64,000 bases of DNA from Magnetococcales bacterium (GCA_015232645.1 JADFZF010000001.1:12374-76373), one strand, 5' to 3'; shown: positions 1 to 64,000, counted from the first letter of the stretch. Notes: generated by a model from the letters alone, not told the origin. Translations and numbers: made by a program.

Positions 1-7921: not shown

Positions 7922-10690
7922 TCAGGTTTTCACCGGCTTCAAGGCGTTTGCGGCCATTTTCAAAGCAATGCGCCGCCGATGGATCCAGGCCGCCAGCTGG
8001 GGCTCATGATCACGAAGATCGTGAGAGAGTTTCATGGCCAAATCATGCCAATCTCTCATGCAGTCAAAAACCCCAGAGGAACGTTTTCCCAACAAATCCC
8101 ACAAAATTCCCATGAGCGCTCTCACCGTATCTTCCCCACCTTGAGGTACATGTTGATGGTTGTTTTTGATCGGCAATAACCAATGAGCCCACTCCCCCAT
8201 CAAAAGTCCGATAAATTGTTCATGACTGGCAACTCTGGGAGTCCGCTCCGCCAAGGACTCCAGGGATTCTCCAACCATGGAATTGACGTCCGGATACGAC
8301 TGGACTGATCTCTGGCTGTCCGGAACCTCAAACCAATGCTTGAGTATGAACTGATTCCAATTGGGGCCCGAATCCAGTTCACGAAATACTGCCATGGCCG
8401 GATGGACAAGGGCGGAAAGAACAAACCTTGCGTTTTCAGAAATTTGCCATTTACCATCGGCGACAAAGGCCACAGGAGAAAGAAAGCGCAGAGACTCTCC
8501 CTTGAAATTTACTGCTCCCTGGAGACCAGTGAAACAGAGTTGCGGAAAGAGAGGCAAGGCAAACCTGGGTAAGGAATCCAGACGATCAGAAAGTGGCTGA
8601 TTGGCTGGAGGAATCCAAGCTAGAATTTTTTCAATGGTCCCAGACCCGGATGGCAAGGAGCGTTGACAGAAGGTCACAAGGGCTTGAAAAAGTTTTTTAG
8701 AGTCCACCTGCGAATTATCGGAACTTACAATCAAACGTTTATACCAATGCAAAGCCCCTTCCGGCAAATCGTCCCCCAGGTGGGTAATGAAATAAAGCGT
8801 CTCTCCCCATAGACCCATTTGGATCAACTCATTCATGAATCGTTTGATCATATCGTGAGTACGGTCGACTTTTAGAAGGGAGCGGATGAGCTGAGTCAAC
8901 CGCAGCATGAATTTTTCCTTTGCCCCTCTGGCGGCTTCCCTAGACAGAGCATTGAAGATGACTGCCAGGGGAGTCCCATTGGTCTCTTGGGAATCAGCCC
9001 ATTTCAGATCCAAGGCCATACTGGTCCCCAGCATCCAGGAGATCAGCCATTTTTGGTTAAAATTGGATACCTCCATCACCATTTCCCTGGCGATGGCAAT
9101 GGTGGCGGCGGTGATGGCATCGCTGTCGTAAAACAACAACCCCCTGACCTGGATCTCCTTGAAACACGAGTACCGTATTTCCACATCGGCCTTTTCCAAA
9201 GCCTTTTGGGCTGCCTGTCGATATATCGTCCGGTCAAAATCGAAAAAACGTCTTCCGTCCTCATCCTTGAGCAAATTCAGGTGAAGCTTCCTGTAAACCT
9301 CGCTGGAATCCCTTTCCCACAATTGCCATAAGGTAATCGTCTCGGGGACATGCTCGTACTTGATATTTCCCTTTTTAGTCGTCTTTTTTAAGACTTTAAA
9401 TATCCGGTTGACAGATATATGCTCAAGGAAAAAACGCAACACTGAGACAAAATCGGGTTGTGAAAGCTTGGAAAAATAGATGGCGACATAGATCACATAA
9501 CGATTAAGTAAGGCCGATGCCCGTTGGTTCAGGTCATCGCTAAGCTTCAATAGATCCAGATACTCTTCGACCGGTACGTCTAACGGAGCCGTTCCCAGAT
9601 CGTTCAGTAGGTCATTGAAGGTATCATCCATGATACGGTCCCGTACCAAGCCAAAACAGGACTCGGGATCGTAATCTTGAGAAAGCGGATGCCTGTTCCA
9701 TTTCCTCCAAAGATCGGAATAATCGTTTGGGAAATGGCTACGGATCAAAGCCTCCACTGGATCAATTTTTAATATTTTAATGTTACCTTGCAAAGGAAAA
9801 CGGTTTACGGTCTCAGGATGAATCAACAAAACGAGCTGAATGTTTCGTTTGACCAACATCTGACGTAGCGGTTCCAAAGATGTTTTGCTCTCTTTGGCAA
9901 AATGGGACAAAAAAAACTTCACTGTAAGGTATTCCGCAGAGATCAGCTCGACAACTAACAGTTTCTTTTCTTCCAAAATATCTAAAAACGATTCGTTTAA
10001 CAGTATTCGGTCCCGTCCCTCAACCAAGTCCCTGAACCTCAAAACCCAACCAGTTTGGGCTGATCCGTCCGCCCTAGCCTGCTTTCCCAGGTGAATCGCC
10101 ACCTGCATAGCGATCTCTGCCACAGAGCACTGAATCACCAATAGACGACGATCAGTGAGTTCTCTACCATAGCTATCCAACTGATCGATATCCAACGGCA
10201 CCCCACCTGCCCTGGGGGTCAAATCGAGGTTCCTAAAATTTTTCGATCCAAGGTGAAGGCCGTCCGCATCATCGGGCTCTCCTTGGGAAAAACCATCCAA
10301 GGTAAAAATATTAATATTTTTAGACGCTTGGAATATTTGTGGTCGATCCCCTGTTGCAGTTCCTTTCTGGATAATATTGTTATTACCAAGAAGCGGACTT
10401 TTAGTCTTGGTGCCAAGTCCCTCGTGGGTTTGGGGAAACGATCCCCCATCCTCCTCCGAGGGAACAGATGACGATTTATCTTTTTTAGTCCCTGGGGTCT
10501 CCGCCGGGGAGGCCCCAGTGGTTAAAGGGTCTGGGAGTGACCCCATATTTTCTGACCCGTGGCGTTGACTATCGGCTGGATCGAACGGGAGGGGGTCATT
10601 GGCCCCATGACTAGCGTTCGGCCAACTCGATTTGTCCGCGTTGGAACCTTGAGCACCTTTCCCATCAAGAGACGTTTCGGGCTTGTTCAT
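7922..10690 (-). CDS. Hypothetical 922-aa protein: disordered N-tail, shared short motif, STAND-NTPase-like core lacking Walker A/B residues, and a long alpha-helical C-terminal region
   Basis: Long ORF whose ATG is preceded by GGAAAGGG, 13 nt after the TIR gene stop. Residues 181-320 show a beta-helix-beta pattern like a P-loop NTPase (RRLLVIQCSVAEIAMQVAIHLG ... KKLLVVELI ... NIQLVLLIHPE ... IKILKIDPVEALIRSHF), but no GxxxxGK[ST] motif occurs anywhere. Confidence 0.75.
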   Translation of the reverse strand: MNKPETSLDGKGAQGSNADKSSWPNASHGANDPLPFDPADSQRHGSENMGSLPDPLTTGASPAETPGTKKDKSSSVPSEEDGGSFPQTHEGLGTKTKSPLLGNNNIIQKGTATGDRPQIFQASKNINIFTLDGFSQGEPDDADGLHLGSKNFRNLDLTPRAGGVPLDIDQLDSYGRELTDRRLLVIQCSVAEIAMQVAIHLGKQARADGSAQTGWVLRFRDLVEGRDRILLNESFLDILEEKKLLVVELISAEYLTVKFFLSHFAKESKTSLEPLRQMLVKRNIQLVLLIHPETVNRFPLQGNIKILKIDPVEALIRSHFPNDYSDLWRKWNRHPLSQDYDPESCFGLVRDRIMDDTFNDLLNDLGTAPLDVPVEEYLDLLKLSDDLNQRASALLNRYVIYVAIYFSKLSQPDFVSVLRFFLEHISVNRIFKVLKKTTKKGNIKYEHVPETITLWQLWERDSSEVYRKLHLNLLKDEDGRRFFDFDRTIYRQAAQKALEKADVEIRYSCFKEIQVRGLLFYDSDAITAATIAIAREMVMEVSNFNQKWLISWMLGTSMALDLKWADSQETNGTPLAVIFNALSREAARGAKEKFMLRLTQLIRSLLKVDRTHDMIKRFMNELIQMGLWGETLYFITHLGDDLPEGALHWYKRLIVSSDNSQVDSKKLFQALVTFCQRSLPSGSGTIEKILAWIPPANQPLSDRLDSLPRFALPLFPQLCFTGLQGAVNFKGESLRFLSPVAFVADGKWQISENARFVLSALVHPAMAVFRELDSGPNWNQFILKHWFEVPDSQRSVQSYPDVNSMVGESLESLAERTPRVASHEQFIGLLMGEWAHWLLPIKNNHQHVPQGGEDTVRALMGILWDLLGKRSSGVFDCMRDWHDLAMKLSHDLRDHEPQLAAWIHRRRIALKMAANALKPVKT

Positions 10691-10703
10691 GAAACCCTTT
10701 CCA

Positions 10704-11402
10704 TCAGAATAAACGGGATGAACTCATTCTGAGTGCCAAATCTCTCCAATTGATGCCCTCAGGCATGGGAACCTTGAGACGTCTGCAAAGCCCGGCCCCT
10801 AATTCCTTTAGCCCACCCCGATCATCAAGATTAACGCTGGCTCGCAACTGGTATGGAAGAGGTAACCCGCTCGGTGTCAAGCCCCCGTGACATAAAAAAA
10901 TAATAGGAATGCCCCGAGACCAAGCATATCCAACTTCAAAATTGATCCAATGCCGCTGAAACGTGTCGTGATCGGCTAACACTAAGAAAATCAGTACACT
11001 TGAAAGGGCATTTTCCAATTTTACCAGCCAGTTATCTCCAAAATCGACGCTTTCAGGAGATGAAAAAATAAATACATTATAACCCGGAACTATAATTTCG
11101 ATAATTTCCTTCATAGAAATTGCCAACGATGAATCCTGTTGGGAATAGCTAATAAACAGAGTAAAATCTGCTCTCTCGGAAGACTGAATGGCTCCCGCGG
11201 CTTGATGAACCTGGGAGGTCTTCCCAGAAGGCAACGGTCCGAGTTGACATTCAAGCAAATCAATATCCTGCGGCAGGTGGTTTTCCATGGAATGGCCAAT
11301 ATCGGATGCGACCTGGTTGACACGAACAGCTCCGCCCGCCTGGATTACTACACTGCCAGGAGCCGTTGCCTGGCCCCTTTGAATAATGTTTTTTTTTGCC
11401 AT
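10704..11402 (-). CDS. TIR-domain protein with a short N-terminal pairing motif (first gene of the operon)
   Basis: TIR-type signature FTLFISYSQQD ... NVFIFSS ... DNWLVKLENALSSVLIFLVLADHDTFQRHWINFEVGYAW. The preferred start is the ATG at 11402 (MAKKNIIQRG), which is preceded by GGGGGAAG. The ORF track extends to 11426. Confidence 0.8.
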   Translation of the reverse strand: MAKKNIIQRGQATAPGSVVIQAGGAVRVNQVASDIGHSMENHLPQDIDLLECQLGPLPSGKTSQVHQAAGAIQSSERADFTLFISYSQQDSSLAISMKEIIEIIVPGYNVFIFSSPESVDFGDNWLVKLENALSSVLIFLVLADHDTFQRHWINFEVGYAWSRGIPIIFLCHGGLTPSGLPLPYQLRASVNLDDRGGLKELGAGLCRRLKVPMPEGINWRDLALRMSSSRLF

Positions 11403-11812
11403 GGCACTTCCCCCGCAATACGTCACGCGATGATCACTTTTGCTGCCGAGATGACCCTCATACGGTTTAGCCTATGGTATATTTTATTCTAGTTATATTC
11501 AAGATATTTTTTTGATACACGCATGTTTATTTTTCACCAATTGGATATAATATGTTATTTACCTTGGAAATGTAAAAATCTAATTCTTATGTAATACATT
11601 AAATGTTATATTATTCAATAATCAGTCCGTATTGTGGCGCGAAAAGCTAACGCAACGTACAATGTTCTTGCTTCAGTCATTATGTCGGCCACCAAGTATC
11701 CAGCCGTCCAAACAAGATGGTTAGCCCAAAGGAGGCTGAAACGAAAATTGCTTCCCTCTTGGCTGATGAAGGGGCCTTATTCCAATTCCTATTGACTCGG
11801 CAGCGATGGCTG

Positions 11813-11837
11813 CGTTATATACTTCAAGGTGATAACG
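11813..11837. promoter_or_regulatory. ModE-box-like inverted repeat CGTTATATA-N7-GTGATAACG overlapping the modE start
   Basis: The left half matches the CGnTATATA half-site as I recall it for ModE operators. The right half keeps ATAACG, so there is a perfect 6-bp inverted repeat CGTTAT/ATAACG. No comparable site is seen in front of modA. Confidence 0.4.
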
Positions 11838-12629
11838 GTGACAAACCTGTTATGGTCATTTTTTTTTCGCACCGGCGGACGCAAGATCGACCGACTGCAA
11901 CTATTGGAACAAATCGATCGCCTTGGCTCCATCAATGCCGCAGCAAAAGCTTTGGGCATTTCCTATAAGGCCGCCTGGGAAACGGTGGCGGACCTTAACA
12001 ACCTGTCGGAGCAGCCCCTGGTCACTCGCAACAGTGGCGGCGTCGGTGGTGGGGGAACCAGCCTGACCGAGCCTGGCCGTCGTGTCCTGACCTTTTTTCG
12101 CGACCTCGAAGGAGAACTTCATACGTTTCTCAACGACGTGAATTCCGGCTCGGACCCATTCAACCGATTCTACCGAGGTCATCAACTCATGAGGAGGTGG
12201 ATGATGAAAACCAGCGCCCGCAATCAATTCATGGGCATTGTTCAGAAGGTAACCAAAGGAGCGGTCAATGCCGAAGTCACCCTCGACATTGGAGAAAACA
12301 ATACCCTGGTCGCGATCATCACCAATACCAGCATTGATCATCTGGGGTTGACGCCAGGGGTCGAAGCGTATGCCTTGGTGAAGGCGCCCTGGATCATCGT
12401 CACCACCGACGAAGCCTTGAAAAGCAGTGCCCGCAACCGTCTCTGTGGTGTGGTCACCTATTGCGTCGCGGGAGCAGTCAACGGGGAAGTCGTCATCGAG
12501 TTGCCCGGGGGGAAATCGGTAACGGCCATCATCACCAATGAAAGCATTCAAAGTCTGGGACTGAAAGCGGGGGTACGCGCCTGCGCCCTGATCAAGGCGT
12601 CCCATATCATCCTGGCCGTCAACTCCTGA
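11829..12629 (+). CDS. modE: Molybdate-dependent transcriptional regulator ModE (HTH + two Mop/TOBE domains)
   Basis: RLGSINAAAKALGISYKAAWETVADLNNLSEQPLVTRNSGGVGGGGTSLT is the ModE N-terminal HTH signature, and two Mop-like repeats follow. The start is the GTG at 11829, or the GTG at 11838 behind an AAGGTG SD-like site. Confidence 0.9.
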   Translation: MITVTNLLWSFFFRTGGRKIDRLQLLEQIDRLGSINAAAKALGISYKAAWETVADLNNLSEQPLVTRNSGGVGGGGTSLTEPGRRVLTFFRDLEGELHTFLNDVNSGSDPFNRFYRGHQLMRRWMMKTSARNQFMGIVQKVTKGAVNAEVTLDIGENNTLVAIITNTSIDHLGLTPGVEAYALVKAPWIIVTTDEALKSSARNRLCGVVTYCVAGAVNGEVVIELPGGKSVTAIITNESIQSLGLKAGVRACALIKASHIILAVNS

Positions 12630-12726
12630 CACGCGCGTCAAGACGCCTCATGAAAGGCCAACCGTGGCCAGCCCGATGGCCTGGAGGATCGGAACCGCTC
12701 ATGGGAAGGCATTGAGAATGGAGTGA

Positions 12727-13584
<858 letters not shown>

Positions 13585-13590
13585 TCCGCC

Positions 13591-14265
13591 ATGCCTGACG
13601 CTTCCGACGCCGCGGCCATCTGGCTCACCCTCAAACTGGCGACCCTGACCACACTAGCTCTGCTGGTACTCGGCACCCCTTTGGCATGGTGGTTGGCACA
13701 TTCCCGTACCTGGTGGAAAGGGCCGATCCGCGCCATAGTGACTCTTCCTCTGGTATTGCCTCCCTCGGTTCTGGGCTTCTATCTACTGCTGACCATGGGA
13801 CCCGACGGCCTTCTGGGACGCCTGACCCAATCCATGGGCCTGGGACTGCTCCCCTTCACATTCTGGGGCCTGTTGGTGGCCTCCATGATCTATTCCCTCC
13901 CTTTCGTCGTCCAGCCCATTGAGCTTGCTTTTGAAGCCATTGGAAACCGCCCCCTGGAAGTCGCCGCGACTTTGGGCGCTTCCCCTCTCGACGCCTTTTT
14001 TTCCATTGCTCTTCCCCTGGCCCGACCCGGATTTTATTCGGCGGCGACTCTTGGCTTTGCCCACACGGTAGGAGAATTCGGCGTGGTGTTGATGATTGGT
14101 GGCAATATCCCCGAAAAAACCCGTGTCGTCTCAGTCCAGATCTATTCCCACGTCGAGGCTCTGGAATACGCTCAAGCCCATTGGCTGGCGGGTGGCATGA
14201 TCGCCTTTGCCTTCTTGGTAATGCTGCTGCTTCATACTTTCAGTCCCAACCAGCAACGACTATGA
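13591..14265 (+). CDS. modB: Molybdate ABC transporter permease
   Basis: 224-aa polytopic ORF with an EAA-type loop ([18 protein letters not shown]), located immediately after modA. Confidence 0.9.
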
Positions 14266-15329
14266 CCATCGAAGCACGATTCAAACTTTCCCGTTCCGGA
14301 TTCACTCTGGACGTCGATTTCCAATTACCTGGGCATGGGGTCACGGTCCTGTTCGGACGCTCCGGATCAGGCAAAACCACCCTGTTACGCGCCATCGCTG
14401 GCTTGGTACGGGTTCCCGATGGCCGATTGCACGTTAACGGACAGGTATGGCAGGATGGCCCTGTTTTCCTCCCGACCTACAAACGTCCATTAGGTTATGT
14501 TTTCCAAGAATCCAGCTTATTTCCTCACCTGACGGTACAGGGTAACATCGAATTCGGTTGGCGACGCTCTGGCAAAGCCCCCTTTTCTGCTCAGGAACCC
14601 ATCATCCAATTGCTTGGCATCGAAGGATTGTTGAAACGAAAACCGGAATATCTGTCGGGAGGGGAACGACAGCGCGTCGCTATCGCCCGCGCCCTGATGA
14701 CCCGACCACGGCTGCTGCTGATGGACGAACCTCTGGCGGCCCTCGACCAGGAGCGAAAAAACGAAATCCTGCCTTACCTCGAACGACTCCACGAAGAGTT
14801 GAAAATACCCGTATTGTATGTCAGTCACTCAGCCGAAGAGGTTGCCCGACTCGCCGACTCCATAGTCGTCCTCGAACAAGGCCAGGTGCTGAGTTCAGGA
14901 TTGTTGTCGGACGTTTTGTCCCGACTGGATCTACCCATACGCATGGGCGAAGACGCGGGCGTTGTGCTGGAGGCATGCGTTACGGCACATGATTCCCAAT
15001 GGCATCTGGTCAAGGTCGAATTCCCTGGCGGCAGCCTTTGGGTACGCGATACCGGAGTTCCCATGGGGCGCAACGTGCGGGTACGCATATTGGCGCGAGA
15101 TGTCAGCATTGCTTTGGATCAAATTCACCGCAGCAGCATTCTCAATACATTGCCAGCTCGGGTGACGGCCATGGGCGATGAATCACACCCTGCCCTGTGC
15201 CTGGTACGCCTTGATGCCGGAGGCGTCCCCCTGCTGGCACGACTCACCAAACGTTCTGTCGCCACTTTAGCTCTCTCACCCGGAATGCCGGTTTGGGCGC
15301 AAATCAAAGCGGTGGCGTTGATCCTGTGA
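14262..15329 (+). CDS. modC: Molybdate ABC transporter ATPase with C-terminal TOBE/Mop domain
   Basis: Walker [10 protein letters not shown], signature [15 protein letters not shown] and Walker [13 protein letters not shown]. The start is the ATG at 14262 (MTIEARF), forming an ATGA overlap with the modB stop. The track ORF begins earlier, at 14181. Confidence 0.9.
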
Positions 15330-15418
15330 TACCGGAATGGCCATTCCCATGGCTCTTGGCCGGTCAGGGGCCGGACCCGTCCCACGAACAGGTCCACCTT
15401 GACCCTTCCAAATCATGC

Positions 15419-16699
15419 CTATAAGGCTTTGTATGTTTGCAATAGACGTTGTTGAGTTTCTCTAAGGTCTTCCGCCGACAAACCGCTGGTTCTGACGACA
15501 ATTTCTGAAGAACCCCGAGCACCTTTATAAAATCCATATTTTAAGTCGGGGTTGGTAGTAAACATCAGATCGACATCCATGGCACCTGCATCCATTCTGC
15601 GGCGAATCTCCGTGCCGGAGTAGGGAAAAAAAATCGTCATATCAAAATCATTGTGAATGACCTTGCCGTGGTGACCGATCAATTTCTGCGCCATGAGAAA
15701 TTGTAGAAATTGTTCCGTTTCGGCGATGGTCTCACGGGTTTCCCCCGGAAGGCCGAGAATAAAGAAGGCTTTGACGCGAATTCCACGGGCATTGCAGGTC
15801 AGGACGTATTGCCGATTTTGGGCCACGGTTGTTTTTTTCATCACCGTGTCCAAAATCCGTTGGGACCCGGTCTCCATGCCGACTCCGGTTTCGATGCAAC
15901 CCGATTGTTGCAGCATATCGGCGATTTCATTGGTCATGGTTCGAGCGTGACCAAAGCATCGATACAATATGTCATGTTTGACGATTTCCTGGGTGAGATC
16001 GTACACCCGCTTTTTGGACAGCGTCATGACATCATCAAAGAACATGACCCCCTGATATCCGGCATTCTTTATATCTTCAATCTGTCGTCCGACATACTCG
16101 GGAGTATACATCCGCACCTTGGTTCTGGCATCCTCGCAAAAGGTGCAGGACATGGGGCAACCCTTGGAGGTAAGCAGAGTGGAGGCTCGCACTCCTTGAA
16201 AATAAAATTCATAATGATTCAAGAAACTTTTTTCCCGATACGGAATAGGAAACGTATTCATTTGTTTCTCGGTGACAGGGCGCTCCAGCACCCTCTGGGT
16301 GCCGGCACGACCGGTCAGGATTTCCTCCAGTGCCAGTTCGCCATCTCCGACGACGATATGATCAAAGGGTTGGCTCCGACATTCCTCAAGATAATGACTC
16401 GCATGCGGGCCACCGATGACAACGCAAATTTCCGGTAAAAACTGCCTGCTCAGATGGAGTATATGATAGGCCTGATCCTTTTGCGGAGTCATGCACGAAA
16501 TACATAGATGACTATAATCGATATATTTTTCTACATGTTCAAAATCAAAATCGATTTCAATGCTCGATTCGATTCCTGATCCTTTCAGATAGGCGTGCAG
16601 GGCCATGATGCCCATGGGGGGCATGACTCGGTCAGAATCCAAAAAAGGATCCCGGAGTGATACCAGTAGTGCTTTGGGGGCAAGGGGTGGCGATATCAT
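15419..16699 (-). CDS. B12-binding-domain radical SAM enzyme (class B, methyltransferase-like)
   Basis: 426 aa with an N-terminal Rossmann-like region followed by a CxxxCxxC cluster (GCPMSCTFCED). Confidence 0.75.
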   Translation of the reverse strand: MISPPLAPKALLVSLRDPFLDSDRVMPPMGIMALHAYLKGSGIESSIEIDFDFEHVEKYIDYSHLCISCMTPQKDQAYHILHLSRQFLPEICVVIGGPHASHYLEECRSQPFDHIVVGDGELALEEILTGRAGTQRVLERPVTEKQMNTFPIPYREKSFLNHYEFYFQGVRASTLLTSKGCPMSCTFCEDARTKVRMYTPEYVGRQIEDIKNAGYQGVMFFDDVMTLSKKRVYDLTQEIVKHDILYRCFGHARTMTNEIADMLQQSGCIETGVGMETGSQRILDTVMKKTTVAQNRQYVLTCNARGIRVKAFFILGLPGETRETIAETEQFLQFLMAQKLIGHHGKVIHNDFDMTIFFPYSGTEIRRRMDAGAMDVDLMFTTNPDLKYGFYKGARGSSEIVVRTSGLSAEDLRETQQRLLQTYKAL

Positions 16700-16760
16700 G
16701 GCAGATCAGGTTCTTGGAAGTCTGGAAGTTTCTTTGGCCACGCCATTCACTACTGCAGCA

Positions 16761-17501
16761 TCATTTTTCCGGTTTTCGCGCAACCACCAGAACCGATACC
16801 CCGAAAGGGAGGGCCTTGCCGCGGCCAATGACATGCCCTTCCAATTTGAAAAGGGAAAACAAGGCGTTGTTGATCGGTCCGGGAGGAACGGCTCCTGAAT
16901 CATCTCCCGGGAACAGGTGCAACCATCGTTTCATGAGACGAATAACGAAAATGGGAACAAACAAAAACATATTAAAATAGGTAGAAAAATGCACCTCGAG
17001 GCCTGCCGCCGTCAGGCTGGAAACGAGTTGGGAGGCGGTGTAACGCCGATGGTGATGGGACATCACATCGTGGCTGGACCAAAGAAAGTCGAATGCCGGG
17101 GCGGTAATCACCAGCCACCCTCCAGGAAGCATTCGTCGAGAAAGGGCGGCAATGGCTTCACGGTCCGATTTGATTTCGGCAAGAACATCCAGAAGGGTGA
17201 TCAGGTGAAACCTCTGATCGGCAAAAGGGATGGTTCCGGGGAGAGAACCATGAGCCACGATGACATCGGATTTCTTGCGCACGGTTTGCAGGGCAAACTC
17301 ATTGTTATCCATGCCCCAAACCTGGCCGAATTCAGACAATACCGGCAGATTGGCTCCGGTTCCACAACCCACATCGAGAATCTGCGGATGATCCGGCAAT
17401 GCCAGGGTGGAAATAAGCCGCAGCAAAATGGCCCTTCTGCCACGGAACCACCAGTGGCGGTCTTGAACCTCGGCCATGGTCACATAGTTTTGATGGTCCA
17501 T
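16761..17501 (-). CDS. Class I SAM-dependent methyltransferase
   Basis: Motif I ILDVGCGTGANLPVL; 246 aa. It lies 6 nt downstream of the preceding radical SAM gene. Confidence 0.8.
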   Translation of the reverse strand: MDHQNYVTMAEVQDRHWWFRGRRAILLRLISTLALPDHPQILDVGCGTGANLPVLSEFGQVWGMDNNEFALQTVRKKSDVIVAHGSLPGTIPFADQRFHLITLLDVLAEIKSDREAIAALSRRMLPGGWLVITAPAFDFLWSSHDVMSHHHRRYTASQLVSSLTAAGLEVHFSTYFNMFLFVPIFVIRLMKRWLHLFPGDDSGAVPPGPINNALFSLFKLEGHVIGRGKALPFGVSVLVVARKPEK

Positions 17502-17507
17502 GGGGCC

Positions 17508-18614
17508 TTAGGGATCCTTGATCCAGGGAGAACGTTTATAAAGAGGCAACAGGTAGAGATTGGAGAAGGTATTATAGGTCCAGCAGAGGCAGCGGTTGTT
17601 TTTGGAACGCAATTTTTTTTGATAATCACAGGTTTCCAGGCTGCGCCATATTTCCAAGATCGATTTTTCGCGAATATTGCCCAATACATAATGGCCAGGA
17701 CAGCTGCCGACGGCACCGTAAGGGCTGATTTCAAGAAAAAATGAAGAGAGGAACAGGCAACGAAATCCGCCTGAATCGAACAATTCGAACGGATGAAAAA
17801 TGAAATCGGCCATGCGTTGATAGTAGGGCGAGCGAAAGGTGGGCCAACGATTGGCCAGTTCCGTCATAACGGCACGGAAATCGGCCTCATCTTCCGGTTG
17901 GAACAATAAAGAATCTTCCCCCGCCTTGATCTGATGGACCAGATTGTCCTGAATTGGTTGAAATTCCACCGTATCCGCCAGGGGCTGAAAGGTATCCACC
18001 CATTGGGGAATTTCGCGAAAATTTTTTCTGGACAAGACCGCCTTGACCACCAGCTTGGGAGTTTTCCCGCGCCCACGGAGCCTGCGGATCGATTCGATCC
18101 CGGCCATGGATTTTTGGAAGGATCCGGGTACCCCACGAATGTAATCATGTTCTTCGGGGCGAAAGCTGTCCATGCTAATGGAGATGGAGTCGAGCTTGAT
18201 GGCAACCAACTCTTCGGCAAAGCGGGGCAGCAGAACACCATTGGTGCATAGGTTAACCCGTTTTCCCCCATTTTTAAGATTGCGAAGAATTTCCCTGATC
18301 TTGGGCAGCATCAGAGGCTCTCCACCGGAGATGGTCACCCCAAAGGCGTCGGTGGCCAACATTTGCTCCACCAATTGCAGCTGTTCGCTATCGTTGAGTT
18401 CCCGGGCAAGATCTTCCTTGGAGGTGCGCGACCACACCCAGTCACAGTGGAGACATTTGCGATTGCAACCGTAGGTGGTAATCCAAAGAATGTAGAAAGG
18501 AGAGCCATAATTCGGTCTTTGGGTCATCAGGCTCAAAAAATTTCCCCAGGCCGAGCGCATCATGCGGGGAAGATTGCTCAGGGTGAGCAGTTCGGCCATG
18601 CTTTTGAGAGACAT
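17508..18614 (-). CDS. Radical SAM enzyme with a C-terminal SPASM/twitch-like Cys cluster
   Basis: The CxxxCxxC motif sits in TTYGCNRKCLHCDW. A C-terminal Cys-rich stretch follows: GSCPGHYVLGNI...TCDYQ...NNRCLCW. Confidence 0.75.
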   Translation of the reverse strand: MSLKSMAELLTLSNLPRMMRSAWGNFLSLMTQRPNYGSPFYILWITTYGCNRKCLHCDWVWSRTSKEDLARELNDSEQLQLVEQMLATDAFGVTISGGEPLMLPKIREILRNLKNGGKRVNLCTNGVLLPRFAEELVAIKLDSISISMDSFRPEEHDYIRGVPGSFQKSMAGIESIRRLRGRGKTPKLVVKAVLSRKNFREIPQWVDTFQPLADTVEFQPIQDNLVHQIKAGEDSLLFQPEDEADFRAVMTELANRWPTFRSPYYQRMADFIFHPFELFDSGGFRCLFLSSFFLEISPYGAVGSCPGHYVLGNIREKSILEIWRSLETCDYQKKLRSKNNRCLCWTYNTFSNLYLLPLYKRSPWIKDP

Positions 18615-18668
18615 AGATCCCTCCCTTCGGTCCCAGGCGTTGAGCTGATTCAGAGGCTCTTGGGGGAA

Positions 18669-19937
18669 TTATTTGCCCTGTTGAAGAAATGCAAGCACGA
18701 TCCTGGCCATTTCCTCGATCCGCTGCGGCGGAATCGTTGGATGAACTGGCAAAAAGTGGACCTCCTGTACCGCTTGTTGGGCGTAGGGAGTTGGACGGGC
18801 AATATCGGCAAAGATGGGCAGAGTGCTGCAGCAGGGGAGCAAGGTGGTGGTCAGGTCCACGCCCCTCAAAGCCATGAATCGACGAAATTTCGCCCCCTCG
18901 GGAGCCCGGAACGGAAAGCGCCAGTAGACATTGTATGAACCCGGCAGCAGCTTTACAAGTCGTTCAGGGACCACCTGCCCCAGGTGATCCAGGAGAATCT
19001 GGGCATTGCGACGCCGTCGTTGATCCCAATCGTCAATGCGCGACAGGCATTTCAATCCCAGGCCTGCCTGGAGAGATGTGAACCGCCACAACCATTGGGG
19101 CGGCAATTCCTGCAGACGCCATACGTTGGGATTGTCGGTTTGCAATTTACGGATGGTCTCCGGGCTGCGCTGCCCAAGCCAACGAATGACCGGAAACGTG
19201 GACCACGAAAACAACAAGGGATGAGTGGCCAGATTGACGATCAGGTTACGGATCAGGATGGTCGCCAGATGGCGTTTGTTGACCTGAGGAAGTCTCCTGG
19301 CTTGCTGCCGGACCTGGGCGATCAGTTGAGAGTCCTTGGCAATCACCATCCCTCCATACCCGGTCGAGACGGTTTTCAAGGAAGAGAGGGAAAAAAAACC
19401 TGCGTCGCCAAACGTTCCCAATTTTTTTCCATCCCATGCCGCATTGAAGGCATGCGAACAATCCTCAAGTAAAACAAGACTATGCCGATGACACACCCTC
19501 TGGATGGCGTCCATGTCGGTGGCCAAACCGAACAGATGCGTGACCAGGACGACGCGGGTATAAGGTGTCACCGCCTGTTCCAGGCGCTGAGGATCCATTT
19601 GATAAGTCAAGGGATCAATGTCCACGAATACCGGCTTGAGGCCGGCGATGAGCAGGACATTGACAATGTCGTGGATGGTGACGGGCGTCATGACGATTTC
19701 ACTGCCGGCGGGCAAGCGAAGCGCCATGACCAAATGGTACAGGGCCATTCTGGCATAGGGCTCTGCCACCGCCTGCTCGACCCCCATCATATCGGCAAAG
19801 GCACGCTCGAAGGCATCTACCTGATGTTCGACATTTTCGGCAGCGGTCGCCAAATTGGCGAGCCCGGCGATGATCTCAGGCAGCTGCAGATAGATCCGAG
19901 TACGGGGAATCCTGTCGTACCAAGGCAGGGTGGTCAT
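18669..19937 (-). CDS. DegT/DnrJ/EryC1/StrS-family PLP-dependent aminotransferase
   Basis: 422 aa. EDCSHAF and FFSLSSLKTVSTGYGGMV (PLP-lysine context) are typical of sugar/aminocyclitol aminotransferases. Confidence 0.8.
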   Translation of the reverse strand: MTTLPWYDRIPRTRIYLQLPEIIAGLANLATAAENVEHQVDAFERAFADMMGVEQAVAEPYARMALYHLVMALRLPAGSEIVMTPVTIHDIVNVLLIAGLKPVFVDIDPLTYQMDPQRLEQAVTPYTRVVLVTHLFGLATDMDAIQRVCHRHSLVLLEDCSHAFNAAWDGKKLGTFGDAGFFSLSSLKTVSTGYGGMVIAKDSQLIAQVRQQARRLPQVNKRHLATILIRNLIVNLATHPLLFSWSTFPVIRWLGQRSPETIRKLQTDNPNVWRLQELPPQWLWRFTSLQAGLGLKCLSRIDDWDQRRRRNAQILLDHLGQVVPERLVKLLPGSYNVYWRFPFRAPEGAKFRRFMALRGVDLTTTLLPCCSTLPIFADIARPTPYAQQAVQEVHFLPVHPTIPPQRIEEMARIVLAFLQQGK

Positions 19938-19959
19938 GGACCATGACTCCGCAGGTCAC

Positions 19960-22050
19960 TTATCCCTTTGAGGTGAATACAAACACACCATCCCAATCTG
20001 CGGGCGGCGGATTGTCCAGATATTCCTTGCAACGTTCAACATAGGTGGAACTCGGACCGTCGTCGGGGATGACGGCCAGAGCCTTTTCAAACAACCCGAT
20101 GGCCTCTTTGTATTGCCGCGCCCGATAGCGTTCCAGACCAGCATTATAGTGTTGCAGAAGCTCAGCCAGTTTTCCGGTCACCTCTCCTTTTTTGCCCAGG
20201 AGTTGATAGATGGTCACCGGTTCCTTTTTGCCGATCACCCGCACTGTATCCAGAACCCGGCAGTCGATATCGTCCTTGGCCAGGTTGTAGGTGGTGTCGG
20301 ATATCATGGTATCGGAAGCGTAAAACTTGTTGGCCCCTTCCAGCCGCGAGGCCAGATTGACCGCGTCGCCCATGATGGTGTAGTCCATACGCTGCTTGGA
20401 ACCCATGTTGCCCACCACCATGGGTCCCGAATTGATTCCCATGCGGACCCGTAGTTGAGACTTGCCCTCCTTGGCCAGCCGTTCGCGCATTTTCACCATG
20501 TATTGTTGCATTTCGATGGCCGCATGGCAGCACATGGTGGCATGTTTGGGTTGATCCAGGGGCGCCCCCCAGAAAGCGATGATGGCATCACCTTCAAACT
20601 TGTCTACCGTACCGTCGAACCTGGCGATAATTTCGCACATGGCAGTCAGATAGTCATTCAGCAACAGCACCAATTCCGATGGCGTCAATTTTTCCGAAAT
20701 GGAAGAAAACCCGGCCACGTCGGAAAAAAAGGCAGTCATGACCCGTTCTTCACCGCCCAATCTGAGTTTGGAGGGGTCCTTGACCAGGATCTCGACGACG
20801 TGGGGTGACAGATATTGCCCAAATGCTCCTTTGATCATCTTCTTCTGACTCATTTCCAAAAGATAATAGCGGGTGTTGATAACCGAAAAGCTCAAAATGG
20901 CCGCCACCAGACCATAAGACATAGAAAAAACCATACCCAGTTTGACATAGGACACGGTCAACCCGAGACTCCAGACGAAAACGATCGCGAGCGCCAATAG
21001 AACACGTAAGGTCGGGTGTTTGATGACCCCCAATACCATCATACCCGCCATCAAGACCAGAGCCACGATAGTCTCCTGGCCAATGGTTGCCGGCCGCAAT
21101 GTCCCACCCTTCAGCATGGTTTGGATGGCATCGGCGATGATTTCCACGCCGTAGACCATTCCCACGGGAGTGTCGAACCAGTCATGGGAAACTTCCGAGG
21201 TGTCCCCAAGCAAAACAATTTTATCTTTGACAGCAAAGCCTAATTCATAGAGATCTTCTTCGCTTTTGCCTTCAATTTTCAAAAAATCCAAGGCCGAAAA
21301 TCCGGCCGATTGACTTAAGAAACGGCTACCTGGCGGAAGGACTGGAAAATCGATGTGAATGTTGTTTGCATGGTCGAGTGGTACGCTCAGACCGGGACCA
21401 AACCGTAGTACCCCTGGCCCAAGTTCAGGTTCAACCCCCAGGTACATCGCCAAGGCTTTAACAGCATAAGGCCAAGTCTTGGCTTTAGAGGCGATTTCTG
21501 GATACACCCTTAAACGGGATAAGCTTGTCACGACACTGCTTTGTGAACCAATATTGGTGTAACCATTCTGGGAAACGGCTGCCAACTCCGCCGTGGGCGG
21601 GTTGAGGCGTTCGAAGGTCCCATTGCGGATATCCGCCTGGGAGACCAGCAATACCGGGCCTCCCTTTTTGAAGGAGTCGGCCGTCGGTTTGTCCTCATTG
21701 TATGAGCTGGGAAAATCCATCAACAGGTCGATGGCGATCACCCGGGCTCCCAATGTTTTCAAATTTTCGGCAATCTTGCCAATATCGGTCCGGCGCAGTG
21801 GAAAACTTTTATATTCCTTAAAAAAGGCCTCGTCGGTGTTGATCAGTACGATCTTGTCCTTGGGAAACGCCATCAACTGCTGATCGCCATAATTTTGCCG
21901 AAACAGGTGCCGCAGGGAGATGGTTTGTTCCTCCAGAAGCGAAAAGACTTCAAAATAACCTGCCGGAATCGCCAGCAGAAAAAACAGAATGGTGGCAAGG
22001 ATATCATAACGTTGTAAAATCTTGTTCATGATTCTGAAGATTCTCCCCAC
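19960..22050 (-). CDS. CHASE2 sensor-domain adenylate/guanylate cyclase (class III) with a TPR-like C-terminus
   Basis: An N-terminal TM segment is followed by a roughly 300-aa extracytoplasmic region and three TM helices. The cyclase core shows VMTAFFSDVAGFSSISE, GDAIIAFWGAP, RMGINSGPMVVGNMGS and YTIMGDAVNLASRLE. Confidence 0.85.
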   Translation of the reverse strand: MGRIFRIMNKILQRYDILATILFFLLAIPAGYFEVFSLLEEQTISLRHLFRQNYGDQQLMAFPKDKIVLINTDEAFFKEYKSFPLRRTDIGKIAENLKTLGARVIAIDLLMDFPSSYNEDKPTADSFKKGGPVLLVSQADIRNGTFERLNPPTAELAAVSQNGYTNIGSQSSVVTSLSRLRVYPEIASKAKTWPYAVKALAMYLGVEPELGPGVLRFGPGLSVPLDHANNIHIDFPVLPPGSRFLSQSAGFSALDFLKIEGKSEEDLYELGFAVKDKIVLLGDTSEVSHDWFDTPVGMVYGVEIIADAIQTMLKGGTLRPATIGQETIVALVLMAGMMVLGVIKHPTLRVLLALAIVFVWSLGLTVSYVKLGMVFSMSYGLVAAILSFSVINTRYYLLEMSQKKMIKGAFGQYLSPHVVEILVKDPSKLRLGGEERVMTAFFSDVAGFSSISEKLTPSELVLLLNDYLTAMCEIIARFDGTVDKFEGDAIIAFWGAPLDQPKHATMCCHAAIEMQQYMVKMRERLAKEGKSQLRVRMGINSGPMVVGNMGSKQRMDYTIMGDAVNLASRLEGANKFYASDTMISDTTYNLAKDDIDCRVLDTVRVIGKKEPVTIYQLLGKKGEVTGKLAELLQHYNAGLERYRARQYKEAIGLFEKALAVIPDDGPSSTYVERCKEYLDNPPPADWDGVFVFTSKG

Positions 22051-22215
22051 GGAATTTGGCGCCGAACTTGGACTGAGGACGGTTGGCCCAAGTGCGACAA
22101 TCGACGGCTGGCAACTTGTTTGGGCATGTCAAATGGATGCCTGTCGAATAAGTGAATGATAGGCAGATGTCACTATTCTATCATTTTTCTCACACTTCGG
22201 TATAACCGGAATTAT

Positions 22216-22253
22216 TTCGAAAGGAAAAGGCGTGGGGAAGACCTCCCCACGCC
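22216..22253 (-). terminator. Rho-independent terminator after the FecR-like gene
   Basis: Perfect 10-bp stem GGCGTGGGGA/TCCCCACGCC (22229-22253) with a 5-nt loop. On the minus strand it is followed by TTTTCCTTTCG. Confidence 0.65.
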
Positions 22254-22278
22254 GTGCAATCAGTGCTACCATGCAGGT

Positions 22279-23220
22279 TCAGTTGCCGGCAGACTTGTTA
22301 TATTGCAATGCCGCCTCTTTTTTCAGCTCGTTCAGCTTGAGGTCGTGATAGGTTTTGATCAGAAGCGGAAACATTTCGGTGTCACCCGGGTTTTCCTTGA
22401 AATATTTCCTGTACATGTCCATGGCAGCAACGGTCAGCCCCTTTTCGTCAAGAAAATTGGCGATCAGGAAGTCGTCGCCCGGAGTGGCGGCCTTGATTTC
22501 GGCAAGCTTCTTATTGAACTCGTCCAGTGCCGATCCTGCCAGCCAAGTCAAAGAGCGGTCGCCGTTGGGGACAAAGACGGCAGCGCCATCCTTCATGACT
22601 TCTACCCGATATTTGTGAACACCGGGGGTCAGCCCGGTCACCTTGTAGCGAATCATCTCATCCTTGCTGGCCGCCACATCCACCGTCTTATCGTCAATAA
22701 TCAGCCGATAGGAAAATTCAGGCCCGACATTGGACCATACCAAGTCAGGATGCGCCTCGGAGAGGGTGACCTCACGGATGGTGGCGAGTTTTTGATCGGT
22801 TTCCTTTTTGTCGACGCTACGGCGTACAGTCGTATAGCGTTGCGCCTCTTCGAAACGTTGGTTCATGCTCGACAATACATCACCACCCGCCTTTTGCGGC
22901 TCGGAAAGTTTGCCGGAAATCACCTTGATGGCGGCAGCGGTAATTTCCACCTCGGTGTTGGCCGCCATCGTCTGGCTGGTGCTGTTGGCTTGATTGATGA
23001 TGACTACCGAACCATCCGCCCCGGTACGCGCCTTGGTGCCGTCGAAGATGAACTTGTTGGATGTGACTTTCTTCCATTCGTTGTCCTTGTTAACTTCAAC
23101 GGTTCCCTTGACCTGGGTCAGCATCGCCACGGGTGGAGCGAGCGCCAAGGCCTGATTGGCCAATCCTAGGACAAAAATGGCCATCAGCAAGACATTGAGC
23201 TTGATCCATTGCAATTTCAT
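22279..23220 (-). CDS. Exported FecR-domain-like protein
   Basis: The start at 23220 has a strong SD (GGGAGAAGGA) and a signal peptide (MKLQWIKLNVLLMAIFVLGLANQALA). VKGTVEVNKDNEWKKV...FDGTKARTGADGSVVII...NTEVEI fits the FecR-domain pattern. The antisense 337-aa ORF was rejected. Confidence 0.7.
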   Translation of the reverse strand: MKLQWIKLNVLLMAIFVLGLANQALALAPPVAMLTQVKGTVEVNKDNEWKKVTSNKFIFDGTKARTGADGSVVIINQANSTSQTMAANTEVEITAAAIKVISGKLSEPQKAGGDVLSSMNQRFEEAQRYTTVRRSVDKKETDQKLATIREVTLSEAHPDLVWSNVGPEFSYRLIIDDKTVDVAASKDEMIRYKVTGLTPGVHKYRVEVMKDGAAVFVPNGDRSLTWLAGSALDEFNKKLAEIKAATPGDDFLIANFLDEKGLTVAAMDMYRKYFKENPGDTEMFPLLIKTYHDLKLNELKKEAALQYNKSAGN

Positions 23221-23381
23221 GATCCTTCTCCCTTTGTGATGGTAATAGCATGTACTCTGCTGCCCTTGGGGCATGCTCGTTTTTTAAGCGTATAGTTGCG
23301 GTACGCCGCGGGCTATGTGTGGATGCCGGTGAGTACCCGATTGGCTCTTGATAGTTCGCCTGTCCTGGGGTGAAAAAAAAA

Positions 23382-26300
23382 TTACTTTCCAATCAACATA
23401 AAAGCGGACCAGATATAAGGGTTGTTCCATTCGGAGCTGTGCAACATTTCCAATTGCGAATCACGCATGGCTTCGTCAACCGCTTGGCCGGCAGTCAAAC
23501 GACCGTATACCTTGGTCATCAGATTTTGTGTTCCGGCATCGCTCACTTCCCACAAGGATGCGATCAGGGATTTGACTCCTGCCTCCATGAACGCTCGCCT
23601 GAGACCGTAAACTCCTTCCCCTTCATGGATTTCCCCGAGTCCTGTTTCGCAGGCACTGAGGACGGCCAACTGCGTTCCGGTCAGGTTGAGACCCAAAACT
23701 TCAAGTGCCGTAAGAACACCGTCATTGACCGTATCCAGTTCGCCAAGGTATTGGGCATTGGCGTTGATCCCCGCAAAGGCCAAACCCGATCGTAACAATG
23801 GGTTATCTCCGGGAGGGGGCAGTTGGCCTTCGGCACCTCTTTGCAGCTTCAGCAGTCTTTTCCTGAGATTGTCGTCCGGCTTGAGGAAAAAGCCATGGGT
23901 GGCGATATGGATCATCCGCGGCGGGGATGACAGCCCCTGAACCTGCCTTTCCTGGGCATCGTTTTGGGTGAAGATTGTACTGGCTTGTCCTTTCTCCTTG
24001 ATGGTATCGGTAATCAATTTACCTTCTTTCTCGGCACCGGGCAGCGGGTCAAAATGCAATCCGCGCATGCCACTTCCCGCGCCCCGCAATCCCTGTTGCA
24101 CCGCTGCCGCCCGTTTTTGACTGACCTGGGCCAACTGACCAGGATCGACCACCTTCTTGGAATCGTAATCGGGGCCGGCGATTACCAGCATTTCCCCGGT
24201 GGCGGCAGGAATAGCGGTGGGCAGCATATCACGACTTGATGTGAGAATGTGTAGTTTTATCTTTTCGATAAGGAACTTTTTTTCAGGATCCACCAGGGCG
24301 TTGAACGGCAAAATGTTTAGAATTCCATCAGGAACCAAGTAGATGTCATCCTTTTGCCCCAAAGAGTCGGCAAAGGGTTTCCAAACCAAGTTGTAAACCT
24401 TTTGACCAAACTCCTTGACCTCGGCAGGATCCGCTTCCTCATCCTGAATCTTCGCGCGATAGTCCACGACCGCCTTTTGCACCTCGTCCAGATTGGGGTA
24501 GACCACATTGCTGAACTTCGGTTTCCCTCCCTCTACAACCATAGTACTGGCCATCAGTTTGGCAGTACCTTCCTGGTTGAAGATCAAAAAATCGACCAGG
24601 GCCGACTTGGAAGGAAGGCTGGAGACCACCTGATCGGTGTCGTACAAAAGCGTGGTATAGCGATAGTGCAGGCTGGCTTGTCCCAACTGGCGTTCGATTT
24701 CGTTGACCTTGTCTTCCAGATCGTGGATGGACCCAAGGTAGTTGTTGGGGGCCTCCGGGTTGGGGCCTGCCAGGGTCAGGGCGGCCAATTCCTTACGCGC
24801 TGCTGTCAACTGTTGGGTCAGAGCGGTCAGCTTGGGGTCTTTGGCAATCTGACTGACCTGCTGGATTTCGGAAGTGATCCGCAGCAGCAGACCTTTGCGC
24901 TGCAAGCTGGCATCGATGGCCTCCTTGCCTGCCTTTTCCGGCGACAGATGGGTTAACAGGGCCAGGTAGTCGTTGAACTCTGGTGCATGCAAACGAATAT
25001 AACCTTCACGCGCATTTTCATCCGCCACCCAGAGCATGCGATTAAAAAAATAGTTGCGCCGCTCAAAGCCTTCATGCCGCAGAGGAAAGGCCTCCTGATG
25101 ATCCCCGGCATCTTCCATGGTTTTGGCCAGGGCATTCAAGGTCTCGAAGGTGTAGGGATGCTGCTTGCCAAGCACCTCTTCGTCGAGAGCCAAAGTCATT
25201 TTCAACAAATCTCTTGCCTCTTTGGTTTTTTTCTGGGTTTGATAATAGATGGCCAGATCAAGCATGGTGCGCAAAACATCCGGATGCTTGGGACCAAGAG
25301 CCTCCTTGCGCAAGGCGAGTGCCCGCAAGAACAAGGTTTCCGCCTCCTTGAGGTGACCCGCCCGGTGTTCAGCCCGGGCAAGATTGTTCATAGCTTTTAA
25401 TGTTTTTTGATGTTTCTCTCCCAGCTCTCCCATCCAAACCGATAACACTTTCTGGAAGCCTTCGGCAGCCGTTTTATAGTCGCCTTTCAGCATGCGTAAA
25501 TAGGCCAGATTGTTGACCATGGCCACGGTGTCGGGATGAGTGGAGCCGAGCTTGGTTTCCGCAAGAGCGATGGTGCTGTTGTACAAACCTTCCGCTTTGT
25601 CAAAAAGCCCCTGGCTTTCATACAGCAAGGCGAGATTGTTCATGTTGACCAGGGTCGTGGGGTGGTCTTTCCCCAAAGCTTTTTCCGATACCTGCCACGC
25701 CTTGCGAAACATCGGCTCTGCCTGATCGTACAGTCCTTCTTCCTCCAGGGTCATGGCCAGGTTGTTCATCAAGGTGATGGTCGCTGGGTGTTCGGCCCCG
25801 AGGACCTTTTCAAAGCCCTCCAGGGCTTGGCGATAGTTTTTTTCCGCCTCGACAAAATTACCCATGCGCCGATTCAGACCGGCCAGGTTGTTCAAGGTCG
25901 TCAGAGGATTGGGATGGTCCTTGCCAAGGGTTTTGGTTTCATGTTCCAAAATTTCTTTTGTCAGTTGGATGGCTTCGTCAAAGTGTCCCAGCTCTTCATG
26001 GACCTTGGCCAGGATCGACTTGGCATTCATCCGTACTTCGATCATGTCATCGGCATTGCATTTCTTCAGCAGCTCTTCGAGTTGGGACTGAGCCTCCTTG
26101 AAGCGTCCACGCATGCGCATCAATTCCGCCTGATCGGTCAGCGTGGATAAAATATCGGCGTGGTTCTCAGGCAATGCCTCCTTTTGAATGGCAAGTGCCA
26201 GTTTGAAGCTTGATTCTGAATCTTCATACCGACCCATGGCGCTTTCCAAAACCGCCAATCGACCAAAACACCAACCGGTCTCAGGATTTTTCTTGCCGGC

Positions 26301-27098
26301 TGTTTGGACGAATTCATCGCAGGTCTTTTTAATGAGAGGATGAGCCTTGTCATAGATTCCCTGGTTTTGCAGATCAATCCCCTGGTTCAGTTTTGCAGAC
26401 AGTTGGGCTAGCGGAGATGGCGTTTCCTTGGCCGGGGCCGTGGTGTCCGAGCTGGTCGGTTGAGGAGGTGCCTTCGCCTCTCCCTTTCCGTCCTTTTTGG
26501 CCTGAGCCAGCTGTTGCTGCAACAACTCAATTTGTTTTTGATCCGGACTTTTTGCCTTGGATGCCAATTCCAAGGCTCGCTCCAATAGACGGATTCCGTC
26601 AGGGTGGCCACTCTGGGCCGCCAGGCTGTACCATTTAGCGGCTTCGACCGGATCGCCGGCAACCCCACGTCCGGTATCATACAAAATTCCTAGATGTTTT
26701 CTCGCACCGGAATGCCCTTGATCCGCCGCCTTGCGAAACCACTCCTCCGCCTTGATAATATCTTTGTCCTGGTCAGCTCCCATGTACAGCAAAACCCCCA
26801 GGCTTGCCTGCGCCTCGGCGTGGTTTTTGAGCGCCGCCTTTTCGAACCAAAGCTTGGCCCGTACTGCATCAGGCTTTTGATTTTTTCCATCTCCGAGATA
26901 ATAAAAATTTCCAAGCTTGAACTCGGCGTCAGGATTGCCCGTGGCTGCGGCCTTTTGCAACGCTTCCACATCCACCGACCCACTTTCTGCCGGCGTAGTG
27001 GCCGCATAGACCGGACGGTACGATAGTCCAAGCATTAGTGTTGTTGTCAACACGAAAACAAACAATCTGGGAATGAGGTATCGGTATTGGGCGGTCAT
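23382..27098 (-). CDS. Exported Sel1/TPR-repeat protein with a C-terminal CHAT (caspase-like) protease domain
   Basis: 1238 aa with an N-terminal signal/TM segment. Sel1-like repeats come first, then about 7 KLC-type TPRs (LGxxHPxT...NNLAxLY). The CHAT His/Cys dyad contexts are MIHIATHGFF (His codon 23895-23897) and LAVLSACETGLGE (Cys codon 23649-23651). Confidence 0.85.
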   Translation of the reverse strand: MTAQYRYLIPRLFVFVLTTTLMLGLSYRPVYAATTPAESGSVDVEALQKAAATGNPDAEFKLGNFYYLGDGKNQKPDAVRAKLWFEKAALKNHAEAQASLGVLLYMGADQDKDIIKAEEWFRKAADQGHSGARKHLGILYDTGRGVAGDPVEAAKWYSLAAQSGHPDGIRLLERALELASKAKSPDQKQIELLQQQLAQAKKDGKGEAKAPPQPTSSDTTAPAKETPSPLAQLSAKLNQGIDLQNQGIYDKAHPLIKKTCDEFVQTAGKKNPETGWCFGRLAVLESAMGRYEDSESSFKLALAIQKEALPENHADILSTLTDQAELMRMRGRFKEAQSQLEELLKKCNADDMIEVRMNAKSILAKVHEELGHFDEAIQLTKEILEHETKTLGKDHPNPLTTLNNLAGLNRRMGNFVEAEKNYRQALEGFEKVLGAEHPATITLMNNLAMTLEEEGLYDQAEPMFRKAWQVSEKALGKDHPTTLVNMNNLALLYESQGLFDKAEGLYNSTIALAETKLGSTHPDTVAMVNNLAYLRMLKGDYKTAAEGFQKVLSVWMGELGEKHQKTLKAMNNLARAEHRAGHLKEAETLFLRALALRKEALGPKHPDVLRTMLDLAIYYQTQKKTKEARDLLKMTLALDEEVLGKQHPYTFETLNALAKTMEDAGDHQEAFPLRHEGFERRNYFFNRMLWVADENAREGYIRLHAPEFNDYLALLTHLSPEKAGKEAIDASLQRKGLLLRITSEIQQVSQIAKDPKLTALTQQLTAARKELAALTLAGPNPEAPNNYLGSIHDLEDKVNEIERQLGQASLHYRYTTLLYDTDQVVSSLPSKSALVDFLIFNQEGTAKLMASTMVVEGGKPKFSNVVYPNLDEVQKAVVDYRAKIQDEEADPAEVKEFGQKVYNLVWKPFADSLGQKDDIYLVPDGILNILPFNALVDPEKKFLIEKIKLHILTSSRDMLPTAIPAATGEMLVIAGPDYDSKKVVDPGQLAQVSQKRAAAVQQGLRGAGSGMRGLHFDPLPGAEKEGKLITDTIKEKGQASTIFTQNDAQERQVQGLSSPPRMIHIATHGFFLKPDDNLRKRLLKLQRGAEGQLPPPGDNPLLRSGLAFAGINANAQYLGELDTVNDGVLTALEVLGLNLTGTQLAVLSACETGLGEIHEGEGVYGLRRAFMEAGVKSLIASLWEVSDAGTQNLMTKVYGRLTAGQAVDEAMRDSQLEMLHSSEWNNPYIWSAFMLIGK

Positions 27099-27897
27099 GT
27101 GTGTCTAATGTCGTGGGAAGGGGGGCAAAAGGACACCAACTTGGTCTTGTTCATAGAAGCAATAGCATCGTCACCGGTCAAATCTTTATTGATTGAATAT
27201 GTTCCCTACTTGGTCTGAAGAGGGATCCGGCTCCTTCCTTTCCATCCCGATGGCATCGGGGGTGGGGAGAGAATCGATATTTCGCAACAGTAATCCTTTC
27301 TATCACAGCGGACTATTGGTTGAATGTCAACTAAAATCCATCTGTTGGGCTAACACCCCATCTTTTTTATCCAAGCTGCTGAATCAAAAAAACACTTTAC
27401 ACTAATTTACATTATGTGACGTGGTGTTCATTGTCTGGTCGATTCTCCCCATGGCCTGCGCTCGCTAGGTGCTGAACAGGAGTACTGATCGATCATGCAT
27501 TCTCGAACGGTGGAGGGCCGATCATAATCCAATTTCCTCATCCCCTGGCCCCACCTCCTCTGTCAGGTACAAATCTCTGGGAGATGAACTGAATATATTC
27601 CAGAATCCCGGGGGACCCACATCTTCCGTTGCCAAAGTCGTTGACCTGATATTGCCATTTATTAATTGTATTTTTTATATTTGGCTTACGCACGGTCACC
27701 CGACAATAAATACAGTGGGTATTTTCAATAGGTTTCGACCGTGGTAAGGTAAACAAGCGTCAACTGCCAAATTGGCGATTACGGTGGCAGGCGTTGTTTG
27801 GTTCAGGTGACGCCAACCTTGGAGCCGGGCGATGAAAGCTATTCCTGAGTGGCTCTGGCCTCATTAATAGTTCGCTAGCTGGAGAAGGATAGAAGCG

Positions 27898-29178
27898 ATG
27901 GCCAAAGAATCCATAAAAAAAATCAACATCCAGGATCTTAAACCAGGGATGTACGTCGCTGATTTCAATCTGGACTGGAATGATCGCGGATCACATGATC
28001 CCAACTTTCAAAAATTTCTCCAACCGAGATTGATTCGCACCGATGCTGAAGTTGAATCGGCTATGGCACGCGGAATCAAGGAAATCTTCATCGATGTCGC
28101 CAAGGGAGCGGAAGCGGATGGTATCACCCTGAACGAAATCGAGAAAGCCCTGTCGGTACAGCTGATGGAACTGGACGACGACGCAGAACTTGCTGCAAAC
28201 AAAGTATCGATCAAACCTTTCGAAGAGGAAATATCCGGGGCAGCCGAGGTGAAAACCCAGGCTCGACGCATCGTCGGCGATGTCCTGGCCGATGCCCGTC
28301 TCGGCAAACAAGTCGCCCTCGGGCCGGTACAAGACGCCGTCATGGGCATGGCTGATTCGATGTTCCGTAATCCCGATGCCATTTTAAGTCTCAGTCTGAT
28401 CAAAAAACGTGACGAGTATACATTCATGCACTCGGTCAATGTCGGGGTGTTTCTGATGTCTTTCTGCCGCGCCCTGGAAATGCCGGAGGAAATTATTCTC
28501 AGGGTGGGCGTCGGCGGCATGCTGCATGACATCGGCAAAATGAAAACTCCAGAAAACGTTCTCAACAAGGCGGGTAAGCTGACCGACGAAGAATTTTTTC
28601 TGATGAAGGAACATGTCACCTATAGCCGTAAAATCTTGGAACAAACCCCAGGAATCGAGGAAGTCAGTGTGTTTGTCGCCAGTCAGCATCACGAACGTTT
28701 TGATGGCTCTGGATATCCTAACGGCCTTAAAAGTGATCAGATCAACGAATTTGGTCAAATGGCTGCCATCGTCGATGTATATGATGCCATTACCTCCGAC
28801 CGAGTTTACCACAAAGGCAATCCACCGCACGTCGCCCTCAAACGCATGCTGGATTGGTCAAAATTTCATTTTAATCCTCTGTTATACCAACGATTTGTCC
28901 AATGCGTGGGCATCTACCCCATCGGAACCTTGGTCCGATTGGAAAATGGTCTGGTTGGTGTCGTGTTGCGATCAAATATCGAAAGTCTGCTTCATCCTGT
29001 CATCAAGGTCATTATCGATGCCAAATCGGGAAAAAAATTAATTCCAAAAGAAATCAACCTCATGGACTATTCCAAAGATTCGTCCAAAGGCTTTCGTATC
29101 ATCAATGCCGAGCCGAGTGACAAATGGAAGGTCGACCCGGCACAATTCATGCCCAAACCAGAACTTTACCAATCATGA
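27898..29178 (+). CDS. HD-GYP domain phosphodiesterase (c-di-GMP-type)
   Basis: HDIGK and HHERFDGSGYPNGL motifs; 426 aa with an N-terminal accessory domain. Confidence 0.85.
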   Translation: MAKESIKKINIQDLKPGMYVADFNLDWNDRGSHDPNFQKFLQPRLIRTDAEVESAMARGIKEIFIDVAKGAEADGITLNEIEKALSVQLMELDDDAELAANKVSIKPFEEEISGAAEVKTQARRIVGDVLADARLGKQVALGPVQDAVMGMADSMFRNPDAILSLSLIKKRDEYTFMHSVNVGVFLMSFCRALEMPEEIILRVGVGGMLHDIGKMKTPENVLNKAGKLTDEEFFLMKEHVTYSRKILEQTPGIEEVSVFVASQHHERFDGSGYPNGLKSDQINEFGQMAAIVDVYDAITSDRVYHKGNPPHVALKRMLDWSKFHFNPLLYQRFVQCVGIYPIGTLVRLENGLVGVVLRSNIESLLHPVIKVIIDAKSGKKLIPKEINLMDYSKDSSKGFRIINAEPSDKWKVDPAQFMPKPELYQS

Positions 29179-29518
29179 CCGTGTCATCATCCCCCCCCGA
29201 AACTTAAACGGATCGGCCTGAAGAGGAATCCGCCCTATCCCAAATCCCGCTTTTCAATCTGCAGAATGTCAACTGACTTGGGTTGCACGAGGAGAGTCGT
29301 GTTCACCATTCCATGAAGGCTTGTCAACGTATCATTCATTGGTGGCCATGGTTTGCCAAACAGATACCAGCGGCGGTATTGTACGCGTGGAGAGTCGTCT
29401 TCATAGGAACTTCATCTTTATGGTGTCAGCCGGAGTTGTCCTAAGGGGTTTGGGCAAGACTCACAATGGCCGCTAGGACAACCGGTCGCCCATGGGTTAA
29501 AATCTCACTCAGGTAACG

Positions 29519-31096
29519 TTGATCATCATGACCGCAGCCATCCATTCCGAAAAATTTTTAATTCTCGATTACGGGTCGCAATATACCCAAATCATCGCCC
29601 GCCGGGTTCGGGAGAGTGGGAGCTATTGTGAAATTCATCCCTGGTCCATGGAGGGGGTGGCGATTCGCAGGTTCCAACCCATGGGGATCATCCTTTCGGG
29701 CGGACACCGTTCGGTCTATGACGTGGGAGCACCCGATCTCCATCCAGCGATTTTAGAGCTGGGGGTTCCGGTTTTAGGGATATGCTATGGCATGCATCTT
29801 CTGGCCAGAGCCCGCGGGGGCCAGGTTCATCCTTCGAAGAAACGGGAATACGGCGCTGCCCTCATCCAGCCCGTCCCAGGTGGGACATATCGCTCCCCTC
29901 TCCTATCGGATTGGCTGGCTGACGATCGGCAGGTGTGGATGAGCCATGGGGATCATGTATCGTCCCTTCCCGATGGCTTTGTGGCCACCTCCATGAGCCA
30001 GAGCGGATTGGTGGCGGCCATGGAATCATTGACGCAACCCGTTTTTGGTGTTCAGTTCCATCCCGAAGTCGATCACACCGATAAAGGCGCTGTTTTGATT
30101 GATCGCTTTGTGAGGCAGGTGTGCGGTGCCCATGGTTTATGGACTGCAAGTGGTTTTATTGATTATGAAATAGCCGCAATTCGTTCAACAGTCGGTGCCG
30201 ATCATGTCGTTTTGGGATTGTCGGGAGGGGTGGATTCCGCCGTGACCGCCGCCTTGGCCCATCGGGCGTTGGGGGAACAACTGACCTGCATCTTCGTGGA
30301 CAATGGGCTGTTACGCCTTCACGAGGGCGAGCAGGTGATGGCCACTTTTGCCCGTCACATGGGGGTGAAAGTCTTGAATGTCCAGGCTCAAGAACGATTT
30401 CTTGAACGTTTGGTCGGGGTGGTGGATCCGGAAAAAAAACGCCGCATCATCGGTCATACCTTTATCGAGGTGTTTGAAGAACAAGCACGCCAAATTGAAA
30501 AAGTGCGTTGGCTGGGCCAGGGAACCATCTATCCCGATGTCATAGAATCGGCCGGAGGTAAAACCGGTGTGGCCACCAATATCAAATCTCATCATAATGT
30601 GGGAGGATTGCCGGAACGGATGGGTTTGAAATTGTTGGAACCGCTGCGGGAATTATTCAAAGATGAAGTGCGGCGAGTGGGACTGGCGCTCGGTCTGCCG
30701 AAGGAGATCATTTTTCGACATCCCTTTCCGGGACCGGGTTTGGGCGTGCGTATTTTGGGAGAGGTTAGAAAAGATTTCGCTGGACTGTTGCGTCAGGCCG
30801 ATCATATCTACATGGAGGAACTTCAAAGCTCGGGGCACTATGACAAGATCGCTCAGGCCTTTGCCGTTTTTTTACCAGTGAAAAGTGTGGGGGTGATGGG
30901 TGATGGACGAACCTACGAGTACGTGGTGGCTCTGCGGGCCGTAACCACCCGCGATTACATGACCGCCGATTGGTATCCCATGCCCACGGAGCTATTAAAA
31001 AAAATATCCAATCGTATCATCAACGAAGTGCAAGGAATCAATCGTGTAACCTACGATATTACCTCAAAGCCTCCAGGAACCATCGAGTGGGAATGA
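29519..31096 (+). CDS. guaA: GMP synthase (glutamine-hydrolysing)
   Basis: GATase part ([24 protein letters not shown]) and ATP-PPase P-loop ([10 protein letters not shown]). The C-terminus ends PPGTIEWE. The true start may be the ATG at 29528. Confidence 0.95.
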
Positions 31097-31224
31097 CCAT
31101 CATCGATGAACGGTTGAGTCGGGAAAGAAAATGTGAGACCGGGGAGCCCATCAAGGCGTACCCCGGTCGGATCCGCTGACATTTCATGACTTTTTCATTT
31201 GCGCTGGAGATCGATCCTGGTTTC

Positions 31225-31896
31225 CTACGATTGCGTTTGGCTGCTCGCAGTCAAGGTTTTACGTAGCGGATAGCTGGAGTGGAACGCCTGCTTGAATTGA
31301 TTCACCAGGCGGCGGGTACGTTTATGCTCCAACAACTCTTCCTTGAACAAACTTTTAAACTTACGCAGTTCCGCCTCATATTCCTGCACCTTCGACCTCA
31401 TCCTGTTGTGGTCATTCTGGTACTCACAAGACTCCCGCACCTGATTGATCAACACTCGAATTCGATTCCTCAGAATGGTTTCATGGATAGGCTTGGTCAT
31501 GAAATCGAACACACCCAGATCGAAAGCCCAATCGATTATTTCACAATCCTCCAACGAGGTGACCATGATCACCGGGATGTGCCTGGTGTTGGCATGCTGA
31601 CTCAAAGCTTCACAGGCAGCAAACCCATCGACATTGGGCATAAGCGCTTCGAGTATCACCAGATCCGGGACGTTTTCGCTCAATATCTGATCCAAATGTT
31701 CGCAAGTATCACTCTCGATGACATCAAAGCCGTCAATACTGAGAAGTTGACTTAATCTCTGCCGAAAATCGGCATCGACATCAACCACCAAAATCCGGCC
31801 AGCACCTCCTGGGGCGATGCGGCATTGACCTTTTAAATCAATATCTTTACACATGTTGCGCATTGTGATTTTTTCCTTCCTCGATGTCAGTGCCAT
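31225..31896 (-). CDS. Stand-alone receiver (REC) domain protein with a coiled-coil tail and Glu at the phospho-acceptor position
   Basis: RILVVDVDAD...PDLVILEALMPNVDG...IPVIMVTS...DFMTKP is a CheY-like pattern, but the acceptor Asp is replaced by Glu83 (codon 31648-31650). No DNA-binding output domain is present. The start is uncertain. Confidence 0.7.
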   Translation of the reverse strand: MALTSRKEKITMRNMCKDIDLKGQCRIAPGGAGRILVVDVDADFRQRLSQLLSIDGFDVIESDTCEHLDQILSENVPDLVILEALMPNVDGFAACEALSQHANTRHIPVIMVTSLEDCEIIDWAFDLGVFDFMTKPIHETILRNRIRVLINQVRESCEYQNDHNRMRSKVQEYEAELRKFKSLFKEELLEHKRTRRLVNQFKQAFHSSYPLRKTLTASSQTQS

Positions 31897-32297
31897 TCAG
31901 GCTCCTTAGGGATTTCATTAATTGTCCGACAAATGTCAGACATGCAATGTCAATGCCAGTAATTTCGTTAATTTCCGAAGACACGTATTTCTTGGCTGTG
32001 GCCCCATTGTCGGCTCCACAACGACACTTCGTTGTCTAAGCGGCCGTCATACAATTGTCGGACAGTAGCCAGTTGTATGACGGCATAAGATCATCTGTGA
32101 TGGCAATCCATGCATAAGCACCGATTTCACCGCCGTTGACTCATGGCGACGGAGAAAATATTTTTTTGATTAAAGTACATTATGAACTAGGGATCACGAT
32201 TTTTCCGCACATGAAGGTCGTTTGGCATTAATTTTTCAGTCATGGAAAGATGACCGTTCAGAATTCCAATAATGACCATTCCAAGGGAGACTGTCTC

Positions 32298-32585
32298 ATG
32301 AAAATTCGGTGTGAGGGTTCGTTATCCCAATCATCCACCCGCCCCTGGACCATCCGTGATATCGCCGATGATACCCGCCGTTCGGTGATTCGGGCGGCGC
32401 GGAGGGAAGGGATGACCATATCTCAGTGGGTGAATCGAGTGTTGGACGAACAGGCCAATCAGGCATTGAGCCCTGGACAACCCATGAAAGGTTGTACAGC
32501 GATGCCTATAAATATATTGGACGAATTGCTCGCCTTGAATCGTCGCGTGGAAAAGGTGGAACGGCAAAAGGTGACGGACCGGTGA
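32298..32585 (+). CDS. Small hypothetical protein with a ribbon-helix-helix-like N-terminus
   Basis: The ATG at 32298 is preceded by AAGGGAGA. PWTIRDIADDTRRSVIRAARREGMTISQWVNRVLDEQA has a strand-helix-helix pattern like CopG/Arc-type domains. The function is unknown. Confidence 0.45.
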   Translation: MKIRCEGSLSQSSTRPWTIRDIADDTRRSVIRAARREGMTISQWVNRVLDEQANQALSPGQPMKGCTAMPINILDELLALNRRVEKVERQKVTDR

Positions 32586-32877
32586 TAGATACCCGGAAAG
32601 TTTGTACCATCGAAAAGGATGGCGAGGAGGAAAATCCTTCCTCTTAGAAAGCTCTGGACAACAGATCATAAGACAATATATTGATAAATATACATAATAT
32701 TACAATATGAAAATGGCTTGGAATTTGCGATAGTCAGGATTGTGCAACGCTCTGTTCCAGTTTTATCAAGAGTTCGATTGTCCTTGAGACGATCAGAAAT
32801 CCACGGAGAACCGCGGAATGGAAATAATTTCCATTTCAGGCTATAAGGGCTTGAGTGACAACTCCTGGGAGTAGAAC

Positions 32878-34416
32878 ATGGTCGGTGATTATCCAAACAA
32901 CAAAATCGTCAATCTGGAAGAATTGGGACAACAGGCCCAACGATACCGTTCCGAAGGATTGAGTGTCGTGCTGTGTCACGGCACCTTTGACCTGATTCAC
33001 CCAGGCCATATAAGACATTTGGCCAAGTCGAGAGAGTTCGGAGATCGACTGCTGGTCACCATCACTGCCGATCGGTTTATAAAAAAGGGACCAGGCAGAC
33101 CCGTATTTTCCGCGGCATTACGCGCCGAAAGCCTGGCGGCACTGGCGGTAGTCGATGGGGTGGCCATCGTTGAGGATGTGACCGCCATACCGGCCATCCG
33201 TGCCGTACGTCCCCGGGTCTATGCCAAGGGAAGCGATTATGTCGATCCCAAAGGCGATGTGACCGGAAACATCGGTCGGGAACAAGCCGCGGTTCATGAA
33301 GTCGGTGGGGAGATTCGGTTTACCGATGGCGTCACCTTCTCCTCCAGCCGTCTGATCAATCAACACTTGGATATCTTTACCCCCGAAACCCAGGCTTATC
33401 TGAATGATCTAAAAAACGCCTACAACGAAAAAACGATTCTTGAGTCCATTCGCGGCCTGGGACATCGAAGAATCCTGGTGATTGGCGAGGCCATTATCGA
33501 CGAATATTGTTCCACCATCCCCCTCGGATTGACCGGCAAAAGCAATACCGTCCTGGCCTGTCGCTATATCGAAACCGAACAATTCGCCGGGGGATCGCTG
33601 GCCGTCGCCAATCATCTGGCGGGGTTTGTTTCTCACGTTGGACTGGTGGCGGGGATTGGCCGCGATGAGCGACAGAACAGTTTCATGAAAAAAGCGTTGG
33701 CCGATAACGTCAATGAAAATTTCTTTTATTATGATACCGCCCCCACCTTGGTCAAACGTCGTTTCGTCGACTCGGATATTGTCAAATTGTTCGAGGTCTA
33801 TTACCAGGATCCCAATCCCCTGACTCCAAGATTTGAAGCCGAAGTATGCCAGTGGATCGCCGAGAACGCCGGAAACTACGACGCCGTCATTGTGGCCGAT
33901 TATGGTAACGGATTGATTTCACCAGCCATGGTGGAAATGATATGCCGGCACGCCCGTTTCCTGGCGGTCAATACTCAAATCAACAGCGGCAATCATTGTC
34001 ACCATGTGATCAATCGATATCCCCGTGCCGATTTCATTTCCCTCAACGAGTGCGAAGTCCGTCTGGCGACACACAACCGTCATGCCCCCATGGAAAAATT
34101 AGCCAAGGACATCGCCCAACGCCTTTCGGCCCGATGGATTGCCGTCACTCGCGGAATGAAAGGGGCGGTATTACTGGATCTGACGTCGGGTCGCACCCAC
34201 GACGCACCGCCTCTTTCTACCAGGGTGGTGGATCGTATCGGCGCCGGTGATGCCTTTCTAGCCCTGACGGGGTTGTGCCTGGCAGGCGGCCTGCCGCCTG
34301 AGGTGGCATTGTTTGTCGGTTCCACCGCGGCAGCCATTGATGTCCAGATTGTCTGTAACCGCGAGTCCATTCACCCGATATCGTTGTATAAATACATAAC
34401 GACCTTGATGAAATAA
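32878..34416 (+). CDS. Fusion of a cytidylyltransferase-like nucleotidyltransferase (N-terminal) and a PfkB-family sugar kinase (C-terminal); HldE-like with swapped domain order
   Basis: The N-terminal region has CHGTFDLIHPGHIRHL (HxGH nucleotidyltransferase motif). The C-terminal region has DRIGAGDAF (PfkB signature). 512 aa. Confidence 0.7.
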   Translation: MVGDYPNNKIVNLEELGQQAQRYRSEGLSVVLCHGTFDLIHPGHIRHLAKSREFGDRLLVTITADRFIKKGPGRPVFSAALRAESLAALAVVDGVAIVEDVTAIPAIRAVRPRVYAKGSDYVDPKGDVTGNIGREQAAVHEVGGEIRFTDGVTFSSSRLINQHLDIFTPETQAYLNDLKNAYNEKTILESIRGLGHRRILVIGEAIIDEYCSTIPLGLTGKSNTVLACRYIETEQFAGGSLAVANHLAGFVSHVGLVAGIGRDERQNSFMKKALADNVNENFFYYDTAPTLVKRRFVDSDIVKLFEVYYQDPNPLTPRFEAEVCQWIAENAGNYDAVIVADYGNGLISPAMVEMICRHARFLAVNTQINSGNHCHHVINRYPRADFISLNECEVRLATHNRHAPMEKLAKDIAQRLSARWIAVTRGMKGAVLLDLTSGRTHDAPPLSTRVVDRIGAGDAFLALTGLCLAGGLPPEVALFVGSTAAAIDVQIVCNRESIHPISLYKYITTLMK

Positions 34417-34476
34417 AGGCTGACCCACGGCCTGAATCAGACACGAATCGGCCCCAACCCCTTGTCGTCTCTCAAT

Positions 34477-36634
<2,158 letters not shown>

Positions 36635-36638
<4 letters not shown>

Positions 36639-37111
36639 CGAAAATGTATTTCGACGATTTCGAAACGACGGATGCCTCCCGGAGCATTCACCTGGATCCG
36701 ATCCCCCTCCTCCTTGCCAATCATGCTTCGCGCCATGGGGCTGGTCACCGAAATCATCCCTTGATCCAGATCCGCTTCATCCACCCCGACGATCTGATAG
36801 GTTGATTCTTCATCGGTCTCCAGATCGGTGACCGTCACCGTGGCCCCGAAGACGACTTTACTGGAATGAATCTTTGCGGGATCGATGATTTCCGCTACCG
36901 CCAGCCGAGCTTCAATTTCGGTGATGCGCCCTTCATTGAAGGATTGTTGCTCCTTGGCGGCGTGATATTCCGCATTTTCAGACAAATCCCCGTGTTCACG
37001 TGCCACAGAGATGGCTTCGACGATACGGGGACGTTCGACTGACTTTAGACGTTTGAGCTCCTCTCGAAGCTTTTCGGCGCCACGCACAGTCATGGGAACC
37101 CTTTGGGACAT
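36635..37111 (-). CDS. greA: Transcription elongation factor GreA
   Basis: 158 aa. An N-terminal coiled coil ([17 protein letters not shown]) and a C-terminal globular domain are typical of GreA. Confidence 0.9.
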
Positions 37112-37182
37112 GATACACCCACCCTTGATTGTTGTTGATCAATACCGCAGGATTGGATTGAAAAATGATTGATGACACAGGA

Positions 37183-40100
37183 TTAATGTTTAATTTCCTG
37201 AAGATAGGTCTGTAGCGCCTTGCAAGGAAAACCCGACTCCTTGATGGCCGCCATGGCCGCTACCGCAGCCCGCATGCCGGCAATGGTGGTGAAATAGGGG
37301 ATACGCCCGGTCAGGGCACTGCGACGCATGGATAGCGAATCGAGCAAGGCCTGTTTGCCTTGAGTCGTGTTGAACATCAGCAGGATATCACCGTTTTTCA
37401 TCATATCGACGACATCCGGCCGTCCCTGTTTGACTTTATGCACCTGGACCACCTGCAACCCCTCCTGACGCAGATAGTTCGCCGTTCCTTCAGTAGCACA
37501 AAGGGTGAACCCCATTTCCATCAGTCTTCGCGCCGGCGGCAATACCAGCCTTTTGTCATCGTCCTTGACGGAGATACAGGCCATGCCCCGTTGACCGCCA
37601 TCGGGCCTGGGAAGAATGGTTCCGGCACTCTCTTGAGCCTTGGCGAAGGCCAGAGCAAAGGAATCGGCCAACCCCATCACCTCTCCGGTGGATTTCATTT
37701 CCGGTCCCAACACGGTGTCGACGTTAGGAAACTTTTCAAACGGGAAAACGGCTTCCTTGACCGCCACATGATGAAAGGCTGGTTCCTTTTCCAAACCAAA
37801 GGCGGCAAGCCGTTCCCCCGCCATGAGGCGGGCCCCCACCTTGGCCAGGGCCACACCCGTTGCCTTGGAAACGAATGGGACAGTCCGGGAAGCCCTTGGG
37901 TTGACCTCTAGAATATAGACCTCCCCCTGACAAATGGCAAACTGTACGTTCATCAACCCAACGACCTTCAACGCCAAAGCCAATAGTTTTGTTTGACGTT
38001 TCATCTCGTTGATCAAATCGAGCCCAATGGAATAGGGTGGCAGGGAGCAGGCGGAATCGCCCGAGTGAATTCCCGCCTCTTCGATATGTTCCATCACCCC
38101 GCCCACAAGGACATGTTCGCCGTCGGAGAGGCAATCGACATCGATTTCGATGGCATCGTTGAGGAAATGATCCAGCAATACCGGATGATCGGGAGAGGCT
38201 CGCACCGCCGTATGCATATAGCGCTGCAGATCGCTTGCCGCATAGACGATCTCCATGGCCCGGCCTCCCAGAACATAGGAGGGACGCACGACGATGGGAT
38301 AACCTACGGAAGCGGCGACGGCCATCGCTTCGGCCTCGGATCGGGCAATGGCGTTTTTAGGCTGTCGCAATCCCAACTGTTCCAGCAATACCTGAAACCG
38401 TTCCCGATCTTCTGCCTGATCAATGGCATCGGGGCTGGTTCCGATGATCGGTGCGCCCGCCGCCTCCAAGGGTTTGGCCAATTTCAGAGGGGTCTGCCCG
38501 CCCAATTGAACGATAATTCCCATGGGACGTTCCGTTTCGACGATATTCAGGACATCCTCCAGGGTCAACGGCTCAAAATAAAGTCGATCCGAGGTGTCAT
38601 AGTCGGTCGAGACGGTTTCAGGGTTGCAATTGACCATGATGGTTTCAAACCCCGCCTCCTTGAGGGCAAAAGAGGCGTGAACACAGCAATAATCAAACTC
38701 AATCCCCTGTCCGATGCGATTCGGTCCCCCGCCCAAAATCATGATTTTCTTTCTGTCGCTCGGGGCCGCCTCGCATTGTTCCTCATAAGTGGAGTACAGG
38801 TAGGCGGTCTTGGAGGCAAATTCAGCGGCACAGGTATCCACCCGTTTAAAGACCGGTTTGACACCATGTCGACATCTCGTTGCGCGCACGGTCGTTTCAT
38901 CCGAATTCATAATCCGCCCCAGGGTGGCATCGGAGAAACCCATTCGTTTCAATTCCCGCCAATGCTCAGGGGAGAGGTCCTGGGGACGTTGGCCGTACAA
39001 CAGCCTTTCCTTTTCGACAATCTGCTGAATCTGGTCCAGGAACCAGGGATCAATGGCCGTCACCCGGTGGACCCAGGCGAGGGAGCGACCATAACGAAAA
39101 GCGTCCGCCACCAGTAGAATCCGGTCGGGTCCTGCAAAGCGAAGCTGTCGCTCCAAGGAGATATCCCGCTCTTCCTCCGATTCGAACAGTTGTGTGGCAA
39201 AGATAGGATTGAACCCATCCAAACCCGTTTCCATGGAACGCAAGGCTTTCTGGATCGATTCCTTGAAAGTGCGACCAATCGACATGGCCTCGCCCACCGA
39301 TTTCATCTGGGTGGTGAGCAGGGGTTCCGCCTGGGGAAATTTTTCAAAAGTGAAGCGGGGAATCTTGGTGACGATGTAGTCGATGGACGGCTCAAAAGAG
39401 GCCGGGGTGACACCTGTAATATCGTTCATGATTTCCGGCAGGGTATATCCCACTGCCAGTTTGGCGGCCACCTTGGCGATGGGAAATCCCGTTGCCTTGG
39501 AGGCCAGTGCCGAAGACCGTGATACCCTCGGATTCATTTCAATGACCAGCAGGCGTCCATTGGCCGGATTCAGGGCGAATTGAACATTGGACCCCCCGGT
39601 GTCGACACCCACCTCTCGGAGAATGGCTATGGAGGCATCACGCAACTCCTGGTATTCCTTGTCGGTCAAGGTCAACGCCGGGGCTACGGTGATGGAGTCG
39701 CCGGTATGAATCCCCATGGGGTCGAAATTTTCAATGGAACAGACGATGATGGCGTTGTCATCCCGATCGCGGACCACTTCCATCTCAAACTCTTTCCAAC
39801 CGATCAACGACTCTTCGATCAATACCTCGGTGGTGGGAGAAGCGGCCAAGCCCTTGCGAACAATAGTTTCATATTCTTCGAGATTGTAGGCCACCCCCCC
39901 CCCGGTTCCACCCAGAGTGTAGCTGGGACGGATGATCAAGGGAAAGCTGATCTGACCGAGGATGGCCAGGGCATCGTCCCAATTGTGGGCAAAGCCGCTG
40001 GAGGCCATTTCCAGGCCAATCCGGGTCATGGCCTGTTTGAACAGCTCGCGATTTTCCGCCTTGGCGATGGCCTCGCGGGAGGCACCGATCAACTCGACGC

Positions 40101-40443
40101 CGTACCGTTGCAGAACCCCCGACTCAGCCAGCTTCATCGCCAGGTTCAAGGCCGTTTGGCCCCCCATGGTGGGCAGCAGGGCATCGGGGCGTTCCTGTTC
40201 GACGATGCGACTGAGGACTTCCACGGTCAGAGGTTCGACATAGGTGCGATGGGCCAATTCCGGGTCGGTCATGATGGTGGCGGGATTGGAATTGACCAGA
40301 ATAACGTAAAACCCCTCTTCACGCAGAGCCTTGCAAGCCTGGGCTCCGGAATAGTCGAACTCACAGGCCTGACCGATCACGATGGGGCCAGCGCCGATGA
40401 TGAAAATTTTATGGATGTCGTCGCGTCTGGGCATGGCTGTCAC
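37183..40443 (-). CDS. carB: Carbamoyl-phosphate synthase large subunit
   Basis: 1086 aa with duplicated ATP-grasp halves and an MGS-like C-terminal domain. The N-terminus reads [19 protein letters not shown]. Confidence 0.97.
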
Positions 40444-40447
40444 CTCG

Positions 40448-41638
40448 TCATGAATGATGGACGTGCCGCATCATCGTCACAAATTCGGTGAACAGATAGT
40501 GGGCATCGTGGGGGCCTGGACTGGCCTCCGGATGGTATTGCACCGAAAATACCGGCAGCCGATTGTGACGCATTCCCTCGATAGTGCCGTCGAACAAGGA
40601 TTCGTGGGTTACCGTTACCTCGTTGGGCAGGGAGGCTTGAGATACGACAAAACCGTGATTCTGAGAGGTAATTTCCACCAGACCCGTTTGTAGATTTTTG
40701 ACCGGGTGATTGCCGCCACGATGGCCGAATTTCATTTTGGTGGTACTGCCCCCCATGGCCAGGGCCAGCATCTGGTGACCAAGACAGATCCCGAAGATGG
40801 GCTTTCCGGTTGACAGCAATTTTTCAATGCAGCGAATGCCATGAGTCACCGCCTCCGGGTCACCCGGTCCATTGGAAAGGAAAAAACCGTCGGGACGACT
40901 CTCCAGGAGCTGTTGGACCGCCACTTGCGACGGCCACACCTCAAGCACGCATCCTGCCGAGACCAAATTGCGCAATATGTTGCGTTTGACCCCAAAATCC
41001 AGCACCGCCACCCGTAAAGAGGGGTTTCCCTCCGCGACGGACTCTTTCCCAGGGGGGCTGTTCCACGGATACCAAACGCCATTTTTCCACCTCGTCAACC
41101 CCTCGCGCCACGAGTAGGGTTTGTCGCAGGTGACGACACCCGTCAGATCCATACCGGCCAAACCGGGCCATCCCCTGGCCTTGGCCAACAAGGAATCAGA
41201 GTCGAAATCCACGGTGGACAAGATTCCTCGTCTGGAACCCTGATCGCGGAGGTGTCCCACCAGGCTTCGGGTATCTATCCCTTCGATGGCCGGAATATCA
41301 TGCCGCGCCAAAAACCCGGAAAGGTCCTCCTTGGCCCGCCAATTGGAGGGAATGCGCGATGATTCACGGATGACGAATCCTTTGAGCCAGGGTCGCCGGG
41401 ACTCCATATCCTCGGGGTTGATGCCAACATTACCGATTTGAGTTGCGGTCATGGTGACAATCTGTCCGGCATAGGAAGGATCGCTCATGATCTCCTGGTA
41501 ACCGGTCATGGAAGTGTTGAAACACACCTCCCCCACCGCCTCGCCCGGGGCACCGCACGCCATGCCATCAAAGCGACTGCCATCATCCAGCACCAATACC
41601 GCTTTGTCTACGCCATGAATCATCTGGAATCTGTCCAC
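40448..41638 (-). CDS. carA: Carbamoyl-phosphate synthase small (glutaminase) subunit
   Basis: 396 aa with the GATase triad context GICLGHQ...HPE. It lies immediately upstream of carB. Confidence 0.95.
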
Positions 41639-42037
41639 TCGAGAGTATGTTTAGCCGGACTTCCCAATCCCTGCAAAACCTGAAACGAATCTAAACCGGT
41701 CCAGCCATTTTGCCAACCAACAAAAATTGGCGGAAAGCCTTCATCCAAGGCGGTCAAATGGCGAAAATCCCGACATTGGTCACAACAAAAAAATAATGGG
41801 TACGAGGATTTTTTCCTTCCGCATCCGCGAGCATATTGTCATTTCGTTAATTTCATGTTAATAAAAACAATAAGTTCCAGTTGATTGTTCAGCATCCCCA
41901 CGACCTCCTTGCCAGGGAAAATGCACCAACAAACGTGCGTCAACCGTTGGCGATGATGGACAGTCGGGGTATGATCAACGATTTGGTGAATGTGGCTTGT
42001 ACCTGCATCGGAAATATTTTTCATAGGGGATAATACC

Positions 42038-42460
42038 ATGTCATTTGTCATGCGTAGGACCATGCTTGGAGCCCTGCTTCTCTTCGGGGCCACTCTTGGC
42101 AGTGTCGGAATGGCCAGTGCGGAGAATCGTGGACCTGCCGGTGCCCAGACGGAAAACCGTGGTCAACTCAGTTTCAAGGAAGACGTCCTTCCCATCCTGA
42201 AGCTCCGTTGCATGGACTGCCATACAGGCAATGGGCCAGGCGTCATCGAAAGCGGTTTGAATCTGGAAACCTACGAAGGATTGATGCGGGGAACCCGCTT
42301 CGGGCCGGTCATCATCCCCGGCAACGCCATGGTCTCCAACCTCAACGTCCTGGTGGAAGGCCGCGCCGGCATCCGCATGCCCCACAATCGTAAACGCCTG
42401 ACACCGTGTGAGACAACGATCCTTCACGACTGGGTCAACCAGGGTGCCAGAAACAACTGA
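42038..42460 (+). CDS. Exported monohaem c-type cytochrome-like protein (PSCyt1-like domain)
   Basis: The ATG at 42038 follows AGGGGA. A signal peptide (MSFVMRRTMLGALLLFGATLGSVGMASA) and a single CxxCH motif (CMDCH) are present. ...IIPGNAMVSNL...RMP resembles the planctomycete-type cytochrome c domain. Confidence 0.65.
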   Translation: MSFVMRRTMLGALLLFGATLGSVGMASAENRGPAGAQTENRGQLSFKEDVLPILKLRCMDCHTGNGPGVIESGLNLETYEGLMRGTRFGPVIIPGNAMVSNLNVLVEGRAGIRMPHNRKRLTPCETTILHDWVNQGARNN

Positions 42461-42641
42461 ACTTTCCGACTCTTTTCCGGAAATGGCGTCGGGTAGTAAC
42501 CCTTGGCCAAACCCAACGCCCGTGCTCCCGGGAGGCGCAAGCCGCCGACTCCATGCCAGTTGACTCCCTCGGCGGGAGGTCATCAGGCCCTGACGGGACC
42601 AATGCGACCTCCCCTAATCAAGGATAAGGGTGTAAGCAATC

Positions 42642-43958
42642 ATGCGTATTACGATGATCGGCACAGGTTATGTCGGGCTGGTTTCGGGGGCCTGTTTCTC
42701 CGAATTTGGCGCCGAAGTCATTTGTGTCGATGTGGACTCCGCCAAAATCGACCGGTTGAATCGGGGGGAGATTCCTATTTTCGAAACCGGTCTCGACAAC
42801 CTGGTCACCCGCAATCACAAGGAAGGGCGGCTGTTGTTTCAAACCGATACCGCCGCAGCGGTGGGCAGCAGCGACGTGGTCTTCATTGCCGTGGGGACGC
42901 CAGAGCGACGCGGTGACGGTGCCGCCGATCTGCAATACGTCTTCCAGGCCGCACGCGATGTGGCCCGAGGGATCAAAAAATTTACCGTGGTAGTCACCAA
43001 ATCCACCGTTCCCGTCGGTACCGGTCAGGAAGTGGCCCGCATCATACGCACAGAAAACCCCGACGCCGACTTCGAAATGGCCTCCAATCCCGAATTCTTG
43101 CGGGAAGGGGCCGCCATCGAAGACTTCATGCAACCAGACAGAGTCGTCATCGGCGTGGAATCGGAACGGGCCAAGCAGGTCCTGAGAAACTTGTATCAAC
43201 CGCTCTACCGTATCGAAACCCCCATTTTGTTCACCAACATTGCCACCGCCGAACTCACCAAATACGCCGCCAACGCCTTCCTGGCAACCAAAATAACCTT
43301 CATCAACCAGATCGCCAACCTGTGCGAGGCGGTGGGAGCCGACGTGCATCATGTCGCCAAGGGGATGGGACTCGACCGCCGCATCGGCAGCCCTTTTCTT
43401 CAACCCGGTCCCGGCTACGGCGGCTCATGTTTCCCCAAAGACACTCAGGCACTCGCTAAAACGGCCCGCAATCACGGCCAACCCGTGGGAATCGTCGAAC
43501 AGGTCATCGAAGCCAACCAACAGCAAAAAACCCGAATGGTGGGTAAAATCTCCGCCGCCCTGGCGGGGCAGGTGGCCGGAAAACGCCTCGCCATACTGGG
43601 TCTCACCTTCAAACCCAACACCGACGATCTGCGCGATGCCCCCGCCTTGACGATTCTGCCAGCATTATTGCAACAAGGGGCCATCATCCGCGCCTATGAT
43701 CCTGAAGGGATGCGCGAAGCGGCCAAACTCCTCCCAGGAGTCGAACTGGTCGCCGAGCCCTACGAGGCCTGCAAACACGCTGATGCGGTAATCATTCTTA
43801 CCGAATGGAACCAGTTTCGTAACCTGCAACTCGACCGCCTGAAAGAATTGATGACACCGCAAGCCGATGGTCGTTTCTGCTTTTGCGATCTGCGTAATAT
43901 CTACGAACCCGCCCTCATGAAGGAACAAGGGTTCAACTATATCTGTGTGGGCCGTTAA
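42642..43958 (+). CDS. ugd: UDP-glucose 6-dehydrogenase
   Basis: N-terminal MIGTGYVGLVSGACF (NAD fold) and catalytic Cys context GGSCFPKD; 438 aa. Confidence 0.92.
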   Translation: MRITMIGTGYVGLVSGACFSEFGAEVICVDVDSAKIDRLNRGEIPIFETGLDNLVTRNHKEGRLLFQTDTAAAVGSSDVVFIAVGTPERRGDGAADLQYVFQAARDVARGIKKFTVVVTKSTVPVGTGQEVARIIRTENPDADFEMASNPEFLREGAAIEDFMQPDRVVIGVESERAKQVLRNLYQPLYRIETPILFTNIATAELTKYAANAFLATKITFINQIANLCEAVGADVHHVAKGMGLDRRIGSPFLQPGPGYGGSCFPKDTQALAKTARNHGQPVGIVEQVIEANQQQKTRMVGKISAALAGQVAGKRLAILGLTFKPNTDDLRDAPALTILPALLQQGAIIRAYDPEGMREAAKLLPGVELVAEPYEACKHADAVIILTEWNQFRNLQLDRLKELMTPQADGRFCFCDLRNIYEPALMKEQGFNYICVGR

Positions 43959-43961
43959 TCC

Positions 43962-45359
43962 ATGAAGACATCGATCAATCCACATATTTTTCGCGAATAT
44001 GACATTCGCGGAGTTGCAGGAAAAGACTTGACCGGACCGTTGGTGTTCGACCTTGGCCGCGTCTTCGTCAACCTTCTCGGGAAGGAATTGACCTCGTCCA
44101 CACCCCCCAGGGTCGCCATAGGTCGGGACGGTCGTCTCTCCTCCCCGGAATTGGCGGATCACCTGGCGCGTGGTCTGGCTCAGGGAGGGGCCGTGGTTGA
44201 TGATGTCGGCCTGGTTCCCAGTCCAGGGCTCTACTTTGCCATGCACCACGGGCATGCCGATGCCGGCATCATGATCACGGGCAGCCACAACCCCGCCGAT
44301 TATAACGGCCTGAAAATGGTCAAAGCCAGCCGACCTGTCTATGGCGATCAAATTCAGGGACTGAAAAATGCCCTCATGGCCGGGGCATTCGAAGATCGTC
44401 CGGGGGGTTCGGTTCGCACGACCAATATCCTGGGCGCTTACCTGGATCGCTTGACCAACGATTTCAAGCCCGGTCGTCGCCTCAAGGTCGTTCTCGATTG
44501 TGGCAACGGTGCCAGTGGCGTCATTGCACCCCAATTGCTCAAGAAATTGCCAAATATCGAAGGGGAATGTCTGTTTGCCGAGGTGGATGGCCGTTTTCCC
44601 AATCATCATCCCGACCCCACCCTGCCGGAAAATCTTCATCACCTGCGCCAACGCATGACTGAGATCGGGGCTGAACTGGGTATCGCCTATGATGGTGATG
44701 GCGATCGTATCGGAGCCCTGGACCATAGGGGCCGGATCGTCTGGGGTGATCGGATGATGATCCTGTTCGCACGCCAAATTTTGGCCTCGCGACCAGGAGC
44801 CACCATTATCGGCGACGCCAAATGCTCCCAGGTGATGTTCGATGCCATCGCCCAGGCGGGAGGGACGCCGCTGATGTGGAAAACCGGTCATTCTCTGATC
44901 AAGACCAAGATGAAGGAAACGGGTGCTCCCCTGGCGGGCGAAATGAGCGGCCATTTGTTTTTTGCCGATCGCTATCTGGGATTTGACGATGCCCTGTATG
45001 CCACGGTGCGCCTACTTGAGATCATCGCTGAAACTCCGGCCACCCTGGCGGAACGTTTGACCGATCTACCGGAGGTCCATGCGACTCCAGAGTTACGCAT
45101 CGATTGCGAAGATTCGCTCAAATTCCAGGTCATGGAACGAATCCTCAAGGGCGAGAAAAATAAGGGCTCCGACTTTTCCGACGTCGATGGGGTGCGTGTC
45201 CGTTGTCCCGGCGGATGGTGGCTGGTGCGCGTTTCCAACACCCAACCCGCCCTGGTGGCCCGCGTTGAGGCCAACTCTCGTACGCGTCTGCTTGAAATCG
45301 CCGCAGACCTTGAAACCCTGTTACGATCCGAAGGGGTGCATCTGCCACCCTGGGAATGA
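43962..45359 (+). CDS. Phosphomannomutase/phosphoglucomutase
   Basis: Active-site loop TGSHNPADYNG and metal site AYDGDGDRIG; 465 aa. Confidence 0.92.
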   Translation: MKTSINPHIFREYDIRGVAGKDLTGPLVFDLGRVFVNLLGKELTSSTPPRVAIGRDGRLSSPELADHLARGLAQGGAVVDDVGLVPSPGLYFAMHHGHADAGIMITGSHNPADYNGLKMVKASRPVYGDQIQGLKNALMAGAFEDRPGGSVRTTNILGAYLDRLTNDFKPGRRLKVVLDCGNGASGVIAPQLLKKLPNIEGECLFAEVDGRFPNHHPDPTLPENLHHLRQRMTEIGAELGIAYDGDGDRIGALDHRGRIVWGDRMMILFARQILASRPGATIIGDAKCSQVMFDAIAQAGGTPLMWKTGHSLIKTKMKETGAPLAGEMSGHLFFADRYLGFDDALYATVRLLEIIAETPATLAERLTDLPEVHATPELRIDCEDSLKFQVMERILKGEKNKGSDFSDVDGVRVRCPGGWWLVRVSNTQPALVARVEANSRTRLLEIAADLETLLRSEGVHLPPWE

Positions 45360-45425
45360 TTCCTTTTCCACCCTGCCCCCTACCCTTCAACCGCGGGGAA
45401 GGTGCCTTAGAATACGGAAAGACCG

Positions 45426-46352
45426 ATGGATACCGGTGTCCTCCTTGCAGGAATTCCTTTGGCATCTCCGGTGACTTTGCTTTCCGGTTGTGTCGGTTTT
45501 TGTGAAGACCTGATGCGTTTGGAAGGGTTTGATTTTTCTTCCGTAGGGGCGGTATTCCTCAAGGGAACGACCCTGGAGGCTCGCCGCGGCAATCCGCCTC
45601 CGAGGATAGCGGAAACCCATGGCGGCTTGTTGAATGCCATCGGGTTGCAAAACCCTGGTGCCCGCCATGTGGTCGATACCATCCTCCCTGCCATCCAACA
45701 CCTGCCAACCCGTCTGATTGCCAATATCGCCGGTTCCTCCGTGGAAGATTACCGCGAAGTGGCCCGAATTTTTGATGACAGCCCTGTCCATGGCATGGAA
45801 ATCAACATTTCTTGCCCCAATGTCAAGGAGGGCGGTGCCGCTTTTGGTTCCGATCCACGGGTGGCGGCGCGGGTGGTGGAAACCGTCAAACAGTCCACAT
45901 CCAAGCCGATCATTACCAAACTGTCTCCCAATGTCACCGATATCGGCCTCATGGCCCGGGCTATCATCGATGCCGGTACCGATGCCATTTCCGCGATCAA
46001 TACCGTGATGGGCATGGCGATCGATCTGGAAAACCGCCGGCCCGTGTTGGGGAATGGTCAGGGAGGCCTTTCCGGACCGGCCATCAAACCCATCGCCTTG
46101 CTTGCCGTTTGGCGCATCCATCAAGTCGCCGGCCCCAAAGGGATTCCCATCATTGGTCAAGGAGGAATCATCACCGGCCGAGACGCCATGGAATTCATCC
46201 TGGCGGGGGCAAGCGCCGTGGGCTTGGGTACGTCGCTGTTCCGAAATCCCCTGGCGTCTTCCGAAGTTTTGTCGGAAATGATGACATGGCTGCGTCATTA
46301 TGAAGCCGATCATTTTGATCAAATCAGGGGGACACTGGCTTGGCCGGAATGA
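45426..46352 (+). CDS. pyrD: Dihydroorotate dehydrogenase, class 1 (Cys-type catalytic base)
   Basis: 308 aa. NISCPNVKEGGAAFG and GGLSGPAIKPIAL are typical of class 1 DHODH catalytic subunits. No pyrK-like partner is adjacent. Confidence 0.88.
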   Translation: MDTGVLLAGIPLASPVTLLSGCVGFCEDLMRLEGFDFSSVGAVFLKGTTLEARRGNPPPRIAETHGGLLNAIGLQNPGARHVVDTILPAIQHLPTRLIANIAGSSVEDYREVARIFDDSPVHGMEINISCPNVKEGGAAFGSDPRVAARVVETVKQSTSKPIITKLSPNVTDIGLMARAIIDAGTDAISAINTVMGMAIDLENRRPVLGNGQGGLSGPAIKPIALLAVWRIHQVAGPKGIPIIGQGGIITGRDAMEFILAGASAVGLGTSLFRNPLASSEVLSEMMTWLRHYEADHFDQIRGTLAWPE

Positions 46353-46470
46353 ACAATAATCAGGAAATGAAAGGACGGACGGTCCTAAGGCTTTGGGTCG
46401 ACGGGTTCCTTCAACCAGGATGGGCGGTACGATGAACGCCAGCCCTCTGCCAACATGAGGAGAGATCAAC

Positions 46471-47403
46471 GTGCGTGTCATACTGGCGCAACCCCGAGGT
46501 TTTTGTGCCGGAGTAGAACGGGCGATCGCTATCGTTGAGAAAGCCCTGGAAGTCCACGGAGCCCCCCTCTACGTGCGCCATGAAATCGTCCACAATCGTT
46601 GGGTTGTGGATTCCTTGAGGCAAAAAGGGGCGGTGTTCGTGGATGAACTGGATGCCGTCCCTGACGGGGGGACCGTCATCTTTTCCGCTCATGGCGTTTC
46701 CAAGGCGGTGGTTCAGGAAGGACAACGTCGACCTTTGCGGGTCCTCGACGCCACTTGCCCTCTGGTGGAAAAGGTGCACCGTCAGGCGGTTCGTCTCAAT
46801 TCCGAAGGATTCCGAGTCATTCTCATCGGCCATCCCGGACATCCGGAGGTGGAAGGGACTCTGGGGCAGCTTCCCCCCGGAAATATGGAAGTCATCAGTA
46901 ACGAACGGGACGCCTCCGATCTTCCTGAAAATCCAAATAAACAAGTGGCATTCATTACCCAGACCACCTTATCGTTGGATGAAACGGCCGAGGTGGTGAA
47001 ACGATTGCGCCAACGCTTTCCGAAAATTCGCGCGCCAGCCCGGGAAGATATTTGTTACGCCACGCAAAATCGGCAGAATGCTGTCAAGGCCCTGGCCAAA
47101 CGGTGTGATCTGATCCTGGTACTGGGTGCTCCCAACAGCAGCAATTCCAACCGCCTGCGCGAGGTGGCTGAACGGGAAGGGACCCAAGCCTTCCTGATCG
47201 AATCGGCCGATGATGTGCATGAAGCATGGTTCGACCAAGTCGAAACCCTGGGAATCACGGCCGGCGCCTCGGCCCCCGAAATATTGGTGGAAGAGCTTTT
47301 GACGCGTCTGGGAACCGCCAGTCAGGAGGTCGAATTGCTTTCCATTACCGAGGAAAATCTTGTCTTTCCCCTGCCCCGGGAATTGGCCAGACCTTTTACG
47401 TAA
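46471..47403 (+). CDS. ispH: 4-hydroxy-3-methylbut-2-enyl diphosphate reductase
   Basis: GTG start behind GAGGAGAG. PRGFCAGVERAI and the 310-aa length match IspH/LytB. Confidence 0.92.
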   Translation: MRVILAQPRGFCAGVERAIAIVEKALEVHGAPLYVRHEIVHNRWVVDSLRQKGAVFVDELDAVPDGGTVIFSAHGVSKAVVQEGQRRPLRVLDATCPLVEKVHRQAVRLNSEGFRVILIGHPGHPEVEGTLGQLPPGNMEVISNERDASDLPENPNKQVAFITQTTLSLDETAEVVKRLRQRFPKIRAPAREDICYATQNRQNAVKALAKRCDLILVLGAPNSSNSNRLREVAEREGTQAFLIESADDVHEAWFDQVETLGITAGASAPEILVEELLTRLGTASQEVELLSITEENLVFPLPRELARPFT

Positions 47404-47415
47404 AAGTCATCCACC

Positions 47416-48222
47416 ATGCTGTCACTCCCATTGAGGACGATCCTCGAGTTATCGTTGATGCTATGGATCATGGGGCCTGGCCATGGTTGGTGCGGGGATG
47501 CCAGTCATCCATGGGGTGGAATCCCGGGAGAAAGGCTTGAATTCAGCCTGAAGTGGATGGGAATACCTGCCGGTCGCGCCACCCTTGTCACCAACACCCA
47601 TTCCCAACAGCAGATCTTGTTTGAAGCCGAGGCCACCACCGTCGGTATTGCCAAGCTGTTCGGACCGTTCAAGGACCGTCTTCAGGCCATCGCCGCCATC
47701 CGTTCCACAGGTTACACCAGTCTGGATGTGTTCAAGGATCAACGTAAAGGCAACGATGTCCGACTGACACACGACCGTTTCGACTGGTCAAATAAAACGT
47801 TGCAACGTAGTCGCGAAGGTGAGGAGACCCAGGAACTTACTCTGACCGATCCCACCACTAATGATCCGTTGACCGGGTTGTTTTCAGTCCGATCGTTGCC
47901 AGAATTCGGACCTGGTCAAACCGTACAACGACCCATGCTTGTCGGATGGGAAATCAAGGTGGTGACCATGCGGGCCGGGCCGGTGGAACGTCGCCAGGGT
48001 CCCGGAGGGTGGTTCGAAGTCTTTCCGGTCCTATTGGAAATCCCCGACTCCGACTTGTTCATCAGACCGGATGACTTGGTCATCTGGTTGACCGTTGATC
48101 GCAGGCGCATGCCGTTACGAGTGGAATCGGTGTTACGTTTGGGCCGGGGGACCGTCGATCTGATCTCCTATGACGATGGCCGAGGTGGATCGGGCCGCTA
48201 TCCAGAGGAAAAACGACAATGA
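47416..48222 (+). CDS. Hypothetical exported protein (DUF3108-like pattern)
   Basis: 268-aa ORF tightly packed between ispH and kdsB, with a 4-bp overlap with kdsB. LEFSLKWMGIPAGRATLV is reminiscent of DUF3108 proteins. This is a weak family call. Confidence 0.5.
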   Translation: MLSLPLRTILELSLMLWIMGPGHGWCGDASHPWGGIPGERLEFSLKWMGIPAGRATLVTNTHSQQQILFEAEATTVGIAKLFGPFKDRLQAIAAIRSTGYTSLDVFKDQRKGNDVRLTHDRFDWSNKTLQRSREGEETQELTLTDPTTNDPLTGLFSVRSLPEFGPGQTVQRPMLVGWEIKVVTMRAGPVERRQGPGGWFEVFPVLLEIPDSDLFIRPDDLVIWLTVDRRRMPLRVESVLRLGRGTVDLISYDDGRGGSGRYPEEKRQ

Positions 48223-48965
48223 AACCGCGGATCATCGCCATCATTCCGGTCCGTTTTGCATCGGTCCGCCTTCCAGGAAAACCACTTTTACCCATGGCAG
48301 GCAAACCGATGATTCAGCACGTTTACGAACGTGCCCTTTCGGCCCAATTGGATCAGGTGGTGGTGGCCACTGACGATCGACGCATCTACGACGTTGTCAA
48401 AAGTTTTGGCGGACATGTCGTCATGACTGACAAACATCACCCCTCCGGGACCGATCGGGTGGCGGAAGCGGCAACGCAATTATCCGCCGACGTCATCGTC
48501 AACCTTCAAGGTGATGAACCGTTGTTGAATCCGCGGGCCATTGACGCCGCTGTGGCCCCGTTTCTGGAAGACACCAGCCTTACCATGTCAACCCTGGCTC
48601 ATGAAATGACCGACATCCAGGAAATCGACGATCCTAATATTGTCAAGGTGATCTGCAATCTTCAGGGGGATGCCTTATATTTCTCTCGCTCACCGATCCC
48701 TTATTTCCGCCATGGCTACCCGGGAGAATATCCTGTATTACGGCATATTGGATTGTATGTTTTTCGCAAGGATTTTCTTGCCACCCTGGCTTCTCTGCCA
48801 CCCACGCCTTTGGAAAAATCCGAAGGATTGGAACAGCTACGGGTCTTGGAACATGGCTATCGAATCCGCGTGATCCGCAGTGCCCATGCCGCCATCGGTG
48901 TCGACACCGAGGCTGATTACCAAAAGGTTTGTCGCCTGATGGAAACCGGAGGGCCAGATGCATAA
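48219..48965 (+). CDS. kdsB: 3-deoxy-manno-octulosonate cytidylyltransferase (CMP-KDO synthetase)
   Basis: IIPVRFASVRLPGKPL at the N-terminus, LQGDEPL, 248 aa. Confidence 0.92.
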   Translation: MKPRIIAIIPVRFASVRLPGKPLLPMAGKPMIQHVYERALSAQLDQVVVATDDRRIYDVVKSFGGHVVMTDKHHPSGTDRVAEAATQLSADVIVNLQGDEPLLNPRAIDAAVAPFLEDTSLTMSTLAHEMTDIQEIDDPNIVKVICNLQGDALYFSRSPIPYFRHGYPGEYPVLRHIGLYVFRKDFLATLASLPPTPLEKSEGLEQLRVLEHGYRIRVIRSAHAAIGVDTEADYQKVCRLMETGGPDA

Positions 48966-49281
48966 CTCCAGTGCTTCCGATTTCTCTTCCAAACGCAACT
49001 CCCAACGTCTGGAGTTCGGAGAGTCAGCCGTCATGCGATATCATCTTCAAGATATTCCCATCAAAGTGTTGGACATGGGCATCACTGGTTTCGGCATTCA
49101 TACGGAGATGGCGGTGCCCGTTGGTAGTCTTGTTGAAATTGAAATTTCCGATGACTCGGGTTTGGATATCTATCAATGCCTATGCGTGTTTTGCAATCAA
49201 GATGGTACTTTTTTTCACATCGGGTTGGAAATCAAGGAACAGGAGTCGGAACTGGCATTTCTGCCGTTAGAAAATGAATGA
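48958..49281 (+). CDS. PilZ-domain protein (putative c-di-GMP receptor)
   Basis: 107 aa. An RxxxR motif (RNSQR) is followed by a D-x-S/G-x-x-G-like motif (DMGITGFG). It overlaps the kdsB end by 8 nt. Confidence 0.6.
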   Translation: MHNSSASDFSSKRNSQRLEFGESAVMRYHLQDIPIKVLDMGITGFGIHTEMAVPVGSLVEIEISDDSGLDIYQCLCVFCNQDGTFFHIGLEIKEQESELAFLPLENE

Positions 49282-49381
49282 AAATAATTCATACAATCGT
49301 GACCTGTGAACTTCAGGCTCAAGGAACCCTTGGGGCGTAGACTCGAGGTTGAGCCATTGACTTGGCGAAAGGTTCAGAATC

Positions 49382-50008
49382 ATGAGATTCAACATAGCGT
49401 ATGTGCAGCAATTTCTTTTTCCCGGATGGCCATGGTTATGGCGATCCGTCCTGGTCTTTCTGGGAGTGACCCTTTCCTGGGGGCTGACCGGATGTGTCAT
49501 TGATGGTTACCAACCATCGCTTATCGATTATACCTATCCTGCGACGGATCGCCTTCTTTACAATCTTGGCCATGGAAGTATTGAGCCCCATATCAAACCT
49601 TTGCGGATTGATCAACCATTATTGGTTGCCAGTTTTGTCGAACTGGATAATATCGAAAAAACCTCCACTTTCGGTCGGTTGGTTGCGGAGCAGATGGCTT
49701 CAAGGTTGAATCAGAATGGCTTCACGTTTATTGAAGTCAAGCTGCGCAGCAATCTTTACGTCCGCGCGCACCCGGGTGGTGAGTTGGCCCTATCCAGGGA
49801 TTTGCAGGCCATCGGCCGCCAGCACGAGGCCCAGGGGTTCCTGGTGGGGACCTATTCTCAGGTCCAGGATTTTGTCTACGTCTCCGCCCGGATCCTTCGT
49901 GTCGATGGCCATGTTTATGCCTCCCACGATTTTGCCATCCCCAGAAGTCGCCTGGTTGAATCCGGCATCCAAGGCCGTTACGATGCGTGGCAAAATTTAG
50001 GTCGGTAA
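49382..50008 (+). CDS. Putative lipoprotein, FlgO/TolB-N-like
   Basis: Lipobox LTGC follows a hydrophobic leader. PLLVASFVELDN...FGRLVAEQMASRL...FLVGTY...VYVSARILRVDG resembles FlgO-type outer-membrane lipoproteins. Confidence 0.5.
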   Translation: MRFNIAYVQQFLFPGWPWLWRSVLVFLGVTLSWGLTGCVIDGYQPSLIDYTYPATDRLLYNLGHGSIEPHIKPLRIDQPLLVASFVELDNIEKTSTFGRLVAEQMASRLNQNGFTFIEVKLRSNLYVRAHPGGELALSRDLQAIGRQHEAQGFLVGTYSQVQDFVYVSARILRVDGHVYASHDFAIPRSRLVESGIQGRYDAWQNLGR

Positions 50009-50160
50009 CACTGAATCGATTGGTCAGGGGGGGGACGGGTCCCTTGTCCGATCCATCTGCACCATTTTCATGGAAGGACTGAAAGGTTCCCTCTGCATGG
50101 ATAGCGTCACCGCTAGGTGCCCAAGGACGTCTCAGGCGGCGGACTTGGACCGATACCAAA

Positions 50161-51138
50161 TCAATACAGTCCATTATGCCGGTTAAAATTCACCTTCCCA
50201 GACCCGATATATTCATCGGAATGCAGCTTCGGGATAACGTGAACGTTCATGTTCATGTTTAAAAACTGCAAAGACATGACCAACATGAACAGTACGACCA
50301 TCCCTAAAATAATCAGCAGGGAGCTGACGAGATCGGTGGCCCAACCGGGAGTCGACCATTCGGTGCCAAAGCGGACGAACACTACGATGCCGATACCACC
50401 CATGGCTGCGACGATAATTCCCATCAAGGTGAAGAAAATTCGCGCATAAACGATTTCCCCAAAAACAGAAATTCCGTTGAGCCCATGGACCAATAAATTC
50501 CCTAAATTCTGCGACGACTGACCAAAATAACGTTCTCCCCGCTTCGAAGGAATCGAGTGATAGGGAATTCGCGAACGAATGATTGCGGATGGGTAATGCT
50601 GCCAAAGTTCCGGGCGAGAAACGAGGCTGATCAATCGATTTTTGGGTACGAGACTATAATTGCCAAAGTTGACAACCTTACCCACAAGCAGGCTGAATAA
50701 CAGACGATAAAAAAAATACCCCACTTTAAAGGCCATATTCTCCGTACGATTGCGCCGGGTACAAACCCAAATATCCTGTGAATTTTCGCCATGGAGGCGG
50801 ATCAGCTCGGGGATGGATTCCGGGCTGTCCTCGCCATCCGAATCCATGACAATGACGGCTTCAAAATCCCATTCCTGTTTCTCCAGATGAGCCAATCCCA
50901 TGGAAATCGCCTTTTGATTGCCCAAATTACAGATCAAATTCCAGGTTTCAACTTTGACCACGCAGCCTCTGGGTGGCAAGGATTGAAAATCCAAGGTATC
51001 CAGAGTGGTAGAACCGTCGTTGATAGCCAAAACATGGAGACAGGCATCGTTCAATGGCAACGCGTTCAGGTCTTCGACCAATTGTTGCAGGCAGGGCCAG
51101 TCGTTGAACACAGGCGTCAAGACAACGAATGTGCGCAT
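50161..51138 (-). CDS. Family 2 glycosyltransferase with C-terminal TM helices (polyprenyl-phosphate sugar synthase type, GtrB/ArnC-like)
   Basis: VVLTPVFNDW, AINDGS and a DxD-type MDSDGED motif, plus two hydrophobic C-terminal helices. The DNA is low in GC. Confidence 0.75.
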   Translation of the reverse strand: MRTFVVLTPVFNDWPCLQQLVEDLNALPLNDACLHVLAINDGSTTLDTLDFQSLPPRGCVVKVETWNLICNLGNQKAISMGLAHLEKQEWDFEAVIVMDSDGEDSPESIPELIRLHGENSQDIWVCTRRNRTENMAFKVGYFFYRLLFSLLVGKVVNFGNYSLVPKNRLISLVSRPELWQHYPSAIIRSRIPYHSIPSKRGERYFGQSSQNLGNLLVHGLNGISVFGEIVYARIFFTLMGIIVAAMGGIGIVVFVRFGTEWSTPGWATDLVSSLLIILGMVVLFMLVMSLQFLNMNMNVHVIPKLHSDEYIGSGKVNFNRHNGLY

Positions 51139-51205
51139 TGTGGGTTACCATGAGGGAGTTGTTTATTTAATATACCAAATAATAATTTATATCAAGTTTA
51201 TATGC

Positions 51206-52894
51206 TTAAAATAATTTTTGAAAATGAGGCGATTTAATTACGGAAAAAATCATACCCAAGCGCTCAATGCGATCAATAACCGGCAGTTGAGGAAATTTTT
51301 TGTCCGAATCCCACCGTGTTGAAGCCAAGATAAAGTCTGGATGAGTCACCTGATCTTCTTCTAAAATGATAAAGTTTTTCGGCATGAATTCCTTGATGTT
51401 GATGGGGACATAAAAAACACCGACGGTAAACCGACGATCTTCGAACGCCACATTTTCCCGTGCAGCGACTTGTCGAGCGTAGTCGATTATTTTTTTTGCG
51501 GCCTCGTAATAGGAAGTCATCCAATAATCGGTTTCAAACCATTTGGAAGCTTCAGGCATGCCGCCCGCGAAAATATTATAAAAAACGTATTGATACGGAT
51601 GTAATTTAATCATAAGATGAATATGATAGGTCAGATAGATGGCAAAAATGCCAATGAGCAAGGGTCGGATAATGATGCCAAGACGTTGAACCAGGCTTCC
51701 CCACTGCGCGAACGCGACTCCTGACAATACTGCTAACGATGGAACGACGAATAACAGATGCCGAATTCCATCATAAACCGCGCTGTGGTTAATGATCACA
51801 ATGGCAGGAGGCATCAATGTGGATACAAGGAGCAAGACAAGGGCGACAAATTCCTTGGTTGCCAACTGGTGCCAATGTTTCCAAGATTTCCATAGCGACC
51901 AGATCAGTACCGGAACAGATATAATTACAAGAAGTTCGGGCAAATTGACCAAAAAGTAGCCTGGGATGTAGTCCCATGGCAATTTTGAGGCATAAACATA
52001 GTGACCCTTGAATAACACCGATTTGGTCCAGACATGATGCGTTGCTGCTTGTAAAATGGAGTTGAAACGCAAAGGGTTGAAGCACAAATATGGCCAAAAT
52101 AACAACATTAAACCTGAAGCGATGGTCAAAGGGATGAAGAAGGCGCGCGCCAAGGACGATTGCTGTATATAATGCCAAGATTCCTTTATCCCCGGGTGGC
52201 GGCGATAGTGGAACAACAACACGATGGTCCAGGCCAGTCCCATATATCCGATCAGCAAAATCCCCCCGATGCGAACCCCGATGGCCAGAGCCATGGACAG
52301 GCCGAGTTTAATGAGCAATCCTTTCGAAACATCTAGAGGCCTTTCGACCAGCCGAATCAGATAATATAAAGTCCAAATGGTACCAGTGGCAAAAGGGATA
52401 TCCTTGGCGTTGATGAAGGTGTGGCCATAAAACACTGGAGTCATTGCCAAAAATAGCAACGACCAAAACCCCGCTTTTGGTCCCGCGATCACACGACCGG
52501 TCTTCCAGGTTCCTACAAACGCGAGGAATCCGGTCAGAACATTGACAATACGGCGAGTCAGATGGCCCGGCAACGGCAACAGCCACGCCAACATTTCCGA
52601 CAGGGTATCGTAGAGGCCACCAAAAAGGTGCAGGTCGAGATATTTCAAGGCCCGGACATCAACACCGAAGGTCGCGTAAAAGCTGGCGATGGCCTTGCCA
52701 TAAAATCGATTCTGCCAAACCTCGTCATAGCTGTAGCCGTAATCACGGCAGGTGATCAGCATCAGCAAACCGAGGCAAACAAGGATCAGTGTAGAAAGAC
52801 GGTCATACACGGCTTCCCAATCAGGAGCCGCCGTCCTGGGGATAACTTCAACTGCAAGATCCATAAGAGACTCACCCACGTCCCGTGGACGCAT
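51206..52894 (-). CDS. GT-C fold membrane glycosyltransferase (ArnT/PMT-like)
   Basis: 562 aa with more than 10 predicted TM helices and an acidic first-loop motif (GYSYDEVW) like the DE motif of PMT/ArnT enzymes. The start is uncertain (ATG at 52894 or 52864). Confidence 0.7.
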   Translation of the reverse strand: MRPRDVGESLMDLAVEVIPRTAAPDWEAVYDRLSTLILVCLGLLMLITCRDYGYSYDEVWQNRFYGKAIASFYATFGVDVRALKYLDLHLFGGLYDTLSEMLAWLLPLPGHLTRRIVNVLTGFLAFVGTWKTGRVIAGPKAGFWSLLFLAMTPVFYGHTFINAKDIPFATGTIWTLYYLIRLVERPLDVSKGLLIKLGLSMALAIGVRIGGILLIGYMGLAWTIVLLFHYRRHPGIKESWHYIQQSSLARAFFIPLTIASGLMLLFWPYLCFNPLRFNSILQAATHHVWTKSVLFKGHYVYASKLPWDYIPGYFLVNLPELLVIISVPVLIWSLWKSWKHWHQLATKEFVALVLLLVSTLMPPAIVIINHSAVYDGIRHLLFVVPSLAVLSGVAFAQWGSLVQRLGIIIRPLLIGIFAIYLTYHIHLMIKLHPYQYVFYNIFAGGMPEASKWFETDYWMTSYYEAAKKIIDYARQVAARENVAFEDRRFTVGVFYVPINIKEFMPKNFIILEEDQVTHPDFILASTRWDSDKKFPQLPVIDRIERLGMIFSVIKSPHFQKLF

Positions 52895-53588
52895 GTCACA
52901 TCTAATTGTTTTTATTATTTATAATTGTTCCTGGAACCATTCAGCCCCACCGATGACAAACAGGGGCACTTCCAATTCTACCCACCACCAGAGTAAAACA
53001 TATCCCCCAATTTGGCTATAGCCCATTTTGCGACCTATTGTACTAAATCGATCATCGTTCCCTGCCTTAACAAAATATTTATAACGGATTCCGACCTTCC
53101 TTAATGATGCATTAACTATCACAACGCCTGGAAAAGAATCATGCATGCTTATATTCCAGGCAATAACAACCATTTCAACTGGTTCGTGTATGGCTTTAAC
53201 ATGGACAGAAATTATTAATTGCTATTATTATTCAACTACTTATATAAAATTTGTCCGAATGTGGCCCCAAACTTGATTGCTTGAGATCACTGAGTGTGGC
53301 AAAAGGATGACAGTCAGTGCGAAAAATGCGACAGTCACGAATCGGCTCAATGATCGATAAAAATATTATCTTTAATTGTCAACAAGATACACAAAATCGA
53401 ACAATCCTGCCCAATTGGCCATGGAGTTGCATTATGGTTCGTCCGATAGATCTGTTGTGCAGTCCGAAGGATCAATCAAGCTTGGTTGCCAAGCACCCTG
53501 AAATTGATCAGGAGCCAGTTTTTATTAAATTATTCAACCCAACCATCTGAACCATCTGTTAAAGATGTCATCTCAAAGGAAAAGACCC

Positions 53589-55034
53589 ATGAAAAAATCA
53601 CTACTCCTCGGATTATCAGCATTGGTCACCGCCGCGGCCTGGGCCCCCATGGCCAATGCCGGAGAAATCAAGCTCGGTGGTTTCTACCAAGGCCGCTGGC
53701 AGGTTTACGACAATACCATGACCAAGGAAGCCTCCCCCACCAACGAAGGAGAAGGCTACGTGCAACGTCTGCAATTACAGGCGGACATGAAAGCCTCCGA
53801 AAAGAGCAATGCCCACTTGGTCGTTCGGGTGCTGGACAATAACACCGTTGAAGGAGCCGATCTCGGATCGGTGTCCGACATCGCCACCACCGCCACCCCT
53901 GGCCTCGCTGCCTGGAACAGGGTATCACCCGCCGCCAACAATGCCATGAGCAACAATTTCTGGGAAATCCGGCAGGCTTGGTTGGAAACGGAAGCCTGGG
54001 GCGTGGGGATCAAATTCGGCAACATGCCTCTGACTCTTAACGACAGCATCCTCGTCGGTGACGATACCTCTGGCAACGGTGGTCTGCTCCTGTCCAAAAC
54101 CTTTGGCAATGTCACGGTGGTCGCCGGCAACATTCGCATCAACGAAGGCACCTCCATGGGCACCGCCAGAAACAACACTCTGTATAGCTCTGGTCAGGAT
54201 GACTCCAACCTGTGGGCTGCCAGCGCCTTTGGCAAAGTGGGTCTTGCCGATTATAACGCCACCCTGGCCTACGCCGATATCGGTAAAGTTTCCGACTTCC
54301 AGAACGCTCTGAATGCAGCGACTGGGAACACCGCGGGATGCACCGCCGCCAACCCGAACTGTAATGGCTCCAACAACCTATGGGCAGCTCTGACCTTGAG
54401 CGGAAAGATCGGCTATGTCAACGCCGTCGGCACCGTGATCTATGAAAATGGCTATGATCTCAAAAGCAATACCGCCGCCACCGCCGGATCCAAGGTCTCC
54501 AGTCAATTCGCTGATTCCGGCGCCCTCGTCGCACTGCGTCTGAGTGGCAACACCAACTTCGGTGAATGGAACGCTTATGGATTCACCGCATCCAAGGGTT
54601 TCAACAATATAACCAACGACAATACCGGCTGGTCCCCGACCTGGGCCCAAGATGGACCGGGCACTGTCGATCTCCTGAACACTTTTGCCAATAGTGCCGG
54701 CAAAGGGGCGTTGTCATCCGCATCCGGCATGACTGCCAATAGCAACTGGACTTCTCCCAGCGAAAACATGTCGGGTATCGGGGTCGGCCTGAAAATCAAA
54801 TCAGCGGGTTGGACCATCAACCCCATGGTCGATTATGCCCAAGTGACGCGTTCAGTCACTGGGGATAATTTTAAATCCGCTGCCGGTGGTAGTCTGCTCC
54901 TCACCACTCAGATTCAGAAAGATACAACTCTGATGCTGGAAGCCGCCATGATCCGTCCAACCACCGCCAGTGGAGCCACCGTCACCAGCGACAACCCCTA
55001 CTATGCCCAAGCAAGCATCAAAATGGCTTTCTGA
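53589..55034 (+). CDS. Outer-membrane porin-like beta-barrel protein
   Basis: The ATG at 53589 follows AAGGAAAAG. A signal peptide (MKKSLLLGLSALVTAAAWAPMANA) is present. The composition is Gly/Asn/Thr/Ala-rich with an alternating pattern, and the C-terminus ends ...ASIKMAF. Confidence 0.7.
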   Translation: MKKSLLLGLSALVTAAAWAPMANAGEIKLGGFYQGRWQVYDNTMTKEASPTNEGEGYVQRLQLQADMKASEKSNAHLVVRVLDNNTVEGADLGSVSDIATTATPGLAAWNRVSPAANNAMSNNFWEIRQAWLETEAWGVGIKFGNMPLTLNDSILVGDDTSGNGGLLLSKTFGNVTVVAGNIRINEGTSMGTARNNTLYSSGQDDSNLWAASAFGKVGLADYNATLAYADIGKVSDFQNALNAATGNTAGCTAANPNCNGSNNLWAALTLSGKIGYVNAVGTVIYENGYDLKSNTAATAGSKVSSQFADSGALVALRLSGNTNFGEWNAYGFTASKGFNNITNDNTGWSPTWAQDGPGTVDLLNTFANSAGKGALSSASGMTANSNWTSPSENMSGIGVGLKIKSAGWTINPMVDYAQVTRSVTGDNFKSAAGGSLLLTTQIQKDTTLMLEAAMIRPTTASGATVTSDNPYYAQASIKMAF

Positions 55035-55104
55035 AACACTCTTGAACTGCCGGCCTGGCGTGGCGTCGGTCACACCGGACGGCTAGGCTGATATATGACA
55101 AAAA

Positions 55105-55140
55105 GGGGGATGGTCCTGAGCCGACCATCCCCCTTTTTTC
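55105..55140 (+). terminator. Rho-independent terminator after the porin gene
   Basis: Perfect 11-bp stem GGGGGATGGTC/GACCATCCCCC with a 7-nt loop, followed by TTTTTTC. Confidence 0.85.
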
Positions 55141-55257
55141 TTTACCAGGCTGTGGGAACGATGGCGACCGACAAAAAAACATGGCTGAACATTGGCGATC
55201 CCCTGAGGATCTGTTAGTCTGTCCCAAATCCACCAACCCAGAGCACGGTAGGAAAAC

Positions 55258-55812
55258 ATGAAAGGAAAGATCAAAATCGTCCTTTTTTCTGTCCTGACAC
55301 TTGGCCTGTCAGGCTGCTCGCAAGATTTCTGGAGCAGTCGCAACAAGTTGGATGAACACCCACTGGCCAAATTCGGCCAAAAGAAAGTCATCGAGGATGC
55401 CAAGGCCAGCGGTTCACCCAATTCTGCCGCCGAGGCAGGGAGTGAAAGCATGTTCAGCTTAGGCAGCGAAGAAGGGATTTTCAGCCGCGGCACATCCAAA
55501 CGCAAGGAGCAGATACGCGCTGATAAATTGTTCTCCGGGGCCCTTGACGTCGTCATCGGCCTGCCCATACAGGTAGCCAATCGCGAAGGGGGGTTGGTCA
55601 GCACCGACTGGAAAATCGATCCTCATAACAGTTCGGACCGCTACCGTCTCAATATCCTTGTTTCCGGTAAGGATCCCTACGGCGAAGTGAAGGTGGCCGT
55701 GCTCAAGCAATCCTTGCGTAACGGCGTCTGGGAAGACGTTACCGCCGACCAAACCATGGCGGATCACATTGCCAAAAAGATAAGAAAACAGGCCGAGGAT
55801 GAACGCCCGTAG
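55258..55812 (+). CDS. Putative lipoprotein
   Basis: Lipobox LSGC after MKGKIKIVLFSVLTLG; 184 aa. The antisense 173-aa ORF was rejected. Confidence 0.65.
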   Translation: MKGKIKIVLFSVLTLGLSGCSQDFWSSRNKLDEHPLAKFGQKKVIEDAKASGSPNSAAEAGSESMFSLGSEEGIFSRGTSKRKEQIRADKLFSGALDVVIGLPIQVANREGGLVSTDWKIDPHNSSDRYRLNILVSGKDPYGEVKVAVLKQSLRNGVWEDVTADQTMADHIAKKIRKQAEDERP

Positions 55813-55847
55813 CCGCTGATCCTGGATTCTCACCTACCTTGGACCTG

Positions 55848-55908
55848 CCCCTTTTTCCCCTGGCTCATACCACCCCTTTTTCCCCTGGCTCATACCAGGG
55901 GAAAAAGG
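55848..55908. repeat. Perfect 25-bp tandem duplication whose second copy forms a 14-bp hairpin
   Basis: CCCCTTTTTCCCCTGGCTCATACCA occurs at 55848-55872 and again at 55873-55897. CCTTTTTCCCCTGG (55875-55888) pairs with CCAGGGGAAAAAGG (55895-55908). The element lies between convergent genes. Confidence 0.9.
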
Positions 55909-55972
55909 AACTCGGGCAGGGGCCACGCTGGTTCAATCATCCATTTTCAAGGAATGCGGAGGACCAACACAG

Positions 55973-56021
55973 TAACCAGACGTCATGATACTAACAACTA
56001 ACCAGGCGTCATGATACTAAC
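55973..56021. repeat. Two copies of a 23-bp direct repeat (period 26)
   Basis: TAACCAGACGTCATGATACTAAC (55973-55995) and TAACCAGGCGTCATGATACTAAC (55999-56021) differ by one mismatch. They lie directly downstream of the minus-strand stop at 56025. Confidence 0.9.
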
Positions 56022-56024
56022 GAC

Positions 56025-56669
56025 TCAGGACCTGCCATGGTCTGTTGTGGTCTCCAAGCTTGCATCCTCCTCATCCTCGGTGTTGTTCTCCAGGATCACC
56101 GAGGGCGAAAGTGGTTTTTTGAGAGGCTTGGCGGTTTCCAGTACGATGGGTTTGGTTCCTATGGGTTGAACCGGTAACGGAAGGGTCAGGTTGACCATTT
56201 CTCGCGTTACCGGGACGGCCAGGGGTATAAACTGACCATTTTTATAATCGACAAACTCACCAGGCCAGCCATTTTCCTGAATCCTCGTCATGATTTCGTT
56301 GGCCATGGCCGCAGGGGTATGGGCCAAGCACACCCCATATCCCGCCCGATCGGAAACTGCGATGGAAAACAGTTTGGTCGCCGAAGTGATTTTAGCAATG
56401 GTATCCTTGTCCAGATAACCTGCCTCCTTGAGTGATCCTTCCGATCCGGTAACAGCGCGCGGATAATAGCTCTTATCTCTATAATGCTGCAAACATGCAC
56501 GGCTTATAGTATAATACAACCCAACCAAAATTGTTATCTTGTCAGGAGGCAGCTCATCCACAACATGCCGTTCCCGCATACGCCGCAACCGTAACAAGGC
56601 CCAAAAAAGCGACGCCAGCACCATGAGAAAAACGAGAAAGATCAAAACAGTGGTCATGACTTGAGGCAT
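56025..56669 (-). CDS. Hypothetical single-pass membrane protein
   Basis: The preferred start is Met at 56669 (MPQVMTTVLIFLVFLMVLASLFWALL, a TM helix). The track ORF extends to 56840, which would abut the start of the track ORF containing tusA (56841). No family was recognised. Confidence 0.55.
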   Translation of the reverse strand: MPQVMTTVLIFLVFLMVLASLFWALLRLRRMRERHVVDELPPDKITILVGLYYTISRACLQHYRDKSYYPRAVTGSEGSLKEAGYLDKDTIAKITSATKLFSIAVSDRAGYGVCLAHTPAAMANEIMTRIQENGWPGEFVDYKNGQFIPLAVPVTREMVNLTLPLPVQPIGTKPIVLETAKPLKKPLSPSVILENNTEDEEDASLETTTDHGRS

Positions 56670-56903
56670 CTTCAGGTTAGAGTGAACTTGAACGTTATTC
56701 GGGTCTGAAAGGCCTAGAAACTTTTTTCCATTGGCAGATGGAGGCAAAACATGCACAATGGCCCGGTATCCGCAATGGTGACGGGGATCTAACCCCAAGC
56801 GAATCATTACGCATCCCGGCCTCTTAAGGCCTTCAGGCAATTGGTAAGACTAGCAGATAATTCCGTCGAACTCCCGCGAAATCCGATTTGGAGGACAAAA
56901 AAC

Positions 56904-57131
56904 ATGGCTGACTCTACCCTTGACGCCAAAGGATTGAACTGTCCTTTGCCCATTCTTCGCGCCAAGAAGGCCCTTAAGGGCATGTCCAATGGCCAAGTGC
57001 TTGCCATTGAAGCTACCGATCCTGGTTCCGCCAAGGACTTTGAATCCTTTTGCGTCCAAACCGGTAACGAATTGATCAAAGCTTCCGAAAGCAACGGGGT
57101 TTTTTATTACGAAATCAAGAAAAAAGGCTAA
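56904..57131 (+). CDS. tusA: TusA/SirA-family sulfur carrier protein
   Basis: The ATG at 56904 follows GGAGGA. The sequence GLNCPLPILRAKKAL contains the CPxP active-site motif; 75 aa. Confidence 0.85.
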   Translation: MADSTLDAKGLNCPLPILRAKKALKGMSNGQVLAIEATDPGSAKDFESFCVQTGNELIKASESNGVFYYEIKKKG

Positions 57132-57146
57132 GGGGGGATCCTTACT

Positions 57147-57617
57147 ATGGCCGAGCAAAAAAAACTGGCAATCATCGCGACCAAGGGGACTTTGGATTTT
57201 GCCTATCCCCCTCTGATTCTGGCCACCACCGCTGCAGCTCTGGATTATGAGGTCACCATTTTCTGGACGTTTTATGGTCTTCAGGTTGTCAAAAAGGAAC
57301 GTGATCTGAAAATTTCTCCCCTCGGCAATCCGGCCATGCCCATGCCCATACCCATGCCCGTTCTGGTACAGTCGTTGCCGGGAATGGAAGCCATGGCGAC
57401 CGTCATGATGAAACAAAAGATGGCTAGCAAAGGCGTTGCCAGCATTGACAGTCTCTTAGAGATGGCGATTGAGTCGGATGTCAAGATGATCGCCTGCCAA
57501 ATGACCGTCGATCTGTTCGATTTCAAACATTCTGAACTTATTGACGGCCTTGAGTTCGCTGGTGCTGCCCGCTTTTTTGAAATCGCCCAGGACGCCGACA
57601 TCACACTGTTCATCTAA
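57147..57617 (+). CDS. DsrE/DsrF-like (DsrE2/DsrE3-type) sulfur-relay protein
   Basis: 156 aa. KLAIIATKGTLDFAYPPLILATTAAAL and a conserved-looking Cys in IACQMT. It lies directly downstream of tusA. Confidence 0.7.
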   Translation: MAEQKKLAIIATKGTLDFAYPPLILATTAAALDYEVTIFWTFYGLQVVKKERDLKISPLGNPAMPMPIPMPVLVQSLPGMEAMATVMMKQKMASKGVASIDSLLEMAIESDVKMIACQMTVDLFDFKHSELIDGLEFAGAARFFEIAQDADITLFI

Positions 57618-57646
57618 TACGGCCACATTCGATACGCCGCACATTA

Positions 57647-57681
57647 AAAGCCCGGATGTAATCGCAATCCGGGCTTTTTTG
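57647..57681 (+). terminator. Rho-independent terminator after the dsrE-like gene
   Basis: Stem AAAGCCCGGA/TCCGGGCTTT with an 11-nt loop; the right arm runs into a TTTTTT tract (57675-57680). Confidence 0.8.
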
Positions 57682-57820
57682 TTGCACCGAATCTGGCTGA
57701 CAAAACACCTTGATCCCAACCTGACCGCGGTGATGATAAATTAACATTCAGTCGCATGGATGGGTTGAGAAATGACCGCTCCCTTCCTGAGTTCGTTTGT
57801 AGATCAATAATCAAGTAATC

Positions 57821-58120
57821 GTTCTGATCCCCCGGTTCGGGAATATAAGAAGCAATTAGTCTTTGCGACTTTCCCCAGGGTTTTGATTCTGCCTTTCACG
57901 CGCCCCTTCACCCGAAGCAATTTTTCCGCGTGCGTTTTGCGGAAAAACCGCGCCGGCGCGCGCCTTGGTCCCGCAAAAAGCACTGAGGAATCTGGCTTCG
58001 GGAGAAGGGGCGCGTGAAAAACAAAGGGACAGTCAAAACAAAAAACAAAAATCAAACCTTTGGGGGCAATCCCCCAGACCCCCTTTTTTTTTCAATATCC
58101 CCGAACCGGGGGACCTGAAC
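57821..58120. repeat. 300-bp imperfect palindromic, MITE-like element with 26-bp terminal inverted repeats
   Basis: The left TIR GTTCTGATCCCCCGGTTCGGGAATAT (57821-57846) pairs with ATATCCCCGAACCGGGGGACCTGAAC (58095-58120); the core is 18/19 identical. A nested 24-bp IR (57894-57917 / 57996-58019) has one mismatch. A central hairpin lies at 57921-57947. Confidence 0.7.
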
Positions 58121-58551
58121 AATTATAAAATTGGTATTTCTTGCCCCGCTGCGCACGGCGCTAGCGATAGGCGAGAACAATCACAACCAAAACCGTGGCT
58201 TTGCCGCCAACCCCACCGGAACAAGGCGACTCTTTTCCCACACCCCTCCCATTCCTTGGTCGGGGTCATTTGACCCATCGACCCTATTGCGCCTGACCTT
58301 CCAAATCGAATCATCCCAACCCGTCGCGTGCACAGCGGAAAAATAAATAATCAAAACCTTGGGGACCATCCCCGGAAAACTGAACCGGAATGAAGCCCAC
58401 CGGTATTCACAACCATCGCCGACACTAAAAACGTTTACTAACCATTCGCCTCCAGTCATGAAATATCATGGGTACTGAAGATTATTCCTTGACTAAATGC
58501 CGGCGATAGTGTTAGGATTAAAATTTTTTAGAGAACAGAAGCAGGTCACCC

Positions 58552-59724
58552 ATGATCAAAATGCCCCACGTGATCCCAAGTTACTCTCGATTTCCAGTGG
58601 CCTTCATTCGCGGGCAGGGGGTCACCTTGTGGGACGACCAGGGAATGGCGTACCTTGATTTTTTATCTGGGATCGGCGTCAACAATCTGGGACATTGCCA
58701 CCCCAAGGTCGTCGCCGCCATACGTGATCAGGCCCAGAACCTGATCCATACCTGTAATCTCTACCGCATTCCCTTGCAAGAAGAGCTGGCCAGGATTTTA
58801 ACAGAATCATGCTTTGCCGAGCAGGTTTTTTTCTGCAACAGCGGCGCCGAGGCCAATGAAGCGGCCATCAAACTGGCACGCAAAACCATGTTTGAACGCA
58901 AACAAAGCCATCGTTACGAAATCATCACCACAAACGATGGCTTCCATGGTCGCACCCTGGCCACCTTGACCGCAACGGCGCAGGACAAGGTCCAACGCGG
59001 ATACGCCCCGCTGCCCAGCGGATTCAAATATGTCCCCTATAACAACCCGCAAGCCGTGGAACAAGCGGTCGGAGAACATACCGCCGCCATCCTGGTCGAA
59101 CCCATCCAGGGAGAAGCCGGGGTCATCATTCCCGATCCTGACTATCTGACCAACCTGCGCAAAATCGCCGACCGACTCGATCTGCTCCTGATTTACGATG
59201 AAATTCAAACCGGAATGGGACGTACCGGACGCCTTTGGTGCCATCAACATAGCGGTGCCATCCCCGACATTATGACTTCTGCCAAAGCCTTGGCCTCGGG
59301 AGTACCCATCGGAGCCTGCCTGACCACTTCCAAAATTGCAGCCGCTTTCAGCCCAGGCTCTCATGGTTCCACCTTTGGCGGCAATCCCCTGGCCTCGGCC
59401 ACGGCACTTGCCACCCTGGGGGTGATCAACGACGACACCTTCCTGCAATCCGTCGTCGATAAAGGAAATCATCTCCTTGACGGATTAAAAAAGATTGCCT
59501 CCCAGAATAAAATGGTCACCGATGTTCGCGCCTGCGGGTTGATGGCCGGAGTCCAGCTCAACTCCTCTGCCGAAGAGGCGGTCGGAGTATGTCTATCACG
59601 CGGACTTCTGGTCAGCTGCCAAAAAGGGACCACCATTCGGTTGCTGCCACCTCTGATCGTCGAAATCGAAGAAATCGATACGGCCCTGGCCATTCTCGCC
59701 AGTGTCCTCAATGACCTGTTCTGA
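58552..59724 (+). CDS. argD: Acetylornithine aminotransferase
   Basis: 390 aa. Class III aminotransferase motifs DEIQTGMGRTG and PLP-lysine context TSAKALASG. It is followed by argF. Confidence 0.9.
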   Translation: MIKMPHVIPSYSRFPVAFIRGQGVTLWDDQGMAYLDFLSGIGVNNLGHCHPKVVAAIRDQAQNLIHTCNLYRIPLQEELARILTESCFAEQVFFCNSGAEANEAAIKLARKTMFERKQSHRYEIITTNDGFHGRTLATLTATAQDKVQRGYAPLPSGFKYVPYNNPQAVEQAVGEHTAAILVEPIQGEAGVIIPDPDYLTNLRKIADRLDLLLIYDEIQTGMGRTGRLWCHQHSGAIPDIMTSAKALASGVPIGACLTTSKIAAAFSPGSHGSTFGGNPLASATALATLGVINDDTFLQSVVDKGNHLLDGLKKIASQNKMVTDVRACGLMAGVQLNSSAEEAVGVCLSRGLLVSCQKGTTIRLLPPLIVEIEEIDTALAILASVLNDLF

Positions 59725-59726
59725 TC

Positions 59727-60677
59727 ATGACAGTCCATCCTATGAAAAAACGGGATCTCCTATCCCTGGCCGATTTGGATATCAATGAAATCCAAATGTT
59801 GTTCCAACGGGCTGCCGAGCTAAAGCGATCTCTCAAAGAAGGTCGCTCGGCCCGAACTCTGGAAGGACGCACGTTGGGGATGCTGTTTGAAAAACCTTCC
59901 ACACGAACACGGGTTTCCTTTGAGGTGGGAATGTATCAACTGGGAGGTCACGCGCTGTTTCTCTCCTCCAAGGAAATCCAACTCGGTCGGGGTGAAACCA
60001 TCTCCGACAGCGCCAGGGTCCTATCCCGCTATCTCGACGCCCTGATGATCCGCACTTTTGCCCATGAAAATGCCGAAACCCTGGCGCGATTTTCCACCGT
60101 GCCGGTGATCAACGGGTTGTCGGACCATTTTCATCCCTGTCAGATTTTGGCTGATTTGTTTACCTATCAGGAAAAACGGGGACCTTTGACGGGACGCAAG
60201 GTGGCTTTTATCGGCGATGGCAACAACATGGCCCACTCCTGGATCCTCGCCAGTACCAAGGTCGGATGCGACCTAACCCTTGCGTGTCCAATCAATTATG
60301 ATCCCGATCCCCGAGTCCTGAACCTTGCCCAACAACAACGAAAAATATCGGGGGCAGGATCCATCACCCTGACTCGCAATCCCCGGGAAGCGGTGGCCAA
60401 TGCCGACTTGGTCGTTACCGACACATGGATTTCCATGGGACAGGAACAAGAACAACAACGGCGCCTCCGTGCCTTCCACGGCTTCCAGGTCGATCAGAGC
60501 CTCATGCGAGAAGCCAAAAAAGATGCCCTGTTCATGCATTGTCTCCCCGCCCACCGAGAGGAGGAGGTCACCTCGGAGGTCTTGGATGGCGAACAATCCG
60601 TGGTCTGGGACGAGGCTGAAAACCGATTGCATGTCCAGAAAGCCATTCTGGAATGGCTGATCCGCGGACATTGTTGA
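59727..60677 (+). CDS. argF: Ornithine carbamoyltransferase
   Basis: FEKPSTRTRVSFE, HPCQILADL and HCLPAHR motifs; 316 aa. Confidence 0.93.
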   Translation: MTVHPMKKRDLLSLADLDINEIQMLFQRAAELKRSLKEGRSARTLEGRTLGMLFEKPSTRTRVSFEVGMYQLGGHALFLSSKEIQLGRGETISDSARVLSRYLDALMIRTFAHENAETLARFSTVPVINGLSDHFHPCQILADLFTYQEKRGPLTGRKVAFIGDGNNMAHSWILASTKVGCDLTLACPINYDPDPRVLNLAQQQRKISGAGSITLTRNPREAVANADLVVTDTWISMGQEQEQQRRLRAFHGFQVDQSLMREAKKDALFMHCLPAHREEEVTSEVLDGEQSVVWDEAENRLHVQKAILEWLIRGHC

Positions 60678-61044
60678 ATGGGTGCATCCGTGAACGGTCG
60701 TGCTCAATTGGATTGATCCAGGTTGACCCATGCCCCTTGACCAGGAACCGCTCAGAGCTCGCGAGCCCAACCATGGGCTGGATCCAGGAAGGAAACCCGC
60801 CTGTTACCAAACTCTACCCGAATGTTGAATCGGCATCCGCGATTGACAACACGCTCGTGGTTCAACTCCTTCCAGACGCCATCAATCAGCCGGATCCACT
60901 CCACTCTTTTCACCAAGGATTCCCCACATGATCCCGAAACACTATCATCGGTTACCAAGCCTCATATGGTGCTTCACCCGGCGCTGATCATCCACAATTG
61001 GCGACGGTCAAGTGACGTTGCAACTCTTCCCGGGAGCGTAAAAT

Positions 61045-62262
61045 ATGACTGAACGTGTGAATAAAGTCGTTTTAGCCTACTCAGGCGGACTTGATACCTC
61101 CATCATACTGAAATGGTTGCAAGATGTCTATCAATGCGAAGTTGTGACATTTTCCGCCGACCTGGGCCAGGGCGAAGAACTGGAAGAGGCCCGCCTCAAA
61201 GCGGCAAAAAACGGGGTCAAGGAAATCTTCGTTGACGACCTGAAAGAGGAGTTCGTTCGCGATTTTGTCTTTCCAATGTACCGGGCCAATGCCCTCTATG
61301 AGGGGGTTTATCACCTGGGAACCTCCATCGCCCGCCCCCTGATCGCCAAACGACAGATTGAAATTGCCAATCTGACCGGTGCGGATGCGGTCTCCCACGG
61401 CGCCACCGGCAAAGGCAACGACCAGGTTCGCTTTGAACTGGGATACTACGCCTTGAAACCGAATATTCGCGTCATCGCCCCCTGGCGGGAATGGGACCTC
61501 ACTTCACGCGATAAACTTCTGGCCTACGCTGAAGCCCATGGAATTTCCGTACCTCGGGATAAAAAAGGTGAAGCCCCCTACTCCATGGATCGCAATCTGC
61601 TGCATCTGTCTTTTGAGGGCAAAATATTGGAAGATCCTTGGCGGGAACCGGATGACGACATGTATCTCCTGACGGTCGCGCCAGAAAAGGCTCCGGACAA
61701 GGCCACCTACGTGGAACTTGAGTTTGTCAAGGGAGATCCGGTCGCCATCGACGGCGTACCCATGTCCCCAGCCAACCTTCTGACCCGCCTCAACCATCTG
61801 GGAGGGAGCAACGGTATCGGCCGTCTCGACCTGGTGGAAAATCGTTACGTGGGAATGAAATCACGAGGCGTCTACGAAACCCCAGGTGGAACCATCCTGG
61901 GCGTGGCCCATCGGGCCATGGAGTCCCTGACCCTGGATCGTGAAGTGGCTCACCTCAAGGATGAATTGGCCCCCCGTTATGCCGCCCTGATCTACAACGG
62001 TTATTGGTTTTCGCCCGAACGGCAATTGTTGCAAACCATGGTGGACGCCTCCCAAGCCTGGGTCAACGGTGTGGTGCGATTGAAACTTTACAAGGGCAAT
62101 GTCATCGTAGTCGGACGTCGATCGGATATGAGCCTGTTTGATCCAACAATCGCCACCTTTGAAGAAGACAAGGGAGCCTACAATCAGGGAGACGCCAGCG
62201 GCTTTATCAAGCTCAATGCCTTGCGCATGCGCATTGCCGCCAATCTGAGGAAACGCTCATGA
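61045..62262 (+). CDS. argG: Argininosuccinate synthase
   Basis: [12 protein letters not shown]-binding motif; 405 aa. Confidence 0.95.
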
Positions 62263-63713
62263 CCCGCACCCCCTCCGCCACCCCAGGAAAACTATGGGGT
62301 GGTCGATTTCGCGAACCTACCAATGCCTTGGTCGAACGGTTTACTGCTTCCATTCATTATGACTGCCGCCTGTTTCGCGAAGATATTCGCGCATCCACGA
62401 TTCACTGTCGCATGTTGGCGCGGCAGGGAATAATCGCCACCTCCGAAGCGGAGCTGATCCTCTCCGGACTCGTCCAGGTCGAAGAGGAATTCGCTACCGG
62501 TCAGATTCCTTTCCGATTGGAGCTGGAAGACATCCACATGCATGTTGAAAGTCGCCTCAAGGAGTTGATCGGACCCGTCGCAGGCAAGTTGCATACGGCC
62601 CGTTCGCGCAACGATCAGGTGGCTACCGATCTCAGGCTTTATCTCCGCGGCCAACTCGACGATTGGATGGATCATTTACACCGTTTGCAGCAAAGCCTGG
62701 TCTCGTTGGCCCAGCATCATGTCGAATCCATCCTGCCGGGCTTGACCCATTTACAAAACGCCCAACCCGTCAGCTTGGCCCATCATCTCCTGGCCTATTT
62801 TGAAATGTTGGGCCGAGACCAGGAACGCTTGCGGGAGTTGCGTCCACGATTGAATCGACTTCCCCTGGGATCGGCAGCGTTGGCGGGAACCCCCTTTCCC
62901 ATCGATCGCGAATGGGTCGCCAAACAACTTGAGTTTGACGGGGTCTGTCCCAATTCCATGGACGCCGTTGCTGACCGAGATTTCGTCCTGGAGCTGGCTT
63001 TTGCCGGCTCCCTGATCATGAATCATCTGTCGCGTTTGTCCGAGGAATTGATCCTTTGGTCATCAAGTCCCTTCGGCTTTGTGGAATTGCCCGATGCCTT
63101 TTGTACCGGATCATCCATCATGCCGCAGAAGAAAAATCCCGATATCCCGGAGTTGGTCCGGGGGAAAAGCGGTCGAGTCACGGGGCATCTCATGTCTTTA
63201 ATCGTCATGATGAAAGGATTACCATTGGCCTACAATCGAGATATGCAGGAAGACAAGGAGGCCATTTTCGACGTGGTGGACACGGTTCAAGGATCATTGC
63301 AGCTATTTGCCGATCTGATACCCGGTCTGAAATTCAACACCGAAAAAATGCTGCAAGCTGCCTCTTCAGGTTTCACGACCGCAACCGATCTGGCCGATTA
63401 CCTGGTCAAAAACGGAATTCCTTTCCGAGAAGCCCATGAAATCACAGGACGGATCGTACGAACATGTCTGGAAAAGGGACTGACTTTAACCTCCATTCCC
63501 TTGGACTCCATGCAAATGGTTGACGGACGTATCGGCGCCGACGTCAAGGAAGTCCTGGCGGTGGAAGCTTCAGTCAACGCTCGTCGCTCTCAAGGTGGAA
63601 CCGCCATGGCTTTGGTACACCAAGCCCTGTCCGCAGCCCAGGCCACCTTGGATACCCATCCTTGCCTACCAAAGGGGGAAGAGTCCATCAAACCAAAGGC
63701 CAAAGTGCCGTGA
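62259..63713 (+). CDS. argH: Argininosuccinate lyase
   Basis: Fumarate-lyase signature [12 protein letters not shown]; 484 aa. It overlaps argG by 4 bp. Confidence 0.95.
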
Positions 63714-64000
63714 CAGGGATTGGGCCTGATCCCGATGGATACCTCATCAACGTCTATCCCATCGCCCCCAAGGCCGTTCCTGATTATCGATGGGCTAACC
63801 CACTCCCTCTATTCGCAATTGGCCGAAAATCGGGAACAGGATGGTCCATCCGCAAACGGCCCCGGAGGATCGAAAATAAACATGCGGTAAGCATGTCATC
63901 TCGCCCGGAAATGGACCTCGTGCATGATTCTTTCAAAAAAGGTTTCGCCACCCCCTCCCCTTGGGGTAGAAAGAGTCCAGACTTTGACCGATTCACCTCA

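What the first reader, a model, noticed from the sequence alone, without database searches (positions are those of the whole stretch)
9731..10150. STAND/NLR-like core with completely eroded Walker A and Walker B in the 922-aa protein
Residues 181-320 follow the strand/helix order of a P-loop NTPase of the NACHT/NB-ARC type:
- RRLLVIQC-SVAEIAMQVAIHLG sits where hhhhxGxxGxGK[ST]xLA would be.
- KKLLVVELI sits where Walker B hhhhDD/E would be.
- NIQLVLLIHPE resembles the hhhhTTR/sensor-1 strand.
- IKILKIDPVEALIRSHF resembles the 'L-x-pL-xx-eA-xx-LF' motif that follows in STAND proteins.

No GxxxxGK[ST] motif exists anywhere in the protein; the lysine position is Ile and all the glycines are gone. 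If the fold assignment is right, this is a nucleotide-independent pseudo-NTPase NLR. Activation would then have to rely on something else, for example the shared N-terminal motif or the SPFH-like partner.
Basis: inference. Interest (0 to 1): 0.6.

Follow-up and report, generated by a model that had tools for sequence, protein, structure and literature searches.

The report
NLR-like protein without ATP-binding loop
A 922-residue bacterial protein is predicted to have the three-domain core of an NLR/STAND immune switch, but it and its whole family lack the ATP-binding loop; it sits in a conserved, unannotated operon with a TIR (elsewhere a caspase-like) killer enzyme that carries a matching short peptide motif.

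Summary
All four quoted strings lie at 9731-10150 (residues 181-320 of the minus-strand ORF 7922-10690), and the protein has no Walker A.

AlphaFold2 models built on 85 and 35 distant homologues are confident (pLDDT 78.5 and 86.6). Foldseek against the PDB returns only STAND/AAA+ P-loop proteins. No sequence method detects this similarity.

Exhaustive HMMER finds 137 unannotated relatives. None of the 113 alignable ones has GK[ST] at the strand 1-helix 1 junction, where a 3-residue "S-C-x-D" connector replaces the P-loop. "Completely eroded Walker B" is overstated: an acidic residue survives (E248 here, Asp in most relatives).

The gene order effector (TIR or CHAT), this protein, then a ~800-aa partner is conserved. 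Most fuller loci add ZorA/ZorB-like stator genes, which this window lacks. Effector and NLR-like protein share a short motif that co-varies between loci, resembling bacterial amyloid-signalling or adaptor pairs.

Inactive STAND modules are already known (iSTAND, BrxB). This is therefore a new variant of a known kind, inside what appears to be an undescribed system. All evidence is computational.

The parts
7922..10690 (-). Gene X: 922-aa NLR-like protein (disordered leader, P-loop-less NBD-like domain, helical domain, winged-helix-like domain, helical repeats)
   Evidence: ORF; AF2 model with pLDDT 78.5 and pTM 0.74; 137 distant homologues; no Pfam, NCBIfam or PADLOC family
10247..10690 (-). 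X residues 1-148: predicted disordered, low-complexity leader
   Evidence: pLDDT below 50 for residues 1-148
10307..10393 (-). X residues 100-128, 'LGNNNIIQKGTATGDRPQIFQASKNINI': short motif matching the N-terminus of the TIR protein
   Evidence: Local alignment score 45 against a shuffle mean of 31; cognate pairs score higher than non-cognate pairs across 7 loci
9731..10180 (-). X residues 171-320: alpha/beta domain with the strand/helix order of a STAND/AAA+ nucleotide-binding domain.
   Evidence: Secondary structure; Foldseek hits; family conservation
10121..10129 (-). X residues 188-190 (C-S-V): 3-residue connector between strand 1 and helix 1 where the 8-residue Walker A loop would be. 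Family consensus is S-C-x-[D/N].
   Evidence: no Gly-rich loop and no Lys/Ser/Thr in any of 113 relatives
9947..9964 (-). X residues 243-248 (KLLVVE): strand 3, a Walker-B-like hhhh[D/E] with the first acidic residue retained
   Evidence: D 20/35, E 5/35 at this column
9476..9721 (-). X residues 324-405: helical domain following the NBD-like domain
   Evidence: Helices; covered by the Foldseek alignments to STAND proteins (350-430 aligned columns)
9236..9460 (-). X residues 411-485: winged-helix-like domain (helices plus two beta-hairpins). This is the most conserved part of the family.
   Evidence: nearly invariant F414, W458 and F485
7928..9229 (-). X residues 488-921: all-alpha repeat-like C-terminal region, the presumed sensor or scaffold
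   Evidence: full-length Foldseek hits to karyopherin/HEAT-like solenoids rank below the STAND hits
10704..11426 (-). Gene E: TIR-domain effector. The ORF is 240 aa; the likely start is the ATG at 11402. Its stop lies 13 nt before the start of X.
   Evidence: Pfam TIR_2 8e-6 and ThsB_TIR 5e-4; PADLOC ThsB-like; phrog_29177 2e-20; orthologues upstream of X in L001, L003-5, L007 and L009
11331..11396 (-). E residues 11-32, 'KKNIIQRGQATAPGSVVIQAGG': N-terminal motif matching X residues 100-128
5444..7843 (-). Gene Y: 799-aa soluble partner conserved downstream of X. Its SPFH/Band_7 similarity is weak, and it has a C-terminal coiled-coil/acidic tail.
   Evidence: 29% identity over 671 aa to the L001 orthologue, E 7e-81; Band_7 7e-4, below the curated cut-off, seen in 2 of 5 orthologues; no TM segment

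Best explanation
X is an inactive-STAND ('iSTAND-like') NLR-type scaffold. Residues ~171-485 keep the nucleotide-binding-domain / helical-domain / winged-helix architecture of STAND ATPases, followed by a helical-repeat sensor region. The phosphate-binding loop has been shortened to a 3-residue connector in the whole family, so classical ATP/ADP switching is very unlikely.

X is the middle gene of a conserved conflict or defence operon: a death effector (TIR here, CHAT protease in other loci), X, and a ~800-aa partner Y. Most fuller loci also carry a ZorA/ZorB-like proton-channel stator pair.

Inferred mechanism:
1. A trigger is sensed by the repeat region of X, or relayed by Y and, where present, by the membrane stator.
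2. X oligomerises or opens without nucleotide exchange.
3. The short motif in X's disordered leader is clustered.
4. This nucleates the matching motif on the effector, by amyloid-like or beta-augmentation templating, and switches on TIR NADase or CHAT protease activity.

Shown (computationally): fold similarity, loss of Walker A across the family, conserved gene order, effector swapping, co-varying motif pairs. Inferred: defence role, nucleotide independence, and every step of the activation sequence.
For: Fold:
- AF2 full model pLDDT 78.5; cropped model (residues 150-505) pLDDT 86.6.
- Foldseek PDB, full model: SAMD9 1.6e-6, Avs3 5e-4, then MalT, CED-4, SSO1545, Dark.
- Foldseek PDB, cropped model: 24 hits at E<=1e-3, all STAND/AAA+. 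They include NLRP14, Sr35, CED-4, SAMD9, Apaf-1, NLRC4, ORC, TRIP13 and ClpA/C, each aligned over 300-430 columns.

Loss of the P-loop:
- No Walker A in X.
- Only 5 of 137 relatives have a Walker-A-like string, at scattered positions (residues 13, 91, 205, 305 and 744 of their proteins); by the register they do not look like the strand 1-helix 1 junction, though this was estimated rather than checked in the alignment.
- None of 113 alignable relatives has GK[ST] at the junction.
- The connector is S-C-x-[D/N].

Operon:
- E-X-Y order is conserved at 25-34% identity.
- CHAT replaces TIR in L006 and L011.
- ZorA-like (ZorA3 5.6e-15; MotA_ExbB 2.9e-6; 4 TM helices) and ZorB-like (ZorB1 4e-5; one TM helix containing Asp) genes follow Y in L001, L003-5 and L006; in L007 only the ZorA-like gene is seen before the contig ends.

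Motif pairs:
- Cognate effector/X scores average 51, against 21 for non-cognate pairs. L009 shows about 70% identity over 23 aa.
- The motif is at the N-terminus of TIR effectors and at the C-terminus of CHAT effectors.

Precedent:
- iSTAND modules as sensors or scaffolds (PMC7159879, PMC8195603, PMC12839542).
- Amyloid signalling motifs shared by adjacent NLR and TIR/CHAT/Bell genes, and working with a non-NTPase partner in Bab/Agp (10.1101/2020.01.06.895854; 10.1101/2024.11.07.622273).

Island:
- GC is 0.46 against 0.55-0.58 in the flanks. The island lies between GCS2/TauE and ModE/ModABC.
Against: - No sequence-based method links X to any P-loop family: Pfam, NCBIfam, PADLOC and PHROGs; PDB phmmer and hmmsearch; hhalign against a genuine AAA_16 STAND protein gave probability 0.1%.
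- Foldseek TM-scores are only ~0.3 with large rmsd.
- A Walker-B-like acid and several conserved arginines persist (R182, R215, Q334-R335). A non-canonical ligand site therefore cannot be excluded.
- The window lacks the ZorAB-like genes, so its version may be incomplete or work differently.
- The motif matches in L003 and L006 are weak.
- No phage-defence phenotype is known for any family member. PADLOC has no model for X or Y.
Confidence: 0.6

Rival explanations
1. X is still a nucleotide- or ligand-binding switch with a non-canonical site. The alpha/beta domain binds ATP, a nucleotide-derived signal or another phosphate ligand through the retained acidic residue on strand 3 and the conserved arginines, without a classical P-loop.
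For: An acidic residue is retained at the Walker-B position in 25/35 relatives. R182 (R/H in 34/35), R215 (R in 29/35) and Q334/R335 are conserved. The domain is under clear purifying selection for its fold.
Against: - The strand 1-helix 1 connector is 3 residues and has no glycine, Lys, Ser or Thr.
- The N-cap of helix 1 is usually Asp/Asn/Glu, which would repel phosphate.
- TIR is interchangeable with a CHAT protease, so a TIR-product receptor role is not general.
Confidence: 0.15
2. The resemblance to STAND is not homology. The N-terminal domain is a generic three-layer alpha/beta fold (or an AF2 artefact), followed by unrelated helical and winged-helix domains, and X is a scaffold of a different lineage.
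Against: - All 24 significant PDB hits of the cropped model are STAND/AAA+ P-loop proteins. No Rossmann, flavodoxin or TIR fold appears among the 50 listed hits.
- The hits align across all three sub-domains in the same order.
- The five AF2 models agree (83.8-86.6).
- The genomic context is that of NLR-type systems: TIR/CHAT effectors and a shared motif.
Confidence: 0.12
3. X is a degenerate AAA+/ORC-Cdc6-type subunit rather than a STAND/NLR protein. It would act as a structural pseudo-ATPase inside a hetero-complex, like clamp-loader delta or inactive ORC subunits, with no NLR-like oligomerisation.
For: ClpA/ClpC, TRIP13, ORC, RFC, RuvB, MuB and DnaA are interleaved with the NLR hits at similar E-values.
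Against: - The best hits of both models are STAND proteins: SAMD9, Avs3, NLRP14, Sr35 and CED-4.
- A C-terminal repeat region and an adjacent death effector with a matching motif are hallmarks of NLR architecture, not of AAA+ machines.
- No partner ATPase is encoded in any locus examined.
Confidence: 0.1

Closest known systems
iSTAND / iSTAND2 inactive STAND modules of MoxR-vWA ternary conflict systems (Kaur et al. 2020, PMC7159879; 2021, PMC8195603)
   Same: - A STAND-type NTPase domain with eroded NTP-binding motifs.
- Proposed role as the sensing or coordinating component.
- Coupling to TIR or caspase-like effectors.
- The adaptor principle: the same short module sits on the core protein and on an effector encoded next door.
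   Different: - No MoxR AAA+ or vWA gene is present in the window or in any of the 11 related loci.
- The partners are instead a ~800-aa SPFH-like(?) protein and ZorAB-like stators.
- No Pfam family matched X, and only three sporadic, unrelated single-member hits were found among 40 relatives.
- The shared element is a ~20-25-aa motif in a disordered leader, not a globular EAD.
BrxB/BrxF iSTAND of BREX (PMC12839542)
   Same: [quoted passage not shown]
   Different: BrxB is a compact single domain that lacks the C-terminal helical bundle and has a beta-sheet cap after strand 4. X keeps the helical domain, the winged-helix-like domain and ~430 aa of helical repeats, and has no BREX partners.
Bacterial NLR-like defence proteins (Avs/AVAST, bNACHT) and eukaryotic NLRs/apoptosome proteins (Apaf-1, CED-4, NLRC4, Sr35)
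   Same: Predicted NBD-HD-WHD core plus a repeat region. These proteins are the top structural matches. They are also associated with TIR or caspase-like effectors.
   Different: Those proteins have an intact Walker A/B and need ATP/dATP binding for oligomerisation. X and all 113 alignable relatives lack the P-loop. The effector is a separate gene linked by a motif rather than fused.
NLR-associated amyloid signalling motif pairs: BASS1-11, fungal HRAM/PP, RHIM (10.1101/2020.01.06.895854; 10.1101/2024.11.07.622273)
   Same: - A short motif is shared by the products of adjacent effector and receptor genes.
- The motif is Q/N/G-rich with alternating hydrophobic residues and phi-Q-phi-G-like cores (VIQAG, QVQAGRD, IQVGRD).
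- It co-varies between loci.
- TIR2 and CHAT are documented BASS-linked effectors.
   Different: - Amyloid formation was not tested, and no BASS profile was available to score.
- In X the motif is not at the extreme N-terminus. It lies after a 100-170-aa disordered leader.
- In TIR effectors the motif is N-terminal, whereas Bell effectors carry it at the C-terminus.
Zorya (ZorAB plus soluble effectors)
   Same: Related loci end with a MotA-like 4-TM protein with a long coiled-coil tail, and a MotB/OmpA-like single-TM protein with an Asp in the TM helix. These hit the ZorA/ZorB models.
   Different: - The gene order is reversed: the stator genes come last.
- The soluble partners are TIR/CHAT, X and Y instead of ZorC/D, ZorE or ZorF/G.
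- PADLOC gives no Zor hit for X or Y.
- This window has no ZorAB-like genes at all.

Membership tests
STAND NTPases (NACHT / NB-ARC / AP-ATPase / MalT clades) | Walker A P-loop GxxxxGK[ST] between strand 1 and helix 1 | tested here: not met
   No such motif in X. A 3-residue connector occupies the site. None of 113 aligned relatives has GK[ST] there.
STAND NTPases (NACHT / NB-ARC / AP-ATPase / MalT clades) | Walker B hhhhD[D/E] on strand 3 | tested here: inconclusive
   Strand 243-248, LLVVE, ends in Glu. The family has D in 20/35 and E in 5/35, but the second acidic residue is replaced by Ala/Leu.
STAND NTPases (NACHT / NB-ARC / AP-ATPase / MalT clades) | NBD - helical domain - winged-helix domain order, followed by repeats | tested here: met
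   AF2 secondary structure and domain order. Foldseek hits to SAMD9, Avs3, MalT, CED-4, NLRP14, Sr35, Apaf-1 and NLRC4 span the whole module. This rests on predicted structure only.
STAND NTPases (NACHT / NB-ARC / AP-ATPase / MalT clades) | Detectable sequence-profile membership (Pfam NACHT, NB-ARC, AAA_16, etc.) | tested here: not met
   X matches no Pfam or NCBIfam family at E<=1. Among 40 relatives, no P-loop, NACHT, NB-ARC or AAA family matched at E<=0.01; only three unrelated families each hit a single member (CNOT11, GT-D-like, AbiJ_NTD3). hhalign against an AAA_16 protein gave probability 0.1%.
STAND NTPases (NACHT / NB-ARC / AP-ATPase / MalT clades) | ASCE strand order 5-1-4-3-2 and nucleotide binding/hydrolysis | not testable with these tools
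iSTAND ternary systems (MoxR-vWA-iSTAND) | Inactive STAND domain with eroded NTP-binding motifs | tested here: met
iSTAND ternary systems (MoxR-vWA-iSTAND) | Operonic MoxR AAA+ ATPase and vWA-domain protein | tested here: not met
   The neighbours in the window are GCS2, TauE and ModE/ModABC. None of the related loci lists a MoxR or vWA gene.
Amyloid signalling motif pairs (BASS/FASS/RHIM-like) | The same short motif on the receptor and on the effector encoded by the adjacent gene | tested here: met
   Seven loci were examined. Cognate pair scores average 51 against 21 for non-cognate pairs. Five of seven pairs are clear and two are weak.
Amyloid signalling motif pairs (BASS/FASS/RHIM-like) | Motif forms cross-beta fibrils or behaves as a prion-forming domain | not testable with these tools
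   Needs ThT/EM/ssNMR or foci assays, as in 10.1101/2024.11.07.622273.
Zorya | ZorA (MotA-like with long tail) and ZorB (MotB-like) encoded in the system | tested here: not met
   tblastn of seven ZorA/ZorB-like proteins from related loci against the window gave nothing better than E 0.18. They are present in relatives L001, L003-5, L006 and L007.
SPFH/Band 7 (for partner Y) | Pfam Band_7 match above the gathering score | tested here: inconclusive
   20.1 bits against a cut-off of 23.6. Two of 5 orthologues give sub-threshold hits.
TIR domain (for effector E) | Pfam TIR_2 / ThsB_TIR match | tested here: inconclusive
   In the window protein, TIR_2 scores 26.8 bits against a cut-off of 28, and ThsB_TIR 20.8 against 21.2. 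Orthologues carry precomputed TIR_2 hits. phrog_29177 matches at 2e-20.

The most novel reading that the evidence does not exclude
The operon family defines an undescribed immune system. In it, a proton-driven ZorAB-like envelope sensor and/or a large SPFH-like protein signals to a nucleotide-free NLR-like scaffold. That scaffold then activates a separately encoded TIR or CHAT death effector by templating a locus-specific amyloid-like motif. This would be an NLR whose switch energy comes from a partner, or from prion-like templating, rather than from ATP. The window carries the minimal three-gene form.
Probability: 0.3. Interest if true: 0.8.

Novelty: new variant of a known kind. Interest (0 to 1): 0.6.

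Why it matters
NLR/STAND immune receptors from bacteria to humans are understood as ADP/ATP-driven switches. A whole family here (137 clusters at 50% identity) keeps the full NBD-HD-WHD-repeat architecture but has deleted the P-loop. If confirmed, it would be a natural test case for how an NLR scaffold can be switched without nucleotide.

The context adds to the interest. The family links four themes that have so far been studied separately:
- inactive STAND modules;
- TIR/CHAT death effectors;
- amyloid-type motif signalling;
- Zorya-like stator units.

The system is absent from PADLOC and Pfam, so it would be missed by current defence-system annotation.

On a practical level, the public annotation truncates the gene and hides the domain.

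Tried and rejected
**Searches that found nothing**
- Family libraries gave nothing for X: Pfam, NCBIfam, PADLOC and PHROGs.
- The Pfam scan of 40 relatives gave only three sporadic, unrelated single-member hits.
- PDB sequence and profile searches gave only noise, including a designed protein, OR280, at E 0.004-0.04.
- hhalign of the N-terminal-module profile against a genuine AAA_16 STAND protein from locus L001 gave no similarity.
- The word-indexed protein search returned only the protein itself, or nothing at all, all three times, probably because the low-complexity leader saturates the candidate list.
- tblastn of X against plasmids gave no match.
- The exact look-up of P0001 found no contig.

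**Libraries that were unavailable**
- Model coordinates are not exposed.
- As a result, strand order and residue-level superposition on a real P-loop could not be done.

**Ideas considered and rejected**
- That the GTG start at residue 257 (public annotation) is correct. Homologues conserve the upstream 90-230 residues.
- That the closest homologue, P0002, naturally starts inside the domain. It is split by a single in-frame stop, and the upstream reading frame continues with 'LLLIQCDDRGVAQYAAFQL'.
- That 'GPLPSGKT' in the TIR protein is a displaced P-loop. It lies in a non-conserved linker.
- That ZorAB-like genes hide elsewhere in the window.
Full report
**1. What is at the coordinates**

The finding lies in a 922-aa ORF on the minus strand, window 7922..10690. 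Residues 181-320 correspond exactly to 9731..10150. The four quoted strings are at residues 181-202, 242-250, 283-293 and 304-320.

No [AG]xxxxGK[ST], and not even a GK[ST] tripeptide, occurs anywhere in the protein. A genuine P-loop protein in the same window, ModC, has a normal GRSGSGKT (sequence; ABC_tran).

The gene belongs to a Magnetococcales MAG. There it is annotated as a 666-aa hypothetical protein starting at a GTG that equals residue 257. That start would bisect the domain in question. Three observations favour the 922-aa reading:
- The first ATG lies 13 nt after the stop of the upstream gene and has a GGAAAGG-like site.
- Codon-position GC is coding-like from about residue 100 onward.
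- Distant homologues align from residues ~27-170 onward.

**2. Is it a family, and do relatives keep Walker motifs?**

Family libraries gave nothing for this protein: Pfam, NCBIfam, PADLOC and PHROGs. PDB sequence search also gave nothing.

An exhaustive phmmer search of 1.84 billion cluster representatives found 137 relatives at E<=1e-3.
- They share 20-27% identity and are mostly 800-1000 aa.
- Forty-two score below 1e-10.
- The ten whose source names I looked up are mostly 'hypothetical' or unnamed; one is from Candidatus Kentron, and one IMG record is oddly called 'gas vesicle protein'.

Only 5 of the 137 contain a Walker-A-like string, at scattered positions (residues 13, 91, 205, 305 and 744 of their proteins). 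By the alignment register these do not appear to be the strand 1-helix 1 junction, though I estimated this rather than checking it in the alignment. In the 136-sequence alignment, 113 members cover the strand 1-helix 1 segment. All of them read R-h-h-h-h-[S/G/D]-[C/S]-x-[D/N/H]-x-x-h-A-x-x-A-A-Y, and none has GK[ST].

Column statistics on 35 relatives show three further points:
The window protein has E248. The next residue is Ala or Leu.
- The 'sensor-1' strand reads h-L-h-C-h-V-[N/D]-P.
- The last element reads W-x-I-[P/D]-F-L-x-x-L-L-x-x-x-F-P.

So Walker B is vestigial rather than completely eroded.

**3. Fold**

Two AlphaFold2 models were built.
- The full-length model used 85 sequences. 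Mean pLDDT is 78.5 and pTM is 0.74. Residues 1-148 are disordered and the rest is mostly above 85.
- The cropped model (residues 150-505) used 35 sequences. Mean pLDDT is 86.6, and the five models range from 83.8 to 86.6.

Both models give the same layout:
- helix 171-181
- strand 183-187, a three-residue connector, helix 191-207
- strand 213-218
- strand 243-248
- strand 284-290
- strand 305-308, helix 311-319
- a helical domain (324-405)
- a helices-plus-hairpins domain resembling a winged helix (411-485)
- helical repeats to residue 921

Foldseek against the PDB gave the following.
- Full model: SAMD9 (1.6e-6), Avs3 (5e-4), MalT, CED-4, SSO1545 and, further down, Dark. ORC, TRIP13 and helical-solenoid proteins are interleaved from rank 6 onward.
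- Cropped model: 24 hits at E<=1e-3, every one a STAND or AAA+ P-loop protein. They are NLRP14 and a related cytoplasmic-lattice chain, Sr35, CED-4, ClpA/ClpC1, SAMD9, TRIP13, ORC subunits, Apaf-1, NLRC4 and SSO1545. Probabilities are 0.96-1.00 and alignments span 290-460 columns.
- NRC2, MLA13, Avs5 and NLRP3 follow just below that threshold.
- No Rossmann, flavodoxin or TIR fold appears in the top 50.

Two weaknesses remain:
- TM-scores are ~0.3 with large rmsd, as expected when three mobile domains are superposed rigidly.

The shortness of the strand 1-helix 1 connector means the P-loop is deleted rather than mutated. It is 3 residues, against 8 for GxxxxGK[ST]. For that reason 'Lys replaced by Ile' cannot be asserted.

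**4. Genomic context**

*Island and neighbours.* X is the middle of three co-directional genes in a GC-poor island. GC is 0.46 against 0.55-0.58 in the flanks. The island lies between GCS2/TauE and ModE/ModABC.
- Upstream is a TIR protein, E. It matches TIR_2 at 8e-6, just under Pfam's cut-off. It also gives ThsB-like hits and phrog_29177 at 2e-20.
- Downstream is a 799-aa soluble protein, Y. Its Band_7/SPFH hit is sub-threshold (7e-4).

*Conserved order.* Neighbourhoods of eight relatives show the same order.
- TIR_2 precedes X in L001/2, L003-5, L007 and L009.
- CHAT precedes X in L006 and L011.
- A 760-830-aa Y orthologue follows X wherever the contig continues.
- Window Y and L001 Y share 29% identity over 671 aa (E 7e-81). 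The two TIR proteins share 34%.

*Extra genes in relatives.* In L001, L003-5 and L006, two more genes follow Y. In L007 the first of them is present before the contig ends.
- The first is a 4-TM MotA/ExbB-like protein with a long coiled-coil tail. It matches PADLOC ZorA3 at 5.6e-15 and Pfam MotA_ExbB at 2.9e-6.
- The second is a single-TM protein with an Asp in its TM helix. It gives ZorB1 (4e-5) or OmpA-like hits.
- The window has neither gene.
- No MoxR, vWA or other ATPase is present in any of these loci.

**5. The shared motif**

Each locus has its own version:

| Locus | Effector (E) | X |
|---|---|---|
| Window | KKNIIQRGQATAPGSVVIQAGG | NNNIIQKGTATGDRPQIFQAS |
| L001 | RDQVQAGRDVHIT | RDQLQAGRDLNIT |
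| L007 | KIQGEIGRDGI | QIQGNIGRDGI |
| L009 | IKFHKSTVHGDVQSAHTIDNRRY | ITFRESTVEGDVQSAHNIDNKRY |
| L011 | IGGDVRDVQTFHIG (CHAT C-terminus) | IGGDVSSDTFHVG |

Cognate pairs score a mean of 51, against 21 for non-cognate pairs. L003 and L006 are weak.

The motif is N-terminal in TIR effectors and C-terminal in CHAT effectors. In X it lies in the disordered leader, ~50-70 residues before the alpha/beta domain.

This arrangement matches two published patterns:
- Bacterial amyloid signalling sequences link NLRs to Bell, TIR2 or CHAT effectors and have a G-phi-Q-phi-G-type core (10.1101/2020.01.06.895854). In Bab/Agp they work with a receptor that is not an NTPase at all (10.1101/2024.11.07.622273).
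- The 'EAD principle' of Kaur et al. (PMC7159879) places the same adaptor on the core protein and on an adjacent effector.

Amyloid behaviour itself was not tested.

**6. Comparison with what is known**

Inactive STAND modules are an established category:
- iSTAND and iSTAND2 in MoxR-vWA ternary systems, plus a third version with GT4/HEPN effectors (PMC7159879, PMC8195603).
- BrxB/BrxF and related modules in BREX (PMC12839542).

Those authors propose sensing or scaffolding roles for them. The idea of a nucleotide-independent STAND protein in prokaryotic conflict systems is therefore not new.

X differs in four ways:
- It has no detectable sequence relationship to any Pfam family.
- It keeps the full helical, winged-helix and repeat architecture, whereas BrxB-type iSTANDs are compact single domains.
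- Its partners are different: TIR/CHAT linked through a motif, Y, and ZorAB-like stators, with no MoxR-vWA.
- Neither X nor Y is in PADLOC.

I did not find a paper describing this combination. The library does not hold most papers from subscription journals, so this is not proof of absence.

**7. Mechanism and confidence**

The best-supported reading is that X is an iSTAND-like, NLR-architecture scaffold in a defence-type operon. Its activation cannot depend on a classical ATP/ADP switch. It passes the signal to TIR or CHAT through the co-varying motif. Y and, in fuller systems, the ZorAB-like stator probably supply the trigger or the energy.

My confidence by claim:

| Claim | Confidence |
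|---|---|
| Fold similarity and P-loop loss | ~0.8 |
| True nucleotide independence | ~0.6-0.7 |
| Motif-templated effector activation | ~0.4-0.5 |
| Defence role | ~0.6 (context only) |

The rivals are given separately, each with the result that would refute it:
- a cryptic non-canonical ligand site;
- a non-homologous alpha/beta fold or model artefact;
- an AAA+/ORC-type pseudo-subunit.

**8. Verdict**

- Walker B is vestigial, not completely eroded.
- The P-loop is deleted, not substituted.
- The SPFH label on the partner is weak.
- The concept of an inactive STAND module is already known.

This is a new variant of a known kind, embedded in what appears to be an undescribed multi-gene system. 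It is moderately to highly interesting.

Noticed in passing
window 9920-10690 (-): The public annotation of gene X (P0001, 666 aa) starts at a GTG that equals residue 257 of the 922-aa ORF. This cuts off the disordered leader, the shared motif and the first half of the NBD-like domain. Homologue alignments and the operon spacing favour the ATG at 10690.
   Followed up: yes
L009:5600-6300: In the closest relative (P0002), X is split by a single in-frame stop. The 132-aa upstream ORF and the 734-aa ORF are in one frame, and the sequence after the stop continues with 'RQQLLLIQCDDRGVAQYAAFQL'. This could be a sequencing error, a pseudogene or read-through. It explains why that homologue appears to start inside the domain.
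   Followed up: partly
L001:13374-15913; L003:13747-16543; L006:8762-10969; L007:6849-8813: Related loci carry ZorA-like genes (4 TM helices, the LGILGTFIGL motif, a long coiled-coil tail) and ZorB/MotB/OmpA-like genes (one TM helix with 'GPGTDLVVSL') after gene Y. The window has no counterpart of either.
   Followed up: partly
L006:2194-3414 and L011:5128-5880: A CHAT (caspase-like) protease replaces TIR as the gene upstream of X. It carries the X-matching motif at its C-terminus instead of its N-terminus, which is effector swapping with the adaptor retained.
   Followed up: partly
window 11217-11240 (-), TIR protein residues 63-70: The string 'GPLPSGKT' matches the Walker A pattern but lies in the non-conserved linker between the N-terminal motif and the TIR domain. 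It is most likely a chance match.
   Followed up: partly
window 11402-11426 (-): The TIR ORF as listed starts at a GTG (VTYCGGSA-MAKKNIIQ...). The ATG at 11402 would put the shared motif at the extreme N-terminus, as in other loci (MPKQTQIG..., and MAKIQGEIG... in L007).
   Followed up: no
window ~5200-11500: The three-gene operon forms a GC-poor island (0.46 against 0.55-0.58 in the flanks) inserted between GCS2/TauE and the ModE-ModABC molybdate genes. No integrase or tRNA was looked for at its borders.
   Followed up: partly
window X residues 150-170 (10181-10243, -): A conserved motif lies just before the NBD-like domain. The family consensus is h-x-[D/E]-x-T-x-x-L-P-x(5-6)-P-x-F, and the window reads 'NFRNLDLTPRAGGVPLDID'. 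It is modelled as a short strand (152-155). Its function is unknown.
   Followed up: no
family alignment, X columns 188 and 288: Two cysteines are conserved in the family: C188 at the end of strand 1 (26/35) and a Cys in strand 4 (22/35; Leu in the window protein). They might lie on neighbouring strands, which could indicate a redox or metal site in most relatives but not here.
   Followed up: no
window 50161-52894 (-): A second GC-poor stretch (0.46-0.48) encodes GT2 and PMT_2-type glycosyltransferases next to FlgO and a cytidylyltransferase. It looks like an ordinary surface-glycan cluster.
   Followed up: partly
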